Positions 1 to 64,000 of a stretch of DNA of 64,000 nucleotides are shown one piece after another (position 1 is the stretch's first letter; each line of letters begins with the position of its first letter). Origin of the DNA: a bacterium (lineage in GTDB: Bacteria; JADJOY01); contig JAXLQJ010000014.1 in NCBI GenBank assembly GCA_046331705.1, forward strand, positions 1 to 64,000, read 5' to 3'. The translations under genes and the position numbers were made by a program. Below the pieces are notes generated by a model. The model was not told where the DNA came from and did no database searches. It saw nothing but the letters and a program-made list of their open reading frames with translations.

Positions 1-270
1 CCGTTCTCCTCTGGCGCTGCTACTCGCCGCGCGGTTTCGCATGCTGTGAAGCAGAACGATGAGCCCGTGAATTCCTGCGGTCATGCCGACGATGGCGCCG
101 CCAAGCGTTCCCCAAGGCTCGATCGAGTAGCGCTTCCCGATCCACCCTCCCAGCCACAGGCCCCCGAGTACAGAGGCGCCGAACTGGGTCGCCATCGCGA
201 ACCCGTAACCCAGCTTGAGCATGGGGCCCGACTCGTTCGAGCCGGCACCGGATTCCGGTTGGCCTTCCAC
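1..270 (-). CDS. AtpZ/AtpI-family (ATPase gene 1) small membrane protein, 3' end beyond window edge
   Basis: Not in the ORF track (no stop inside the window). Hand translation from GTG 270 / ATG 222: MLKLGYGFAMATQFGASVLGGLWLGGWIGKRYSIEPWGTLGGAIVGMTAGIHGLIVLLHSM; two-helix hairpin with the G-x3-G-x2-(I)-x-K..P-W pattern; directly downstream of hemL, as in deltaproteobacterial hemL-atp(F0) loci. Confidence 0.8.
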   Translation of the reverse strand, partial: MEGQPESGAGSNESGPMLKLGYGFAMATQFGASVLGGLWLGGWIGKRYSIEPWGTLGGAIVGMTAGIHGLIVLLHSMRNRAASSSARGER

Positions 271-422
271 GCGAATGGTGGCCCATTCGAGCGCACCGCA
301 AGGGGTCGAAGAGTTGCCGAAGGGCCGCGGTTTCTAGCACGCGACTTCGCAACGCGTCAACAACACCAAGGGGCCGCGAACCCCCGCCGCCACAGCCGGT
401 TGTGGTCGCCGTGACCGAAGGG

Positions 423-1718
423 TCAAACCGCCTCTGCGGCTTGCGAAAAAGCGCGCCTGGCCACACCCACGACGAGGTCGATGTCGGCCTCGGTGAGCGC
501 CGTCGAGACCATCGCGGCCTCGAACTGCGAGGGAGGCAGGTAGACGCCGCCATCGAGCATCGCGCGGAAGAACACGCCGAACTGGCGCACGTCCGAGCGC
601 AGCGCCGACTCGTGATCCGTCACCGGCCCCGCTTGGAAGAACACCGTCAGCAGCGAGCCCACGCGATTGATCGAGACCGTCACGCCGGCCTCGCGCGCGG
701 CGCCCGCGAGCCCGTCGGCCAGCTGCGCGCCGCTCGACTCGAGCAGCTCGTAGACCTTCGGGTCCGCGAGCAGCTCGAGGGTGGCGATCCCGGCGGCCAT
801 CGCGAGCGGGTTCCCCGAAAGCGTGCCCGCTTGATACACGGGGCCCGCGGGCGCGATCCGATCCATCAGATCGGCGCGTCCGCCGTAAGCGCCCACCGGC
901 AATCCACCACCCAGGATCTTCCCCATCGTGGTGAGATCGGGACGCACCCCGAAGCGTTGCTGCGCGCCGCCCGGGGCGACGCGAAATCCCGTGATGACCT
1001 CGTCGAAGACGAGCAGCGCGCCAGCCCGATCGGCGAGCGCGCGCAAGCCCGCCAGAAATCCGTCCGCCGGCGGCACCAGCCCCATGTTGCCCGCGACCGG
1101 CTCGACGATGATCGCGGCCACCTGCGCGGGGTGCGCGTCGAGCAGCGCTTCCACGGAGGCGAGGTCGTTGTAGCGCGCGGTGAGCGTCTCCGCCGCTTGC
1201 GCCGGCGTGACTCCCGGGCTGTCGGGAACGCCGAGCGTCATGGCGCCCGAGCCCGCTTTCACCAGCAAGCCGTCGGAGTGCCCGTGATAACAGCCCTCGA
1301 ACTTGAGGACGAGCGAGCGTCCGGTCGCGGCGCGCGCGAGCCTGAGCGCGCTCATGCACGCCTCGGTTCCCGAGCTCACCATGCGCACCCGCTCGACGAA
1401 CGGCATGCGCTCCACGACGAGATCCGCGAGCCTGACCTCGCCCGGGCTGGGCGCGCCGTAGCTGGTGCCCCGGCGCGCCGCCTCGGAGATGGCGCTCACC
1501 ACGCTCGGATGCGCGTGGCCGACGATCATCGGGCCCCACGACGAGAGCAGATCGACGTATTCGTTGCCGTCGACGTCGATCAGCCGCGCGCCGTGTGCGC
1601 GGGCGATGAAACGGGGATCGCCACCCACCGCGCGGAACGCGCGGACGGGGCTGTTCACGCCGCCGGGAATCCGGCTGCGCGCGTGGGCAAAGAGCTTGTT
1701 GCTGAGCTCGGTACGCAT
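423..1718 (-). CDS. hemL: Glutamate-1-semialdehyde 2,1-aminomutase
   Basis: IPGGVNSPVRAF, FEGCYHGH, FDEVITGFR, TTMGKILGGGLP (PLP lysine), YQAGTLSGNP; start taken at ATG 1718. Confidence 0.97.
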   Translation of the reverse strand: MRTELSNKLFAHARSRIPGGVNSPVRAFRAVGGDPRFIARAHGARLIDVDGNEYVDLLSSWGPMIVGHAHPSVVSAISEAARRGTSYGAPSPGEVRLADLVVERMPFVERVRMVSSGTEACMSALRLARAATGRSLVLKFEGCYHGHSDGLLVKAGSGAMTLGVPDSPGVTPAQAAETLTARYNDLASVEALLDAHPAQVAAIIVEPVAGNMGLVPPADGFLAGLRALADRAGALLVFDEVITGFRVAPGGAQQRFGVRPDLTTMGKILGGGLPVGAYGGRADLMDRIAPAGPVYQAGTLSGNPLAMAAGIATLELLADPKVYELLESSGAQLADGLAGAAREAGVTVSINRVGSLLTVFFQAGPVTDHESALRSDVRQFGVFFRAMLDGGVYLPPSQFEAAMVSTALTEADIDLVVGVARRAFSQAAEAV

Positions 1719-1888
1719 CGGTGGCTGCGCTGTATACCCGCCGCATTCCACGCTTGACAATGCGAAGTGGCATGCGCCACGGTTGGCGCAGTCGTCGTGC
1801 CGCGCTGCATCACGCGCCCGTCGAAGTCTCTCACGAGCGCAACTCTCGCCGGTCGTTCGCTCGAGGCCGCCGGAATTCGGTCTGCCCG

Positions 1889-2242
1889 ATGAATCCGTAC
1901 ATCCCGGTCTTGATCACGTTCATCGCCGCCGGCCTGTTGATCGGCGTCTTTCTCTTCTTCTGCCACGCGTTCGGTCCCAAGCACACCTCCTCGATCAAGA
2001 GCGACCCCTTCGAGTGCGGCAATCCGCCCTCGGGCCCGGCTCACGATCGCTTCGCGGTGCGCTTCTACATCGTGGCGATGCTCTTCCTGCTGTTCGACAT
2101 CGAAGTCGTGTTCCTCTACCCGTGGGCCATCCTCTTCAAGGACTTGGGCGGCCTCGGGATCGTGGAGATGGGCTTCTTCCTCGCGCTGCTGGTGGGCGGC
2201 CTCGCGTACGTGTGGTGGCGCGGCGCCCTCGAGTGGGAATGA
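1889..2242 (+). CDS. nuoA: NADH-quinone oxidoreductase subunit A
   Basis: KSDPFECG, RFYIVAMLFLLFDIEVVFLYPWA, C-terminal GALEWE; start at ATG 1889. Confidence 0.96.
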   Translation: MNPYIPVLITFIAAGLLIGVFLFFCHAFGPKHTSSIKSDPFECGNPPSGPAHDRFAVRFYIVAMLFLLFDIEVVFLYPWAILFKDLGGLGIVEMGFFLALLVGGLAYVWWRGALEWE

Positions 2243-2287
2243 CCCTCGGTGCCCGGCCAACCCAGCGTTCCGTGAGCTGATCGAACC

Positions 2288-3370
2288 GTGGATCTCATCG
2301 CAATCCTGATCGTGGTGGCGAAAGTCGCCTTCGTGCTGGTGGTGGTGCTCCACTTCGGCGCCCTCATGACGTGGGCCGAGCGCAAGCAAGCCGCGCTGAT
2401 CCAGGATCGCATCGGCCCCAACCGGATCAACATCCTGGGGGTCAAGGCGATCGGTCTCATCCAGATCGTGGCGGATGGGATCAAGATGATCATGAAGGAA
2501 GACTTCATCCCGGCAGGCGCGCATCGCCTCTACCACACGCTGGCGCCGGCCATCGCCATGTTCCCGGCGTTGGTCGCGCTGGCGGTGGTCCCGTTCGGGC
2601 CGAGCTTCGACGTCGCGGGCCGGCACATCGAGCTGCAGGTGGCGCACCTCGACGTCGGCATCCTCTTCGTGCTGGCGGTGAGCTCGCTCGGCGTCTACGG
2701 CATCGCGCTCGCGGGCTGGGCCTCGAACAACAAGTACTCGCTGCTCGGCACCGTGCGCGCGACCGCGCAGATGATCAGCTACGAGATCCCGATGGGGCTC
2801 GCGATCATCGGCATCGTCATGACCTACGGCACGCTCGAGATGAACAAGATCGTCGAGCTGCAGGGCGAGTATTTCCGTCTCGGCGGGTTCCCGATCCTGC
2901 CCAAGTGGGGGATCTTCTACCAGCCGCTCGGCTTCGTCCTGCTCTTCACGGCGCTCATCGCCGAGACCAAGCGCACGCCGTTCGACTTGCCCGAGGGCGA
3001 GAGCGAGCTGGTGGCCGGGTTCAACGTCGAGTACTCGGGGATGAAGTGGGGGATGTTCTTCCTCGGGGAGTTCGCCTCGATCGTCGTGGTGTCGGCGCTC
3101 ATGGCCACGCTCTACCTGGGCGGCTGGCAGATTCCGTACGTGGATCTGCCGGCGTTGCCGGTGCTGCCGCGGGTGCTGCTCGGCATCGTGGCGTTCTTCG
3201 GCAAGGTGATCGTGCTGTGCTTCCTCCAGCTGTTGATTCGCTGGACGCTGCCGCGCTTCCGCTACGACCAGCTCATGGACCTCGGCTGGAAGCGGCTGCT
3301 GCCGCTCGCCATCGCCAACGTTCCTCTCACCGCCGTGTGGATCTGGCTCCTCGGCGGGATGCACGGCTGA
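2288..3370 (+). CDS. nuoH: NADH-quinone oxidoreductase subunit H
   Basis: ERKQAALIQDRIGPNR, AQMISYE, AETKRTPFDLPEGESELVAGFNVEYSG, PRFRYDQLM. Confidence 0.97.
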   Translation: MDLIAILIVVAKVAFVLVVVLHFGALMTWAERKQAALIQDRIGPNRINILGVKAIGLIQIVADGIKMIMKEDFIPAGAHRLYHTLAPAIAMFPALVALAVVPFGPSFDVAGRHIELQVAHLDVGILFVLAVSSLGVYGIALAGWASNNKYSLLGTVRATAQMISYEIPMGLAIIGIVMTYGTLEMNKIVELQGEYFRLGGFPILPKWGIFYQPLGFVLLFTALIAETKRTPFDLPEGESELVAGFNVEYSGMKWGMFFLGEFASIVVVSALMATLYLGGWQIPYVDLPALPVLPRVLLGIVAFFGKVIVLCFLQLLIRWTLPRFRYDQLMDLGWKRLLPLAIANVPLTAVWIWLLGGMHG

Positions 3371-3377
3371 GCTCGCG

Positions 3378-3914
3378 ATGAGTGCTGCGATCGCCTTCTA
3401 CGTCCTGGCCCTCGGCGCGGTCACCACCGCACTGGGCGTGGTCCTGCTGCGCAACCCGATCTCGAGCGCGCTCAATCTGGTCTTGAGCTTGTGCTTCGTC
3501 GCCGGGATCTACGCCCTCCTCGAGGCGCACTTCGTCGCGGCGGTGCAGGTCACCGTGTACGCCGGCGCGATCATGGTGCTCTTCACGTTCGTGATCATGC
3601 TCCTCGACCTCGCCCGCGAGCCCATCCAGCACGGTCCGCCCGAGGGGCTCGGGAAGGCGGCGGTGATGGGCGCCCTCGGCGCGATCTTCGTCGGCATCGT
3701 CATGAACGCCGTGCGCGGCGACATCCGGGCACCCGGCTCGGCGGGGCTGCCGCCGGCGAGAGTGGCCGAGCTCGGCGGCAATTCGCGGCTCGTGGGTGAG
3801 CTGCTCTTCGGCCCGTACCTGCTGCCGTTCGAGATCGCCGGCGTGCTGCTGGTGGTCGCGCTGGTGGGGACGGTGGTCATGGCGAAGCGCGAACGCGAAG
3901 GGAAAGCCTCGTGA
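3378..3914 (+). CDS. nuoJ: NADH-quinone oxidoreductase subunit J
   Basis: [39 protein letters not shown]. Confidence 0.95.
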
Positions 3915-4213
3915 TCACCTTGGCGCACTACCTGGGGCTCAGCGCCGCGCTGTTCGCGATCGGCGCCACGGGCGTCCTGGTCCGCAAGAACGCGTTGATC
4001 GTGTTCATGAGCGTCGAGCTGATGCTCAACGCCTCGCACCTGGCACTGGTCGCGTTCTCGCGCTTTCGCGAGGCGCTCGACGGGCAGGTGCTGGTGTTCT
4101 TCGGCATGACGGTGGCGGCCGCCGAGGTCGCCGTGGGGCTGGCGATCATCATCGCCGTGTTCCGCTCGCGCAAGACGGTGAACATCGACGAGCTCAGGAC
4201 CTTGAACGGATGA
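3911..4213 (+). CDS. nuoK: NADH-quinone oxidoreductase subunit K
   Basis: [21 protein letters not shown]; 100 aa. Confidence 0.97.
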
Positions 4214-6168
4214 GCGGCGCAACCGGAGAGGCGATGACACAGGTTCCGACGGCGTTGGCCGCGGTGCCGCTGATCCCGCTGTTGCCGCTCTTCGGCGCGG
4301 CGATGAACGGGATCCTGGGCCGGACGTTCAACCGCACCGTGGTCTCGGCGATCGGGTGCGGGACGCTCGGCATCTCGTTCGCCCTCACGGTGTGGGCGTT
4401 CCTGGCGTTCCCCGCAGGCGCGGAGCCGCACGTCCTGACGCTCTTCCCGTGGATCCAGGCCGGCGGGTTCCACGTGGACGCAGGGCTCCAGATCGACCAG
4501 CTCTCGCTGACGCTGATGCTGGTGGTGACGGGCGTGGGCTTCCTGATCCACGTCTACTCGACCGCGTACATGCACGAAGACCCCAGCTACGCGCGCTACT
4601 TCGCGTACCTGAACCTGTTCGTGTTCGCGATGTCGATGCTGGTGCTGGGGTCCTCGCTTCCGCTCATGTTCCTGGGCTGGGAGGGCGTGGGCCTGTGCTC
4701 GTACCTGCTGATCGGGTTCTGGTTCGAGGACCCGGCGAAGGCGAGCGCCGGGAAGAAGGCGTTCATCGTCAATCGCATCGGCGACGCCGGCTTCATCCTC
4801 GGCGTGCTGTGGCTCTACCAGGCGACCGGGCGCGTGGACTTCGAGGGGCTACGCGCGGCGATCCAGGCGAACCCAGGCCTGGTGAGCGGCGCGGCCACCG
4901 GCATCGGGCTGCTGCTCTTCGTGGGCGCTTGCGGCAAGAGCGCCCAGATCCCGCTCTACGTGTGGTTGCCGGACGCGATGGCTGGACCCACGCCGGTCTC
5001 GGCGCTGATCCACGCGGCCACGATGGTCACGGCGGGCGTGTACATGATCGCGCGCCTCAACTTCGTCTACGTGCTCGCACCGGTGGCCATGACCGTGGTG
5101 GCATGCGTCGGCGCAGCGACCGCGCTCTTCGCCGGCACCATCGGGCTCGCGCAGTGGGACATCAAGAAGGTCCTCGCCTACTCCACCGTGAGCCAGCTCG
5201 GCTACATGTTTCTCGCGGTGGGCGTGGGAGCCTTCGACGCCGGCGTCTTCCACCTCGTGACCCACGCGTTCTTCAAGGCGCTGCTCTTCCTCGGCTCGGG
5301 CAGCGTGATCCACGCCCTCGGCGGCGAGCAGGACATCCGCAAGATGGGTGGCCTCGCGAAGAAGATCCCGGGCACGTGCGCGACCTTCGTGATCGGCACG
5401 ATCGCCATCGCGGGAATCTGGCCCTTCGCAGGCTTCTACTCGAAGGACGAGATCCTGATCGGCGCGCTCGTGCACCGCAATCCGGTCGTGGGCGTGCTGC
5501 CGCAGGTGCTGTGCGCCGTGGGCCTCGTCGCGGCGATCATCACCGCGTTCTACATGTGGCGGCTCACGGTGCTCACGTTCTTCAGTCCCTCGCGGATGGA
5601 CCACGAGGTCGAGCATCACGTCCACGAATCGCCGATCGCGATGCTGGGACCGCTGGTGATCCTGGCGGTGCTCAGCGCCGGCGCGGGCGCATTCCTGGTT
5701 CACGTGCGACCGCTGCACCATTTCCTGGAGCCGATCTTCGAGATCGTCGGTGCCGCGCCCCCGTGGGGCACGGTGGACGAGCATGCGCTGCACACGGCCG
5801 AGTCGAGCCTGCCCATCGTGAGCGTGCTGGCGGCGCTCGCGGCTTCCGGCGCGGCGTTCGCGATCTTCCGGCGCGGCGTGCCCCCGATCCCCAAGTCGGT
5901 CGAGCCGGTGCAAACGCTGCTCGAGAACAAGTACTGGGTGGACGAGGGCTACGCAGCCGCGATCGTGCGCCCGTTCTGGGCCGTGAGCCGCTGGCTCTGG
6001 AGGTTCGTGGACGCCGTCGTCATCGACGGCATCGTGAACGGCGTGGCGGCCGTCGCCGTCGCCACCAGCGGTGCGGTGCGCCGCTGGACCACCGGCAACA
6101 CCCAGATCTACGCACTCTCGATCTTCCTGGGACTCTTGGCGCTCTTGGCCGCGCTCACGATCGTGTGA
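4210..6168 (+). CDS. nuoL: NADH-quinone oxidoreductase subunit L
   Basis: [61 protein letters not shown] 4210 overlaps the nuoK stop. Confidence 0.97.
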
Positions 6169-6205
6169 CCTGGAACGCGCCGAAGCGAGTTGGCAAGGCG
6201 AGCCG

Positions 6206-7801
6206 ATGACCTCCCTCTTCCACGTGCTGCATCCCCTGACGGTGCTGCTCGCGCTCCCGCTGGTGGGAGCCGTGATCCTGCTGGCGGTCCGGGGCCTCGA
6301 CGAGCGCTCGGTACGGCAGATCGCGCTGATCTTCTCCGGCGTCACGTTCCTCGTGAGCTTGGCGGTCTTCCTCGGCACGCCGGGCGGCGCGCTCGCCCAG
6401 AGCCTCGGTCAGCCGGTCTCCGACGAGGTTCAGGCGACCTGGATCCCTTCGCTGGGCATCAGCTACCACCTCAAGATCGACGGGCTCAGCCATTTCCTGG
6501 TGTTGCTCACGACGTTCCTGACCCCACTGGTGATCCTGGGCTCGTGGGAGGCCGTCGACCGCCGCGTCGCTGGCTACCACGCCGCGATGCTCGCGCTCGA
6601 GAGCGCGATGATCGGCGCGTTCCTCGCCGTGGATCTCTTCCTCTTCTACGTGTTCTGGGAAGCGATGCTCATCCCGATGTACTTCCTCATCGGGGTGTGG
6701 GGCGGAAAGCGCCGGATCTACGCGACGGTCAAGTTCTTCCTCTACACGCTGGTGGGCAGCCTGCTCATGCTGGTGGCGATCGTGAAGCTCGCGTTCGTCG
6801 TCGCGGGACTCAACGGCGGGCAGCTCTCGTTCGACCTCGCCGATCTGATGGCGTCGCACGGACGCATTCCCCCAGCCGTCCAGGCCTGGCTCTTCGCCGC
6901 GTTCGCGGCGAGCTTCGCGATCAAGGTGCCGCTCTTCCCGTTCCACACCTGGCTGCCCGACGCCCACGTCGAGGCTCCCACGGGCGGATCGGTGATCCTG
7001 GCCGGCATCCTCCTCAAGATGGGAACGTACGGTTTCCTGCGCTTCGCCATCCCGCTCTTCCCGGTGGCGGCGATGCAAGCCGCGCCCTGGATCATCGGGC
7101 TCGCCGCGATCGGAATCGTCTACGGCGCGTGGGTCGCGAGCGTGCAGCAGGACGTGAAGAAGCTGGTCGCCTATTCCAGCGTGAGCCACTTGGGCTACGT
7201 GATGCTCGGGCTCTTCGTCTTCAACGTCGAGGGCATGCAGGGCGCGCTGCTGCAGATGATCAACCACGGTCTCTCGACGGGCGCGCTCTTCTTCCTGGTG
7301 GGCATGATCTACGAGCGACGCCACACCCGCGAGCTGGCGGCGTTCGGCGGCATCGCGAAGGTGATGCCGGTGTTCGCGGCGCTCTTCCTCGTCGTGACGC
7401 TCTCCTCGATCGGACTACCCGGGCTGAACGGCTTCATCGGGGAGCTTCTGGTGCTGGCTGGCGCGTTCCCGGTGTCGAAGGTGCTCACGCTGGTGGTGGC
7501 CACCGGCATGATCTGGGGCGCCGTCTACATGCTCACCGCGTACCAGAAGGTGTTCTTCGGACCTGTGACGCTGGACGAGAACCGATCCCTCGTCGATCTC
7601 GGCAAGCGCGAGATCGCGATCCTGCTCTTGATGCTCGCGCCGTGCGTGTGGATCGGCGTCTATCCGCGCCCCTTGCTGGCGCGCGCCGAGCCCGAGCTCA
7701 CGCAGCTCACCGATCAGGTTCGCGAGGACTACGCGACCGCCATGGGTGAGCCGGTGCGGCGCGCCCAGGAACGCTTGAACCGCGTCACCAGCACGCGCTG
7801 A
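6206..7801 (+). CDS. nuoM: NADH-quinone oxidoreductase subunit M
   Basis: FYVFWEAMLIPMY, KVPLFPFHTWLPDAHVEAPT, LLKMGTYG, KKLVAYSSVSHLG; start at ATG 6206. Confidence 0.97.
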   Translation: MTSLFHVLHPLTVLLALPLVGAVILLAVRGLDERSVRQIALIFSGVTFLVSLAVFLGTPGGALAQSLGQPVSDEVQATWIPSLGISYHLKIDGLSHFLVLLTTFLTPLVILGSWEAVDRRVAGYHAAMLALESAMIGAFLAVDLFLFYVFWEAMLIPMYFLIGVWGGKRRIYATVKFFLYTLVGSLLMLVAIVKLAFVVAGLNGGQLSFDLADLMASHGRIPPAVQAWLFAAFAASFAIKVPLFPFHTWLPDAHVEAPTGGSVILAGILLKMGTYGFLRFAIPLFPVAAMQAAPWIIGLAAIGIVYGAWVASVQQDVKKLVAYSSVSHLGYVMLGLFVFNVEGMQGALLQMINHGLSTGALFFLVGMIYERRHTRELAAFGGIAKVMPVFAALFLVVTLSSIGLPGLNGFIGELLVLAGAFPVSKVLTLVVATGMIWGAVYMLTAYQKVFFGPVTLDENRSLVDLGKREIAILLLMLAPCVWIGVYPRPLLARAEPELTQLTDQVREDYATAMGEPVRRAQERLNRVTSTR

Positions 7802-7838
7802 GCCGACCGTCCGGAACCCCTTCGCGGAGCCCGCAACC

Positions 7839-9308
7839 GTGCACTTCCCGCCCCTCCAATTCGACTGGGTCGCTGCCGTCCCGGTGATGCTGCTCTCGCT
7901 CGGCGGGCTGGGCGTGCTGCTGCTCGATGCCTGGAACCAGGGCCGCAAGCCCGCGGCGACGGCAACGAGCGCGGTGGCGGTGCTGGCGCTGGCCATCCTG
8001 TGGCTGGCGCATCCGCTGGCGCCGTCGGCGAGCGCCGCGGACGCCCGCAGCTTCACGCACATGCTGGTGGTCGACGGCATGGGCGTGTTCGTGACCGTGG
8101 TGTGCGCGCTCGCCGGCCTCGGAACCTTGCTGCTGACGCCGAGCTACAGCGAGCGAGAGAGCTTTCACGCTCGCGAGATCTACGCGCTGGTGGTGCTCGC
8201 GGTGGCGGGGATGTCCGTGCTCGCCATGGGCACCGATCTGATGGTGCTGTTCCTCGGCCTCGAGATCATGAGCCTCGCGGTCTACGTGCTCGCGGGCTAC
8301 CAGCGGCGCGAGGGGCGCTCGGTGGAAGCGGCGCTCAAGTACTTCCTGCTGGGCGCGTTCGCCTCGGCGATCTTCCTCTACGGCCTCACGTTCGTGTACG
8401 GCGCGGCTGGATCGGTGCGGCTCGACGTGGTGGCGACGGCGCTCTCGAACGAGAACCCGTACACGGCGCGGCTGGCGCAGATCGGCTTGGCGCTGCTGCT
8501 GGCGGGACTCGGATTCAAGATCGCCGCGGTCCCGTTCCACCTCTGGACGCCCGATGTCTATCAAGGCGCCCCCACACCCGTGACCGCCTTCATGTCCTCG
8601 GCGGTGAAGGCGGCGGCGTTCGCGCTGGCGCTGCGGGTGCTGCGGGTGGGATTCGGCGCCCACCCCGCGCTCTGGACCGAGGCGGTCAAGTGGCTGGCCA
8701 TCGCCACCATGGTGGTGGGAAATCTCGCGGCGCTGACGCAGCGCGATCTGAAGCGAATGCTCGCGTATTCGTCGATCGCCCACGCGGGCTACCTGCTGGC
8801 CGGAGTGGCGGCGGGGCATCCCGCGGGAACCGCGGCGGTGCTCTTCTACCTGGCGGCGTACCTGGTCGCGAATCTCGGTGCGTTCGCGGTGCTGGTGGCG
8901 ATCGGCGAGAAGGGCGAGGCCAATCTCACGCTGGCGGACGTCGCCGGGCTCTATCGCACGCGACCCGGGCTGGCGTTCGCGCTCTCGGCGTGCCTGCTGT
9001 CGCTGGCCGGCATCCCGCCCACGGCTGGATTCTTCGGCAAGTTCCTGGTCTTCAACGCGGCCATCCGTGCGCACATGATCGGAAGCGCCGTGCTCATCGC
9101 GCTCACGAGCGCCCTGAGCCTCGGTTACTATCTGATCGTGATCGTGAAGATGTACATGGCCGAGCCGGCGCGCGAGTACCGCACGGCGGAGCTCACGACC
9201 GGCGTTCGCGTGGTGGTGGTTGCCTCGCTCGTCGGCGTGTTCGTGCTCGGGATCCTGCCCACGTTGGTCCAGGGGCTGGCCGAGCAGGCAGCGTTCCCGC
9301 TTCCCTGA
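7839..9308 (+). CDS. nuoN: NADH-quinone oxidoreductase subunit N
   Basis: EAALKYFLLG, FKIAAVPFHLWTPDVYQGAPTP, KRMLAYSSIAHAGY, SLAGIPPTAGFFGK. Confidence 0.97.
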   Translation: MHFPPLQFDWVAAVPVMLLSLGGLGVLLLDAWNQGRKPAATATSAVAVLALAILWLAHPLAPSASAADARSFTHMLVVDGMGVFVTVVCALAGLGTLLLTPSYSERESFHAREIYALVVLAVAGMSVLAMGTDLMVLFLGLEIMSLAVYVLAGYQRREGRSVEAALKYFLLGAFASAIFLYGLTFVYGAAGSVRLDVVATALSNENPYTARLAQIGLALLLAGLGFKIAAVPFHLWTPDVYQGAPTPVTAFMSSAVKAAAFALALRVLRVGFGAHPALWTEAVKWLAIATMVVGNLAALTQRDLKRMLAYSSIAHAGYLLAGVAAGHPAGTAAVLFYLAAYLVANLGAFAVLVAIGEKGEANLTLADVAGLYRTRPGLAFALSACLLSLAGIPPTAGFFGKFLVFNAAIRAHMIGSAVLIALTSALSLGYYLIVIVKMYMAEPAREYRTAELTTGVRVVVVASLVGVFVLGILPTLVQGLAEQAAFPLP

Positions 9309-9330
9309 TCTCCCGCGCCACGAGGTGACC

Positions 9331-9816
9331 ATGCCGGCGAGCTCGCTCTACGATCTCACCGTCGACGACCTCGCGGGCCGACCGGTCGCGCTCGCGGATT
9401 TCGCCGGTCGCGTCACGCTCTGCGTGAACGTCGCGAGCGAGTGCGGATACACGCCCCAGTACAAGGGCCTGCAGCGACTCCACGAGAGCCTGAGCAGCCG
9501 CGGCTTCGCCGTGCTGGGGTTTCCCTCGAACGAGTTCGGCGGCCAGGAGCCCGGGACTCCCGAGCAGATTCGGTCGTTTTGCGAGACCAAGTTCGGGGTC
9601 ACGTTCCCGCTCTTCGAGAAGCTCGTGACCCAGCCCGGTCCCGCACAGTCCCCCGTCTATCGGTTCCTCACCGACGGACGCGAGGCGCCCGACTGGAACT
9701 TCTGCAAGTACCTCGTCGACAAGCGCGGCCAAGTCATCGCCTTCTACAAGAGCGCGGTGAGCCCCAAGGATCCCGCGCTTCACGCCGCCATCGAAGCGGC
9801 ACTCGCCGCGCCCTGA
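9331..9816 (+). CDS. Glutathione peroxidase (Cys type)
   Basis: NVASECGYTPQY (Cys encoded by TGC), FPSNEFGGQEPG, WNFCKYLV; start at ATG 9331 after GAGG. Confidence 0.93.
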   Translation: MPASSLYDLTVDDLAGRPVALADFAGRVTLCVNVASECGYTPQYKGLQRLHESLSSRGFAVLGFPSNEFGGQEPGTPEQIRSFCETKFGVTFPLFEKLVTQPGPAQSPVYRFLTDGREAPDWNFCKYLVDKRGQVIAFYKSAVSPKDPALHAAIEAALAAP

Positions 9817-9955
9817 CGCGGGCGCGCGCCGCCAACCGCCGAACACGCTGCCGGTCGTTGGCAGTCGCCGCCAACGCGAGTTGGCACCCGCGCCACCTCC
9901 CCGAGCGCAAGCGCGCGAAATGCGAAGGGCTCGTCCGCGGTTCCCGCGGGCGAGC

Positions 9956-9970
9956 TGGCACCGGCTTTGC
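9956..9970 (+). promoter_or_regulatory. Sigma54 (-24/-12) promoter for the downstream surface protein
   Basis: TGGCACCGGCTTTGC matches TGGCAC-N5-TTGC with GG-N10-GC spacing; 54 nt upstream of ATG 10024. Confidence 0.7.
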
Positions 9971-10023
9971 CCTGTCCCCCGCCGCGCCGGACGTTCCGAC
10001 GCGAAACCGCATTGGGGGGAGTC

Positions 10024-12270
10024 ATGAGGGCGAAGGGAAAGACGAGCGGCTTTCGTGCCGCGGGGTACGCGGTCGCATTGATCGGTTTCATCCTGCGCGG
10101 CGACACCTGCACGCCGCCGCCACAGATCACGTTCAGCCAGCAGGTCTCGAGCACGATCGCCGACAACGCGGCCGTGAGCTACCTGTTCGTCGCACCGGCG
10201 CTCGGCAACAACGCGTCCATCGCCGGATCGTTCCGCCTCGAGGACGCGGCCCCGGCGGGCGGCACCTACAAGCTCGAAGTGTTCGTGGCCGGCGGCACCA
10301 CGCCGATCGCGACGGCGGGACCGGTGGCGGCAAACGTGCCGACGTTGCTGCAGGACGTCACGTTCACGGCGGCGGGCAATTACGAGGTGCGCGTCACCGA
10401 GGTCGACGGCACCCCAGGTCGAACCTTCAAGCTCACCATGAGCCCGCGTTACACGCTGCCGGCCACGACGCTCGCCTCGGGCTCCACCCAGAATCTCAGC
10501 CTGGCTCCAGGTGAGTTCGAGACGGCGCGGTTCAACGTCGCTGCCGGCCAAACCGGACAGCGCGACCTCTACTACGACGACATCAACGTCTCGCCCGGCA
10601 ACGGCACGGTCACGATCCTCGGACCCGACAAGGTGACCCCCGTGACCTCGCTCAGCGGCGCGTCCGACCTGAGCTTCGACGCGAGCGACCTGGCCGAGCT
10701 GGACCTGCAAGCGACTGGCGACTACACGGTGATCGTGACCGACACCGACGCCACGGGCCAGGGCACGTTCTCGCTGAGCCTGGGACCGTATCCCGGTCAG
10801 GACGACACCGCAGCACCCTGCGAGCTCTTGCCGAGCCCGCCGACGCTCTCGACTCCCGTGACGGTGTCGGGGAGAGCCGTGAGCCCCATCGGCGACCGCG
10901 ACTGCTTCCAGTTCACGGTGCCCTTCGGCGTGAGCGACGTGACCGTGGCGCTCGACCAGACCACGGGCTCCACCAGCAACAACGAGGTGCGACTCACGAG
11001 CACCGCCGGCTTCAGCGCGAACAAGAAAGGCAGCGGCGACGTCAACGCGACGTTCTCGGTGGACTCGGGCACGGCGGACACGTACCAGGTCGTGGTGAAC
11101 AACCTGGTCAACGGCACGTTCAACTACAGCCTCGCCATCGGCCTCGCCGGACCCTGCGTGGGCGCCGGGTGCGTGCTCGCGCCGGCGGGAGCGGTCGCGA
11201 TCAGCTTCGTCACCAATCCCGTCGACATCCAGGTGCGCGCCGATCTCGTGACCCAGGGCGCGCTGCCGACCAACGCGGCCGCCACCTTCGAGCTCGACAA
11301 GACCTCGAGCGGCAACTTCCAGCTCGAGCTGCTCGGCGATCGGGACGGCAACACCGGCACGCTCGAGACGCTCTGTCCGATCGCGACGGGCAGCAACGAC
11401 TTCTTCATCGAGAATTGCGACCTGAGCACGACGGACGGGCTCGTGACGGCGCGCGTGACGCGTGTGAGCGGATCCGGCAGCACCGCCACGGTGCGGATGG
11501 GACCCGAGCTCGCGACGCTCGCGGCGGCGCCGGCTCCGATCCTGCCCTCCGGCGACGTGTCCTGGAACGGCGCCAGCGGCGGCAACCTCGCGAGCTTCGG
11601 CGACGAGCGGTACTACGCCTTCGCGCTCTCCGCCGACGGCCAGATCGGCATCGGCTTCGACGATCAGGGCATCGGCGACGGCAACAACCTGGTGCGCATC
11701 TTCCCGGCGGCGCAGCTCGACTCGGTGATCCGCAACCCGAGCGTCGCACCGGCCCTGCAAGTGCCCGTGGCCACCGGCGATGGCGACCTCGACGCCACCA
11801 GCCTCGCCGCCGGCGCGTACGTGCTGGTGATCGACAACGACAAGACGGGCCAGGGCGCATTCTCGGTCTGCGTCGGTCCGGGAGTCGATGCGAGCGACGA
11901 GGACGGCCAGACGATCTCGATCAGCAAGGATCTGGTGCCTGCGGATCTCGCCATCACGCGTACCGGCAATCTCCGCTGCGGCGACACCGACGCGTGGAAC
12001 CTGAACACCACCTTCACGCAGCTGCTCAAGATCAAGGTGGAAGAGACGCCGCCGGGCGAGGCCGGCAACGTCGAGATCGAGCTCCTGGTGGAGGACACCA
12101 ACAACCCGGGCGTCTTCATCCCGGTGGCCGGCACCGCCAAGTCGGGTGCCTCGAGCGCCACGATCACGTCGGTCTCGGTGACCGCCGGGCGCAACTATCG
12201 GCTGAAGGTCGACAACTCCGGCCTGGGCAACACCGCGTACCTGATCACGATCACCGACTCGAACGCGTGA
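10024..12270 (+). CDS. Large secreted/surface protein with repeated beta-sandwich (PPC-like) modules
   Basis: Basic N-terminus, hydrophobic stretch and Cys (ILRGDTC); T/G/D/N-rich; recurring GxYxVxV and D-x-D-x-F/W motifs (GDRDCFQF, GDTDAWN); no catalytic motif recognised. Confidence 0.65.
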   Translation: MRAKGKTSGFRAAGYAVALIGFILRGDTCTPPPQITFSQQVSSTIADNAAVSYLFVAPALGNNASIAGSFRLEDAAPAGGTYKLEVFVAGGTTPIATAGPVAANVPTLLQDVTFTAAGNYEVRVTEVDGTPGRTFKLTMSPRYTLPATTLASGSTQNLSLAPGEFETARFNVAAGQTGQRDLYYDDINVSPGNGTVTILGPDKVTPVTSLSGASDLSFDASDLAELDLQATGDYTVIVTDTDATGQGTFSLSLGPYPGQDDTAAPCELLPSPPTLSTPVTVSGRAVSPIGDRDCFQFTVPFGVSDVTVALDQTTGSTSNNEVRLTSTAGFSANKKGSGDVNATFSVDSGTADTYQVVVNNLVNGTFNYSLAIGLAGPCVGAGCVLAPAGAVAISFVTNPVDIQVRADLVTQGALPTNAAATFELDKTSSGNFQLELLGDRDGNTGTLETLCPIATGSNDFFIENCDLSTTDGLVTARVTRVSGSGSTATVRMGPELATLAAAPAPILPSGDVSWNGASGGNLASFGDERYYAFALSADGQIGIGFDDQGIGDGNNLVRIFPAAQLDSVIRNPSVAPALQVPVATGDGDLDATSLAAGAYVLVIDNDKTGQGAFSVCVGPGVDASDEDGQTISISKDLVPADLAITRTGNLRCGDTDAWNLNTTFTQLLKIKVEETPPGEAGNVEIELLVEDTNNPGVFIPVAGTAKSGASSATITSVSVTAGRNYRLKVDNSGLGNTAYLITITDSNA

Positions 12271-12300
12271 CGGGTCGCCGTCACTCCCTCTCCTGAAGTA

Positions 12301-12331
12301 CGGGGCGGGCGCGCACAGCGCGCCCGCCCCG
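12301..12331. terminator. GC-rich hairpin between convergent genes (probable bidirectional terminator)
   Basis: CGGGGCGGGCGCGC-ACA-GCGCGCCCGCCCCG, perfect 14-bp stem. Confidence 0.65.
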
Positions 12332-12340
12332 CTCTCGCGT

Positions 12341-13747
12341 TCACGCGACGGCCGCGCCACCCGAGGGTCGACCGCTCGAGACGTCCTCGAGCAACAGCTC
12401 GGCCGCGTCGCGCCCCATCCGCAGGCTGTTGCTGATCGTGCGATCGTCGGGCTGGAGCAGATAGGAATCCGTCACGTAGAGCCCGGCGAGCGGCGTGCGC
12501 ATGGACGGGATCATTCGCTCGAACCCCAGATTGCAGAGTGGTTGGGCGTGGGTGGTTCGGAACACGTGCCATTCCACCACGTCGCGCTCGCCGAAGCTCG
12601 GCTCGATGATCCCGAGGTGCGCGACGTAGCGACGGTGATACGCGTCGTCGTCCCAGCCGAAGCGCGGGTCTCGTGGATCGAGGTATTGCGGCACGTAGAG
12701 CAGGCGATCGCCCGCGAGGTGCGGCAGCGGGTTGAGATTCGTGTACTCGATGATGCCCGGGATCGAGATGCGTGGATCGTTGATGTTGAGCCAGAAATGC
12801 TTCGTGAGCGGTCGGCGCGTGCGCGCCACCCAGCAGGTGACGCCGAAGTACTCGACCCGATCGAGGGCGTGGAAATAGGGTTCCTCGACGCGCGGCAGGG
12901 CGCGACGCAGCAACTGGAACGGGACGGTCGAGATCACCGCGTCGAACGGCTCGCGCACGCCGCGCAGCCGCACCCCTTCGACGCGGCCGTCGCCCGCGAC
13001 CGCGATCTCGTCCACGCGCGCATCCACCTCGATGCGGCCGCGGCGCTCGCGAACCCGGTTGGCGAGCGTCTCGAGCAAGCGGTACGAGCCCCCTTCGAGG
13101 TATCCGTAGATCTCGCGATGCAGCCACCGCGAGTGCGATTTCCCCACACGATGCATGCGCGCCCACATCCACGCGGCCGAGAGGTGCTCGCGATACGCGC
13201 CGAACTTCCCCGTGAGCAGCGGCTCGTGAAGAATCTCGTAGGCGCGATCGCCGAAGGTCTCGCGTAGCCACGGCACCACCGCGCGATCGGCGCACTCCCG
13301 CCACGCCTCGCGAGGCCGGGACTTGATCCGGTGCACGGCGCGTGCGACGCGCAGCTTCTCCGTCACGGAGAGGTGCGGAAACCGCAGCAGATCCCAGGGC
13401 GAGCCGAAGTCGTAGCGCCGCCCCTCGTAGAAGTACCCCATCCGTACCCGCCGCCAGCGCAGCGCGTGCCCCAGCCCCAGCTCGGCGGCGACCCGGAGGT
13501 ATTCGCGGTCTCCGGTGCAGAGGAAATGGTGATAGCGCTCGAGATACTCGCCGCCGATCGGGAACCACGACGCCAGCCCGCCGAGCATCCGCTCGGCCTC
13601 GAGCACGGTGACCTCGAGCCCCGGCTCGGCGAGCAGCCGATGGGCTGCGGCGAGCCCCGCCGCGCCACCGCCGATCACCGCCACGCGCACGGGGCGGCCA
13701 CGGTGGAGGGTCGGTGCGGGCGTTCGAGCGGGCGAGGTCGGCTGCAT
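12341..13747 (-). CDS. NAD(P)/FAD-dependent oxidoreductase (amine oxidase/PPO-like superfamily)
   Basis: VAVIGGGAAGL Rossmann motif, LEAERMLGGLA, YLERYHHF; start uncertain (ATG 13747). Confidence 0.8.
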   Translation of the reverse strand: MQPTSPARTPAPTLHRGRPVRVAVIGGGAAGLAAAHRLLAEPGLEVTVLEAERMLGGLASWFPIGGEYLERYHHFLCTGDREYLRVAAELGLGHALRWRRVRMGYFYEGRRYDFGSPWDLLRFPHLSVTEKLRVARAVHRIKSRPREAWRECADRAVVPWLRETFGDRAYEILHEPLLTGKFGAYREHLSAAWMWARMHRVGKSHSRWLHREIYGYLEGGSYRLLETLANRVRERRGRIEVDARVDEIAVAGDGRVEGVRLRGVREPFDAVISTVPFQLLRRALPRVEEPYFHALDRVEYFGVTCWVARTRRPLTKHFWLNINDPRISIPGIIEYTNLNPLPHLAGDRLLYVPQYLDPRDPRFGWDDDAYHRRYVAHLGIIEPSFGERDVVEWHVFRTTHAQPLCNLGFERMIPSMRTPLAGLYVTDSYLLQPDDRTISNSLRMGRDAAELLLEDVSSGRPSGGAAVA

Positions 13748-13861
13748 GTCCTTCGTCGCGGGATCGGACAGACTGGCGCGCCGTTCGCGAGGGGTGCACA
13801 GCGTACGAACGGCGGCGCACCAGCGCAACGCGACCGCCAGCCCGACCGCCAGCCCGAAACG

Positions 13862-15109
13862 ATGGACGAAGAGATGCCGCTCCGCGGCCGGTGCGTGGCG
13901 ATCGAGGACGCCGCCCAGCCCGCCAGCGCCGTGATGGTGGTCCGCAACGCGGCGGGTGTCACGCGCGCGGTGGTCGCGACGCCGCACGCCGCGCAGGTCG
14001 GCGACCTGGTCGAGGTCCGCCACCGCGCGGTTCACGTCCTCACCGCGAACCGAACCCCCACGCGCGCCGCGACCTGGATGGAGCGCGTCCTCGATCCACG
14101 GCGGCTCCACGCCCTCGAGGTGCGCGAGCGCGTGGAAGCCGCGATCCACCGATTTCTTCGCGAGCGCGGCTTTCGCGAGACCCGCACCCCGCTCTTGGTG
14201 CCGAACCCGGGGATGGACCCGCACATCCGCCCGTTCCGCGTGACGCCGCACGCCGGCCATCACCCGGCCGAGGCGACCGCGTATCTGCCCACCTCGCCCG
14301 AGCTCGCGATGAAGCGGCTGTTGGCGGGTGGGCTCGACCGCATCTACCAGATCACGCCCGCGTTCCGCTCCGAACCGGCGTCACGGACGCACCGCCCCGA
14401 GTTCACGATGCTCGAGCTCTACCGGGCCTACGCGGACGACGAGGATCTCCGCGCCGACGTCGAGGCGTTGCTCGCGCACGTCGCCACGAGCGTTCACGGC
14501 CGCCCCGAGACGAGCTACGGTGGTCGACGCATCTCGTTCGCGGCGCCCTGGCCGCGGCTCACGATTCGCGGGCTCTTCGAAGCGCACGCGGGGATCGATC
14601 TCGCGCGCGCCGGCGACGTTCCCCGGCTGCGCGACGCGTGCGAGCGGATCGGGGTCGCATCGCGCGCCGAGGACAGCTGGGACGATCTCTTCTTCCGCGT
14701 CTGGCTCGACCGCATCGAGCCCGAGCTGCCGCGCGACCGAGCGGTCTTCGTGTGCCGCTACCCCGCCTCCCAAGCGGCGCTCGCCGTGGTCGACGATGAC
14801 CCCGACGGCACTCGCTGGGCGAGACGTTTCGAGTGCTTCGCGGGCGGCTTCGAGCTGGGCAACGCATTCGAGGAGCTGACCGACCCCGCCGAGCAACGCG
14901 CCCGCTTCGCCGCGGACATGCGCGAACGCACGCGCGCGCACGGCGACGAGATCCTCCCCAACGAGCCCGACGAGGGCTTCCTGGAGGCGCTCGAGGAAGG
15001 CATGCCGCCGGCGGCGGGGATCGCCATCGGCGTCGATCGGCTGGTCATGCTGCTCGCCGACGAGGCGGACATCGACTTCACGTTCTGGCTTCCCGCCGCG
15101 GGCGAGTGA
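13862..15109 (+). CDS. epmA: EF-P lysine aminoacylase (LysRS-like EpmA/GenX)
   Basis: YLPTSPELAMKRLLAGG, AFRSE..THRPEFTMLELYR, RYPASQAALA, RFECFAGGFELGNAFEELTDPAEQRARF, GMPPAAGIAIGVDRL; no full anticodon-binding domain; start uncertain. Confidence 0.88.
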   Translation: MDEEMPLRGRCVAIEDAAQPASAVMVVRNAAGVTRAVVATPHAAQVGDLVEVRHRAVHVLTANRTPTRAATWMERVLDPRRLHALEVRERVEAAIHRFLRERGFRETRTPLLVPNPGMDPHIRPFRVTPHAGHHPAEATAYLPTSPELAMKRLLAGGLDRIYQITPAFRSEPASRTHRPEFTMLELYRAYADDEDLRADVEALLAHVATSVHGRPETSYGGRRISFAAPWPRLTIRGLFEAHAGIDLARAGDVPRLRDACERIGVASRAEDSWDDLFFRVWLDRIEPELPRDRAVFVCRYPASQAALAVVDDDPDGTRWARRFECFAGGFELGNAFEELTDPAEQRARFAADMRERTRAHGDEILPNEPDEGFLEALEEGMPPAAGIAIGVDRLVMLLADEADIDFTFWLPAAGE

Positions 15110-15113
15110 GCCG

Positions 15114-16652
15114 TCACGCCAGCCAGTTGCGGATGCGCGGCCCGAAGAGCTTGAGCGCACCCTCGATCTCCTTGAACGACTTGTCCGTGAACGGGTACCA
15201 GGCGCGCTCGCGCTTGGTGTTCCAGCGGTGGATCAGGATCGGCAGCGCGTGCGAGTAGTCGCGCAACGCGTCGACACCGTTCACCCGCCCCACGCCGCTT
15301 TCCTTGAGCCCGCCGAACGGCGCCTCGGGGACGCCGTAGATCACGGCGGCGTCGTTGATGGTGACCGACCCCGTGGCCATCCGCTTGGCGAGGCGGATTC
15401 CCTTGTCGATGTCCTTGGTCCACACGCTCCCGCTCAAGCCGTACGGGGAATCGTTGGCCATGCGGATGGCTTCGTCCTCGTCCTTCACGCGCTGCACGGC
15501 GACCACGGGACCGAACGTCTCCTCGCGCATGACGGCCATGTCGTGATCGAGGTCCACGAGCACCGTCGGCTTGAAGAAGAGCCCCGGCCGGCTCGCGTCG
15601 CGCTCGCCGCCGACCACCGCGCGCGCACCCGCCTTCTTCGCCTCGGCGACCTGGCGCTCCACGATCGCGAGCTGCTTGTCCCAGAAGAGCGGCCCCACGT
15701 CGGCGGCCTCGCCGGGGGCACCCCAGCGCACCTTGCTGGCCGCCTCGGTCACCTTGGCGATGAACGCGTCGGCGACCGACTCCACCACGTAGATCCGCTC
15801 CACCGACATGCAGATCTGTCCGGTGTTGAGCACCGACGCGAACACCGCGCCCTGCGCGGCGCGGTCGAGATCGGCGTCGGCGCACACCACCATCGCGTCC
15901 TTGCCACCCAGCTCCAGCGTGCACGGGATGAGCTGGCGCGCGCACGAGGCGGCCACCTTCTTGCCGGTCGCCACGCTTCCCGTGAACGAGATCTTGTCCA
16001 CGCCAGCGTCCACGAGCGCGGCGCCGGTCTCGCCATCGCCCTGAAGCACCTGCAGCACGCCCGCGGGCACACCCGCCTCGAGCAGCAGCTCCGCGGCGGC
16101 GGCGCCCGAGCGCGGCGAGATCTCCGACGGCTTGAGGATCACCGCGTTGCCCGCGAGCAAGGCCTGCACCGTGGGGTTGAGCGACAGCGCCAGCGGCCCG
16201 TTCCAAGGCGTGATGATTCCCACGATCCCGAGCGGCCGGTAGGTGATCAGGAGCTTCTTGAGCGGTCGCATGTAGCCGTGGAGCTTCCGCCACTCGTCGG
16301 CCAGGTCGTCCGGCGCGCGCGCGCTCCAGAAGTTGAGGAAGTCGCAGCACGCGATCAGCTCCATCGCCGTCGCCTCGGTGCGCGTCTTGCCCGACTCGCG
16401 AATCAGGATCTCGACCAGCTCGTCCTTCCGCCGGATCAGCACGTCGAGCGCGCTCCGCACGATCCTCGCGCGCTCCGCGACCGGCGTGGCTCCCCACGCC
16501 GGCTGCGCCGCGCGCGCCGTGGCGACCGCCGCGCGCACGTCGTCGGCGGTGGCCACGGTGATCTCGCCAACCGATTCGAGCGTGGCCGGGCTCTTGAGCC
16601 CCAACCGCCGCCGTCCGTCCGTCCCTCGTGCCAGCTCTTCCGCGATCGCCAT
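15114..16652 (-). CDS. Aldehyde dehydrogenase
   Basis: ITPWNGP, LKPSE, FTGSVATG, LELGGKD, NTGQICMS (catalytic Cys), EETFGP. Confidence 0.95.
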   Translation of the reverse strand: MAIAEELARGTDGRRRLGLKSPATLESVGEITVATADDVRAAVATARAAQPAWGATPVAERARIVRSALDVLIRRKDELVEILIRESGKTRTEATAMELIACCDFLNFWSARAPDDLADEWRKLHGYMRPLKKLLITYRPLGIVGIITPWNGPLALSLNPTVQALLAGNAVILKPSEISPRSGAAAAELLLEAGVPAGVLQVLQGDGETGAALVDAGVDKISFTGSVATGKKVAASCARQLIPCTLELGGKDAMVVCADADLDRAAQGAVFASVLNTGQICMSVERIYVVESVADAFIAKVTEAASKVRWGAPGEAADVGPLFWDKQLAIVERQVAEAKKAGARAVVGGERDASRPGLFFKPTVLVDLDHDMAVMREETFGPVVAVQRVKDEDEAIRMANDSPYGLSGSVWTKDIDKGIRLAKRMATGSVTINDAAVIYGVPEAPFGGLKESGVGRVNGVDALRDYSHALPILIHRWNTKRERAWYPFTDKSFKEIEGALKLFGPRIRNWLA

Positions 16653-16682
16653 GGTCCCACCCCCGAGCCCGTCACTCCTCGA

Positions 16683-19007
16683 TCAACCCAGAACACCACC
16701 CGTTTCCAGAATTCCCCATCCCGATCGGTCGCCGGATCGATAACGCACGATGCCGTCGTGGAGCACGGTGTCGCGAAATCGCGCCGGCACCACGCCACGG
16801 ACCTCGTCGGCCTCGAGCACGTACGCGCGGCCGCTGGCGCTGACGATGCGAAGCGTGGCCCCGCGCGGCGGAGCGGTGGCGTCGTCGCCCGGAAGCTCGA
16901 CCTCGACCCGCGCCAACGCCTCCGCCGCGGCCCCGCCCTCGGCGACGCAGCCGATGTGAATCGGCGGAAACTCGGCACCGAAGCGGATCTCCACGGCGTT
17001 GAACCAGAGGCTCTCGTCCACGCGCTCGCCGACTCGTCCGCTCAGGTAGGTCCAGCGCCAGAACTTGTCCCAATCGCGCTCGCCGCCAAAGGAGTGATCG
17101 CGATGGGCCCAGCCGGCGAACGCCATCGGTTCGCCGTCGATGGTCACGGTGCCCGTGGCACGACCGGAGTGCTCGATGTGGCGCGGCACTTGATCCACCG
17201 AGGTCCCCGGTGGCGGCGCGTACTTGTAAGGCGGCGCGATGCCCTCCCACAGCAGGTCGAAGCCGTGCCGCTCGCCCGCGTAACGCAACGCGAAGCTCCG
17301 CAGCGGCTCGCGCCATTCGATCGTCACTCCCGCCGCGAGCGTGAGCCGGTCGCTCTCGAAGGGCGCCGGCGGCAGCGACTCGATCATCACGTGGTGGACC
17401 AACTCGCCTCCACGGGTGATCCCGAGGTAGAGGTTCGCCAGACCGAGGTTGGGTTGCACGCCTGCACGAAACACCACCGCGACGTCGCGTTCCGCGTCGT
17501 ACATCGGGAACCACAGACTCTCGTTCCAAAGGGGCAACGACTCGGGCCCCGGCTCGTGGCGCCGATCGTCCGCGACGGTGATGGCGCGATCGGCAGCCTC
17601 GGCGGCTTCCCGAGCGGTGTAGGTAGCACCCGGCCCAGCGAACACCAAGGCGCTGATGATCTCCTCGAGCTGCATCATGGTCGAGATGTCACCCTCGATC
17701 GCGAGCTTCCCCGACAGGAACGTCTGCGCGCGATCGAGCTCGCCGCGCTGCAGCGCGTGCCAGTCGTCGGCATCGCACCGCACGGTGATGTCGGGATCGG
17801 CGACGACACCGTCCACGCGCGTGCCGGTGCCGCGATCCGCGACCAGATACCAGCGATAGCCGTTCGGACCGCTCAGATCGAACTGCACGCGGACCACCGC
17901 CGAGGTGATCTCCGTGGTGCCGCGCGCGAGCGCACCGCCCGGCGGCTCGAGGCCGAGCAACGCGGCCAGCCGTTGCGTGGGCGCGTTGTTGGTCTCGAAG
18001 TCCGGGGTGGGCAGCGGCGTACCCACCGCACGCATGATCGACGCGACCCGCACCATGATCACGGCAAAGCGCATGGCCGCGAAGACTTCCCAGTAGCCGA
18101 GATCGGACACCGCCAAGCCAACGCCGCGCTCCCAGCGTGCCAGCGTCTCCTCGCGACTCGGCAGCCCTGCGAGTCGCGGGATGCCGTAGCCCTCGCTGTG
18201 GTGCCAGTCGAGGAAGAGCCACCACGCGAGATCGGCGGTGGGCTCGCCCAGGAACGCCATCTCCCAGTCGAGAACGGCGACCACGCGGTCGCCGTCGAAG
18301 ATCAGGTTGGGCAGCCGGGCGTCACCCCAGCACAGCCGCCGCCGAACCATCGCCGGCCGGCGCTCGTGGAGCCAGGCGAGCGCCGCGCGCGTCGTGGTGT
18401 GCGACGCGCGATCCTCGGCGGCCCAGTCGAGGTAGCGGCTCCAGTAGCCGAGCTCGCGCTCGAGCGGATCGCCCGCGCGCTCGCGCTTCTCGAGGAACCC
18501 GAGCCCGAGGGCGTCCGGATCCAGGCGATGGATCGCGGCCAGCTCGTCGATCCCCGCCCACCACATCGCCGCGCGCCGCTCGGGTGACGCCTCGCGCAGG
18601 AGCCCCGCGGCGTGGTACGGCGGGACATCCGATGGCACCACGCCCGCCACCCGTCGCATGACGTAGAACGGGGTGCCGAGAAGCGCCACGTCCTCGCTCG
18701 ACCAGCGCACCTCGGGGACGTGCACCGGCGACCCCGCGAGGGCTTCGAGCACGCGGCGCTGCACGCTCAGGTCGTAATCCGGAAACACCAGGTGCTCGGT
18801 GGGCTGGGCGCGCAGCACCAGCGGCTCCACCACCCGCGTGCCAGCGCGCACGTAGCCGAGGTCGAAGAGCACCGTCTCGTTCGAGAGCCCGGCGCTCGGC
18901 ACGCGCAAGCCCTCGACGGTCACCTCGGCGACGTCGCCGAGGCGCGGGGCGATCCAGCCCGCGAGCTTGGCGGCGAGCGGAGCGAGATCGCGCTTCGAGA
19001 AGATCAT
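16683..19007 (-). CDS. APH/ACAD10-11-like phosphotransferase fused to an SCP2 sterol-carrier domain and a C-terminal beta-rich (AttH/CrtC-like) domain
   Basis: GLSNETVLF, LGTPFYVMRRVAG, LCWGDARLPN, VLDWEMA (kinase); VQFDLSGPNG..PDITVRCDADDW..AFLSGKL-like TFLSGKLAIEGD (SCP2); WNESLWF..HIEHSG..RDHSFGGERDW (C-terminal domain). Confidence 0.8.
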   Translation of the reverse strand: MIFSKRDLAPLAAKLAGWIAPRLGDVAEVTVEGLRVPSAGLSNETVLFDLGYVRAGTRVVEPLVLRAQPTEHLVFPDYDLSVQRRVLEALAGSPVHVPEVRWSSEDVALLGTPFYVMRRVAGVVPSDVPPYHAAGLLREASPERRAAMWWAGIDELAAIHRLDPDALGLGFLEKRERAGDPLERELGYWSRYLDWAAEDRASHTTTRAALAWLHERRPAMVRRRLCWGDARLPNLIFDGDRVVAVLDWEMAFLGEPTADLAWWLFLDWHHSEGYGIPRLAGLPSREETLARWERGVGLAVSDLGYWEVFAAMRFAVIMVRVASIMRAVGTPLPTPDFETNNAPTQRLAALLGLEPPGGALARGTTEITSAVVRVQFDLSGPNGYRWYLVADRGTGTRVDGVVADPDITVRCDADDWHALQRGELDRAQTFLSGKLAIEGDISTMMQLEEIISALVFAGPGATYTAREAAEAADRAITVADDRRHEPGPESLPLWNESLWFPMYDAERDVAVVFRAGVQPNLGLANLYLGITRGGELVHHVMIESLPPAPFESDRLTLAAGVTIEWREPLRSFALRYAGERHGFDLLWEGIAPPYKYAPPPGTSVDQVPRHIEHSGRATGTVTIDGEPMAFAGWAHRDHSFGGERDWDKFWRWTYLSGRVGERVDESLWFNAVEIRFGAEFPPIHIGCVAEGGAAAEALARVEVELPGDDATAPPRGATLRIVSASGRAYVLEADEVRGVVPARFRDTVLHDGIVRYRSGDRSGWGILETGGVLG

Positions 19008-19028
19008 CGGTCGCGGCCCGCGACGCGC

Positions 19029-19814
19029 TCAGGAATTCTCGGCCTTGTGCATGATGGTCCAGAGCAAGCCGGGCAAGAAACGTCGCAGACGAAGCAGCAC
19101 CTTGGCCTCGGCGAGCGGATAGAGGATCTCCTCGCCGCGCTCGATGCCTTTCTCGATCTCCTCCACGATCACCTTGGGATCGGCCATGCGGTTCTGCTCG
19201 ATGCCGATCTGCACCGTGCGCGGGTTCGAGGTCTGGACGGCCTGCTGGATGAGCGGCGTGTTGGTCATCGGCGGGCACACCAACATGATCCGCACTCCGC
19301 TGCCGCGATTCTCGTGGATCATCACCTCGGCGAAGGTGTTGATCGCGGCCTTGCTGGCGCAATAGGCCGCCATGTGCGGCACCAGCACGTGCCCGGCGAG
19401 CGAGCCGAACAGGATCAGGTCGCCCGAGCCGCGCGCCTTCATCTGCGGCAGCGTGGCGCGGGTCACGAACACCGACCCTTCGTAATTGACGCGCATGAGC
19501 CGCACGATCGACTCGATCGGCATGTCGAGCGCCAGCGCCGTGGGCATGATGCCGGCCGCGTGGGTCACGCGATCCAGCGGTCCGAGGTCCTTCTCGAGGG
19601 TGCGAATGGTCTCCGTGACGCGATTCGCGTCGCTGACGTCGCACACGTAGGGCTTGAGGCGATCCGGGTTCTTGGCGATCGTGGTGGCGAGCTTCGCCTC
19701 GTCGATGTCGAGACACGCCACCGTCGCGCCCGCCTCGGCGAGCTTCCACGCCGACAGCTGGCCCATCCCGCTCGCCGCCCCCGTCACCAGCGCCACCTTG
19801 CCGCGAAATGCCAT
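19029..19814 (-). CDS. Short-chain dehydrogenase/reductase
   Basis: TGAASGMG, HAAGI, YCASK catalytic motif. Confidence 0.93.
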   Translation of the reverse strand: MAFRGKVALVTGAASGMGQLSAWKLAEAGATVACLDIDEAKLATTIAKNPDRLKPYVCDVSDANRVTETIRTLEKDLGPLDRVTHAAGIMPTALALDMPIESIVRLMRVNYEGSVFVTRATLPQMKARGSGDLILFGSLAGHVLVPHMAAYCASKAAINTFAEVMIHENRGSGVRIMLVCPPMTNTPLIQQAVQTSNPRTVQIGIEQNRMADPKVIVEEIEKGIERGEEILYPLAEAKVLLRLRRFLPGLLWTIMHKAENS

Positions 19815-19827
19815 GAATCCTCCATTT

Positions 19828-19847
19828 CCAAACGATCGTTCGTTTGG
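19828..19847. promoter_or_regulatory. Palindromic operator in the SDR/P450 divergent promoter region (likely TetR site)
   Basis: CCAAACGA-TCGT-TCGTTTGG, perfect 8-bp inverted repeat in an 82-bp divergent intergenic region. Confidence 0.65.
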
Positions 19848-19896
19848 TACGGTATAGCAAAGGTCGCGTCACGGAGCTACCCGTGGGAGGAAACGC

Positions 19897-21129
19897 ATGA
19901 AGCCCGAGTTCGATCTCTACGACGCCAAGCGCTACGAGCAGCACGGACCGCCGTTCGAGGCCTTCCGCTGGTTGCGCCAGAACGCGCCCGTGTACCGGCA
20001 CACGGAACCCAACGGTCCTGGCTTCTGGGCGGTGACCCGCTACCAGGACATCGTCCACTGCTCCACGCGTCCGCTGGTCTTCTCGAGCTGGATGGGCGGC
20101 ACCAACATCGAGGACTACGGCGGCGACGACCTCGTGGCCATGCGCGCGATGCTCGCCAACATGGACCCGCCGGGCCACTCCAAGTACCGACGGCTGGTGA
20201 GCGCCGGCTTCACGCCGCGCATGATCTCGCGCCTCGAGCCGCACCTGCGCAAGCTGGCGCAGGACATCATCGGCGCGGTCGCCGAGCGCGGCGCGTGCGA
20301 TTTCGTGACCGATCTGGCCGTCGAGTTCCCCCTCCAGACCATCACCGAGTTCCTCGGCGTGCCCCTCGAGGACCGCAAGAAGATCTTCGATTGGTCGAAC
20401 ACGCTCATCGCCTGGGACGACCCCGAGTACCAAGGCGAGAGCGATCCGCGCACGGCGGCGATGCAGATCTGGGGCTACGCCAACGAGCTCGCGGAACGGC
20501 GCCGCGCCGAGGGCAACGGCACGGATCTCGTGAGCGTGCTCATCAACTCGGTGGTGGACGGCGAGAGCCTCGGCCCGCAGCAGTTCGAGCTCTTCTTCCT
20601 CTTGCTGTCGGTAGCGGGCAACGAGACCACGCGCAATCTGCTCTCCGGCGGGATGCTGGCGCTCTTCCAGCACCTCGATCAGCTCGCGCGGCTCAAGGCG
20701 GACCCGAGCCTGATGCCAAGCGCGGTCGACGAGATGCTGCGCTGGGTGACGCCGGTCAACTATTTCCGGCGCACGGTCTCGCAGGACACCGAGCTTGGCG
20801 GCCAGACGCTCAAGGCCGGCGACAAGATCGCCATGTACTACACGTCGGCCAATCGGGACGAGAGCGTCTTCGCCGATCCCGACGAGTTCGACATCACGCG
20901 CACGCCGAACGAGCACCTCACGTTCGGTGTGGGCGAGCACTTCTGCCTCGGCGCCAGCCTCGCGCGCCTCGAGATCCGCATCTTCTTCGAGGAGCTCTTC
21001 CAGATGCTGCCGGACATCGAGCTGGTGGGTCCGGTCCGCCGGCTCCGTTCGAACTTCATCAACGGCATCAAGTCGATGCCGGTGAAGTTCACTCCGGTTC
21101 GAAACGTCGTCCCACGCAGCGCCGCATGA
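19897..21129 (+). CDS. Cytochrome P450, CYP125/CYP124/CYP142-like
   Basis: GFWAVTRY, MDPPGHSKYRRLV, AGNETTRN (I-helix), EMLR, FGVGEHFCLG (heme Cys); GGAGG RBS. Confidence 0.93.
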   Translation: MKPEFDLYDAKRYEQHGPPFEAFRWLRQNAPVYRHTEPNGPGFWAVTRYQDIVHCSTRPLVFSSWMGGTNIEDYGGDDLVAMRAMLANMDPPGHSKYRRLVSAGFTPRMISRLEPHLRKLAQDIIGAVAERGACDFVTDLAVEFPLQTITEFLGVPLEDRKKIFDWSNTLIAWDDPEYQGESDPRTAAMQIWGYANELAERRRAEGNGTDLVSVLINSVVDGESLGPQQFELFFLLLSVAGNETTRNLLSGGMLALFQHLDQLARLKADPSLMPSAVDEMLRWVTPVNYFRRTVSQDTELGGQTLKAGDKIAMYYTSANRDESVFADPDEFDITRTPNEHLTFGVGEHFCLGASLARLEIRIFFEELFQMLPDIELVGPVRRLRSNFINGIKSMPVKFTPVRNVVPRSAA

Positions 21130-21911
21130 GGAATGCGGCGTTGTTCTCGCCGGCCACGAGCGTCCGCACTCGAGGACGCCGCAAGCCGCCCGCCGTTGGC
21201 GCCCGCCCCAAGGCGCACGCCAACGGCGGCAAACGCGGCCGTCCCAAGGGTGGCAACGGCGCCCAGACGCGCGACCAGATCCTGGACGCCGCGGAGCACC
21301 TCTACGCCGAGCGTGGCTTCGCCGGCACCGCGATCCGCGACATCGCGCGGCTCGTGGGCCTCAACCCCGCGAGCCTCTACGCCCACTTTCCCGGCAAGGA
21401 CAGCATCTACGCCGCCGTGCTGACGCGTGGGCTGCAACCCTTCGTCGAGATCAACCAGGCGATCCTCGGCACCGGCTGGACGGAGGCGGCCATGACCCAA
21501 GGCATGGACGCGCTCATGGACCACCTCGTGACGCGACCGCAGGTGCTGCGCCTGGTGCTGCACGAGGCGCTGACCGGGGGCGCCCACCTCCCGCGCCTCG
21601 TGCGCCAATGGCTCGAGCCGGGCTACGGGCTCGCCTTGGCGGCGTTCCGGACCGGCGGGCGGCCGCTGCTGCGATCCGAGTGGACCGAGGAAGACGTGCC
21701 CGACCTGGTGGCGTCGGTCTTCTTCCTGATCCTGGGCCACGTCGTGGTGGCGCCGCTGCTCGCGGACGTGTTCGGCGGCCATGCCGCCGCGGCGCGCAGC
21801 GTGCCCCGACGCGTCGAGTTCCTGCGCAAGGCCGTTCGTGTGTTGTTGTTCGAATCCCCATCCGTCCGTCATCCGGCGCGGCAGCGAAAGAAGGAAAGGA
21901 AACGACGATGA
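21126..21911 (+). CDS. TetR/AcrR family transcriptional regulator
   Basis: TRDQILDAAEHLYAERGFAGTAIRDIARLVGLNPASLYAHFPGKDSI; ATGA overlaps with P450 and NMO genes. Confidence 0.9.
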   Translation: MRNAALFSPATSVRTRGRRKPPAVGARPKAHANGGKRGRPKGGNGAQTRDQILDAAEHLYAERGFAGTAIRDIARLVGLNPASLYAHFPGKDSIYAAVLTRGLQPFVEINQAILGTGWTEAAMTQGMDALMDHLVTRPQVLRLVLHEALTGGAHLPRLVRQWLEPGYGLALAAFRTGGRPLLRSEWTEEDVPDLVASVFFLILGHVVVAPLLADVFGGHAAAARSVPRRVEFLRKAVRVLLFESPSVRHPARQRKKERKRR

Positions 21912-23044
21912 AAACCCCCATCTGCGAGAAGCTCGGGATCGAGTATCCGATCTTCGCGTTCAGCCATTGCCGCGACGTGGTGGCCGCGGTCAGCAAGGCC
22001 GGTGGTCTCGGCGTGCTGGGCGCGGTCGCGTTCAGCCCCGAGGAGCTCGAGCGCGAGCTCGTGTGGATCGACGAGCACGTCGACGGCAAGCCTTACGGCG
22101 TCGACACCGTCATGCCCGCCGCCTACCTGGGCAAGGACCAGGGCGACCTCGGGAAGATCGACCTCCAGGCGATGATCCCCGACGAGCACAAGGAGTTCAT
22201 CAAGAGCCTGCTCGCTCGCTACGGCGTGCCCGAGCTGCCACCCGGGCAGAACGCATGGGAGTCGCTGCTCGGCTGGTCGGTCTCGGCGGGACGCGCCCAC
22301 GTCGACATCGCCATGAAGCACCCCATCCGCTTGCTGGCGAACGCCCTCGGCCCGCCTCCCGAGGACGTGGTCGAGCGCGCCCACTCCGCGGGCGTGCTGG
22401 TCGCGGCGCTCTGCGGCTCGGTCGATCAGGCGATCAAGCAGAAGGAAGCGGGCGTCGACATCGTGATCGCCTCGGGTTACGAGGCCGGCGGCCACACCGG
22501 CGACATCTCGAGCTTGGTGCTGGTGCCGCAAGTGGTGGACGCAGTCGCGCCGACACCCGTGCTCGCGGCGGGTGGGATCGGGTCGGGACGGCAGATGGCG
22601 GCGGCGCTGGTGCTCGGCGCGCAGGGTGTGTGGACCGGATCGCTGTGGCTCGCCACCGCCGAGAGCGATTGCGTCCCGGCGCTCAAGGAGAAGCTCATCG
22701 CCGCCACCTCCAGGGACACGGTGCGCTCGAAGTGCATCAGCGGCAAGCCAGCGCGCCAGCTGCGCACGCCCTGGACGGACGCGTGGGACGGCGTCGATTC
22801 GCCGGGAACCCTTCCCATGCCGCTGCAGTGGATGGCGACCTCCGAGGCGCTCACGCGGATCTACCAGCACGCGCAGACGCGCAAGCCGGGTTCGGCCGAG
22901 CTGCTCGGCACACCCGTGGGCCAGGTGGTCGGCCAGATCAACCAGATGAAGCCGGCGCGCGAGGTCGTTCGCGAGCTGGTGGAAGGCTCGATCGACGCGG
23001 TGGCCCACGCCAGCCAGATCCTCGGGCTCACCGCGGACGACTGA
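21908..23044 (+). CDS. Nitronate monooxygenase-family flavin oxidoreductase
   Basis: LGIEYPIFAFSHCRDVVAAVSKAGG, GYEAGGHTG, VLAAGGIGSG, GVWTGS. Confidence 0.9.
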   Translation: MKTPICEKLGIEYPIFAFSHCRDVVAAVSKAGGLGVLGAVAFSPEELERELVWIDEHVDGKPYGVDTVMPAAYLGKDQGDLGKIDLQAMIPDEHKEFIKSLLARYGVPELPPGQNAWESLLGWSVSAGRAHVDIAMKHPIRLLANALGPPPEDVVERAHSAGVLVAALCGSVDQAIKQKEAGVDIVIASGYEAGGHTGDISSLVLVPQVVDAVAPTPVLAAGGIGSGRQMAAALVLGAQGVWTGSLWLATAESDCVPALKEKLIAATSRDTVRSKCISGKPARQLRTPWTDAWDGVDSPGTLPMPLQWMATSEALTRIYQHAQTRKPGSAELLGTPVGQVVGQINQMKPAREVVRELVEGSIDAVAHASQILGLTADD

Positions 23045-23068
23045 CTCCCTCCATCGCGGGACGCTCGG

Positions 23069-23104
23069 CGGGCGGATCGATGTGACTTCGATCCGCCCGT
23101 TTCC
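23069..23104 (+). terminator. Intrinsic terminator after the P450-TetR-NMO operon
   Basis: CGGGCGGATCGA-TGTGACT-TCGATCCGCCCG (12-bp stem) followed by TTTCC. Confidence 0.6.
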
Positions 23105-23151
23105 GTTGAATTCTCCGGGATTTCGGGCGAATCTCCCAGCCGTTCCCGAGA

Positions 23152-24849
23152 TTGGCTTCGACCCCCAACGTGCCTGAATCGCCTCCCGTCGTCTGGTCGC
23201 GCTCGCTCGCCGACGAGTTCTGGTCGGGGAGCGTGACTCCACTCATGTTCTCGGTCAGCGGCCGGCTGATCGAGACCCGCATGGTGGATCCCAAGCTCGC
23301 GTTCGCGCGCATCGAGAAGACCGCGCCGTTTCTCCGCTACCACCACGGCTACGTCTACGCGAACACCAATCTGCTGGGCGACATCTTCTCGATCATTCCG
23401 TCGATCTTCCGCACCAAGGAAGTGCTCGACAACCTGCCGGCCTCGCTGCGCGACCGGCTGCTCGCGGACGAGCGTTCGCTGTGGTCGATCCTCGGCCCGC
23501 GCTTCGTGGGAGCGTGCTTCCGCACCGTGCTTCACGAGCGCGACTGGTCGCCGTTCACGAACCATCGCCGCTTCAAGCGCCACGGCGACGCCATCCTGGC
23601 GCGCGCCGTGCGCGGCTTCGGCGACGAGACCGCGAGCGGCACGCCAGAGAGCCTGCTCAACGCGATGGCGCGCATCGAAGACGAGATGGGCGCCTTCCTC
23701 GAGATCGCCATCTGGAGCGTGGCGTACGCGTACCTGCTCTACCCGTTGGTGCGCATCGTGTGCGAACGATGGCTCGGCGACACCGAGGGAACGGTCGCCG
23801 AGTGGGCGATGGGGCGCGTGCCGGGCAACAAGACCGTCGAGGTCAACGAGGCGATCGAGGCGCTCGCGCGGCGGCTACGCGCGAACCCCACGCTCGCGGC
23901 ATCGTTGCGCGCTGGAGGTCTGGACGCGCTCGGCCCGCAGGCATCGCTCGACTCGAGCGCCGCCGAGTTCCGCGACGGCTTCCACGAGCTCTTGTTGCGC
24001 CACGGCCACCGGCTGCTGGGACGCGATCTCATCTATCCCTCGTGGCGCGAGGCGCCCGGCACCGTGCTCGATCTCGTGCTCAAGGCGCTGGAAGCGCGGC
24101 GCGAAGGCGAGGTGGCCGTGGCGGCCGCGGCCAAGCCGCCGCCCGCCGAGCTCGCGGGGCGCGATCGACTCGCACCTTTCCAGCGGCTGGTGCTGGCGCT
24201 CGGCCTCTACTACATGCCGCGCTACGTGAACCTGCGCGAGAACATGCGCTACTTCGCGGACCTCTTCCTCGAGCGGATCCGCAACGTGGCGCTGGCACTC
24301 GGCGAGCACCTGGTGGCGCGCGGACGGCTCGAGCAACGCGACCAGATCTTCTTCCTGTTTCGCGAGGAGGTGACGGCAGCGGTGCGCGGCGACGTGGCCG
24401 ACCTCGCTGGGCTCGCGCGGCGCCGGCGAATCGAGTACGAGCGCGGCCGCGACGAGAAGCCGCCGCGCGAGCTGCTCGGCGATCAGAGTGCCGAGATCGC
24501 GGTCACCGAGCCACTTCCCGCGAACGCGACGCTCTTTCGCGGCTCCGGCGTGTCACGCGGCGTGGTGCGCGGGCGGGCGCGCGTGGTGCTGGAAGTGGGC
24601 GAGTTCCGAGACGTGCGTCCTGGCGAGATCCTGGTCACCAACGCCACCGATCCCGGCTGGACGTGTCTCTTCTCCCTCGCCGGCGGCGTGATCATGGAGA
24701 TGGGCGGAATGCTCTCCCACGGCGCGATCCTCGCGCGCGAGTACGGTCTGCCCGCGGTCGCCTCCGTGCCCGGCGCAACCAAGGCGATCCCCACCGGCGC
24801 CTGGGTCGAGGTCGACGGGCTCAAGGGAGAGGTTCGGATACTGGATTGA
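23152..24849 (+). CDS. PEP-utilising enzyme family protein (substrate-binding domain plus phospho-His swivel domain, no ATP-grasp domain)
   Basis: C-terminal GSGVSRGVVRGRARVV, GEILVTNATDPGW, GGMLSHGAILAREYGLPAV, VEVDGLKGEV; N-terminal region resembles RPH/PpsA substrate domains (E..G.VTPL, FLxxHGHR-like, PSWRE); start uncertain. Confidence 0.8.
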   Translation: MASTPNVPESPPVVWSRSLADEFWSGSVTPLMFSVSGRLIETRMVDPKLAFARIEKTAPFLRYHHGYVYANTNLLGDIFSIIPSIFRTKEVLDNLPASLRDRLLADERSLWSILGPRFVGACFRTVLHERDWSPFTNHRRFKRHGDAILARAVRGFGDETASGTPESLLNAMARIEDEMGAFLEIAIWSVAYAYLLYPLVRIVCERWLGDTEGTVAEWAMGRVPGNKTVEVNEAIEALARRLRANPTLAASLRAGGLDALGPQASLDSSAAEFRDGFHELLLRHGHRLLGRDLIYPSWREAPGTVLDLVLKALEARREGEVAVAAAAKPPPAELAGRDRLAPFQRLVLALGLYYMPRYVNLRENMRYFADLFLERIRNVALALGEHLVARGRLEQRDQIFFLFREEVTAAVRGDVADLAGLARRRRIEYERGRDEKPPRELLGDQSAEIAVTEPLPANATLFRGSGVSRGVVRGRARVVLEVGEFRDVRPGEILVTNATDPGWTCLFSLAGGVIMEMGGMLSHGAILAREYGLPAVASVPGATKAIPTGAWVEVDGLKGEVRILD

Positions 24850-24855
24850 TGCGGG

Positions 24856-25659
24856 GGGCTGTTCCAGCCCCCCGCCCTCCGCGGCAAAGCCGCGGAGGGG
24901 CCCACCCCAAGGCGACGCGCTGCGCGCGGCGGCTCGCCTGCCGGCTCGCGCAAAGATCGACGGCAAGCGGGGAGAACAGTCGGCCAATCGGTGGCCCACG
25001 ATGCACGTTCGGGCTGTTCCAGAACCCCGCCCCCAGCGGCAAAGCCGCGGAGGGACCCACCCCAAGGCGACGCGCTGCGCGCGCGGCTCGCGCGGCTCGC
25101 GCAGAGATCGACGGCGAGCGGGGAGACAGTCGGCCAATCGGTGGCCCACGGCGCACGTTCGGGCTGTTCCAGACCCCGCCCCCGCGGCAAAGCCGCGGAG
25201 GACCCACCAAGGCGACGCGCTGCGCGTCGGCTCGCCGCCGGCTCGCGCAGAGATCGACGGCGAGCGGGAGAACAGTCGGCCAATCGGTGGCCCACGGCGC
25301 ACGTTCGGGCTGTTCCAGAACCCCGCCCTCCGCGGCAAAGCCGCGGAGGACCCACCCCCAAGGCGACGCGCTGCGCGCCGCGGCCGCCGGGCGCAGATAC
25401 GGCGGTCGGCCAACGGTGCCACCGCGCGGCTGCCAGGGGCGCGAGGACCACGCGACGCGCCGCCGCGGCTCGCCACCGGCTCGCGCAGAGATCGACGGCG
25501 AGCGGGGAGAACAGTCGGCCAATCGGTGGCCCACGGCGCACGTTCGGGCTGTTCCAGAACCCCGCCCTCCGCGGCAAAGCCGCGGAGGGACCCACCCCCA
25601 AGGCGACGCGCTGCGCGCGTCGGCTCGCCGCTGGCTCGCGCAGAGATCGACGGCGAGCG
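24856..25659. repeat. Tandem array of about six ~150-bp palindrome-rich units (REP/BIME- or ncRNA-like)
   Basis: Units start with GGGCTGTTCCAG at 24856, 25011, 25161, 25307, ~25427 (degenerate) and 25546; intact units contain CCCTCCGCGGC-AAA-GCCGCGGAGGG and further hairpins. Confidence 0.93.
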
Positions 25660-25668
25660 AGCGGCTGC

Positions 25669-26625
25669 TCAGCGCACTTCGCCGGCGACGGCGCTGACCG
25701 CGCTGAACGTGAGACCGGCGGAGAGCTCCTGACAGACGCCGCTGCCGTCCTGGGCGAGATCGGCCTTGCTGTGCAGCGCGGGGATCACGAACGGCTCCAG
25801 CGCGCCCAGCCCGGGACCGATGACGGCCGCGACTTCTTCGACGCCGAACGAGCCGCCGATGAGGCCGTCACGGCCACGATCGCCGTCGAGGCGCACCTGC
25901 AGGCGGTTGAACGTGATCGGCAATGACGTGCCGTTGAGGTCGTAGATCGGCGTCAGGCGCGTGAGCCCGGTGTCGAGCACGCCACCCGTGATGGTCGCGC
26001 CCTCGACGCGGTAGAGCGGCGTGGCGCCGTCGCTCGCGAGGAAGGTCGAGTCGATGTCGAAGAGCTGGCCGGGCGCGAGCTGGCCGTCGGGCCCGATCAC
26101 GGGATCGAAGGCGCTCGGCGGAAAGATCCCCTTCAGGAACGACACGTTCACGCAATCGTCGTCGGAGGTCGACTGCACGTTCTCGACGCGAACGAGGACG
26201 AGCAGGCTCGCGTCCTCGATCGACGCGTCGAAGATGATCGAGACGTCGTCGGCGAAATCGAACGCGGCCACCAACGGCCCGAGCTGGTTGTCGATTCCGG
26301 GGGTGCTCGCGGGCGGCGGCGACGTGAAATCCGGCTGGTTGCAGGTCGCGGAATCACTCGCGCCGCTGACCCGCGCATCCACGTCGAACCCCGGCACCAC
26401 GGTCGCCGACACGGGGGTGGCGACACCGATCGAGCTGACCACGTAGAGCAGCGTCTGGCCGCCGCTGCACGAGTCGCCGGTCGGCGGCGGCGGCTCGGGC
26501 GTGTTCGGCGCGTCGCTACCTCCCCCACCGCCACAGCCCGCGGCGACCCACATCCCCAACGCCGCGGCGACGAACCGCGACCGCCACCGCGAGATTCCAA
26601 TACGAGAGATCACCATCGACTCCAT
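25669..26625 (-). CDS. Uncharacterised acidic lipoprotein
   Basis: Signal peptide with lipobox VAAGC, then a G/P-rich linker; several Cys; acidic composition. Confidence 0.75.
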   Translation of the reverse strand: MESMVISRIGISRWRSRFVAAALGMWVAAGCGGGGGSDAPNTPEPPPPTGDSCSGGQTLLYVVSSIGVATPVSATVVPGFDVDARVSGASDSATCNQPDFTSPPPASTPGIDNQLGPLVAAFDFADDVSIIFDASIEDASLLVLVRVENVQSTSDDDCVNVSFLKGIFPPSAFDPVIGPDGQLAPGQLFDIDSTFLASDGATPLYRVEGATITGGVLDTGLTRLTPIYDLNGTSLPITFNRLQVRLDGDRGRDGLIGGSFGVEEVAAVIGPGLGALEPFVIPALHSKADLAQDGSGVCQELSAGLTFSAVSAVAGEVR

Positions 26626-26649
26626 TCCTTCCCCGCTCCCCCGCGCAAG

Positions 26650-28074
26650 TTATCCGAGGAGATCGAAGAACACCTTGGGCGGATGCCGCGGGACGTTGCG
26701 CTCCACGGCCCGCGCCACCTTGAGGGCGGTCCCCTCTTCCCACGGCGCGGCCATCACCTGGAGCCCGATCGGCATTCCGTTCGGCGAGTAGCCCGCCGGC
26801 ACCGTCACCGCCGGATAGCCGGTGAGGTTGCCGGGGAACGTGAAGGCGCAGATGCGGTCGATCAGCCCGTCGTCGACCTCGCCGTAGCGCTCGGCGTCGC
26901 TGCGGATCGGCACGGCCGTGGTGCCCGTCGTGGGCGACACCAGCACGTCGACGGACTCGAGCACTTCGCGAAAGGCGCGCTCGATCCGGGTGCGGGCCCG
27001 CTGCGCGTGGACGTATTCGGGGCCGGAGCCGCGATTCGCCGTGTCGAGCAAGAGGCGCGTGTCCGGCGCATAGTCCTCGCGGTGCTCGCGCATGTTCTCG
27101 ATCTGGGATGCCGCCATCTCGGCACCCATGGTGACGAGCAACGTGACGCGCACCAGATCGAGGTGGCGGATGCGCACGTCGACGACTTGCGCGCCATCGT
27201 CCCGGAGCCGTTCGAGCACCGCGCGGCACACGGCGATCACGTCGGGCGAGGCCTGATCGAAGAAATCGGGGCACACGCCGATGCGCAAGCCCTTGACCGA
27301 GCCCTGCCGAACGCCGCGCAGATCGAGCGAAGGCTGGCCGAGCGTGTTCGGATCGCGCGGGTCCTCGCCGGCGATGAGCGCCAGGATCTCGCTCGCGTCG
27401 GCGACGGTCGCCGCGAGCGGTCCGATGTGCGCGAGCGTCCACACCAGCGGCAAGGCGCCCGTCTCCGGCACGCGGCCGTAGGTCGCCTTCACGCCCACCA
27501 CGCCGCAGAGCGACGCAGGGATGCGCACCGAGCCGCCGCCGTCGGCGCCGATCGCCGCCGGCACCAAGCCGCAGCCGACGACCGCGCCGGAACCGCTCGA
27601 CGAGCCGCCGGTGATGCACGCGGGATCGTAGGGATTGCGCGCGGCGCCGTGATGCGGATTGATGCCGGTCGCGCCCAGGCCGATCTCGTGCATGTTGGTC
27701 TTGCCGACCAGCAGCGCACCCGCCGCCCGCAGGCGCGCCACCACGGTGGCGTCCTCGCGCTCGCTGCCCTTGCCGAGAAACCGGGTCCCGCCGGTGGTTG
27801 GATAGCCGACCTGGTTGAGCTCGTCCTTGACCGCGATCGGAACACCGTCGAGCGGCCCCGCTGGCTTCCCCTTGCGCAGGCGCTCGGTGGACGCCTTCGC
27901 CATGCGCAAGATCTCGTCGTCGTCGCTGGCGATGAAGATCCGCATCGCCGGCGAGCTCGCTTCGGAGGCGTTGCGAGACTCGATGAAGCGCTCCGCCACC
28001 GCGAGCGGGGTCGCGCGTCCATCGCGATACGCGGCGCGGTAATCATCCAAGGTCCGGAAGCCGAAGTCGCTCAT
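26650..28074 (-). CDS. Amidase-signature enzyme, plant-type fatty acid amide hydrolase-like (catalytic part)
   Basis: LDGVPIAVKD (Lys), GKTNMHEIG, TGGSSSGSG, GADGGGSVRIPASLCG (Ser-cisSer-Lys triad). Confidence 0.92.
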   Translation of the reverse strand: MSDFGFRTLDDYRAAYRDGRATPLAVAERFIESRNASEASSPAMRIFIASDDDEILRMAKASTERLRKGKPAGPLDGVPIAVKDELNQVGYPTTGGTRFLGKGSEREDATVVARLRAAGALLVGKTNMHEIGLGATGINPHHGAARNPYDPACITGGSSSGSGAVVGCGLVPAAIGADGGGSVRIPASLCGVVGVKATYGRVPETGALPLVWTLAHIGPLAATVADASEILALIAGEDPRDPNTLGQPSLDLRGVRQGSVKGLRIGVCPDFFDQASPDVIAVCRAVLERLRDDGAQVVDVRIRHLDLVRVTLLVTMGAEMAASQIENMREHREDYAPDTRLLLDTANRGSGPEYVHAQRARTRIERAFREVLESVDVLVSPTTGTTAVPIRSDAERYGEVDDGLIDRICAFTFPGNLTGYPAVTVPAGYSPNGMPIGLQVMAAPWEEGTALKVARAVERNVPRHPPKVFFDLLG

Positions 28075-28301
28075 CGGCGCTTCCCGCCCGCGCTACGGCG
28101 AATGGGCGCCGGCGGCCGCGGCAGCGTGAACGGTGGCTCGTCCTCGGCGAAGCTCGCATCGAGCAGCTCCTCGATCCCGAGTTGCTTCCGGAGCACCCCG
28201 GCGAGCATCAGCTCCACCACCGGCAGTCCGGAGGCGGCGGCGACGGTGCGAAGAGCCGATCCAGCGATCCTCGGGCCTGGCTTGCGCAGCTTGCGGCTCA
28301 C
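28071..28301 (-). CDS. 76-aa protein resembling the N-terminal segment of plant-type FAAH
   Basis: GTG at 28301 after GGAGGAG RBS; 4-nt overlaps with both neighbours; GPRIAGSALRTVAAASGLPVVELMLAGVLRKQLGIEELLDASFAEDEPPF. Confidence 0.7.
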   Translation of the reverse strand: MSRKLRKPGPRIAGSALRTVAAASGLPVVELMLAGVLRKQLGIEELLDASFAEDEPPFTLPRPPAPIRRSAGGKRR

Positions 28302-29518
28302 GACTCTCCTCCCTCGGTCAGATCGGGCACGACGGGCAACACGTCGATCCGCCCCGCGCGCTCGAGCTCGATCAGGCGGGTCGACAAGAGCAAGAACCCG
28401 CCGATCCCGTAGCTCACGTTGTCCTTGGTGGGGACGATCGCGTAGTACCAAAACGGCCCCGGATTGGTGCCGACACTGGTGCCGCTCAGCACGTAACGTC
28501 CGTCGTCCTCGACGCGAACCCGTCCCAGCAAGCCGGCCAGACCACGCTCGGCTGCATCGATCGCCTCGGTGCCGGCGAAGCCTTCCTGGAAAGCGCGCGC
28601 GAACGCGTACGAGATCATCGCGGAGCCCGCACTCTCGAGGTAGGTGTCGCCGGGGCGGTCGAGCACCGTCCAGTAGAGCCCGGTGGCCGGGTCCTGCGCC
28701 GCGCGCACCGCGCTCGCCTGGCGCGCGAGCCGCGCGAGCACCGGCTCACGGCGGGGATCGCGCTCGGGCAACGCGGCGGCGAGATCGTAGCCCGCCACCA
28801 GCGCCCACGCATTCCCGCGGCCCCAGAACACCTGATCGTCGAGCGGCGGATGATTCTGCTTCGCGAGGTCGTCCCAGCTGTGGGTCCAGAAGCCCGAGCC
28901 GGGATCCTGCAGGTGCCCGGCGAAGATCTCGTACTGGCTCGCCATCAGATCGAGATAGCGCGGCTCACCGGTGCGAAGCCCGGTCTGGATCAGGAACTCG
29001 CCGAACATCACCAACGAGTCCACCCAGAGCTGTTGCTGGAGCACCACGGGCAGGAAGCCGAGATGCGCGATCCCACCATCGGAGATCCGCGGCGCCTTCT
29101 CGAAGAGGTACGTGTCGACGTCGTCGATGATCGGTTGCAGCTCGGTGGCGCCACGGCGCTCGATCAACAGCGACGCCACCGTTCCCGGCGGACAGGAATC
29201 GCTCCAGAAGATCGTGTAGCCGGCTTGCTGATGGGAGTGGAGCCAGTCGAGGGCGTAATCCTCGTAGCGCGCGTCGCGCGTGGCGCGGCTCAGCTCGAGC
29301 ATGCCGAGCATCAAGAGCCCCTCGCCCCAGCTCCAGTCGACGTCGGACGGCTGCTCCTCGCGAATCCAGGTGTCGGCGAGCCCGCGCGCGACGCCGAGGA
29401 GATTGCTCGCCGCGACCGAGTCGCCACCCGTGTCCGAGCCGCACGCGACGCCGCCGAGCGCGATGGCTGCAGCGAAAGCGACGCGAATGCCGATCCTCGA
29501 GAGGCGCGTTCGGCTCAT
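28298..29518 (-). CDS. Glycoside hydrolase family 88/105-like lipoprotein
   Basis: Lipobox GVAC; WSWGEG, QLWVDSLVM, FWGRGNAW, YLESAGSAM, YGIGGFLL; start at ATG 29518. Confidence 0.85.
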   Translation of the reverse strand: MSRTRLSRIGIRVAFAAAIALGGVACGSDTGGDSVAASNLLGVARGLADTWIREEQPSDVDWSWGEGLLMLGMLELSRATRDARYEDYALDWLHSHQQAGYTIFWSDSCPPGTVASLLIERRGATELQPIIDDVDTYLFEKAPRISDGGIAHLGFLPVVLQQQLWVDSLVMFGEFLIQTGLRTGEPRYLDLMASQYEIFAGHLQDPGSGFWTHSWDDLAKQNHPPLDDQVFWGRGNAWALVAGYDLAAALPERDPRREPVLARLARQASAVRAAQDPATGLYWTVLDRPGDTYLESAGSAMISYAFARAFQEGFAGTEAIDAAERGLAGLLGRVRVEDDGRYVLSGTSVGTNPGPFWYYAIVPTKDNVSYGIGGFLLLSTRLIELERAGRIDVLPVVPDLTEGGES

Positions 29519-29559
29519 GACGGGCGTCGAGTATAGCCGCGGGGGAGCGTTCGCCCGGG

Positions 29560-32346
29560 TCACGCCCGCGGCACGCCGAGCACGATGGCGCGCCCGGCTC
29601 GCAACTCGATCGGGACCGCCGCGAATCCCCCGGTCACGGCAACGGTCCGAGGGCGGCCATCGAGCGTGACCGGCCACGAGCCGGATGCTGCGGGCACGCG
29701 CACGTGCAACGTGCGCGTGCCGTCGACGATCGGACGATACGTGATCTCGACGCGCGCGGCGTCCACGTCGAGACGCACCAGCGGGAAGTCGAGGGTGAAC
29801 GCCGCGCGCGGGACGTGGGGATCGACGCGCAGCCCGTCGCCCGTCGGCTCGATCCCGGCGACACGCAGCGCCGCCAGCAGCGCCATGGCGTGCGGATTCT
29901 GGTTGAGCGCCGGGAAATCCGTCATCGGCGTCACGATGCTCGACCAGGTCGCTCCGCTGCCTCTCGACTCGAGCGCGTCCGGCCCGGTCCAGATCCCGAT
30001 CCAGCTCTCGGGAAACGTTTCCGCGCGCGTGAAGAGCGCGTGGTGCTCGAGCGATCGCCAGGCGAGCTCGTCGCTCGCGCGCGTGTAGCCCCAGCTCAGC
30101 AGCTGCGAAACCGCGGGCCACACCTGGCCGCCCGGCCAGAGCGGCGCGCCCACGGGCGAGGGATCGTCGAGGTCCGAGCGGATCGACTCGACGAGGGCTG
30201 CGAGCCGCTCGCCTCGCGCCGCGCCCGCGATCATCGGCCACGGCTGCGCTTCCAGGTCGATCGAGCGCTCGCCCAGGATCACCGGCTGATCGTCGCGATC
30301 CCGCAGCACCGCGCGCGTGTACCAGCTTCCCGCCCACTGGCGATCGAGCGCCGCACCGAGCGACGCCACCGGCGCGCGCAGGCGCTCGGCGAGCGCGGGA
30401 TCGAAAGGTTCCAGCACCTGCGCGGCGAGCGGCAGCACCCAGAGCGCCATGCCGGTGTTCGAGCAGGACTCGCCGTGGGCGAGCGTGTGACCCCAGTTCA
30501 CGCCGTCGTTGCCCGCGGCGATCACGTTCGAGGCCACGACCCCGTCCGACCAATCGCCGTCGCGAACGCGGATCAGCCCATTCTCGCCGGTGCCGACCAC
30601 CTCGAAGAGATGCCGAGCGGCGGCGCGAGCGTGGTCGAGCACGGAGGTCGAGGTGGCACCGGGTGCCAGCTCGCCCGGCCCGCGAAACGGCACGCGTTCG
30701 TCGAGAAAGCCCACGTCGCCGGTGGCGGCGACGTACTCGGAAAGCGCCATCAGGAAGAAGAGGTCGAGGTCCGACGGCAGCTCGTGGACCCCGAGCCCGC
30801 TCGCGAAGCCGTGGCCGCCGAACGTGTAGACGATCTGGCCGTCGGCGGCGCGCGTGAGCCGCATGACGAAGCGCAGGTTCTCGCGCGCCAGATCGGGGCG
30901 GAGATACGTGAGCGGAAGCGCGAAGAGCGATTGATCTCGCGGCGCGCCGTCGATGCCCTGCAGATAGAGGTACGCCGAGCCTTGGACCGTCACGTGCGTG
31001 CCGTAGTAGCCGTGATACGCGGTCGCGGCGGGCAGCGCCGCCGAGTGCCAGGCGATCTCGCGAGCGAGCGCCGCGTCCTCGCCGGTCGAGAGGAAGCCGA
31101 GCTCGGCGCGGCGCTGGGCCTGGCTGCGGGCGAATGCGTCGGCGCGGCGCGCGGGCTCGACCAGCGCGCGCAGCGACCGGCCGGGCGCGATCGAGCCGTA
31201 CGCGAATCGCAGCGTGTGGCTCGCGCCGGGCTCGAGAACGACGTCGTGTCGCAGCACCAGACAGAGCGGCTGACCCGCGGCGCTTCGTTGGCCGACGACA
31301 CCGCCCGCGCTTCCCGCCACCACCGCGTCCGGCCGCGCCGCTCCACCGCTGCCGAAGAAGCTCGCTTGATCGGTGAAGCGCGCGCTGGAACCGCCGCCCA
31401 GGTCGGCGAGAAACACGTCGTCGGGGTACCAATCGACGGTCGAGATCGCATCCGGCGCGAGCGGCGCCGGGCCGTTGCTCTGCGTCGACACGCGCAGCGC
31501 CTCGTCGCGAGGATCCCACGTGACCGCCTGGACGAAGTCGTCGCCGAGGTCGTTCCGGTAGCCGTCGCCGATCTCACCCAGCACGCCGGTCATCGACGGC
31601 AGCGGCACGAGCTGGTGCAGGTTCACGTCCCAGAACTCGTAGTGCGCGACCGAACGTCGTTCCTTCCCGTCGTTGCGGAGGGTGACCTCGCTCACCACCA
31701 GCGGATCGTCGCCGGCAGGCGCGAACACACGTCGCTCCGCGACGATGCCACGGTGCGCGAGCGACGTCTCGAGATAGCCGACGCCGAAGACCCGGCGGGT
31801 CACGGCGTCGGCGGGCCGGTGGCGATACGCGGTCGACCACGCGGCCTCGCCGTCGGCGAGGTAGCCGAAGCCCCCAGCGAAGTTCCCGTGCTCCGGATCG
31901 AAGCGGTCGAGCAACGTCGGGGCGCGATCGGAGCCGTAGACTTCCACGTGACCGTCGTTGAAGCCGAGCGCGTTGATCCGGTCGTTGCCGAAGTTGAAGA
32001 CGTGGTCGCGGCGGTCGCGTCCGCGCGAATCCGGGAAACGGGCGCGCTCGTCGACCTGCGGATCGAGTGTGTATTCGTAGGCGGGGAGACCGTCCGCGTC
32101 GAGGATCCAGCGGCCGAAGATCCCGCTGCCGCGGTCGCTATCGACCAGCGAGGGCGCTTCGCGAGGTGGCGATGCGGTCGCGCCGGCACCACACCCGAGC
32201 GCGACGGCCAGCGCCGCGAAGCGCCACCGCGTCGACGCGAAACCCCAGGAAAGTCCTCGGGTCCAGCGACGATCCGAGCGCCTCGCTGGCGTCGCGAGCG
32301 GCGGCGCCGCCTCGAACCGGCCGGTGGGACGCCGCCGTTCGCTCAT
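29560..32346 (-). CDS. GH94-like (glycoside phosphorylase fold) protein with predicted lipoprotein signal
   Basis: PRDQSLF, SDLDLFFLMALSEYVAATGD.GFLDE.VPF, GLIRVRDGDWSDG, GES; N-terminal ALAVALGC. Confidence 0.7.
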   Translation of the reverse strand: MSERRRPTGRFEAAPPLATPARRSDRRWTRGLSWGFASTRWRFAALAVALGCGAGATASPPREAPSLVDSDRGSGIFGRWILDADGLPAYEYTLDPQVDERARFPDSRGRDRRDHVFNFGNDRINALGFNDGHVEVYGSDRAPTLLDRFDPEHGNFAGGFGYLADGEAAWSTAYRHRPADAVTRRVFGVGYLETSLAHRGIVAERRVFAPAGDDPLVVSEVTLRNDGKERRSVAHYEFWDVNLHQLVPLPSMTGVLGEIGDGYRNDLGDDFVQAVTWDPRDEALRVSTQSNGPAPLAPDAISTVDWYPDDVFLADLGGGSSARFTDQASFFGSGGAARPDAVVAGSAGGVVGQRSAAGQPLCLVLRHDVVLEPGASHTLRFAYGSIAPGRSLRALVEPARRADAFARSQAQRRAELGFLSTGEDAALAREIAWHSAALPAATAYHGYYGTHVTVQGSAYLYLQGIDGAPRDQSLFALPLTYLRPDLARENLRFVMRLTRAADGQIVYTFGGHGFASGLGVHELPSDLDLFFLMALSEYVAATGDVGFLDERVPFRGPGELAPGATSTSVLDHARAAARHLFEVVGTGENGLIRVRDGDWSDGVVASNVIAAGNDGVNWGHTLAHGESCSNTGMALWVLPLAAQVLEPFDPALAERLRAPVASLGAALDRQWAGSWYTRAVLRDRDDQPVILGERSIDLEAQPWPMIAGAARGERLAALVESIRSDLDDPSPVGAPLWPGGQVWPAVSQLLSWGYTRASDELAWRSLEHHALFTRAETFPESWIGIWTGPDALESRGSGATWSSIVTPMTDFPALNQNPHAMALLAALRVAGIEPTGDGLRVDPHVPRAAFTLDFPLVRLDVDAARVEITYRPIVDGTRTLHVRVPAASGSWPVTLDGRPRTVAVTGGFAAVPIELRAGRAIVLGVPRA

Positions 32347-32371
32347 GCGTCCGTTCGCGTCGGGTGATGGC

Positions 32372-32785
32372 TCAGCGTGCCTTCTTGCCGAGGCTGAGGA
32401 TCCGATCGAATTGGGGCTTGGTCACCGGCGCCACCGAGAGCCGTGACTGGCGCACGATCGCCATCTCCCCGAGGAGCGGATCGGCCTTGATGACGTCCAG
32501 GGTCACGGGAAACGCGAGCGCTTGGTGCGGGACCACCTCCACCACCGACCAATCGCCTTCCTTCGCTGTCGGGTCGGGATACGCCTCGCGAACCACACGC
32601 GCCACGCCCACGACTCGGCGTTCGCTCACCGAATGGTAGAAGAGCGCCAGATCGCCCACCTTCATCGCCCGCAGGTTGTTGCGCGCCTGGAAGTTGCGAA
32701 CCCCGTCCCACACGCCGCGCTTCTGGCGGACCAGCTCGTCCCAGGAATAGGCGTCCGGCTCGCTCTTGAGCAACCAGTGGTTCAT
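32372..32785 (-). CDS. EVE domain protein
   Basis: MNHWLLKSEPDAYSW, WDGVRNFQARNNLRAMKVGD, FYHS, RLSVAPV. Confidence 0.93.
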   Translation of the reverse strand: MNHWLLKSEPDAYSWDELVRQKRGVWDGVRNFQARNNLRAMKVGDLALFYHSVSERRVVGVARVVREAYPDPTAKEGDWSVVEVVPHQALAFPVTLDVIKADPLLGEMAIVRQSRLSVAPVTKPQFDRILSLGKKAR

Positions 32786-34086
32786 GTCGTGGCCTTGTCC
32801 TCGGTGGCGCCGGGAGTGGGGCTCGGCGAGGTGACGCGCACGATCTCCACGCGCTTCACGCGGCGCTCGTCGGCTTCGCGCACGTGGAACTCGAAGCCGT
32901 CCCAACGAACCTGCGTTCCCGCGGAGGGCAACCGCCCCGCTTGTGCGATCAGGAAGCCCCCCAGCGTCTCGTAGCTGCCGGCATCGGGGAACTCGGTGCC
33001 GAGCTTCTCGCCCAGGTCGTAGATCGAGAGCCGCCCGTCGGCGAGCACGTGGCCGTCGGGAAGCACGCGGAACTGCGCCTCCTCGTCGTCGTGCTCGTCC
33101 TGGATCTCGCCCACGATCTCCTCGATCACGTTCTCGAGGGTGACGATGCCGCTGGTGCCGCCGAACTCGTCCACGACGATCGCCATGTGGGTCTTGCGGC
33201 GCTGGAACTCCTTCAAGAGATTCGCGATCGGCATCAGCTCCGGCGCGAAGAACGCCTTGCGCATGAGCTTGGCGGTGGACGCGGCGTCCGGCCCGTCGGC
33301 GCGGTGCTTGATGAGGTCCTTGGTGTGCAGGATGCCGATGACGTTGTCGATCGTCTCGTCGTAGACGGGGATGCGCGACAGGCCGGAGCTGGCCACCAGC
33401 TCCATCAGCTCTTCCGCCGTGGCGTCCTTGCGGATCGCCACCATCTCGGTGCGCGGCACCATGATCTCGCGCACCACGGTGTCGCCGAACTCGAACACCG
33501 ACGCCAGCATCTCGCGCTCGTCGCGGTGCAGCACGCCTTCCTCGTGACCGAGATCGATCAGGTACGCGATGTCCTCCTCGGTCACGAACGGACCGGTGCG
33601 CGACACCTGATGGCCCGTCGCCGTCACGATCGCCCGCGACAGGTAGGTGAGCAGCCACACCACGGGAAAGAGCGCCCACACCAGGATCCGCACCACGCGC
33701 AACGCCGGCGGGGCCACTTGCTCGGCGTTGTGCTTGGCGAAGGTCTTGGGCGAGATCTCGCCGAAGGTGAGCAGGAGAAACGACGACACGAACGTGGCGA
33801 TGGCCACGACCCGGCTCTCGCTGAACCGCGCGGTGATGGCGGTGACCAGCGCCGCCGTGAGCGTGTTCACCACGGTGTTGCCGATGAGCAGCGTGGTCAG
33901 CACCCGATTCGGCTGCTCGGTCCACAGCGCCAGCGACTGGAAGCGCTTCTCGCCCGAGTCGAGGAGCTGGCGCGCGCGACGCTCGGAGATGGCCGTCACC
34001 GCCGTCTCGGACGCCGAGAAGAACGCGGCGCCCAGGATGCAGGCGACGATCAAGAGGAGATCGACGACGATGGAGGGCTCGTTCAT
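32782..34086 (-). CDS. CNNM/hemolysin-family protein (DUF21-CBS-CBS-CorC)
   Basis: AFFSASETA, LIGNTVVN, FGEISPK, VREIMVPR, SRIPVY, VVDEFGGTSGIVTLE, YETLGGF; start at ATG 34086. Confidence 0.92.
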   Translation of the reverse strand: MNEPSIVVDLLLIVACILGAAFFSASETAVTAISERRARQLLDSGEKRFQSLALWTEQPNRVLTTLLIGNTVVNTLTAALVTAITARFSESRVVAIATFVSSFLLLTFGEISPKTFAKHNAEQVAPPALRVVRILVWALFPVVWLLTYLSRAIVTATGHQVSRTGPFVTEEDIAYLIDLGHEEGVLHRDEREMLASVFEFGDTVVREIMVPRTEMVAIRKDATAEELMELVASSGLSRIPVYDETIDNVIGILHTKDLIKHRADGPDAASTAKLMRKAFFAPELMPIANLLKEFQRRKTHMAIVVDEFGGTSGIVTLENVIEEIVGEIQDEHDDEEAQFRVLPDGHVLADGRLSIYDLGEKLGTEFPDAGSYETLGGFLIAQAGRLPSAGTQVRWDGFEFHVREADERRVKRVEIVRVTSPSPTPGATEDKATT

Positions 34087-35816
34087 GGCGTCAGGTGGAG
34101 GCGCACGCCGGCGCCAGCGTCCGCGACGCGGACCCAGGTGATGCCCGCGGCGTCGCGGGTCCAGGTGCGAGCGGCGGAAGCGAGCTCGGCGACCGTGGCG
34201 ACCGGAACGGGAGCGGGGCCGAAGTCTTCGCGGATCTGCGTCGCGACCGGCCCACCGCGCACCCGCCACAACAGCGCGCGGCCGTTGGGCGAGGACTCGA
34301 GCGCGAGCCCGGAGCCTTCGGCGCGCCACGCCACGCGCACCCCGGTGCCGTGCTCCTCGTAGACGTCGACGGTCTTGCCGCCGCTGGCGAGCGGATACGC
34401 GGCGAGGGTGAGGTGCCCCGCGGCGAACGCATCGCCGTGGCCGGTGGCTGCATCGAGCACGTCGAGCGGCACGATCGCGCCTTCGCGTACGAACACCGGG
34501 AAGCGTGCGAGCGCAACCGAGAGCGTCGCCGTGGTGCCGCCGTCGTAGACCAGCGACTCGTCGAGCCAGTCGCGCCATCGGCCGATCGGGAACGTCACCG
34601 CGCGCGTCGGCCCCGCCTCGGTGATCGGTGCGACGAAGAGGTCCTCGCCGAGCAGATACGAGTTGTCGTAGCTCTGGAAGCGCATGAGCGAGATGCCCTG
34701 CTTCCACGCCTTGGCGCCGAGGCTGTAGAGGAACGGCACCAGCTCGTGATGGAGCTTCACGAACCTCCGATAGATGCCTTCGACCTCGGCACCGTACGTC
34801 CACGGGCGGTGCTCGCCGCCACCGCCGTTCTCCATGATGGGATTGAGCGCGCCGAGCTGCGCCCAGCGCACGAACAGCTCGGGATCGATCGCGCCGTCGG
34901 CGCGGAAGCCGCCGATGTCGGAACCGAAGTTCACGTAGTCGAGGTTCGAGGACGCGACCATGTTGGCGAGCGCCGCGCGCAAGCCGGCGAACGTCGAGTC
35001 CTGGTCGCCCACCCAGCCCGCGAAGTTCACGTCCCGCGGCGCGAACGGCACGGGCAGCGGCACGCCGACGTAGCTATCGCTGGGGCGCGCCAGAATCACG
35101 CGATCGGGGCCGAGCTGGTCGCGCGTGAACGCGAAGAAGTCGCGATAGTACGCGTCGCGATACTGGTCCCAGGTGACGGGCCCGCCCACGCCGCTGGCGC
35201 CACCGGGCACCAGCAGCACCAGCGGATCGGTGGCGTCGCATTTCCAGCCGTCGATGCCGAGCGCGAGGATGCTCTGCATCCGCCCGTGCCACCACGCCAC
35301 GGCGGCCGGGTTGGTGTAGTCGAGCAGCGCGCCGCGCCCGCCCCACCAATCGACCAGCGCCCCGTTGCTCAGGAAGTAGCCGTTCGCGAGCGCCTCGGGA
35401 AACGTGGCGGCGTTCTCGTTGATGACGCTCACGATCCACATCAGCGCCCGCACGTCGCGGGAATGCAGATCGGCGACGAGCTGGCCGAGATCGGGATAAC
35501 GAGCGGGATCGGGCTCGAAGGCGACCGGCTGGACTTCCCAGGGACGGTCGATCACCTGAGCGCCGACGGGAATATCTCGCGACAGGTAGCCGTCGGTGAG
35601 CGCGAGCGCGCTCGCCTGGTCGCCTTCGTTCTCCCAGACCCAATGCCGGAGCACCCACTCCGGCCACGGCGGAGGGCTGAGGTTGGCGGGCGGAATCGGC
35701 GTGGGCGGGCAGCCGCTCGCATTCACGAATGCGAGGGGTGCGAGAACGATGAGCAGGATCGGTGCGAGCGAGAGAGCGCGGCGATGCCGCCGACGCTGAG
35801 GAGGGTCATCCCCCAT
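34083..35816 (-). CDS. Glycoside hydrolase family 31, secreted/lipoprotein
   Basis: IDRPW, LLDYTNPAAVAWW, GIDGWKCD (nucleophile), WVGDQ (acid/base), GSDIGGF, ELFVRWAQLG; signal with ASGC. Confidence 0.88.
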   Translation of the reverse strand: MGDDPPQRRRHRRALSLAPILLIVLAPLAFVNASGCPPTPIPPANLSPPPWPEWVLRHWVWENEGDQASALALTDGYLSRDIPVGAQVIDRPWEVQPVAFEPDPARYPDLGQLVADLHSRDVRALMWIVSVINENAATFPEALANGYFLSNGALVDWWGGRGALLDYTNPAAVAWWHGRMQSILALGIDGWKCDATDPLVLLVPGGASGVGGPVTWDQYRDAYYRDFFAFTRDQLGPDRVILARPSDSYVGVPLPVPFAPRDVNFAGWVGDQDSTFAGLRAALANMVASSNLDYVNFGSDIGGFRADGAIDPELFVRWAQLGALNPIMENGGGGEHRPWTYGAEVEGIYRRFVKLHHELVPFLYSLGAKAWKQGISLMRFQSYDNSYLLGEDLFVAPITEAGPTRAVTFPIGRWRDWLDESLVYDGGTTATLSVALARFPVFVREGAIVPLDVLDAATGHGDAFAAGHLTLAAYPLASGGKTVDVYEEHGTGVRVAWRAEGSGLALESSPNGRALLWRVRGGPVATQIREDFGPAPVPVATVAELASAARTWTRDAAGITWVRVADAGAGVRLHLTP

Positions 35817-35931
35817 GGTATGGCCTCACGGATGGCGCGGGGCACGAGCGGCGTCGAGCGACACGACCGACCGGCGCCCAGCGTGTCGATAGGCCATCGA
35901 GGCTACCGCAGGGCCCCGCCACGGGGGAAGC

Positions 35932-37512
35932 TCAGCCCGGGTAGGAATCGAGCCCATCGCCGCGGAACGCGGCCAGTATCCGATCCTTGTCACCGGAGCG
36001 CAGCGCCGTGACCAGCGCGCGATAGGCACCGGGCGCGTTGTCGCCGAGCGCGTCCACGCCGAGCCGCTTGGCGCCGTTCGCGTAATCGACGGCGAACAGC
36101 CCGAAGCGGGGCTCGAAGCTGCCCCACTCGTAGTTGTCGGTGATCGTCCAATGGCAGAACGCTTTCACGTTGACGCCATCGGCGAGCGCGCGAAGCAGCT
36201 GGTAGAGATGGCCGCGCAGACCGTCGATGCGCCGCGCGCCGTCCGCGCGGGGCACGCCCTGGGCGGTCTTGCCGCGAATGCCGAAGCCGTTCTCCAGCAC
36301 CATGAGCGGCAAGCCGTGGTTGGGCGCCCCGTACGCTCGCAAGAAGTCGTAGAAGCACGCGGGATTGCTGGTCCAATCCCACGGATCGCGCCGGATCTTG
36401 AGCCCGCCGGCGATGCCCAGGTAGTTCGAGGGATACGGGTCGTAGTAGTCGAACGACACCGCGTCGAGCAGCCGCGGCTCGTGGTAGTCCTCGAACACCG
36501 AGTGCAACACCCGCGGCATCGTCTCCAGGTTGAGGCGCTTCCACACGAACCGATCGACGAACGCGTCGGCGGCGCGGCGAGCCGCGTCGTTGTCGCGAGG
36601 CTGACGGGTGCGCGACACCTGCTCGTTGAAGCGCGCGCGACACTCGGCCAGGTACGGCCGCACCTGCTCCTTCTTGAGACCGAGGGTGCGCGCCACCATC
36701 AGGTCTTGCGCCATCTTGTCGATCGAGTAGACGCGCGCCGCCCACGAGTTGAAGGTGACGCAGGGCCGTTCCCACTTCTTCCCGGCGCTGATCGCGTGGA
36801 TGCCCCGGTACGCGAGGATGTGCCCGATGAGGATGTTCTCGTAGGCGAGCCGTGCCGCGGCCAGGCTCGAGCGCGTGGCGTGGGTGGGCATCATCCGGAA
36901 GAGATAGGTGCCGGCCGCGAGCATGAAGGGCTCGTTCAGCGTCACCCAGTACTTGACCGGCGGCTGGCCGAACTTGTCGACCAGCCGGTTGTTGATGCTC
37001 TCGATGGTGAAGTTGACGTAGGGGATGAAGAGATCCTCGACCTTGGGACCCTCGAGCCAGAAGTCGTTGCCCACCCACAGCGGGGTGGTGAAGTGGAGCA
37101 ACGTGAGGATCGGCTCGAGGCCGCGCTTGCGCGCCTCGACGATCATGTCGGCGTACGCGTCGAAAGCGGCTTCGTCGAAATCGGGCGGGCTGGTGTGGCG
37201 GCGGCTCGGGTCCGACGAGGGCTGCACGCGTGCCCACTCGATCCCCATGCGGAACGCGTTGAGCCCCATCCATTGGGCGCGATCGAAGTCCTGGCGGTAC
37301 TGGCTCCAGAAATCGGACGCCTTGCCGGTCGCGTCGCGGCCGTTCTTGCCCTCCCAGCCGTACCAGTTGTTCTTGGGGTCGCGCTCGCCGTTGAACCCGC
37401 CCTCCGCCTGGTAGCCCGCGGTGGCGACGCCCCACAGGAAATCGGGTGGAACGCTGGCCTTGCTCACGACCTCGACGAGCTGGTCTTGGCTGTACGGAAG
37501 CTGGAACGGCAT
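35932..37512 (-). CDS. Glycoside hydrolase family 1
   Basis: FLWGVATAGYQAEG, TLLHFTTP, TLNEP (acid/base), LENG (nucleophile), DNYEWGSFEPRFGL. Confidence 0.92.
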   Translation of the reverse strand: MPFQLPYSQDQLVEVVSKASVPPDFLWGVATAGYQAEGGFNGERDPKNNWYGWEGKNGRDATGKASDFWSQYRQDFDRAQWMGLNAFRMGIEWARVQPSSDPSRRHTSPPDFDEAAFDAYADMIVEARKRGLEPILTLLHFTTPLWVGNDFWLEGPKVEDLFIPYVNFTIESINNRLVDKFGQPPVKYWVTLNEPFMLAAGTYLFRMMPTHATRSSLAAARLAYENILIGHILAYRGIHAISAGKKWERPCVTFNSWAARVYSIDKMAQDLMVARTLGLKKEQVRPYLAECRARFNEQVSRTRQPRDNDAARRAADAFVDRFVWKRLNLETMPRVLHSVFEDYHEPRLLDAVSFDYYDPYPSNYLGIAGGLKIRRDPWDWTSNPACFYDFLRAYGAPNHGLPLMVLENGFGIRGKTAQGVPRADGARRIDGLRGHLYQLLRALADGVNVKAFCHWTITDNYEWGSFEPRFGLFAVDYANGAKRLGVDALGDNAPGAYRALVTALRSGDKDRILAAFRGDGLDSYPG

Positions 37513-37599
37513 GAATCCTCCCCACGGGACGACGAAACGCGAACCGCTCGGGATACCCGTCCCGGGGACCGCGCTGCAAGGGTGCGGACGCGGTGGAGG

Positions 37600-38046
37600 T
37601 CAACCGACGACGAGGCCGGCCCGCGCCGAATCCGCGTCGTACGTGGTGATCTCGTAGGGATTGCCCCAGGGGTCCGTGAAATAGATCGAGAACGCCTCGC
37701 CGTGGTCGACGGCGCTGGCGCGGGTCACGGGCTCGCCGTGGCGATCCACGAGCGCACGAGCCTCGATCGTGCGCACGAAACCCACGAACGCGTCCGCGTC
37801 CACCCGGAACGCGATCACGCGCTTCCGTTCGTGCACGGCGGGCGCGCTGCCCTCGAAGAGCGCGATCCCCGAGCGGCCGCCGTCGGCGGAGACCGTGAGC
37901 GGTCCGCCATCGGCCGCCCAATGCGCGTGCTCGGCCACCACCTCGAGGCCCAGCACGTCGCGATACCACGCGGCCGCTCGCTCCCGGTCGGGCACGAAGA
38001 CGTGCGCGTGATCCAGCGAACCCGCTCGAAAGCGCGACTCAGCCAC
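37600..38046 (-). CDS. VOC/glyoxalase family protein
   Basis: LDHAHVFVPD..WYRDVLGL, SIYFTDPWGNPYEI. Confidence 0.88.
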   Translation of the reverse strand: MAESRFRAGSLDHAHVFVPDRERAAAWYRDVLGLEVVAEHAHWAADGGPLTVSADGGRSGIALFEGSAPAVHERKRVIAFRVDADAFVGFVRTIEARALVDRHGEPVTRASAVDHGEAFSIYFTDPWGNPYEITTYDADSARAGLVVG

Positions 38047-38073
38047 GACGATCCATCCGCGCTGCGGCGACCG

Positions 38074-39597
38074 TCACGCCGCCGGCACCCAGGCGCGCGG
38101 CGCGATCGCGCGCCACGCGTGGCGCGCGATCTGCCGAAGGGCGCGCGTGAGATGCTCGCCGACCTGGGCGTTGCCGACCTGCGCCGAACGCAACGCGTAG
38201 AGCGCGAGCACCACGACGTCCGGCAGCTTGAGCGCGCGGTACGCCCGCGAGCGAACCAGCCCATCGACGAGGCGCGGCGGTAGCCACGGCAGCAGCACCA
38301 GCAGCGCGAAGAACGGCCGGTAGAAGCCGCGCTTGGCGGGCGGCAGCGCCAAGCGCCCGTTCATGAGGTGGATGCCTTCGCCGTGCGCCAGGCGCTCGAC
38401 GTCGGCAGGCTCCAGGTCTCCGCTCGCAACGGCGCGCTCGGCGAGCGGCAGATTGGCGAAATGCTGCATCGAGTAGCAGGTGATCTGCGCCGGCCGCATG
38501 CGGTTGTAGAGCAGCACGGCTTCCTCTTGCGCCTCACGCGTATCGCCCGGAATGCCGAAGATGTGGTCGGGATGAAGCGCCAGCCCCGCCTCCCGGCACA
38601 GCCGTCCCACCTCCTCGAGCTCGTGGTTCTTCTCGCGCCGTCCCAGCCGGCGCCGTTCGGCTTCGCTGCCGGTCTGCACCCCCAGCTCGAGCTTGTAGCA
38701 GCCGGCGCGCGCCAACAGCGCGACAGCCTCCTCGTCCAGGAATGCGGGATACGTGACCGCCTTGAACGGTAGCCCGATCTCCTCCGGGTAACGCGCCGCG
38801 AACTCGCGCAGCCACTCGCGGCTGTTGCCGAAGACGTCGTCCTCGAAGAGCACCCGCTCGATCCGGTGGCGAGCGCGGAAATGCCGGATCTCGCGCAGGA
38901 TCGTGTCCACGCCTCGGCGACGGATCGGATTGTCGCGGGGCTCGTAGAGGCGGTGATAGTGGCTGGCGCAGCAGAACGTACAGCGATACGGACAACCGCG
39001 CGTGGAAAGCGTCTGGAATGCGCGCGCGAAGCTCGCGTCGAGCGCGAAGAAGAGCTCCTTGTCGGGCAGCGGCAGCGCGTCGAGATCGCGGATGTAGGGC
39101 CTGACCGGGTTCGACCAGCGCTCGCCCGCGGCGTCCTTCCCCCACACGTTGGGGATCTCCCGCGGGGAACGGCCTGCGCCCAGCGCCTCCACCAGGTCGA
39201 GCAAGGCACCTTCGCCCTCGCCCACCACCACGTGATCGATGGCGGGCTCCGCCACCACCACGTCCGGACAGAGCGTGGGATGGATGCCCCCGAACACGAT
39301 CGGCAGCTCGGGCGCGCGGCGCTTGATGCGCCGGGCGCGCTCGCGACCCCACGGGTAGTTGATGGAGAAGACGCTGAAGCCGACCACGTCCGGGCGGGTC
39401 GCGAGCACCCGCTCCGCGAACCCGTCGGGATCGTCGAACAGCGACTTCAGCCGGTGCTCGTGGAAGAGCAGCTTGTCGTCGAAGAGCGCCGGATCGAACG
39501 CCAGCGCGACCGAGTGCCCGTGCACCTTCAGGTAGGCCGAGAGGGCCTCGACTCCCTGGTTCTCGAAGCCCATGCAGCAGAGCGTGACGCGCATCAC
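38074..39597 (-). CDS. B12-binding domain radical SAM protein
   Basis: IVFGGIHPT, VGEGE, TRGCPYRCTFC (CxxxCxxC), FEDDVF, LGVQTGS. Confidence 0.9.
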   Translation of the reverse strand: MMRVTLCCMGFENQGVEALSAYLKVHGHSVALAFDPALFDDKLLFHEHRLKSLFDDPDGFAERVLATRPDVVGFSVFSINYPWGRERARRIKRRAPELPIVFGGIHPTLCPDVVVAEPAIDHVVVGEGEGALLDLVEALGAGRSPREIPNVWGKDAAGERWSNPVRPYIRDLDALPLPDKELFFALDASFARAFQTLSTRGCPYRCTFCCASHYHRLYEPRDNPIRRRGVDTILREIRHFRARHRIERVLFEDDVFGNSREWLREFAARYPEEIGLPFKAVTYPAFLDEEAVALLARAGCYKLELGVQTGSEAERRRLGRREKNHELEEVGRLCREAGLALHPDHIFGIPGDTREAQEEAVLLYNRMRPAQITCYSMQHFANLPLAERAVASGDLEPADVERLAHGEGIHLMNGRLALPPAKRGFYRPFFALLVLLPWLPPRLVDGLVRSRAYRALKLPDVVVLALYALRSAQVGNAQVGEHLTRALRQIARHAWRAIAPRAWVPAA

Positions 39598-39687
39598 CGG
39601 TCCCCGAGCGAACCTACCGACGCGCGGAATCGGCCGTCAAACCCGAGTGCCTGGAAGCGCCGCCGCGGACGGCGTACGCTCCGGGCG

Positions 39688-40890
39688 ATGGCGCGTACGG
39701 CGGCCCGTGCCGCATCCCGGGCTTCGTCGCAGCCGCGGCGCACCCGCGCCCTCGCAGCGGCGTCCCGCAAGAGCTACGTGATCGGGGACTACACGGTCGT
39801 CGGCAGCCCGATCGGCAAGGGCGGCTACGCCTTCGTCCACCACGTGGTCTCGAAGCGCGGAGCCTCCTACGCCATCAAGGAGCTGCGCCACGCCCTCAAG
39901 GACCAGCGCGACACGGTGCGCCGCTTCCAGCGCGAGTTCGAGGTCACGGCGGCGCTCGGGCATCCCAACATCGTGAAGATGCACGAATGCTTCGAGGCCA
40001 ACGGCACCTGGAACATCCGCATGGAGCTGATCGACGGCACCAGCCTCGAGAGCCTGATGCGAGGCGGCGATCGCTTCCCCGCGCCGCTGGTCGCGGCGCT
40101 CGGCCTGCCGTTGCTGGCCGCGCTCGGATTCGCGCACCGCAGCGGCGCCGTGCATCGCGACGTGAAGCCCGGCAACGTGCTGGTCTCCCGGGCGGGCCAC
40201 GTCAAGCTCACGGATTTCGGCATCGCACGCCTCGAGGACGTGCAGGTGACGCGCGAGGGGATCCTGCTCGGCACTCCCGCGTACATGAGCCCCGAGCAGC
40301 TCGCGGGCAAGCGCGGCGCGGAGATCGACGCCCGCTCCGACCTCTATTCGCTCGGCGTCGTGCTCTACGAGCTGGCGGCGCGCAAGCACCCGCTCGCGAT
40401 CCGCCCCAAGAGCGACATCTACGAGATCATCCGCGTCAAGAACGAGCGGGATCCCACGCCCCTCGCCGTCGACGGCGGCGACGCACTGGCCGAGGTTCTC
40501 GCCAAGGCGCTGGCGCGCGATCCCGCCGACCGCTTCGCGAACGCCGACGACATGGCGGCGGCGCTGCGCCCGATCGCGGCGCCGAAGCGCGCGCTCAAGG
40601 ACATGCTCGGCAAGCGCGTGCGCGCGGCGAGCGCGCGCCCGAGCGGGCGAAAGCGCGCACCCGGGCGCGGAAAAAAGCCGGCCGTACCGGCGCTCGCCGC
40701 GTCGCGCTGGCGTCGCTATGCTGCGCTCGCCGCCTCCGGTGCGGCGGCCGTCGGGCTGGCCGCCGGGCTGTGGGTCGCGTGGCATCCCGAGGCAGTCGCC
40801 TCGCTCGAGCGGCACGCACGTCAGGTATACGAACGAACGGTGGGATCGGTGCTCGAACGCGCGCGTGAGGAAGCGGGAGAGCGCCGATGA
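39688..40890 (+). CDS. Hanks-type Ser/Thr protein kinase with C-terminal TM helix
   Basis: IGKGGYAFV, AIKEL, HRDVKPGN, TDFGIA, GTPAYMSPEQ, DLYSLG; start approximate. Confidence 0.92.
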   Translation: MARTAARAASRASSQPRRTRALAAASRKSYVIGDYTVVGSPIGKGGYAFVHHVVSKRGASYAIKELRHALKDQRDTVRRFQREFEVTAALGHPNIVKMHECFEANGTWNIRMELIDGTSLESLMRGGDRFPAPLVAALGLPLLAALGFAHRSGAVHRDVKPGNVLVSRAGHVKLTDFGIARLEDVQVTREGILLGTPAYMSPEQLAGKRGAEIDARSDLYSLGVVLYELAARKHPLAIRPKSDIYEIIRVKNERDPTPLAVDGGDALAEVLAKALARDPADRFANADDMAAALRPIAAPKRALKDMLGKRVRAASARPSGRKRAPGRGKKPAVPALAASRWRRYAALAASGAAAVGLAAGLWVAWHPEAVASLERHARQVYERTVGSVLERAREEAGERR

Positions 40891-41846
40891 CCGAGCCCAA
40901 GCACACCGAGCGACCCTCCACCACGCTCGCCACGGCGATTCGCCTCAAGGCCCTGCCGGAGTCGCGCGGGCCCGCGACACCCGGCATCACCGTTCTCAAC
41001 GGCGCGCAGCTGGGCGTGCGGTTCGATCTGGACGACGCCCGTCGCAACTTCGTCGTCGGGCGCGAGCCGGCGTGCGACATCTACATCGACGACGACACCG
41101 TCTCGCGCCGGCACGCCAAGCTCTACGTGCTGCACCTGCCCGACGGCTCCCAGCAGGTGCGCGTGGCAGACCTCGGCAGCACCAACGGGGTGTTCGTGAA
41201 CGAGGAGCGCATCGCCGAGGCGACGCTCCAACCGGGTGACAAGATCCATCTCGGCGACGTGATCCTGCGCTTCGAGTGGCTGGATCAGTACGACCGCAAA
41301 TTCCACGACCGGCTCGCGGAGAAGGTGCGGCAGGCGGCGGTCGATCCCACCACCGGGTTCCTCACCAAACGCTTCTACCTCGAGGAGCTTCCGCAGCTGG
41401 CAGCGGAGTGGTCGGAGGCGCGCGACGGCTACGCGCTGATCTTGATCGACCTGGACGGCTTCAAGCACGTCAACGACCAGTTCGGCCATGCGGTCGGCGA
41501 TCGGGTGCTGGCGCGGGTGGGCGCCCTGGCGCGAGCGCAGGTACGCACCAACGACATCGCCATCCGCTACGGCGGCGACGAGCTGGTCGTGGTGCTACCG
41601 CGCGCCGGCGAGGCCGACGCCGTCGCGGTGGCCACGCGCATCCGCGACGGCGTGCGCCGGGACCGTTGGGAAGAGATCCATCCGGCGATCAGCGTCCGGG
41701 TCAGCCAGGGCGTGGCTGCGTGGCGAAACCAGGCCGACGACCTCGCCACCGTCTTCCGCCGTGCCGATCGGGCGCTCTACTGTGCCAAGCACGGCGGCCG
41801 CGACCGCGTGGACGTCGCGGACGATTCGCGCGTCCCCAAGGGCTGA
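40887..41846 (+). CDS. FHA-domain diguanylate cyclase (FHA-GGDEF)
   Basis: VGR..VSRRHA..DLGSTNG (FHA); DLDGFKHVNDQFGHAVGD, RTND I-site, RYGGDEL, ADRALYCAK. Confidence 0.92.
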   Translation: MTEPKHTERPSTTLATAIRLKALPESRGPATPGITVLNGAQLGVRFDLDDARRNFVVGREPACDIYIDDDTVSRRHAKLYVLHLPDGSQQVRVADLGSTNGVFVNEERIAEATLQPGDKIHLGDVILRFEWLDQYDRKFHDRLAEKVRQAAVDPTTGFLTKRFYLEELPQLAAEWSEARDGYALILIDLDGFKHVNDQFGHAVGDRVLARVGALARAQVRTNDIAIRYGGDELVVVLPRAGEADAVAVATRIRDGVRRDRWEEIHPAISVRVSQGVAAWRNQADDLATVFRRADRALYCAKHGGRDRVDVADDSRVPKG

Positions 41847-41868
41847 ATCGCCCTTCCTGCCGGTGCCG

Positions 41869-42132
41869 TCAGGCCGAGAGCTTGAGCTCGAGCGGCTCGA
41901 GCGGGGCGGCCTCCACCGGCGCAGCCAGCGCGCTCGCCGCGTCGCGGCTCTGGCGATGCCGCAACACCTCGAGCCGGCGAAAGCGCCAGAATCGCCCTTG
42001 CTTGAACGCCGGGATCTCGCCGCGGCGGGCCAGCTCGTTCACGTCGTCGGGGCTCAGGTCGAGCAGCACGGCGACGTCACGGCTGCTGAGCGGCGGTTCG
42101 AGAATCGTACGCGGGTTTGCCATCGGTGCCAT
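41869..42132 (-). CDS. Small excisionase/BldC-like helix-turn-helix DNA-binding protein
   Basis: LSSRDVAVLLDLSPDDVNELARRGEIPAFKQGRFWRF (HTH_17 pattern). Confidence 0.85.
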   Translation of the reverse strand: MAPMANPRTILEPPLSSRDVAVLLDLSPDDVNELARRGEIPAFKQGRFWRFRRLEVLRHRQSRDAASALAAPVEAAPLEPLELKLSA

Positions 42133-42218
42133 CCGTGAGGCTCATGAAGCACTGCGTCATGACCGACCCTCACCGGATAACACGCTGCGTCAAAATCCGT
42201 CAAACACCGTTCCAGGCA

Positions 42219-42431
42219 TCAGTCGAGGATCGCCACGACTTGGTCCTCGACGACCGAGTCGCCGACGGCGACCGCCACCTTCGCGATCGTGCCAGCGGCG
42301 GGCGCCTCGACCGGGATCTCCATCTTCATCGACTCGAGGATCACGATGGCGTCGCCCTCTGCGACGGACTCGCCCACCTGCTTGTCGATGCGGAACACCA
42401 CTCCCGTGATCTGCGCGCGCACCTCGATCAT
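42219..42431 (-). CDS. Stand-alone biotin carboxyl carrier protein
   Basis: 70 aa, ILESMKMEIPVEAPAAG; start at ATG 42431. Confidence 0.9.
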   Translation of the reverse strand: MIEVRAQITGVVFRIDKQVGESVAEGDAIVILESMKMEIPVEAPAAGTIAKVAVAVGDSVVEDQVVAILD

Positions 42432-42459
42432 CGAGCTCTCTCCCCGCTGCATCCGTCGG

Positions 42460-43818
42460 TCAGGTGAACGCGCCGCGCTCCAGCGCACCGGTGTCGAGCT
42501 CGCCGCGCTGAAACGCATCGCTGGTCAGGATCTTGAGATGCATCGCGATGTTGGTCTTGATGCCCTTGATGCGCGTCGCCTCGAGCGCGGCGCGCATGCG
42601 AGCGATCGCCTGCGGGCGGCTCTCGCCCCACGCCGAGATCTTGGCGACCATCGGATCGTAGAACGGCGAGACCGTGTAGCCACCCTGCACGCCCGAGTCC
42701 ACGCGCACGCCTTCGCCTTCGGGGAACGCCAGCGTCTCGATCAGGCCCGGCGAGGGCATGAACTTCTTGTCGGGGTCCTCGGCGTAGATGCGGCATTCGA
42801 TCGCCGAGCCACGCTGCGCGAGCGCATGGCCCTCCAGACCCGAGTGCTGCCCGGCCGCGACGCGCAGCTGCATCTCGACCAGGTCGAGCCCGGTCGTCAG
42901 CTCGGTCACCGGGTGCTCCACCTGGAGGCGGGTGTTCATTTCCAGGAAGAAGAAGCTCATGTCGCGATCCACCAGGAACTCGACCGTGCCGGCGTTCACG
43001 TAGCCCACCGCGCGCGCCGCCTCGCGCGCCGCCTCGTGGAGCGAGCGCCGGACCTCGGCGTTGCGGCCTTCCAGGAAGAGCGGCGACGGCGTCTCCTCGA
43101 TCACCTTCTGGTGGCGTCGCTGCACCGAGCATTCGCGCTCGAAGATGTGGTGCGCGGTCCCGTCCAGCTCGCCGAAGACTTGCACCTCGACGTGCCGCGG
43201 GCGCTCCAGGTAGCGCTCGAGATACACGGCGCCGTTTCCGAAGGCCCGCCGCGCCCGCTCGCTCGCCGACTCGACCAGCTTCACCAGCTGCTCGGGTCCC
43301 TCGGCGACCTGCATGCCGATGCCGCCGCCGCCACCGACCGCCTTGATCAGCACCGGAAAGCCGATGCGCTCGGCCTCGGCGAGCGCTTGCTCGGGCGCGA
43401 CCGGCGTGAGCGTGCCGGGAACCACGGGCACGCCCGCCGCGGACATGGTCTCACGCGCCCGGACCTTGTCGCCCATGAGCGTGATGACCTCGGGCGACGG
43501 TCCCACCCACACCAGGCCCGAATCCCGCACCCGTCGCGCGAAGTCCGCGTTCTCCGACAGGAACCCGTAGCCGGGATGGATCGCCTCTGCGCCGGTCGCG
43601 TGCGCGATCTGCAAGATCGCCTCGGCGTTCAGGTAGCTCTTGAGCGAGGGCGCCTCGCCCACGCGGTGCGCCTCGTCGGCGTAGTAACGGTGCAGCGCCC
43701 GCTCGTCGGCGTCGGAGTACACGGCCACCGTCTCGACGCCCAGCTTGCGGGCGGAACGGATCACGCGGCAGGCGATCTCACCGCGATTGGCCACCAGGAG
43801 CTTCCGGAACATGGTCAC
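42460..43818 (-). CDS. Biotin carboxylase (acetyl/propionyl/methylcrotonyl-CoA carboxylase alpha type)
   Basis: LVANRGEIACRV, IHPGYGFLSENA, GGGGIGM, ERECSVQRRHQK, LEMNTRLQVEHPVTE, YDPMVAK. Confidence 0.95.
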   Translation of the reverse strand: MTMFRKLLVANRGEIACRVIRSARKLGVETVAVYSDADERALHRYYADEAHRVGEAPSLKSYLNAEAILQIAHATGAEAIHPGYGFLSENADFARRVRDSGLVWVGPSPEVITLMGDKVRARETMSAAGVPVVPGTLTPVAPEQALAEAERIGFPVLIKAVGGGGGIGMQVAEGPEQLVKLVESASERARRAFGNGAVYLERYLERPRHVEVQVFGELDGTAHHIFERECSVQRRHQKVIEETPSPLFLEGRNAEVRRSLHEAAREAARAVGYVNAGTVEFLVDRDMSFFFLEMNTRLQVEHPVTELTTGLDLVEMQLRVAAGQHSGLEGHALAQRGSAIECRIYAEDPDKKFMPSPGLIETLAFPEGEGVRVDSGVQGGYTVSPFYDPMVAKISAWGESRPQAIARMRAALEATRIKGIKTNIAMHLKILTSDAFQRGELDTGALERGAFT

Positions 43819-43868
43819 GAGCCTCTCCGCCGAACCTGCGGCGGCGCGAAGGAAGAAAAGGACGGCCG

Positions 43869-43898
43869 AACGTAGAGGCGGGCCGCGTGAGCTGTCAA
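43869..43898 (-). promoter_or_regulatory. Sigma70-like promoter for the biotin carboxylase operon
   Basis: Minus strand TTGACA-N18-TACGTT. Confidence 0.45.
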
Positions 43899-43975
43899 GG
43901 AATGGTGCCGACGCCAGGCGCCTCGGTGCGACCGTCCGGGAACGAGCGATCGCGAGCCCGAATCGCCATCGTCAT

Positions 43976-44005
43976 TTGACCATGCTCGACGCTCACCGAT
44001 ATGAT
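43976..44005 (+). promoter_or_regulatory. Sigma70-like promoter for the GTPase gene pair
   Basis: TTGACC-N18-TATGAT, 60 nt upstream of ATG 44066. Confidence 0.55.
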
Positions 44006-44065
44006 TTTTCGAGGCATTTCGCGCGTTGCTCGGCGGACAGGCGCTCGCGATCCCGAGGATGGCCG

Positions 44066-45223
44066 ATGGCACTCATCCGGTACGCGACCCGGGAAATCAC
44101 CGCCAAGCTCGTCTACTACGGCCCGGGTCTATCCGGGAAAACCAGCAACCTCCAGTTCATTCATTCGCGGCGCGCGTTCGGCAAGGTCGGCGAGCTGCTG
44201 AGCCTCGCCACCGGCGGTGACCGCACGCTCTTCTTCGATCTGCTGCCGGTGAGCGCCGGCACCATCGCCGGCTTCAACCTGCGCTTCCAGCTCTTCACCG
44301 TCCCGGGGCAGATCTTCTACAACAAGACCCGCAAGATGGTGCTGCGCGACGCCGACGGCGTGGTGCTGGTCGCCGACAGCTCGCGCGACGCGCGCGAACG
44401 CAACCGCGAGAGCCTCGACAACCTCAAGCAGAACCTGCACGAGAACGGGCTGGACTACGACACCATCCCGCTGGTGCTGCAGCTCAACAAGCGCGACCTC
44501 CCCGACGCCCAGCCCGTCGCGGAGATGGACGTGGAGCTCAACGACCGGCACGTGCCCGTCTTCGAGGCCATCGCCACCGAGGGCGTCGGCGTGGTCGAGA
44601 CGCTGTCGACGGTGATGCGCGCGGTGCTCGCCGATCTGGACCGCAAGTACAACATCTATCGCGGCAAGAGCGGCGAGGACGCGGACCCGCTGGCGAGCTT
44701 CGACCTCGGGCTCGGCGGGCCGAGCCAGCCCGCGCCAAAGAGCGCGCCCCCGGCGGCGCCGCCGCCCGTCGCTCCGCGCGGCAACGACCCGCCGCCGGCA
44801 CCACCCGCGCCGTCGCGCGTGGTCGCGCAAGCGCCAGCGGCACCGGCGGCGACCAGCGGCGCGCCGGCGGCGCGCGATGCCCCCGCCGCACCCGCGCGCG
44901 CCGCGGCGCCCGCGAGCCCGGAGCGTGCCATCGCCGATCTGCTTGCGCAGACCGTCGCCCGGCTCGACGTGCTCACGAACGAGCTGCGCCACGCGCAGTC
45001 CCAGGAGCGGCAGGAGCTCAAGACCGCGATCGACGGCCTCAAGGCGCCCGCGCTCATGAGCCTCGAGGAGGCGGCCCGCTATCTCCAGGTGGCTCCCGCC
45101 ACCCTCGAGGCGCTCGCGAACGAGCGCGCGATCCCCTGCACTCGCCTCGACGCGTCGAGCGGCTGGCTCTTCACCAAGGCTCTGCTCGACGAATGGGTTG
45201 CCGCACGTAGTCGCAGCCCTTGA
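44066..45223 (+). CDS. MglA/SofG-like small GTPase fused via a Pro/Ala linker and helical segment to an excisionase-like HTH
   Basis: KLVYYGPGLSGKTSNL, DRTLFFD, TVPGQ, NKRD; C-terminal MSLEEAARYLQVAPATLEALANERAIPCTRL..WLFTKALLDEW. Confidence 0.9.
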   Translation: MALIRYATREITAKLVYYGPGLSGKTSNLQFIHSRRAFGKVGELLSLATGGDRTLFFDLLPVSAGTIAGFNLRFQLFTVPGQIFYNKTRKMVLRDADGVVLVADSSRDARERNRESLDNLKQNLHENGLDYDTIPLVLQLNKRDLPDAQPVAEMDVELNDRHVPVFEAIATEGVGVVETLSTVMRAVLADLDRKYNIYRGKSGEDADPLASFDLGLGGPSQPAPKSAPPAAPPPVAPRGNDPPPAPPAPSRVVAQAPAAPAATSGAPAARDAPAAPARAAAPASPERAIADLLAQTVARLDVLTNELRHAQSQERQELKTAIDGLKAPALMSLEEAARYLQVAPATLEALANERAIPCTRLDASSGWLFTKALLDEWVAARSRSP

Positions 45224-45239
45224 ACCTCGGGGACGCGAC

Positions 45240-46829
45240 ATGTCGTTCCTCATCTCGCGCGCCCCGGTCACCCGCTGTCGGGTGGTCTACTTCGGCCCTC
45301 CGGGCGCCGGAAAAGCCACGAGCCTTCGTTACGTCTACGCGAACATCAATCCGCTGCGCAAAGGCGAGCTGCGCCAGCGCGCGCGCGGCCGTGACCAGAT
45401 CCTCGAGCTTTCCTTCGACGTGCGCATCCGCTCGGCCGTCGCGCGGGTGAGCCTGGCGACGGTCACCGGCCCGATCAGCGATCCCCAGGCCTGCGTCGAC
45501 ATCCTGGAAGGCGTGCACGGCCTGGTGCTGGTGGCCGATTCGTCCCCGTCCGCGTTCGGCGCCAACTTGCGCAGCCTGCAGATCGTGGAACAGGCGCTCG
45601 GCGTCACGCGGCGGCGGCTCGCGGCGATTCCGCACGTCCACCAGTACAACAAGCGCGACCTGAGCGACGCGCTGCCGATCGCCGAGCTCGACGACGCCCT
45701 CAACCGTTACAGCGTTCCCTCCTACGCCACCGTCGCGACCGAGGGCCGCGACGTCGAGGACGCGCTGGTCGCGGTGACGGCGAGCATCATCGACACCACG
45801 AGCCAAGAGAAGCCGAGCGGCGCCGGCACCGGACCGGGCCGCGACGCCCAGCCCGACCTCACGCCGCTCGAGCGCGCCGAGCGCCAGAACCTCAAGCAAC
45901 GGCTGCTGCGCCAGCGGCGTCGCGAGGAGCTCGACAAGGCGCTGGATCTCGCCGAGCGCTTCCTCAAGCAGGAGGACCTCGGCGAATGCCTGCGCTGGGC
46001 CCGCAAGGCGCTCGAGCAGGACCCCGAGCACACCCGTGCTCGGGAGCTCTACGAACGCGCCAAGGCCAAGCTCGACGAGCTCGTGGAGCGGCTCTACGAC
46101 GACGCCGTCGCGGCCCGCGATCAGGGCGATCTCGCCGGAGCGGCCGAGCGCGCCGAGCACGCGCTGGAGCTTCATCCTCACCATCGCGGCTTCGAGCTCT
46201 TGCTCGGCGAGATTCGGGCGCTCACGCGCAAAGCGCTCACGACCGGTGCCCCGAGCGCCGCCGCTGCGACGCCACCGCCGCGCCCCGCTCCTCCGCCGGC
46301 CGTCGCGAGCACTCCTCCTCCCGAGCCGGCGCGCGACGACGAGCACGACGAGCACAAGGCGGAAGTGGTCGCGCTCATTCGTCAGAGCGAGGAGCTGTTG
46401 CGACGCGCCGAGCACCGCGGCGCGCTCGAGATCCTCGCGCGCCTCGAAGCGAGCGCGACCGGGCTCGGCGCCAGCGCGCCGGGCCTGGTCGCGGCCCTCG
46501 AGCAGCGCCGCCGCACGGTGCTCGAGGGACTGAAGCAGCGCGCTCGAAAGCGGCTCGAAGCCGGTGACTACGAGCGCGCGCTCGAGGACCTGACGCTGCT
46601 TCTCGAGCACGATTCGCACGACGCGCAAGCGTTGGCGCTGGTGGACCAGGTCGGCACCGCCATCATCGCGCGCGCGGCCTCGGGCGGACCCGCCGGCGCC
46701 CGCAACGCGACGCGTTCGTCACCCGAGCCCCCGCGCCCAGCGAACCGCGACGCCGCGCCAGGCTCCGCCGACTGGGACCTGGCATCCGAGCTCGACGCGC
46801 CGTCGTCGCGTCGCAAGCGCGGCCACTAG
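45240..46829 (+). CDS. Degenerate MglA-like GTPase domain plus TPR-like repeats
   Basis: RVVYFGPPGAGKATSL, GLVLVADS, QYNKRDL, VATEG; TPR-like KALEQDPEH, HALELHPHH, LLEHDSHD. Confidence 0.8.
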   Translation: MSFLISRAPVTRCRVVYFGPPGAGKATSLRYVYANINPLRKGELRQRARGRDQILELSFDVRIRSAVARVSLATVTGPISDPQACVDILEGVHGLVLVADSSPSAFGANLRSLQIVEQALGVTRRRLAAIPHVHQYNKRDLSDALPIAELDDALNRYSVPSYATVATEGRDVEDALVAVTASIIDTTSQEKPSGAGTGPGRDAQPDLTPLERAERQNLKQRLLRQRRREELDKALDLAERFLKQEDLGECLRWARKALEQDPEHTRARELYERAKAKLDELVERLYDDAVAARDQGDLAGAAERAEHALELHPHHRGFELLLGEIRALTRKALTTGAPSAAAATPPPRPAPPPAVASTPPPEPARDDEHDEHKAEVVALIRQSEELLRRAEHRGALEILARLEASATGLGASAPGLVAALEQRRRTVLEGLKQRARKRLEAGDYERALEDLTLLLEHDSHDAQALALVDQVGTAIIARAASGGPAGARNATRSSPEPPRPANRDAAPGSADWDLASELDAPSSRRKRGH

Positions 46830-46911
46830 AAGCCTGTTGCGCGTTGCGCTTCGCACCGCGCCAGGCTCCTCGCCGGGCGCGCGCAGAAGCTCGTTTTCAC
46901 GAGTTTTTTCC

Positions 46912-46941
46912 TTGACTTTGAAAAATCCACGGCCGTAGCAT
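46912..46941 (+). promoter_or_regulatory. Sigma70-like promoter
   Basis: TTGACT-N18-TAGCAT in an AT-rich patch; GAGGAGG RBS before ATG 46979. Confidence 0.55.
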
Positions 46942-46978
46942 CGAGTTCGAACCGAGCTTCGGCACGCGAGGAGGACTA

Positions 46979-47566
46979 ATGCGGGCAGGTCAGGACTTCA
47001 CCAGCTTGGCCACCTACTTCGGCGGCCTCGCAGGTTGGTTGGCGCTCGGCTTCATCTTCCTCGCAGGTTTCAACCCCACTCTCGGCCTCGTCGGCGTCGT
47101 CTTCTTTCACAAGACCATCTATTGCGGGTTCGCGCTGGCCGCGAGCATCTTCACCGCGTTCATCATCTACGCCTCGCGCGAGCGCATCGAGAACTACTAC
47201 TTTCCGGCGCGCGGCTTCGAGGAGTCGGGGCGCACGCTCAAGGCGACGGCGCTCAACATCTGGCCGGTGTTCCTCGGCTCGTGCGCGTGCCTGCTGATCT
47301 ACCTCTACGCGTACGAAGGGCTGAACGGCGTGATCGCCGGAACCCCGCCCACCGCCGAGCAGCGGCAGGCGAGCATCCTGCTGCTGCTCCCCTACACGCT
47401 GGCGTTCGCGGGCTTCACGGCCACCAGCGCCTTGATCGCCATCAAGGAGGCGATCCGCGCCAGTCGCATCGCCTTCGGCCTCGAAGAGGCGGAGGGCGCG
47501 ACCACCGAGCTCACGGACCGCGTGCTGCGAGGCTCGTCGGCGGTGGGCTCGCGCGCGCTGCGCTGA
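46979..47566 (+). CDS. Hypothetical 4-TM membrane protein
   Basis: Four hydrophobic segments, strong RBS, host-like codon usage. Confidence 0.7.
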   Translation: MRAGQDFTSLATYFGGLAGWLALGFIFLAGFNPTLGLVGVVFFHKTIYCGFALAASIFTAFIIYASRERIENYYFPARGFEESGRTLKATALNIWPVFLGSCACLLIYLYAYEGLNGVIAGTPPTAEQRQASILLLLPYTLAFAGFTATSALIAIKEAIRASRIAFGLEEAEGATTELTDRVLRGSSAVGSRALR

Positions 47567-47576
47567 ACGAATCCCT

Positions 47577-47828
47577 TCAGCGGACCTTGCCGAGCGAATC
47601 TTCCTCGAAGAAGTACATCACGATCGACGCCCGGCGGACCTTGAGCCGGCGGGTGCGCGCCATGTTCGTGGAACCGGTGCGGTCGTACACGGTGCAATCG
47701 AAGAGGTCGAGATAAGGATCCGCGCCGGTGGTGGGGATGACGTCGTCGTTTTCCGTCATCCGCACCCGGCCCTTGATCTTGAACTCGTCGGTGAAGAGGA
47801 TCAGGTCGCGTCCTTCGATTTCCGCCAT
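47577..47828 (-). CDS. Small hypothetical protein (beta-rich, DUF6812-like)
   Basis: 83 aa, host-like codon usage, AGGTG RBS, follows tlyA; family call tentative. Confidence 0.6.
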   Translation of the reverse strand: MAEIEGRDLILFTDEFKIKGRVRMTENDDVIPTTGADPYLDLFDCTVYDRTGSTNMARTRRLKVRRASIVMYFFEEDSLGKVR

Positions 47829-47831
47829 CGC

Positions 47832-48599
47832 TCACCTTTCCTGAGTCTCGGCGGCCGCCTGCCGCCGTTCGAGTCGAAGCAAGAACTCGCGATTTCCCTT
47901 GCTGCCGCGCAGGGGGCTTTCGAGCGCTTCCGACGGCTGGAAGCCCGACGCGCGCGCCGCCGAGCGTACGCGCTCGATCGCGTCGCTGCACGCCTGTGGA
48001 TCGCGCACGATGCCGCCCTTGCCGACCCGCGCCGGCTCGAGCTCGAAATTGGGCTTCACCAGCACGATCGCCTCGCGGATCGAGCCGATGCGCGCGAGGT
48101 GCGGCAGCACCTTGCTGAGGCCGATGAACGACACGTCGACGACCGCCAGGTCGGGCGCCGGCACCAGCATCGCCGGTGCGAGCTCGCTCACGTGCGTGCC
48201 CTCGAGCGAGCGCACCCGCGGGTCGTTCCGGAGCCGCCAATCGAGCTGCCCGTGGCCGACGTCCACCGCGTGGCTGAACCGCGCGCCGCGCCGGAGCAGG
48301 CAATCGGTGAAACCGCCCGTCGAGGCGCCCACGTCCAGCACCACCCGGTCGCGCACGTCGACGCGGAAATGGTCGAGCGCGGCTGCGAGCTTGAGGCCGC
48401 CGCGCCCCACGTACGGATGATCCGGCTCGGCGAGGCGCAGCGCGGCATCGGCCGCGACGAGATCGCCGGCCTTGTCGACGCGCCGCTCGCCGCAGAAGAC
48501 CTGGCCCGCCAGGATCAGGGCACGAGCGCGCTCGCGCGACGCGACGAGCCCGCGCTCCACGAGCCACACGTCCGCTCGCGTGCGCGCGCCCCGCGTCAT
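47832..48599 (-). CDS. tlyA: TlyA family RNA methyltransferase
   Basis: S4 domain RADVWLVERGL; YVGRGGLKL, LDVGASTGGFTDCLL, DVSFI, GSKGNREF. Confidence 0.95.
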   Translation of the reverse strand: MTRGARTRADVWLVERGLVASRERARALILAGQVFCGERRVDKAGDLVAADAALRLAEPDHPYVGRGGLKLAAALDHFRVDVRDRVVLDVGASTGGFTDCLLRRGARFSHAVDVGHGQLDWRLRNDPRVRSLEGTHVSELAPAMLVPAPDLAVVDVSFIGLSKVLPHLARIGSIREAIVLVKPNFELEPARVGKGGIVRDPQACSDAIERVRSAARASGFQPSEALESPLRGSKGNREFLLRLERRQAAAETQER

Positions 48600-49504
48600 C
48601 GCTCCCGCTCGACCACGAAGCGGGCGAGCGCCACCAGCGGCGCCGCGGCCGCTCCGAAGCGCCCGACCGCCGCGCTCGCCGCGTCACAGAGCTCGCGTGC
48701 GCGCCGCCGCGAGCCCTCCACACCCAGCAGCGCCGGAAACGTGGTCTTGCCACGCGCGCCGTCCTTGGCCGAGCGCTTGCCCAGCACCGCCGTCGAGGCG
48801 GTCACGTCCAGCACGTCGTCGGCGATCTGGAACGCGAGCCCGAGCATGCGCCCGTACGCAGCGAGCACCTCGACCTCGTCGGGCGATCCTCCGCCGAGGC
48901 GCGCGCCGACGCGCGCCGCGACCTCGATCAGCGCCCCGGTCTTCATCGCGTGCATGTGCTCGAGCGCGGCCTGATCGACCGCGCGCCCCTGATTCACCAT
49001 GTCGGTGACCTGACCACCGACCATGCCGGCCACACCCGCGGCCGTGGCCACGTCGCGGACCACGCTCAGCACGGTCTCGGCGTCCACCCGCGGATTCGCG
49101 ACCGGCGTGGCGAGCAGCGAGAACGCCTCGGTGATGAGCCCGTCCCCCGCGAGGATCGCGAGCGCCTCGCCGAAGACCTTGTGGCTGGTCGGCCGGCCAC
49201 GCCGGAGGTCGTCGTCGTCCATGCACGGCAGATCGTCGTGGATCAGGCTGTAGGTGTGGACCATCTCGATCGCGAGCGCCGCGCCGATGGCGTCGCTTTC
49301 CCGGCCGCCGACGATCTCGCAGGCGGCGAGGACCAGGATCGGCCTGAGCCGCTTTCCGGGCGTTTCCAGCGAGTACCGCACCGCTTCGACCAGCTCGCGC
49401 GGCGCGGCGCCGAGGCGGGTGCCGACGTAGCTCGCGAAGCCCGCCTCCACCGTGGCTCGCTTCTGCGCGAGGTAAGACGCGAGGTCGAAGTCCGAGCCGG
49501 TCAC
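48596..49504 (-). CDS. ispA: Farnesyl diphosphate synthase (polyprenyl synthetase)
   Basis: GKRLRP, SLIHDDLPCMDDDDLRRG, GMVGGQ, KTGAL, AFQIADDVLD. Confidence 0.93.
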   Translation of the reverse strand: MTGSDFDLASYLAQKRATVEAGFASYVGTRLGAAPRELVEAVRYSLETPGKRLRPILVLAACEIVGGRESDAIGAALAIEMVHTYSLIHDDLPCMDDDDLRRGRPTSHKVFGEALAILAGDGLITEAFSLLATPVANPRVDAETVLSVVRDVATAAGVAGMVGGQVTDMVNQGRAVDQAALEHMHAMKTGALIEVAARVGARLGGGSPDEVEVLAAYGRMLGLAFQIADDVLDVTASTAVLGKRSAKDGARGKTTFPALLGVEGSRRRARELCDAASAAVGRFGAAAAPLVALARFVVERER

Positions 49505-49782
49505 GAGCTGCCCTCGCGCCCATCCAGCTCGCCGAGCGGCTCGGTCCGCAGCTCGCCCGAGCGCCCCGTGCCTTGCCCCAGGAGCACCTCGATCCGAGCC
49601 TCGGCGCGATCGAGCAGCGCCTGGCAGTGCTTGGCGAGCCGGCTGCCCTCCTCGAAGAGCGCCAGCGACTCCTCGAGCGGCAAGCTCGGATCCTCCATTC
49701 GCTGCACGATCTCGCGCAAGCGTTGCTGCGCCGCCTCGAAGCTGAGCTCGGGCGCGGTCGACTCCCCTGGCCGTTGGGTCAT
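49501..49782 (-). CDS. xseB: Exodeoxyribonuclease VII small subunit
   Basis: SFEAAQQRLREIVQRME..LPLEESLALFEEG..CQALLDRAEARI. Confidence 0.93.
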   Translation of the reverse strand: MTQRPGESTAPELSFEAAQQRLREIVQRMEDPSLPLEESLALFEEGSRLAKHCQALLDRAEARIEVLLGQGTGRSGELRTEPLGELDGREGSS

Positions 49783-51143
49783 GCGGATCCTCGCTTCGCT
49801 TCGTCGTCCACGACGCGCGCGCCGAAACGGCCGCGCGCCACCGTCACCTCGATGAGCACTCCCTCGCGCACCTCGCGTGGATCGCGGATCACGGCGCCGC
49901 CGGCGCTTCGCACCACCGCGAACCCGCGTTCCAGCACCGCCTCCGGCCCGAGCGCGTCGAGGCGGCCGGTGAGCGCGCGCAGATCGGCTCCACACGCGGC
50001 CAGCGTGCGGCGCGCGGCGGCAGCGAGCCGCTCCCGCGCCGCGGCGAGGCGCTCGGCGGCGAGCTCGATGCGACGGCGCGGGCCGGCCGCCAGCCAGCGT
50101 CCCTCGAGGGCAGCGAGCGCGTCGCGAGCCGCTGCCGTGCGGCGCCGCGCGGCACGCTCGATCCGCTCGCTCCATTCGTCGACCCGCTGCCGGCGATCTC
50201 CGACCCAGCGCACCAGACGAGCGGGCGTCGGCGCGAGGTGCTCGACCGCCAGCCTGCCCTCGCGCACGCGGCGGCGCATCACCAGCGCGAGCGACGTCAT
50301 CGCGTCGTCGATCTCGGCCGAGAGCGCGGCGCGGTCCGGCACCACCAGCTCGGCGGCCGCGGAGGGCGTCGGCGCCCGCAGATCGGCGACGAAATCCGCG
50401 ATGGTCACGTCGGTCTCGTGGCCCACGGCGGACACCACCGGCACGCGCGACGCGACGATCGCCCGCGCCACCGCCTCCTCGTTGAAGGCCCACAGATCCT
50501 CGAGCGATCCGCCGCCGCGCCCGACGATCATCACGTCCACCCGGCCCGACCGCGAGAGCCACTCGATCGCAGCGGCGATCTCGGCGGCGGCCCCTTCCCC
50601 CTGCACGCGCACCGGCACCAGCAGGATCTCCACGTTCGGGAAGCGCCGCCGCGCGACGGTCACGATGTCGCGGATGACGGCGCCGGTGCGCGAGGTGACC
50701 ACACCCACGCGGCGCGGCAGTCGCGGCAACGCGCGCTTGCGCGCCGGATCGAAGAGCCCCTCCGCGGCAAGCCGGCGCTTGAGCTGTTCGAAGGCCAGCA
50801 TCAACGCGCCCAGGCCGGCGGGCTCGAGCGCCTCGACGATCATCTGCAGATCGCCGCGCGCCGGATAGACGGTCACCCGGCCGCGCGCCACCACCTTGAG
50901 GCCGTTCTCGGGAACGAAGCGAAGTCGCGTGCGCACGTTGCGAAAGAGCGCCGCGCGCAACGCCGACCGATCGTCCTTGAGCGAGAAGTAGAGGTGGCCG
51001 GAGGACGGGCTCGAGAGGTTCGAGATCTCGCCCTCCACGGACACCACCGCGAACTCGGATTCGAGACGCGCCCGCACGCGCTCGAGCAGCGCCGTCACCG
51101 AGAACGGCGCCGCCGTGCCGAGCTCAGCCTCGAAGAACGCCAT
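49779..51143 (-). CDS. xseA: Exodeoxyribonuclease VII large subunit
   Basis: VEGEISN, SGHLYFSLKD, RGGGSLEDLWAFNEE, SAVGHETD, DLRAPTPSAAAE; start at ATG 51143. Confidence 0.95.
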   Translation of the reverse strand: MAFFEAELGTAAPFSVTALLERVRARLESEFAVVSVEGEISNLSSPSSGHLYFSLKDDRSALRAALFRNVRTRLRFVPENGLKVVARGRVTVYPARGDLQMIVEALEPAGLGALMLAFEQLKRRLAAEGLFDPARKRALPRLPRRVGVVTSRTGAVIRDIVTVARRRFPNVEILLVPVRVQGEGAAAEIAAAIEWLSRSGRVDVMIVGRGGGSLEDLWAFNEEAVARAIVASRVPVVSAVGHETDVTIADFVADLRAPTPSAAAELVVPDRAALSAEIDDAMTSLALVMRRRVREGRLAVEHLAPTPARLVRWVGDRRQRVDEWSERIERAARRRTAAARDALAALEGRWLAAGPRRRIELAAERLAAARERLAAAARRTLAACGADLRALTGRLDALGPEAVLERGFAVVRSAGGAVIRDPREVREGVLIEVTVARGRFGARVVDDEAKRGSA

Positions 51144-51190
51144 GGCGCCGCAAAGATACATGCCGCCCGAAGGCCGCTGGAACAGCGCCC

Positions 51191-52555
51191 TCAGCCGCCG
51201 TGCGCCTTGCGCCACACGGCGGCGGGCAGATCCGGCAGGCTGGCGATCAGCTGCCACCACGAGAAGCTGCCCGAGTACGGGATCATCTCCGCCAGATAGG
51301 CCAGCATGAGCACCCCGTTCCAGGCGACGCAGAGCGCGATCGCGACCGCGAGCGAGCGCGCGCCGATGCGCTTGGCGGGCCCGTCCAGGAACGCCGCGAG
51401 CGCGACCGCGAAGAACGGGAAGAGACAGATGAAGCCACGGTGCCCGAAGCTGTGGCCGAGCCACCACTGCTCCCAGGCGGCGTTCGCCCACCACAGGAGC
51501 GCCGCCCAGGCGAGCAGCGCCCGCCCCCAGAGCGGCGCGCGGCGCAGCAACGTGGGCACTCCCGCGAGCGCCAGGACGAGCAGCGGGCTCCACACCAAGA
51601 GGCCGTGACGCGACGCGAACAACACGCTGAAGAGCCGCGGCGTGAAGAGGTGCGTGAAGCCCTCCCCCTCGTAGGCATCGACCCACCACGCGCCGTACAC
51701 GATGCGCCACGCGACGAGTTGCGGTGCGAAGCCGACGATCCAGCCCAGCGCGAACGCCGCAACCGCACGGCGCGATCCACTTCCGCGGCGCTGCGCGTCG
51801 TCCGCGAGGAGCGCCGCCGGCACGACCAGGAACAGCACGCCCGTCAGCCGAACCGTCGCCGCCAAGCCTGCCGCGACGCCGGCGACGAGCCAGCGACGGC
51901 CGGAGTCGGACACCGCCCACGCGCGCTCGCTCGCGAGCGCGGCGAGCGCGAGCATCGCGAACGAATCGAGGTGCGAGAGAAACGGCTCGCGCACGAAGTA
52001 GTAGAGGACGTTGGTTCCGACCGCCAGCAGCGTCACCGCCCAGGCGCTCGCGCGCGGGCTCGCGAGGGTGAGCGCCAGACGATGGGCGGCGACGAGACCG
52101 AGCCAGCCCCAGAAGATCGAGGAGAGCGCGAGCGCGGCGCGATCGAGCGGGGTCCAGCCCTGCTCCGCCTCGACTCCCGTGGCGCCGGCGAGCACGTCCA
52201 GCGCCCGCGCCGCGGCGTAGAAGGGCGTCGCCAGCAGCGATACCCCGACCCCGTACTTGTCGGGTCGATGACCGGTCGCCGTGCGCTGATCCGCGCCCGG
52301 CAGCTCGCCCGGATGCACCGCGTCGATCTCGTCGCCGAAATCGAGGTCGCCGTCGCCGAGGAAGCTGCGAACCCACAGCGAGTAGCCGATCCCGTCCACT
52401 CCGTGGATCACCTTGCGTGCCGGATCGACCCGGAACGCGAGGAACAGGAACGAAGCGGCCACCAGCGCCGCTCCCGCGCCCCACGCGAGATAGAGGAGCG
52501 CATCCGCGCGCCGCGCACGCGCGGCGTTCGCGCCGGGATCGGCGAGGGCGCTCAC
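51191..52555 (-). CDS. GT-C-fold (PMT-like) multi-pass membrane glycosyltransferase
   Basis: DGIGYSLWVRSFLGDGDLDF loop after TM1, many TM helices, HGLLVWSP, WWLGHSFGHR. Confidence 0.7.
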   Translation of the reverse strand: MSALADPGANAARARRADALLYLAWGAGAALVAASFLFLAFRVDPARKVIHGVDGIGYSLWVRSFLGDGDLDFGDEIDAVHPGELPGADQRTATGHRPDKYGVGVSLLATPFYAAARALDVLAGATGVEAEQGWTPLDRAALALSSIFWGWLGLVAAHRLALTLASPRASAWAVTLLAVGTNVLYYFVREPFLSHLDSFAMLALAALASERAWAVSDSGRRWLVAGVAAGLAATVRLTGVLFLVVPAALLADDAQRRGSGSRRAVAAFALGWIVGFAPQLVAWRIVYGAWWVDAYEGEGFTHLFTPRLFSVLFASRHGLLVWSPLLVLALAGVPTLLRRAPLWGRALLAWAALLWWANAAWEQWWLGHSFGHRGFICLFPFFAVALAAFLDGPAKRIGARSLAVAIALCVAWNGVLMLAYLAEMIPYSGSFSWWQLIASLPDLPAAVWRKAHGG

Positions 52556-52559
52556 GCTG

Positions 52560-54470
52560 TCATTCCACGCGCAGCGGCCGACCGGCCTGGATCTCGGCGA
52601 GCGCCGCGGCGGCCTCCCGATCCTGCGGCTCGACCTTCAACGCGTCCTCGAGCTCGCGGACGGCATCCTTCTCGCGGCCCGTGCGGTAGTAGACGAACGC
52701 GAGCGCACGATGGCCCGCGGAATCCCAGAACCAGCGATGCACCGACTCGAGGAACGCGCTCTCCGCCTTCCCGAGATCGCCCTTCAGGAAGTAGATGCGT
52801 CCGATGCGCAGGAAGGTCTCGGGATGGACCACCTTGCGCGCCGCGTTGGTCTGGAAGATCTCGAGCGCGCGGTCGTAGTCACGCTGCGCGAGCCGCACCT
52901 CGCCCACCTGGTGCCACGCCGCGGCGGTCAGCCGATCGTCGGGCGAGCGCGCGGCGATCACTCGATCGAGCTCGGCGAGCGCCAGATCGTACTTCCCCTG
53001 GATCCGGTAGAGGCTGGCGCGATCGATCCGATACTCGACGAGCTCGGGGTTGAGCTCGAGGGCGCGTTCGTAGTGGGCGAGCGCCGCGTCGATCTGGCCG
53101 CGCTGCGCGAGCGCCGTGGCGAGGTTCCCGTGGGGACGCGCCTTGTCGGGCGATTTCCGGACCGTATCGCTCCACAGCGCCAGCGGCGACGCCCACACCC
53201 GATTGCGCGACACCGTGCCGATCGCGAGGCACGTCACGAGCGCCAGCGTCGCCGCGCTCGCCGGCCGCGACCACCGCGCATGCGTCGCGATCCGCGCCAG
53301 CGCCCAGCCGGCGAGGATCGCCGGGCCCGCCATCGCGAGGTAGAGCCGCCGCTCGGCGATGAAGTCCTGGAGCGGGATCAGCGAGGTGGGCGCGAGCGCC
53401 ATCAGGAACCAGCCCACGGCGAGCGTGACCAGCGGCACCCGGCGGTTCGCGAGCCAAGCGCCCAGCATCGAGAGGACGAGCGCGCCGGCGCCGACTCGCT
53501 CGCGCCACGTCCACGCTCGCGCGAGGGGAATCGACGGATCGACGTTGAGATTGACCGGTAGCAGCGCGAGCTGCGGGTAGCGCAGCCACACGCCGAGCTC
53601 GGTGCGCCAATGATCGAGCACGGACCACGTGATGTCGGGAGTGCGGACGGCGTGCTGGATCATGATCCGAACCGCTGCCGCCGCCGCGAGCAAGCCGAGA
53701 TGAGGCGCCACGCCGCGCAACGAGTCGCGCCACGCCCGCGTCCGCCCCGGGCGGCGCGCGAGCGTGCGATCGACGAGCACCAGCAGGAACGGAGTGGCGA
53801 GCGCGATCTCCTTGGTGGCCATGGCCGCGACGAACCAGGCCAGCCCGAGCCCACGCCAGATCGTGCGCGTGGCGCCGCGGGTCTCGAGCTCACGCAAGTA
53901 GGTGAGCACGGCAGCGAGCATGAAGCTCGTCGAGAGCACGCTCGAGCGACTCGCGACGTAGCTCACGGCCTCGGTCTGCACCGGATGCAGCGCGAAGAAT
54001 GCGGCCGCCAGCCACGCCGCGCGCTCGCTCGAATGACGCGAGTCGTCCGGGACGACCCGCGCCAGCGCCGCGCGCGCGAATCCCAGCACCAGCAGCACGT
54101 TGAGCGCGTGCAGCGCGACGTTGACGAGGTGGTAGCCGAACGGATCGAGCCCGCCGAGCTCGTAGTTGGCCGCGAAGCTCAACATCAGGAGCGGGCGGTG
54201 GAATTGCTGGGAGATGTAGCCCCAGAACGCCGAGAACCCGCGAATGCCCAGGTTGTCGCGCACCGTGTGGAGATCGTCGTAGACGAACTCGCCCCACAGC
54301 GAGCTCCAGTAGGTGACGAAGGTCAGCGCCAGCAGCGCCGCCACCGAGACCCAGCGCGGCACCGTCCCGGTACGACGTGCCTCGGGTGATTCGAGCCAGC
54401 GGCCGAAGCGCGCGGACAGCCGCCCGATCGCAGCGCCGCCGGCGCGGGCGGATTCGCGAACACTCTCCAT
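52560..54470 (-). CDS. TMTC-like membrane protein (GT-C region with DD motif plus C-terminal TPRs)
   Basis: FVYDD, RPL, YHLVNVALHALN, FALHPVQTEAVSYVASRS, KE, ERRLYL, RNRVW..LWSD, TPRs; start at ATG 54470. Confidence 0.85.
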   Translation of the reverse strand: MESVRESARAGGAAIGRLSARFGRWLESPEARRTGTVPRWVSVAALLALTFVTYWSSLWGEFVYDDLHTVRDNLGIRGFSAFWGYISQQFHRPLLMLSFAANYELGGLDPFGYHLVNVALHALNVLLVLGFARAALARVVPDDSRHSSERAAWLAAAFFALHPVQTEAVSYVASRSSVLSTSFMLAAVLTYLRELETRGATRTIWRGLGLAWFVAAMATKEIALATPFLLVLVDRTLARRPGRTRAWRDSLRGVAPHLGLLAAAAAVRIMIQHAVRTPDITWSVLDHWRTELGVWLRYPQLALLPVNLNVDPSIPLARAWTWRERVGAGALVLSMLGAWLANRRVPLVTLAVGWFLMALAPTSLIPLQDFIAERRLYLAMAGPAILAGWALARIATHARWSRPASAATLALVTCLAIGTVSRNRVWASPLALWSDTVRKSPDKARPHGNLATALAQRGQIDAALAHYERALELNPELVEYRIDRASLYRIQGKYDLALAELDRVIAARSPDDRLTAAAWHQVGEVRLAQRDYDRALEIFQTNAARKVVHPETFLRIGRIYFLKGDLGKAESAFLESVHRWFWDSAGHRALAFVYYRTGREKDAVRELEDALKVEPQDREAAAALAEIQAGRPLRVE

Positions 54471-54549
54471 CACCCTCTCATCCCCTTCCACGCTCGCTTG
54501 AAGGGGGGAGGAGCGGAAAGCGAACCGCACGAACGAGCAACGGCGCCGA

Positions 54550-55764
54550 CTATTTCGAACGCGACTCCAGGTCGAGCGAGGCGATCGGAATGGTCCGGGA
54601 GAGAATCCGGTCGCCCATGTCGAGGCGGATGGTGACCAGGTCGCGCGAAGCATCGTGGCCTTCCGCGCGATTCAGACTGTCGGGCTTGAAGCGAAAGCTC
54701 GTCACCCAGCCGAGGAACTGAATCGAGACCGCGACGTCCTTGACCGGGAACTCGAACTGGGCGCGTCCGCCCGAGGGCGTCGAGTCCGCCTGCGCCGCGC
54801 GCTCGGCGGCGGCAGCGGCGGCGGCGCTCGCCGCCTTGAGCTCGGCGCGCAAGGCCGCGCCGTTGCTCATCAGGGTACGGCCCTCGGTGGCGATCGCGAA
54901 CGAGGTGTCGGGGCTCGACGACTTCACGGGCTCGGCGGTGATCACCTCGCTCGGCGCGCCGGCTGAGGCGGCGCCCGTGAGCACCACGCGGAAATCGCCG
55001 ATGCGCACCTCGTCGTCCACCGCCAGCGCCGAGCTCTTCACCTTCTCACCGTTGACGAAGGTGCCGTTGCGGCTGCCGAGGTCCTCGATGGTGAACGAGC
55101 TGCCGGCGCGCTGGACCACCGCGTGGTAGCGCGACACGCCCGCCTTGTTGAGGATGAGGTCGTTGTCGGACGCGCGCCCCATCGAGAACGGCACGTGCTC
55201 GAGGAGCTTCTCGAAACAGAGCTCGCCGGACTGGTAGACGCGAAACACGCGGCGCGGCTCGCCAGCGGGCAGCGGAGTCGGCGGCGGCAAGGTGCCGGCC
55301 GACTCCTCCGAGGGCTCGCTCTTGATGCGCGTGTCCTCGGCGTCGCCGCCCTGGCGCATGGTGTCGCGGAGCCGGCGCGCGGCCGCGCCCCCGACCTCGA
55401 ACGTGCTGCCGGTCGCGGCGGGCGCGTCGTCGCTGGAGTGCCCGGCGCGCACGTCGGCGCGACTCGTGTCCAGCTCGACGAAACGCAGCACGAACTTGCC
55501 GACGGCGATCTCGTCGCCGAGCTGGATGGCCGCGCGCTCGGCGATCTTCTTGCCCCCGATCAGCACGCCGTTGGCGCTGCCCAGGTCGACCACGTGGAAC
55601 TGACCGCCTTCGTCGACGATCTTCGCGTGATGACGCGACACGCTCACGTTGCTCAGCACGATGTCGTTGTCGTCGCGCCGGCCGATCCTCGTCTCGCGTT
55701 GGTTCAGGATCACGCGCTCGACGACTTCGCCCTTCGAGACGATCTCCAAACCCGGCTTGAGCAT
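54550..55764 (-). CDS. Double FHA-domain protein
   Basis: IGRRDDND..VSRHHA..DLGSANG and MGRASDND..VSRYHA..DLGSRNG. Confidence 0.9.
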   Translation of the reverse strand: MLKPGLEIVSKGEVVERVILNQRETRIGRRDDNDIVLSNVSVSRHHAKIVDEGGQFHVVDLGSANGVLIGGKKIAERAAIQLGDEIAVGKFVLRFVELDTSRADVRAGHSSDDAPAATGSTFEVGGAAARRLRDTMRQGGDAEDTRIKSEPSEESAGTLPPPTPLPAGEPRRVFRVYQSGELCFEKLLEHVPFSMGRASDNDLILNKAGVSRYHAVVQRAGSSFTIEDLGSRNGTFVNGEKVKSSALAVDDEVRIGDFRVVLTGAASAGAPSEVITAEPVKSSSPDTSFAIATEGRTLMSNGAALRAELKAASAAAAAAAERAAQADSTPSGGRAQFEFPVKDVAVSIQFLGWVTSFRFKPDSLNRAEGHDASRDLVTIRLDMGDRILSRTIPIASLDLESRSK

Positions 55765-55933
55765 GCGGTGGCTCCCGCTTACGACGAGGTGGCGCGACGT
55801 GGCGCCACCCCGACCCGATGCGAACCGAAGGTCACGCCGACGCGCGCCGAGGCGCTCGCCGCTCGACGCCGAGCGACGGTATCAGAAGCGTCCGAGCCCC
55901 AGCAACCGCCCTCGGCGAGGGGCAGACGCGACC

Positions 55934-56800
55934 TCAAATGCCGATCATGCGGCGGGTGTCCGCGGGGCTCGCCGGCTCGCGGCCCACGTCGCGAACGATT
56001 CGCACCAGCGCCTCCACCAGCTCGCCGTTCGACTTCGCCCGCGATCCGTCCGGCAGGTAGAACGTGTCCTCGAGACCCGTGCGGACGTTGCCGCCCAGCT
56101 CCGCCGTGCGCCGCAAGAGCGGCCACACCTCCTCCCGACCGATCGCGATGGTCTGCCATTCGGTACCGGGGGCCATCTCGTCGATGAGGAGCGGCAGCCA
56201 CTCGGGGCGCGCCGGCATTCCGCTCGCCACCCCCATCACCAGCGATACGTGTGCCGGCGGCTTCAAGAGCCCGACGTCGAGGAACATCTTCACGCTGCGC
56301 ACGATTCCGGTGTCGAAGCACTCGCACTCGGGGATCACGCCCACGCGGTTCATCGCCTCGATGAAGGACTCGACCTTGTCCACGGGGTTGTCGAAGAGCA
56401 GCGGCGGCCACGCCCAGCGGCCATCCGAGCGCGTCTTCAGGTAGTTGAGCGAGCCCGCGTTGAGCGCCGCCATCTCGGGTTTCACCCGCTCCAGGCACGC
56501 CACGGGACCCGAGATGTCGGGCCCCATCACTCCCGTGGTGAGGTTCACGATGATCTCGGGCACCTCCGCGCGCACCGCCGCCACGATCTCGGCGACCACC
56601 TCGGGATCCCACGTGGGCAGGTGCCCCATGCCCGGCTCCTGCATCCGGAAATGGCAGTGCACGATGGTGGCGCCGGCGTCGCGCGCCTGACGCGCCGCGC
56701 GCGCCATCTCCACCGGCGTGACGGGCACGGGGAATTGCTGCGGGTTGGTGAGCACGCCGGTCAGCGCGCAGGTGACGACCGCCTTGTCGTTGCCGCTCAT
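55934..56800 (-). CDS. Beta-keto acid cleavage enzyme (BKACE/DUF849, Kce-like)
   Basis: VVTCALTG, PVTP, AGATIVHCHFR, NLTTG, GSLN, NVRTGLEDT; AGGAG RBS. Confidence 0.92.
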   Translation of the reverse strand: MSGNDKAVVTCALTGVLTNPQQFPVPVTPVEMARAARQARDAGATIVHCHFRMQEPGMGHLPTWDPEVVAEIVAAVRAEVPEIIVNLTTGVMGPDISGPVACLERVKPEMAALNAGSLNYLKTRSDGRWAWPPLLFDNPVDKVESFIEAMNRVGVIPECECFDTGIVRSVKMFLDVGLLKPPAHVSLVMGVASGMPARPEWLPLLIDEMAPGTEWQTIAIGREEVWPLLRRTAELGGNVRTGLEDTFYLPDGSRAKSNGELVEALVRIVRDVGREPASPADTRRMIGI

Positions 56801-56978
56801 GATCACTCCTGGACGGGGAATCGATACGGGACCGAGTCGAAGGACCGTGTTGGACTGCGCGGGCGCTGCCGGTACGGGTTCCCGTCGAAGAGCTGCGGTG
56901 GGCTTCGGCGGCGGGGCAGCGGGCTCGCGTTCGTTCCGACGGCGGCGCTGGGCGTGAAGCGCGGTCGCGAACCGACCT

Positions 56979-57458
56979 TCAGTGCGCCTCGCGGACCACG
57001 CCGGATTTCCGGATCACGCGGTTCGTCCACCAGCGCGTCGCCCATGCCGTGGGTCCGCCGCCGCCGCGCGCGCTCTTGAGCTGAGCGAAGAGCGCGCCCA
57101 CGGCCTTGGCGGCCTGCGCATCGCCGGTCAACTGCACCTGGCCGCTCGAATGCACCGTGGCCCAGGACGCGACACCCGAGAGCAAGCGCATGAACAGCTC
57201 GTCCGGCAGCGTGACGGTCCCCTGTGGCGCGGCGTGGCTGCCGGCCGCGAGGCGCACCGTGCCACCCTCGACCACCACCTGGAACGCGCCGCCGGCTTTG
57301 CCGGTCACGTCGAAGTTGAGCGCGCCCTGGAAGCCCGCCCTCTCGATGGCCGCGTTGCCACCGGGAAGCGAGCCCTTGAGCAGCCGCGTCCAGAACGCCG
57401 CGCTCGAGACGAACGCGTCGAACCCTTCCTTGCTGTGAATCGTCTCTTGGTAAGCCAT
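56979..57458 (-). CDS. SCP2 sterol-binding domain protein
   Basis: LNFDVTGKAGGAFQVVVEGG, SGQVQLTGD. Confidence 0.75.
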   Translation of the reverse strand: MAYQETIHSKEGFDAFVSSAAFWTRLLKGSLPGGNAAIERAGFQGALNFDVTGKAGGAFQVVVEGGTVRLAAGSHAAPQGTVTLPDELFMRLLSGVASWATVHSSGQVQLTGDAQAAKAVGALFAQLKSARGGGGPTAWATRWWTNRVIRKSGVVREAH

Positions 57459-57596
57459 GGCGCGGAATCTAGTGACCGCCGCGGAAGCGAGTCAACCAAA
57501 CGGCAGGCCGCCCGCCGCCGCTCCCGTTGCCGGGGTCGAGCCCCGAAAGCAGACTGAACGACCGCACCGCGCCATCCCGCGGGCGAATGGAGCTCG

Positions 57597-58637
57597 ATGG
57601 CCTTCAACGATCGCTTCCTGCGCGCCTGCCGGCGCGAGCCCGTCGACCGGACCCCGGTGTGGATCATGCGGCAGGCGGGGCGCTATCTCCCCGAGTACCG
57701 CGCGGTGCGCGCTGGAATCCCGTTCCTGACGCTCTGCAAGACGCCGGAGAAGGCCGCCGAGGTCACGCTTCAACCCATCGACATCCTCGGCGTGGACGCG
57801 GCGATCCTGTTCTCGGACATCCTGATCCCGCTCGAGCCGCTCGGCATCGGGGTGCGCTTCGACGAGGGCGGACCGGTGCTCGAGCCTCCCGAGCTGAGCC
57901 TCGCCGCCATCGAGCGCCTGGGCATCCCCGACCCCACCGAGACCGTCCCGTTCGTCCTCGAGACCATCCGAATCCTGCGCCGCGAGCTCGCGGGTCGCGT
58001 GCCACTGATCGGCTTCGCCGGCGCGCCGTTCACGTTGGCGAGCTACGTCGTCGAGCGCGGCGGCAGCAAGGACTTCCTCACGCTCAAGCGGCTCTGCTTC
58101 GAGTCCCCGCGCGTCGCGCACGCGCTGCTCGGCAAGCTCGCCGACACCGTCGGCGCCTACCTGGCCGCGCAGATCGAAGCCGGCGCGCAGGCGGTTCAGA
58201 TCTTCGACACCTGGGCGGGTATCCTGTCGCCACGCGACTACGACGAGTTCGCGGGTCCCTACGTGCGACGGGTCATCGAAGCGCTGCCCAACCCCGGCGT
58301 GCCCGTGATCCATTACGTGAACGGCGGCGCGGCATTGCTGGAGCGGATGCGGGCAGCGGGCGGCGACGTGATCGGGATCGACTGGAAGCAAAGCCTGGCC
58401 AGCGCGCGCGCGCGGCTCGGCACGGACGTGGCCGTGCAAGGCAATCTCGATCCGGTGGCGCTCTTCCTGCCCGAGCCCGAGCTCGAGCAGCGCGTCAGGG
58501 AGATCCTGGACGAGGCGGGCCCGGCGCCGGGCCACGTGTTCAACCTCGGCCACGGCATCTTCCCGCAGACCGCGCCGGAGCGGGCTCGATTTCTCGTGGA
58601 CTGCGTTCACCGGCTGAGCGAGAAGCCGCAGCGATGA
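57597..58637 (+). CDS. hemE: Uroporphyrinogen decarboxylase
   Basis: PVWIMRQAGRYLPEY, DAAILFSDIL, LIGFAGAPFTLASY, QGNLDP, FNLGHG. Confidence 0.97.
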   Translation: MAFNDRFLRACRREPVDRTPVWIMRQAGRYLPEYRAVRAGIPFLTLCKTPEKAAEVTLQPIDILGVDAAILFSDILIPLEPLGIGVRFDEGGPVLEPPELSLAAIERLGIPDPTETVPFVLETIRILRRELAGRVPLIGFAGAPFTLASYVVERGGSKDFLTLKRLCFESPRVAHALLGKLADTVGAYLAAQIEAGAQAVQIFDTWAGILSPRDYDEFAGPYVRRVIEALPNPGVPVIHYVNGGAALLERMRAAGGDVIGIDWKQSLASARARLGTDVAVQGNLDPVALFLPEPELEQRVREILDEAGPAPGHVFNLGHGIFPQTAPERARFLVDCVHRLSEKPQR

Positions 58638-60025
58638 GCTCCTCCACGCTGCCGCGCGTCACCGCCGAGTTGCTGGCGCGCTACGACCGTCCCGGTCCTC
58701 GCTACACGAGCTACCCGACCGCCGTCGAGTTCCACGACGGGTTCGGCGCCGACGAGGAAAGCGACGCGCTGACCCGCGCCAACGCGCAGCCCGACGAGCC
58801 GCTCTCGCTCTACTTCCACATTCCGTTCTGCGAGTCGATGTGCACGTTCTGCGGCTGCAGCGTGGTGATCCGTCGCGATCACGAGGCGGCGGCGCCGTAC
58901 CTGGAGCGGCTGCGCCGCGAGATCGAGCTGGTGGCCGAGCGGCTCCCGGATCGCCGCAAGGTCGTGCAGCTCCATTGGGGTGGCGGGACGCCCAACTTCC
59001 TGAGCGAGGCGCGCATGGGCGCGCTCTTCGAGACCATCACGCGGCACTTCACGCTGACACCCGACGCCGAGGTCGCCCTCGAGATCGATCCGCGCACCGC
59101 GAGCCCCTCCCAGATCGACTTCCTGCGCGGGCTGGGCTTCAACCGCGTCAGCATGGGCATCCAGGACTTCACGCCCGAGGTGCAGCAGGCGGTGAACCGG
59201 ATCCAGCCGGAGGCGATGACGCGCTCGATCTTCGACCGCGCCCGCGAGCGCGGCTTCGAGAGCATCAACGTCGACCTCATCTACGGATTGCCCTTCCAGA
59301 CCGAGGAAACCTTCCAGCGCACCCTCGACGCGGTGGTGAACATGGCGCCCGATCGCGTGGCGGTGTTCAGCTTCGCGTACGTGCCCTGGCTCAAGCCACA
59401 CCAGCGCAAGATCGACGCGGCTTCCATGCCGGCGACCGAGGCCAAGTTCGCGCTCTTCGCGCGCGCCATCGAGACCTTCGCCGCCGCTGGTTACCAGCAG
59501 ATCGGCATGGACCACTTCGCCAAGCCCGGCGACGAGCTCTGCCGCGCCCTCGAGCGCCGCAAGGTCGGGCGGAACTTCCAGGGCTACACCGTCAAGGAAA
59601 CCGGCGACCTCATCGGCTTCGGCATGACCGCGATCGGCGACGTCCAGGGCAGCTACGCACAGAACCTGAAGGAGCTGGGCGAGTACTTCGGCGCCATCGA
59701 CGCCGGCCGGCTCGCCACCCATCGCGGCATCCTCCTCACCGAGGAAGACAAGCTCCGACGCTTCGTGATCACCGCGCTCATGTGCAACTTCGCCGTGAGC
59801 CCCGCGGAGGTGGAGGCGCGCTTCGACGTGCGCTTCCGCGAGCACTTCGCCCGCGAGCTGGCGGAGCTCGCGCCGCTCCTCGACGAGGGCTTCATCCAGG
59901 ACACCGGAGACTGGATCGAGGTGACGCCGCTCGGCCGGCTCTTCATCCGCAACGTCGCCATGCCGTTCGACACGTATCTCAAGCGCAAGAGCGGCGAGAA
60001 GCCGGTGTTCTCGCGCACGGTGTGA
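58634..60025 (+). CDS. hemN: Oxygen-independent coproporphyrinogen III oxidase
   Basis: GPRYTSYPTA, HIPFCESMCTFCGC, HWGGGTP, IGMDHFAKP, RNFQGY, FSRTV. Confidence 0.96.
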   Translation: MSSSTLPRVTAELLARYDRPGPRYTSYPTAVEFHDGFGADEESDALTRANAQPDEPLSLYFHIPFCESMCTFCGCSVVIRRDHEAAAPYLERLRREIELVAERLPDRRKVVQLHWGGGTPNFLSEARMGALFETITRHFTLTPDAEVALEIDPRTASPSQIDFLRGLGFNRVSMGIQDFTPEVQQAVNRIQPEAMTRSIFDRARERGFESINVDLIYGLPFQTEETFQRTLDAVVNMAPDRVAVFSFAYVPWLKPHQRKIDAASMPATEAKFALFARAIETFAAAGYQQIGMDHFAKPGDELCRALERRKVGRNFQGYTVKETGDLIGFGMTAIGDVQGSYAQNLKELGEYFGAIDAGRLATHRGILLTEEDKLRRFVITALMCNFAVSPAEVEARFDVRFREHFARELAELAPLLDEGFIQDTGDWIEVTPLGRLFIRNVAMPFDTYLKRKSGEKPVFSRTV

Positions 60026-60122
60026 GCGGAGAGACCGGCTCCCGCCGATCCGTGGTGCGCCGCGAGCGCGACGCACCACGGCCGAGCAAGAGCCGGTTAC
60101 CCGAGGCTGATTGGATGGCTCG

Positions 60123-61550
60123 ATGAAACGCGTGGTGGTGATCGGAGGCGGCATCTCGGGGCTCGCGACCGCGTATCGCCTCGCCCGAGGCGCCGAAGCA
60201 GCGGGCGCGCCGCTCGCGCTCACCGTCCTCGAGGCCGAACCCCGCGCGGGCGGCAAGATCGTGACCGAGCGCCGCGACGGCTTCACGGTCGAGGGTGGCC
60301 CCAATGGCTTTCTCGACGGCAAACCGGAGACGCTTCGCCTCGCCCGCGACCTCGGACTCGGCGATCGGCTGCTCGCGAGCTCGGATGCTGCGCGCAAGCG
60401 CTTCGTGTTCCGTCACGGCGCCTTGCACGCGCTTCCCGAGAGCCCGCCGGCCTTCTTCCGTTCGCGGCTGCTCAGCGTGCGCGGTCGGTTGCGCATCCTC
60501 GCCGAGCCCTTCATCCGGCCCGCTCCCCCCGAGCTCGACGAGAGCCTCGCCGCGTTCGGCCGCCGGCGCCTCGGCGCGGAGGCCGTGGACGCGTTGCTCG
60601 ACCCGATGGTGTCGGGCGTGTACGCGGGAGACCCCAACCACCTGTCGGTGTGGGCCTGCTTCCCGCGCATCAAGGAGCTCGAGCGCGATCACGGCAGCCT
60701 CATCCGCGCGCTCTTCGCCGTCCAGCGCGAGCGGCGCAAGGCGCTCGCGAGCGGCCAAGCGCTCGGACCCGGCGGCGGTCCGGGCGGTCCGTCGGGGAAG
60801 CTCACGAGCTTCGCCGAGGGTACGCAGCTGCTCGTCGACACGCTGCACGCAGCACTCGGCGAGCGGGTGCGCGTGGCGGCGGCGGTGCGCGGGATCAGCG
60901 GCGGCGGAGAGGCCTCGTATCGAGTCCATCTCGATCGCGACGAGCGACTCGAGGCCGACGCGGTGGTGCTCGCCTGCCCGGCCTACGCCACCGCCGAGAT
61001 CCTGGCCGAGATCGCACCCGCAGCGTCGCGCGCGGCGCACGAGATCTCGTACGCGCCGGCCGTGGTGGTCGCGCTCGGCTTCGAGCGCGCCGCCGTCTCG
61101 CACCCGCTCGACGGCTTCGGATTCCTGATCCCCCGCCACGAGGGACGCCGAATCCTCGGCAGCCTGTGGACGTCGAGCATCTATCCGGGGCACCGCGCAC
61201 CGAACGGACGCGTGCTGCTGCGCACGATCGTGGGCGGCGCGCGCAATCCCGAGCTCGCCGGTCTCGCCCCCGACGAGCTGGTGGTGCTGGTGCGCGACGA
61301 GCTGCGCGCGATCCTCGGCATCGACGCCGAGCCCGTCTTCCGCGAGGTCTTCGCGTGGCCGGTGGCGATTCCGCAGTACGACGTGGGCCATCGCGATCGC
61401 GTGGCGCGCGTGGAGCGCGGCCTCGCCCACCTGCGCGGGCTCTTCGTCACCGGGAACGCCTATCGCGGCGTGGGAATCAACGATTGCACGCGTGAAGCGG
61501 AGAACACGGCTCAGCGCGTTCTCGCCACGCTCACCAGCGGTGCCGCGTAA
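60123..61550 (+). CDS. hemY: Protoporphyrinogen oxidase (HemY type)
   Basis: VIGGGISGL, RAGGKI, EGGPNGF, GVYAGDP, GFGFLIP, AIPQYDVGH, YRGVGINDC. Confidence 0.93.
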   Translation: MKRVVVIGGGISGLATAYRLARGAEAAGAPLALTVLEAEPRAGGKIVTERRDGFTVEGGPNGFLDGKPETLRLARDLGLGDRLLASSDAARKRFVFRHGALHALPESPPAFFRSRLLSVRGRLRILAEPFIRPAPPELDESLAAFGRRRLGAEAVDALLDPMVSGVYAGDPNHLSVWACFPRIKELERDHGSLIRALFAVQRERRKALASGQALGPGGGPGGPSGKLTSFAEGTQLLVDTLHAALGERVRVAAAVRGISGGGEASYRVHLDRDERLEADAVVLACPAYATAEILAEIAPAASRAAHEISYAPAVVVALGFERAAVSHPLDGFGFLIPRHEGRRILGSLWTSSIYPGHRAPNGRVLLRTIVGGARNPELAGLAPDELVVLVRDELRAILGIDAEPVFREVFAWPVAIPQYDVGHRDRVARVERGLAHLRGLFVTGNAYRGVGINDCTREAENTAQRVLATLTSGAA

Positions 61551-61859
61551 CGGCACCGTGACGGGGATGGGACCGACGCATTTCGGCCCGACCGTGCATT
61601 TGTCACCCAGGCTGGCTCGCCCGGCCAGGTCCGCCCGGAACCAGCGCGGATCGGCACGACTGCGAAGCGCCAGCAGCGGCTAGATCCACGCATCGCCCCC
61701 GCGCGAGCCGTGGCGCGCGCGGACGCCTCCAACGCGCCGATATCGTGAAGATTGTGCTGCGGCTAACGATCGGGCAGCCACGCCGATGCGAGCGGCCGAG
61801 GAGGCCGGCTTGCCGCACCGAGGAATCCCGCTCGCGGCGAGAGGCACGACGCTCGGCGC

Positions 61860-61875
61860 TGGCCCTGAGTTTGCT
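61860..61875 (+). promoter_or_regulatory. Possible sigma54 promoter for the patatin gene
   Basis: TGGCCCTGAGTTTGCT with GG-N10-GC spacing in a ~400-bp intergenic region. Confidence 0.5.
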
Positions 61876-61958
61876 GTGATCTTTCCCGCACCAGCTCGGC
61901 GCGTTGTGTCCATGGCGCGCTGCGTCTAAGCTCCGGCCCGTCGACGAGGAGGCTCCGG

Positions 61959-63275
61959 ATGAGCGGTTTCCAGAAGCAGTGGATCGAGAACCGCGGGATC
62001 ACGATCATCCGCAAATGCGACCCCGCGCAACGGCGCAACCGACCGAGCAAGGTGGCGCTGGTGCTGGCGGGCGGAGCCATCAGCGGCGGCGGCTACAAGC
62101 TCGGCGGGCTCCGCGCGCTGGACGACTTCCTGATCTCGCGCACCGACGGCCGCGTCTCCCGTCCCTTCGGCGTGCCCGACTTCGACACCTTCGTGGGGCT
62201 TTCCGCCGGCGCCGTGTTCGCGTCGGCGCTGAGCGCCGGCATCACGCCCACGGACCTCTTCCAGATCATCGACGGCACCAGCAGCAAGTACGTGAACTTC
62301 ACGCCACTCCATTTCATGTGGCCGAACTCCGTCGAGTTCGTGGACCGGCTCGACATGTTCGTGCGCAAGGAAGTGGAGGTGTTCGCGAACTGGCTGCGCG
62401 GCCTCGAGAACCCGCGCACCACCGCGCCGTTCACGCTCCCCGAGACGCTGGTGAAAGCCACCACGGTGCTCACCCGGCTCATTCCCACCGGCTTCTTCAG
62501 CACCGCCAGCCTGGAGCGCTTCCTGCGCAAGAACCTGCGGCGGGCCGGCATCCCGAACCACTTCGCGCGTGCCTACAAGAAGAGCGGCAAAGAGCTCTAC
62601 CTGACCGCCGTCGACGTGAACACCGGGCGCAAGATCGTGTTCGGTCACGACGAGCATTACCGCGACGTACCGATCACCCAGGCGGTCGTCGCCTCGTGCG
62701 CGCTGCCCGGCTGGTTCCGCACCGTGCGGCTCCAGAACCCCCATTTCGGCGAGGCCGGCGAGCGACGCCATCTCGACCTCGCCGACGGCGGCATCGTGCG
62801 CACCGCCAACATCAAGACCGCGCTCGCCAAGGGCGCGGACTTGGTGGTCTGCTACAACCCGTTCCGACAGATCCAGTACACCAACCTCGAGCGCTCGCTC
62901 TACGAGCACGGAGCGTACGCGCTCATCAGCCAGTACTTCCGCATCATGCTCGGCACGCGGCTCGAGCTCGCCCGCGAAGGCTTCTTCAACGACGACAGCG
63001 TGCAAGCCGACATGGTCTTCATCGAGCCCGCCGAGGACGACTACCTCTTCTTCCTGATCAACCCGGTCAACGCCTGGTCGCGGCATCAGGCGGCCGAGCA
63101 TGGGTTCAGCGCGGTGCGCGAGGCGATCGAACAGAACTTCCCGGTGTTGCGCGACGTGTTCCGCGCCCACGGCATCACCCTCGGCACCCGCCGCGCCGAC
63201 CGCGATGCAGCGCGCTTGGACGCCGCCCATCACGACGGGACGGCGATCCAGGACGTGATGGAATCGAGCGCGTGA
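61959..63275 (+). CDS. Patatin-like phospholipase
   Basis: ALVLAGGAISGG (oxyanion hole), GLSAG (nucleophile), ASCALPG, DGG; GAGGAGG RBS. Confidence 0.9.
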   Translation: MSGFQKQWIENRGITIIRKCDPAQRRNRPSKVALVLAGGAISGGGYKLGGLRALDDFLISRTDGRVSRPFGVPDFDTFVGLSAGAVFASALSAGITPTDLFQIIDGTSSKYVNFTPLHFMWPNSVEFVDRLDMFVRKEVEVFANWLRGLENPRTTAPFTLPETLVKATTVLTRLIPTGFFSTASLERFLRKNLRRAGIPNHFARAYKKSGKELYLTAVDVNTGRKIVFGHDEHYRDVPITQAVVASCALPGWFRTVRLQNPHFGEAGERRHLDLADGGIVRTANIKTALAKGADLVVCYNPFRQIQYTNLERSLYEHGAYALISQYFRIMLGTRLELAREGFFNDDSVQADMVFIEPAEDDYLFFLINPVNAWSRHQAAEHGFSAVREAIEQNFPVLRDVFRAHGITLGTRRADRDAARLDAAHHDGTAIQDVMESSA

Positions 63276-63386
63276 GCAGCGCTGGCCGCCGCGCGACGCG
63301 GCGGCCTCGCCATCCATCACGCGCGGGCGCTATTCTCCGCCGCTCGCACGTTCTGCCGCGCGGTGCGCGCCGCACCGCACCTCAAC

Positions 63387-63461
63387 GGCCCCGTAGTCCA
63401 ACGGTTAGGACGCTGGCCTTTCAAGCCGGAAGCCCGGGTTCAACTCCCGGCGGGGTCACCA
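63387..63461 (+). tRNA. tRNA-Glu (anticodon TTC)
   Basis: GGCCCCG..CGGGGTC acceptor stem, CTGGC-CTTTCAA-GCCGG anticodon arm, GGTTCAACTCC T arm, encoded CCA. Confidence 0.96.
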
Positions 63462-63528
63462 GATAGTCGCTCCGGAAGTCGTTTGATTCCGCGTCGTTAG
63501 AGTCATCGTCACCGTCCTCATCGGCCTC

Positions 63529-63560
63529 GGGACCAAGCCCGGGACCAAAAGTGGGACCAA
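63529..63560. repeat. Three direct repeats GGGACCAA with 12-bp period (integrase arm-type site-like)
   Basis: GGGACCAA at 63529, 63541 and 63553. Confidence 0.75.
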
Positions 63561-63659
63561 ACTCGCGCGGGGCGGTCGCTGTGGCCGCTGCCGGGAACGC
63601 GTGGACCTTCGTCAGCTCGCCCCTCACGCGGCGCTTGTGCATCGCGGCGCACATCGACG

Positions 63660-64000
63660 CCCCCCCCGCCGACCACCTCTCCAACGCCACCGCCACATAC
63701 CCCGGCGAGAGCTCGATCGCCCGGCACGCACGCCCCAACCGCTCGCACGCCGAGATCGTAGTCCCCGAGCCCGAGAACGGCTCGTAGACCAGCCCGTCCC
63801 ACGAGCGCAGCACCGCCGTCACCAGCGGCACGCTGAACGGCGCGGGGTGGCCGTCGACGCCGCCCTTCTGGCGCTGGATGCGGAACACGCTGTCCGGGAT
63901 CTTGTGCGTCTGGATCTCGTCGCTCGTCACCGCGGCGAACGAGCCGTCGGCGCTGCGGAGCGCACCACCGGTCTCGCCCGCGTGAATGCATTCGACCCCT
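63660..64000 (-). CDS. C-terminal part of an N4/N6 DNA methyltransferase (phage type); 5' part outside window, 3' end apparently aberrant
   Basis: Frame open to the window edge; HKIPDSVFRIQRQKG..HPAPFSV, VYEPFSGSGTT (SAM motif I), ACERLGRACRAIELSPGYVAVALERW. Confidence 0.8.

What the first reader, a model, noticed from the sequence alone, without database searches (positions are those of the whole stretch)
44066..45223. MglA-like Ras GTPase fused to an Xis/BldC-like DNA-binding domain
Seen: an intact MglA-type G domain (GPGLSGKT; DRTLFFD with the intrinsic Arg; TVPGQ with the catalytic Gln; NKRD), a long Pro/Ala linker, a heptad-like helix (LLAQTVARLDVLTNELRHAQ..ELKTAIDGL) and a C-terminal HTH_17-type domain. 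No mglB/roadblock gene is adjacent. Known: characterised MglA/SofG proteins control polarity and motility through protein effectors, not DNA. Inference: a nucleotide-switched DNA-binding protein linking Ras-like signalling to transcription or nucleoid positioning. I do not recognise this architecture as described.
Basis: partly seen in the sequence, partly recalled or inferred. Interest (0 to 1): 0.82.

Follow-up and report, generated by a model that had tools for sequence, protein, structure and literature searches.

The report
MglA GTPase tethered to winged-helix domain
A real, conserved gene in an uncultured wastewater bacterium joins a Ras-like polarity switch (MglA) through a long floppy linker to a small DNA-binding-type fold, an arrangement not found in print or outside this tiny lineage, though whether it really binds DNA is open.

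Summary
ORF 44066..45223 (+) encodes 385 aa. Residues 1-193 are a Group-1-type MglA G domain with every catalytic motif intact. About 90 disordered Pro/Ala-rich residues follow, then two helices (285-325) and a Pfam HTH_17 winged helix (330-381, 34.8 bits against a cut-off of 27).

The fusion is no assembly artefact. It is present in 6 of 6 genomes of the window's GTDB phylum (one family, two genera), with both ends conserved and the linker free to vary. I found it nowhere else among the proteins examined, and no paper found describes it.

- The next gene, 16 nt downstream, is a second MglA homologue with degenerate catalytic motifs fused to TPRs.
- A free-standing HTH_17 gene lies 2 kb upstream.
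- No Roadblock/MglB domain was found in the 5 genomes searched.

Two results cut against a nucleotide-switched DNA binder. The fused HTH is an acidic outlier (net charge -2; reference domains median +4). The long variable linker makes allostery between the two ends unlikely.

My best reading (about 0.4) is a GTPase-addressed tether: the switch state sets where the winged helix and its probable DNA cargo sit. This is a new variant of a known kind, of moderate interest.

The parts
43976..44005 (+). Promoter-like site TTGACC - 18 nt - TATGAT upstream of the fusion gene
   Evidence: Consensus scan gave 10 of 12 matches; 2 sites were found in 41800-47900 against 0.2 expected. Both hexamers are conserved in 6 of 6 aligned upstream regions. 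Function is not shown.
44055..44059 (+). Shine-Dalgarno-like GAGGA, 6 nt before the ATG
   Evidence: Read from the sequence.
44066..45223 (+). MglA-HTH fusion gene, 385 aa plus stop (P0002)
   Evidence: Full-length orthologues at 71-81% identity occur in 4 other genomes, and one more copy is split over two contig ends.
44066..44650 (+). G domain, residues 1-195, MglA family Group-1 type: G1 44120-44143, Arg53-Thr54 44222-44227, G3 TVPGQ 44297-44311, G4 NKRD 44486-44497
   Evidence: phmmer against PDB: M. xanthus MglA 6h17 at E 1.8e-63 over 1-193, T. thermophilus MglA 3t12 at 3.6e-62. The AF2 model has pLDDT mostly 80-96 here. The domain is almost invariant in 5 orthologues.
44651..44917 (+). 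Disordered Pro/Ala-rich linker, residues 196-284. It starts with a conserved short motif, DPLASFDLGLG (207-217; 44684-44716)
   Evidence: AF2 predicts no secondary structure and pLDDT of 45-65. Length and sequence vary among orthologues apart from residues 196-217.
44918..45040 (+). Two predicted helices (285-308 and 312-325), a helical hairpin or possible coiled coil
   Evidence: AF2 on the full protein and on the C-terminus alone. Conserved in 5 of 5 orthologues, with a 3-residue insertion in two of them. Dimerisation was not tested.
45047..45217 (+). MerR/Xis-type winged helix (HTH_17), residues 328-384
   Evidence: Pfam HTH_17 scores 34.8 bits against a cut-off of 27 and 38.8 bits in the six-frame search. 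AF2 gives strand-helix-helix-strand-strand-helix with pLDDT 78-93. VIA-align: Z 8.0 to a small-terminase DNA-binding domain (53 of 54 residues, rmsd 2.0), 7.8 to BldC, 7.1 to a phage Xis. Foldseek E-values were all above 1e-3. Net charge is -2.
45240..46829 (+). Downstream gene, 529 aa (P0003): a divergent MglA-like domain (1-185) with degenerate catalytic motifs (GPPGAGKA; Gln for the Arg finger and Ile for the G2 Thr; TVTGP; NKRD kept), followed by TPR-like helical repeats
   Evidence: phmmer against PDB: MglA at E 2.9e-24 over 1-184. TPR hits are all below the Pfam cut-offs. The degenerate motifs are conserved in 8 of 8 aligned sequences. The gene follows the fusion in every relative with sequence there.
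46979..47566 (+). Third same-strand gene, 195 aa (P0005), with about four hydrophobic segments and no Pfam match. It has its own promoter-like site at 46912-46941
   Evidence: Conserved at 59-87% identity in 4 loci. The membrane topology is my reading of the sequence, not a tool result.
41869..42132 (-). Free-standing HTH_17 gene, 87 aa (P0271). Membership of the system is uncertain
   Evidence: Pfam HTH_17 scores 43.9 bits. It is one of only 3 HTH_17 matches in the genome. It is conserved beside the fusion in G001, G003 and G004. It shows no pairwise similarity to the fused HTH.

Best explanation
This is a genuine, selectively maintained gene for a Group-1-type MglA GTPase. It is a paralogue of a more canonical MglA elsewhere in the genome. 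A disordered Pro/Ala spacer of about 90 residues ties the G domain to a helical hairpin and a MerR/Xis-type winged helix.

I think it most likely works as a GTPase-addressed tether, not as an allosteric switch:
1. The G domain cycles between GTP and GDP (inferred from the intact catalytic motifs).
2. In the GTP form the G domain docks on effectors, as MglA does in Myxococcus. The co-transcribed pseudoGTPase-TPR protein is the leading candidate partner or regulator, in a lineage where no MglB was found.
3. The winged helix at the far end holds its own ligand, most probably DNA.

The switch state would then decide where in the cell the DNA-bound module, or the DNA it holds, sits. That could mean anchoring the chromosome or nucleoid to a pole, or sequestering a regulator away from its sites.

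Shown: the architecture, its conservation, the fold, and the gene partnership.
Inferred: GTPase activity, DNA binding, the partner, and the tether logic.
For: - G domain. E 1.8e-63 to solved MglA over its whole length. The Group-1 hallmarks, the Arg next to the G2 Thr and TVPGQ (defined in passages read in PMC4316618), are invariant in 5 of 5 orthologues.
- Real fusion. Found in 6 of 6 genomes of the phylum. Both ends are conserved and the linker is variable.
- Winged helix. Pfam above its cut-off. The best structural matches are almost all DNA-bound MerR/Xis-type domains: BldC-DNA, RacA-DNA, Xis, small terminase, BmrR-DNA.
- Retained basic residues. R338, R360, K371, R381 and R383 are invariant. 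By my reading of the AF2 secondary structure, R360 and K371 flank the wing and R381/R383 form a C-terminal tail.
- Linker. Disordered in AF2, which fits a spacer.
- Operon-like layout. A conserved promoter-like site lies upstream, and only 16 nt separate the fusion from the MglA-like TPR gene. That gene keeps its degenerate motifs in 8 of 8 sequences.
- No MglB. No Robl_LC7 in 5 of 5 genomes searched.
- Weak hint of expression. Contigs from three RNA-labelled libraries of three studies match 151-359-nt pieces of both genes with 0-1 differences. The tool warns that this does not show transcription.
Against: - Charge. The fused HTH is an acidic outlier: net charge -2 (orthologues -1 to -2), against a median of +4 for 33 reference HTH_17 segments (range -2 to +7; 5 of 33 at or below 0). 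Eight of the 33 references come from the same phylum and are not independent.
- Missing basic residues. The recognition helix reads APATLEALANER and the wing GWLF. The references usually carry Arg or Lys at those places (read by eye from the output; a column-wise count was not done).
- No sequence-level match to any solved HTH, and Foldseek E-values all above 1e-3.
- No enrichment of the one conserved repeat near the promoter.
- Synteny within one family of close relatives is weak evidence for a functional pair.
- Nothing here shows GTP hydrolysis, DNA binding, localisation or any interaction.
Confidence: 0.4

Rival explanations
1. The winged helix no longer binds DNA. It is a protein-protein adaptor that docks this MglA paralogue onto a partner or scaffold, so the protein is an MglA with a built-in targeting domain and has nothing to do with DNA.
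For: - Net charge is -2, at the extreme of 33 reference domains, and the usual basic residues of the recognition helix and wing are missing (read by eye).
- The exposed positions of the recognition helix vary among the 5 orthologues.
- A MerR-like fold in complex with a protein partner is among the structural matches: the CbpA J-domain/CbpM complex, Z 5.0. CbpM's role is recalled from memory.
- Very many MglA-like proteins over 240 aa turned up (6131 proteins at E<=0.001 in the 211-674 aa length band; 6724 representatives). Of 100 scanned, none matched a non-GTPase Pfam family except two weak hits (MerR-DNA-bind, UPF0242). Swapping targeting modules may therefore be the rule for this class.
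Against: - All the top structural matches are DNA-binding domains.
- Five basic residues remain invariant: R338, R360, K371, R381 and R383.
- 5 of 33 reference HTH_17 segments also have net charge at or below 0, so charge alone does not exclude DNA binding.
Confidence: 0.3
2. This is the first reader's version: a transcription factor whose DNA affinity is switched directly by GTP against GDP in the attached G domain. The G domain would occlude or release the HTH, or drive dimerisation.
For: - The switch and the HTH sit in one polypeptide.
- The helices before the HTH could mediate dimerisation.
- A conserved promoter-like region with a TTTCG-N5-TTTCG direct repeat lies just upstream of the gene and could be an autoregulatory site.
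- A link between MglA-family GTPases and transcription has been suggested before, for Group 3 systems encoded next to a receiver-like/winged-HTH protein (passage read in PMC4316618).
Against: - A disordered linker of about 90 residues, variable in length, separates the domains, which is poor for allostery.
- The repeat is not enriched in the window: 5 hits at up to 1 mismatch against 2.4 expected, and 6 of 100 shuffles reach 5.
- The HTH is acidic.
- No interdomain confidence map was available to me.
Confidence: 0.15
3. The fusion is an artefact: an assembly chimera, a frameshifted pair of genes, or a decaying pseudogene.
For: The window comes from a metagenome-type assembly of 118 contigs. 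The linker is low-complexity GC-rich DNA, where assemblies often break; in G004 the gene is split over two contig ends.
Against: - Uninterrupted full-length frames occur in 5 independently assembled genomes, one on a 436-kb contig.
- The C-terminal domain sits in the same frame in 6 of 6 genomes.
- Both domains are under clear purifying selection.
- Near-identical DNA is held by 14 runs of 9 studies.
Confidence: 0.02

Closest known systems
MglA of Myxococcus xanthus / Thermus thermophilus (Group 1 MglA; PDB 6h17, 3t12)
   Same: The G domain is collinear over residues 1-193 (E 1.8e-63). It has the same P-loop, intrinsic Arg finger, TVPGQ and NKxD motifs.
   Different: MglA is a single-domain protein of about 195 aa working with the Roadblock GAP MglB. 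This protein is 385 aa with a linker and a winged helix, and no Robl_LC7 domain was found in 5 of 5 genomes searched. The own-genome paralogue on contig C13 is closer to MglA (261 bits against 218 bits).
SofG and Bdellovibrio MglA (orphan MglA-family GTPases)
   Same: These are MglA-family switches that work without a coupled MglB. SofG keeps the intrinsic Arg (passages read in PMC4316618).
   Different: Neither is reported with a DNA-binding-type domain. SofG's extensions and its bactofilin partner are recalled from memory and were not tested here.
Group 3 MglA systems and actinobacterial conservons (CvnA-D)
   Same: MglA-family GTPases have been proposed to feed into gene regulation. Group 3 mglA genes lie next to a protein predicted to have a receiver-like N-terminus and a winged HTH (passage read in PMC4316618).
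   Different: There the HTH is on a separate protein, MglB homologues are present, and the G domain has the GTPGQ type of G3 motif without the Arg finger. Here the HTH is fused, the G domain is Group-1 type, and no MglB was found.
BldC, Xis/excisionases and small-terminase DNA-binding domains (HTH_17 / MerR-like winged helix)
   Same: The fold and size match: VIA Z 7.1-8.0 over 52-55 residues covering nearly the whole target. Pfam HTH_17 scores above its cut-off.
   Different: Those are small, basic, stand-alone or N-terminal DNA binders. This one is C-terminal, preceded by two helices, and net acidic. TIGR01764 'excise' scores 26.5, below its cut-off of 28.8.
RacA of Bacillus subtilis (chromosome-to-pole anchor)
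   Same: It is a MerR-like winged helix (RacA-DNA complex 5i44, Z 5.5) joined to a helical region, with the other end addressed to the cell pole. That is the logic I propose here. RacA's biology is recalled from memory.
   Different: The domain order is reversed, no GTPase is involved, there is no sequence similarity, and DNA binding by the present domain is unproven.
ParB/Noc (CTP-switched HTH proteins) and ParA/MinD ATPases
   Same: These are nucleotide switches coupled to DNA or nucleoid binding for intracellular positioning (recalled from memory).
   Different: The folds are unrelated. In those proteins the nucleotide-binding and DNA-binding parts are tightly coupled, whereas here a long disordered spacer separates them.

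Membership tests
MglA family, Group 1 (Wuichet & Sogaard-Andersen 2015) | G1 P-loop GxxxxGK[ST] | tested here: met
   GPGLSGKT at residues 19-26, invariant in 5 of 5 orthologues.
MglA family, Group 1 (Wuichet & Sogaard-Andersen 2015) | Intrinsic arginine adjacent to the conserved G2 threonine | tested here: met
   R53-T54 in DRTLFFD aligns with the same residues of M. xanthus MglA. The definition comes from PMC4316618.
MglA family, Group 1 (Wuichet & Sogaard-Andersen 2015) | G3 motif TVPGQ | tested here: met
   TVPGQ at residues 78-82, invariant.
MglA family, Group 1 (Wuichet & Sogaard-Andersen 2015) | G4 NKxD and overall G-domain homology to solved MglA | tested here: met
   NKRD at residues 141-144. 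E 1.8e-63 over 1-193 of 6h17.
MglA family, Group 1 (Wuichet & Sogaard-Andersen 2015) | Single-domain protein of 150-240 aa (the census's operational cut-off) | tested here: not met
   The protein is 385 aa with two further structured regions. The census excluded sequences over 240 aa.
MglA family, Group 1 (Wuichet & Sogaard-Andersen 2015) | Coupled MglB (Roadblock/LC7) within four genes | tested here: not met
   None in the neighbourhood. There was no PF03259 match at E<=0.01 in G000, G001, G002, G003 or G005; G004 was not searched. Orphan MglAs are known: 59 of 449.
MglA family, Group 1 (Wuichet & Sogaard-Andersen 2015) | GTP binding and hydrolysis | not testable with these tools
   Inferred from the motifs only.
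HTH_17 (PF12728), excisionase/MerR-like winged helix | Profile score above the curated cut-off | tested here: met
   Pfam HTH_17 scores 34.8 bits against 27. The related NCBIfam TIGR01764 'excise' scores 26.5, below its cut-off of 28.8.
HTH_17 (PF12728), excisionase/MerR-like winged helix | Fold: short strand, two helices, two-stranded wing, C-terminal helix | tested here: met
   AF2 elements: strand 330-332, helix 333-340, helix 344-352, strand 367-370, helix 371-382; the C-terminus folded alone gives the same order. VIA Z 7.1-8.0 to BldC, Xis and terminase domains over nearly their full length. Caveats: Foldseek E-values are all above 1e-3, and Z near 8 is middling by the tool's own note.
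HTH_17 (PF12728), excisionase/MerR-like winged helix | Basic DNA-contact surface typical of the family | tested here: inconclusive
   Net charge is -2 against a median of +4 for 33 reference segments; 5 of 33 references are also at or below 0. R338, R360, K371, R381 and R383 are invariant.
HTH_17 (PF12728), excisionase/MerR-like winged helix | DNA binding | not testable with these tools
RacA-type chromosome anchor (considered as a functional analogue only) | N-terminal MerR-like winged helix followed by a coiled coil that binds a polar landmark | tested here: not met
   The domain order is reversed and there is no sequence similarity. Only the fold is alike (5i44, Z 5.5). It is not filed as a member.

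The most novel reading that the evidence does not exclude
A Ras-like polarity GTPase is physically tied to DNA. In this MglB-less candidate phylum, an MglA paralogue would use its GTP cycle to attach the chromosome or nucleoid to a polar or membrane landmark and release it again, or to use the nucleoid as a positioning scaffold. The cycle would be governed by a co-transcribed pseudoGTPase-TPR protein instead of a Roadblock GAP. That would be a GTPase-based counterpart of RacA/DivIVA or ParA-type systems, and the first of a large unexplored class of modular 'extended MglA' proteins to have a readable output domain.
Probability: 0.15. Interest if true: 0.85.

Novelty: new variant of a known kind. 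Interest (0 to 1): 0.55.

Why it matters
Bacterial Ras-like GTPases of the MglA family are known as single-domain polarity switches that act through protein effectors. A conserved fusion to a DNA-binding-type fold would be the first direct physical link between such a switch and DNA, or would show that this fold has been reused as a targeting module.

It also points to something larger. Searches returned thousands of MglA-like proteins over 240 aa with Pro-rich linkers and uncharacterised C-terminal modules. The only systematic census left this class out because of its length cut-off. In the HTH_17 variant the output module has a recognisable fold, so it is a practical way into that class.

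The lineage also lacks a detectable MglB. That raises the question of what regulates its three MglA-like proteins, and the degenerate MglA-TPR neighbour is a testable candidate. The main limits are that the organism is uncultured and that every functional claim rests on inference.

Tried and rejected
- Complex prediction. I sent the G domain, the C-terminal domain and the pseudoGTPase-TPR protein as three chains. Score 0.00, verdict 'no answer'. It says nothing either way about binding.
- C-terminal profile against PDB sequences. Only chance-level hits (E 0.36-0.41).
- Foldseek on the C-terminal model. No hit at E<=1e-3, so I relied on the VIA second look.
- Fusion outside the lineage. None of these found a second MglA+HTH_17 protein outside the family:
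  - word-index search with the whole protein: 4 of the 120 listed carry PF12728, all from the family;
  - search with residues 286-385: 4 hits, all from the family;
  - profile search of 1.84 billion representatives: of 150 listed, only the own cluster spans the HTH;
  - C-terminal HMM against all 270 stored proteins: next best E 0.12;
  - Pfam on 100 long MglA-like representatives: 0 HTH_17;
  - two ESM Atlas look-ups: scores of 0.87 or less, no mixed cluster.
  Hits below the listed tops were not examined, so this means 'not found among those examined'.
- Recent duplication of the neighbouring small HTH_17 gene as the source of the fused HTH. No BLASTP alignment at E<=100.
- A regulon motif. 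TTTCG-N5-TTTCG is not enriched in the window.
- Rfam scan of the window. One tRNA only, nothing near the gene.
- RNA-library contigs. They cover only parts of the genes, and no contig spans the linker. Uncovered parts say nothing.
- Column-by-column comparison of basic positions in HTH_17 domains. Not carried out; only the net-charge comparison stands.
- Paper supplements were closed. Supplementary table S2 of PMC4316618 might list long MglA-like sequences that I could not see.
Full report
**1. What is at the coordinates**

The window is GC-rich (0.65-0.77 around the site). ORF listing and translation show a 385-codon frame from ATG 44066 to the stop at 45221-45223. A longer TTG-started frame from 43745 overlaps the divergently transcribed biotin carboxylase gene (42460..43818, minus strand; Pfam CPSase_L_D2 and Biotin_carb_N/C), so it is not the likely start. 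Three things support the ATG:
- residue 1 aligns with residue 1 of solved MglA;
- GAGGA sits 6 nt upstream;
- upstream DNA diverges among relatives while the ATG column is shared.

**2. The two ends**

*N-terminus.* Residues 1-193 match M. xanthus MglA (6h17) at E 1.8e-63 and T. thermophilus MglA (3t12) at 3.6e-62, end to end. The protein carries the two hallmarks that Wuichet and Sogaard-Andersen use for Group 1 MglA: the arginine next to the G2 threonine, and TVPGQ in G3 (passages read in PMC4316618).

*C-terminus.* Pfam scores HTH_17 at 34.8 bits against a cut-off of 27 for residues 330-381. NCBIfam's excisionase domain model falls just short, at 26.5 against 28.8.

*Structure prediction.* AlphaFold2 with a 40-row alignment (mean pLDDT 74.8) gives:
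- a confident G domain;
- no structure for residues 196-284;
- two helices (285-308, 312-325);
- a strand-helix-helix-wing-helix unit.

The C-terminus folded alone gives the same picture (pLDDT 78.2).

*Structural matches.* Foldseek against the PDB found nothing at E<=1e-3. Its best rows, re-aligned by VIA-align, are nevertheless a coherent set of MerR/Xis-type winged helices covering nearly their full length:

| Match | Z |
|---|---|
| small-terminase DNA-binding domain (53 of 54 residues, rmsd 2.0) | 8.0 |
| BldC-DNA | 7.8 |
| transposon excisionase (8c3t) | 7.2 |
| phage Xis | 7.1 |
| BmrR-DNA | 6.3 |
| RacA-DNA | 5.5 |

The tool warns that Z near 8 is middling. Together with the Pfam hit I accept the fold.

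**3. Is the fusion real, and how far does it reach?**

The window is contig C14 of an 8.17-Mb, 118-contig assembly that is 95.7% complete. Its GTDB phylum holds only six species genomes in the collection, in one family and two genera.
- All six carry the C-terminal domain in frame.
- Five, counting the window's own genome, carry the uninterrupted full-length gene. The sixth has it split across two contig ends within the linker.
- Public records call these MAGs 'Deltaproteobacteria bacterium' or 'uncultured bacterium'.
- In a five-way alignment the G domain is almost invariant, the linker varies in length and sequence, and the helices plus HTH are 62-79% identical. That is the signature of two selected domains joined by a spacer, not of a chimera.
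- Near-identical DNA is held by 14 runs of 9 studies, labelled activated sludge, wastewater, digester or sludge.

Outside the lineage I found no second example. The searches and their limits are listed under Tried and rejected. Four literature searches found no description, and the 2015 census dropped everything longer than 240 aa.

**4. Surroundings**

Sixteen nucleotides after the stop begins a 529-codon gene (45240..46829). Its first 184 residues are a divergent MglA homologue (E 2.9e-24), followed by TPR-like repeats that all score below the Pfam cut-offs. Its catalytic positions are degenerate, and consistently so in 8 of 8 sequences:
- the P-loop Thr is Ala or Gly;
- the Arg finger is Gln;
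- the G2 Thr is Ile or Val;
- TVPGQ is replaced by forms lacking the Gln (mostly TV[TS]GP);
- NKRD is kept.

The domain is otherwise highly conserved, so it looks like a maintained pseudoGTPase or non-hydrolysing binder. This protein family is also confined to the lineage.

Other neighbours:
- A 195-aa hydrophobic protein follows (46979..47566), with its own promoter-like site.
- Upstream lie a Ser/Thr kinase, an FHA-GGDEF protein, an 87-aa free-standing HTH_17 protein (41869..42132, minus strand) and the biotin carboxylase.
- Downstream lie TlyA-like, polyprenyl synthetase and exonuclease VII genes.

The whole stretch is syntenic in the relatives, as expected for close kin, so synteny alone is weak evidence of function.

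A promoter-like TTGACC-18-TATGAT (43976..44005) is conserved in 6 of 6 upstream regions.

The genome holds a third MglA-like gene on contig C13. It encodes 390 aa with canonical motifs and is closer to M. xanthus MglA (261 bits) than the fusion is (218 bits). No Roadblock/LC7 domain was found in the own genome or in four relatives, while the control genomes did ring.

**5. Does the winged helix bind DNA?**

The fold says probably; the chemistry is equivocal.

I took the 33 HTH_17 matches that lay inside stored loci, leaving out the fused copies. Eight of them come from the same phylum. I then compared net charge over the matched segment:

| Segment | Net charge |
|---|---|
| 33 references | median +4, range -2 to +7, 5 of 33 at or below 0 |
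| fused domain | -2 |
| its four orthologues | -2, -2, -2, -1 |
| neighbouring free-standing HTH_17 | +4 |

Reading the printed segments by eye, the references usually have Arg, Lys or Tyr in the second helix and G-R-x-W-R-F in the wing. The fusion has APATLEALANER and SSGWLF. Five basic residues remain invariant: R338, R360, K371, R381 and R383. I therefore put DNA binding at roughly even odds.

**6. Mechanism**

The disordered spacer between the G domain and the helices (residues 196-284 in the AF2 model), whose length varies among orthologues, makes it unlikely that the nucleotide state is passed on allosterically to the HTH.

The anatomy reads better as a tether with two independent ends. 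One is a GTP-dependent docking end (MglA-GTP binds effectors in Myxococcus, from established knowledge of the family). The other is a cargo end. The switch would then control where the cargo end is, not how tightly it binds.
- If the cargo is DNA, this resembles RacA-type chromosome anchoring, or sequestration of a regulator.
- If the cargo is a protein, it is an MglA with a built-in targeting module.

With MglB not found, the degenerate MglA-TPR neighbour is the natural candidate for effector or regulator. My one complex prediction gave no verdict and is not evidence either way.

Contigs from three RNA-labelled libraries match pieces of both genes exactly or nearly so. One 359-nt contig crosses the gene 1/gene 2 junction. 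The tool cautions that this shows neither transcription nor a single transcript.

**7. Comparison and verdict**

The G domain meets the sequence definition of Group 1 MglA. It fails the operational criteria of single-domain size and coupled MglB, so I call it an MglA-family paralogue with a new architecture, not 'an MglA'. The C-terminus is a member of HTH_17 by profile and by fold. The RacA, ParB and Group 3 MglA systems are functional analogies only.

Novelty: a new variant of a known kind, confined to a six-species candidate phylum. It sits within a much larger unexplored population of extended MglA-like proteins whose C-termini fall into many unrelated clusters: of 261 examined, clusters of 28, 16, 12, 11 and smaller, plus 102 singletons.

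Interest is moderate (0.55). The architecture is real and apparently undescribed, but its key functional claim is untested, and one computed property counts against the simplest reading.

Paper supplements were closed.

Noticed in passing
window 41869..42132 (-): There is a free-standing 87-aa HTH_17 gene (Pfam 43.9 bits) 2 kb upstream of the fusion. Only 3 HTH_17 matches exist in the 8.17-Mb genome, and two of them lie within 3.2 kb of each other. It is basic (+4), is conserved beside the fusion in three relatives, and shows no pairwise similarity to the fused HTH.
   Followed up: partly
window 44007..44021 (+): A direct repeat, TTTCG-N5-TTTCG, lies immediately after the conserved -10-like hexamer. 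It is AT-rich in a 70% GC genome and conserved in 6 of 6 upstream regions. It is not enriched elsewhere in the window. It could be an operator or simply the transcription start region.
   Followed up: partly
proteins P0011-P0270: Thousands of MglA-like proteins of 250-800 aa have Pro-rich linkers and C-termini. Of 100 scanned, none matched a non-GTPase Pfam family except one weak MerR-DNA-bind hit and one weak UPF0242 hit. Their last 110 residues fall into many unrelated clusters. The 2015 census excluded this class by its 240-aa cut-off.
   Followed up: partly
G000 contig C13:109667-110470 (-); L002 1132..2304 (-): The third MglA-like gene of the genome encodes 390 aa with canonical motifs. 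It is closer to M. xanthus MglA (261 bits) than the fusion is, and it also has a ~200-aa Pro-rich extension ending in a short strand-rich tail with no Pfam match. It is conserved in the relatives.
   Followed up: partly
window 44684..44716 (+), residues 207-217: A short motif, DPLASFDLGLG, directly after the G domain is conserved in 5 of 5 orthologues while the rest of the linker drifts. It may be a linear docking motif.
   Followed up: no
window 38866..41846 (+) and 54550..55764 (-): The neighbourhood is dense in signalling genes: a Ser/Thr kinase, an FHA-GGDEF diguanylate cyclase, a protein with two FHA matches, and a large TPR protein at 52560..54653 (-).
   Followed up: no
whole genome G000 and relatives G001-G003, G005: No Roadblock/LC7 (MglB-type) domain was found in 5 of 5 genomes searched, in a phylum that keeps three MglA-like genes per genome.
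   Followed up: partly
window 63387..63458 (+): This tRNA gene is the only Rfam match in the window.
   Followed up: no
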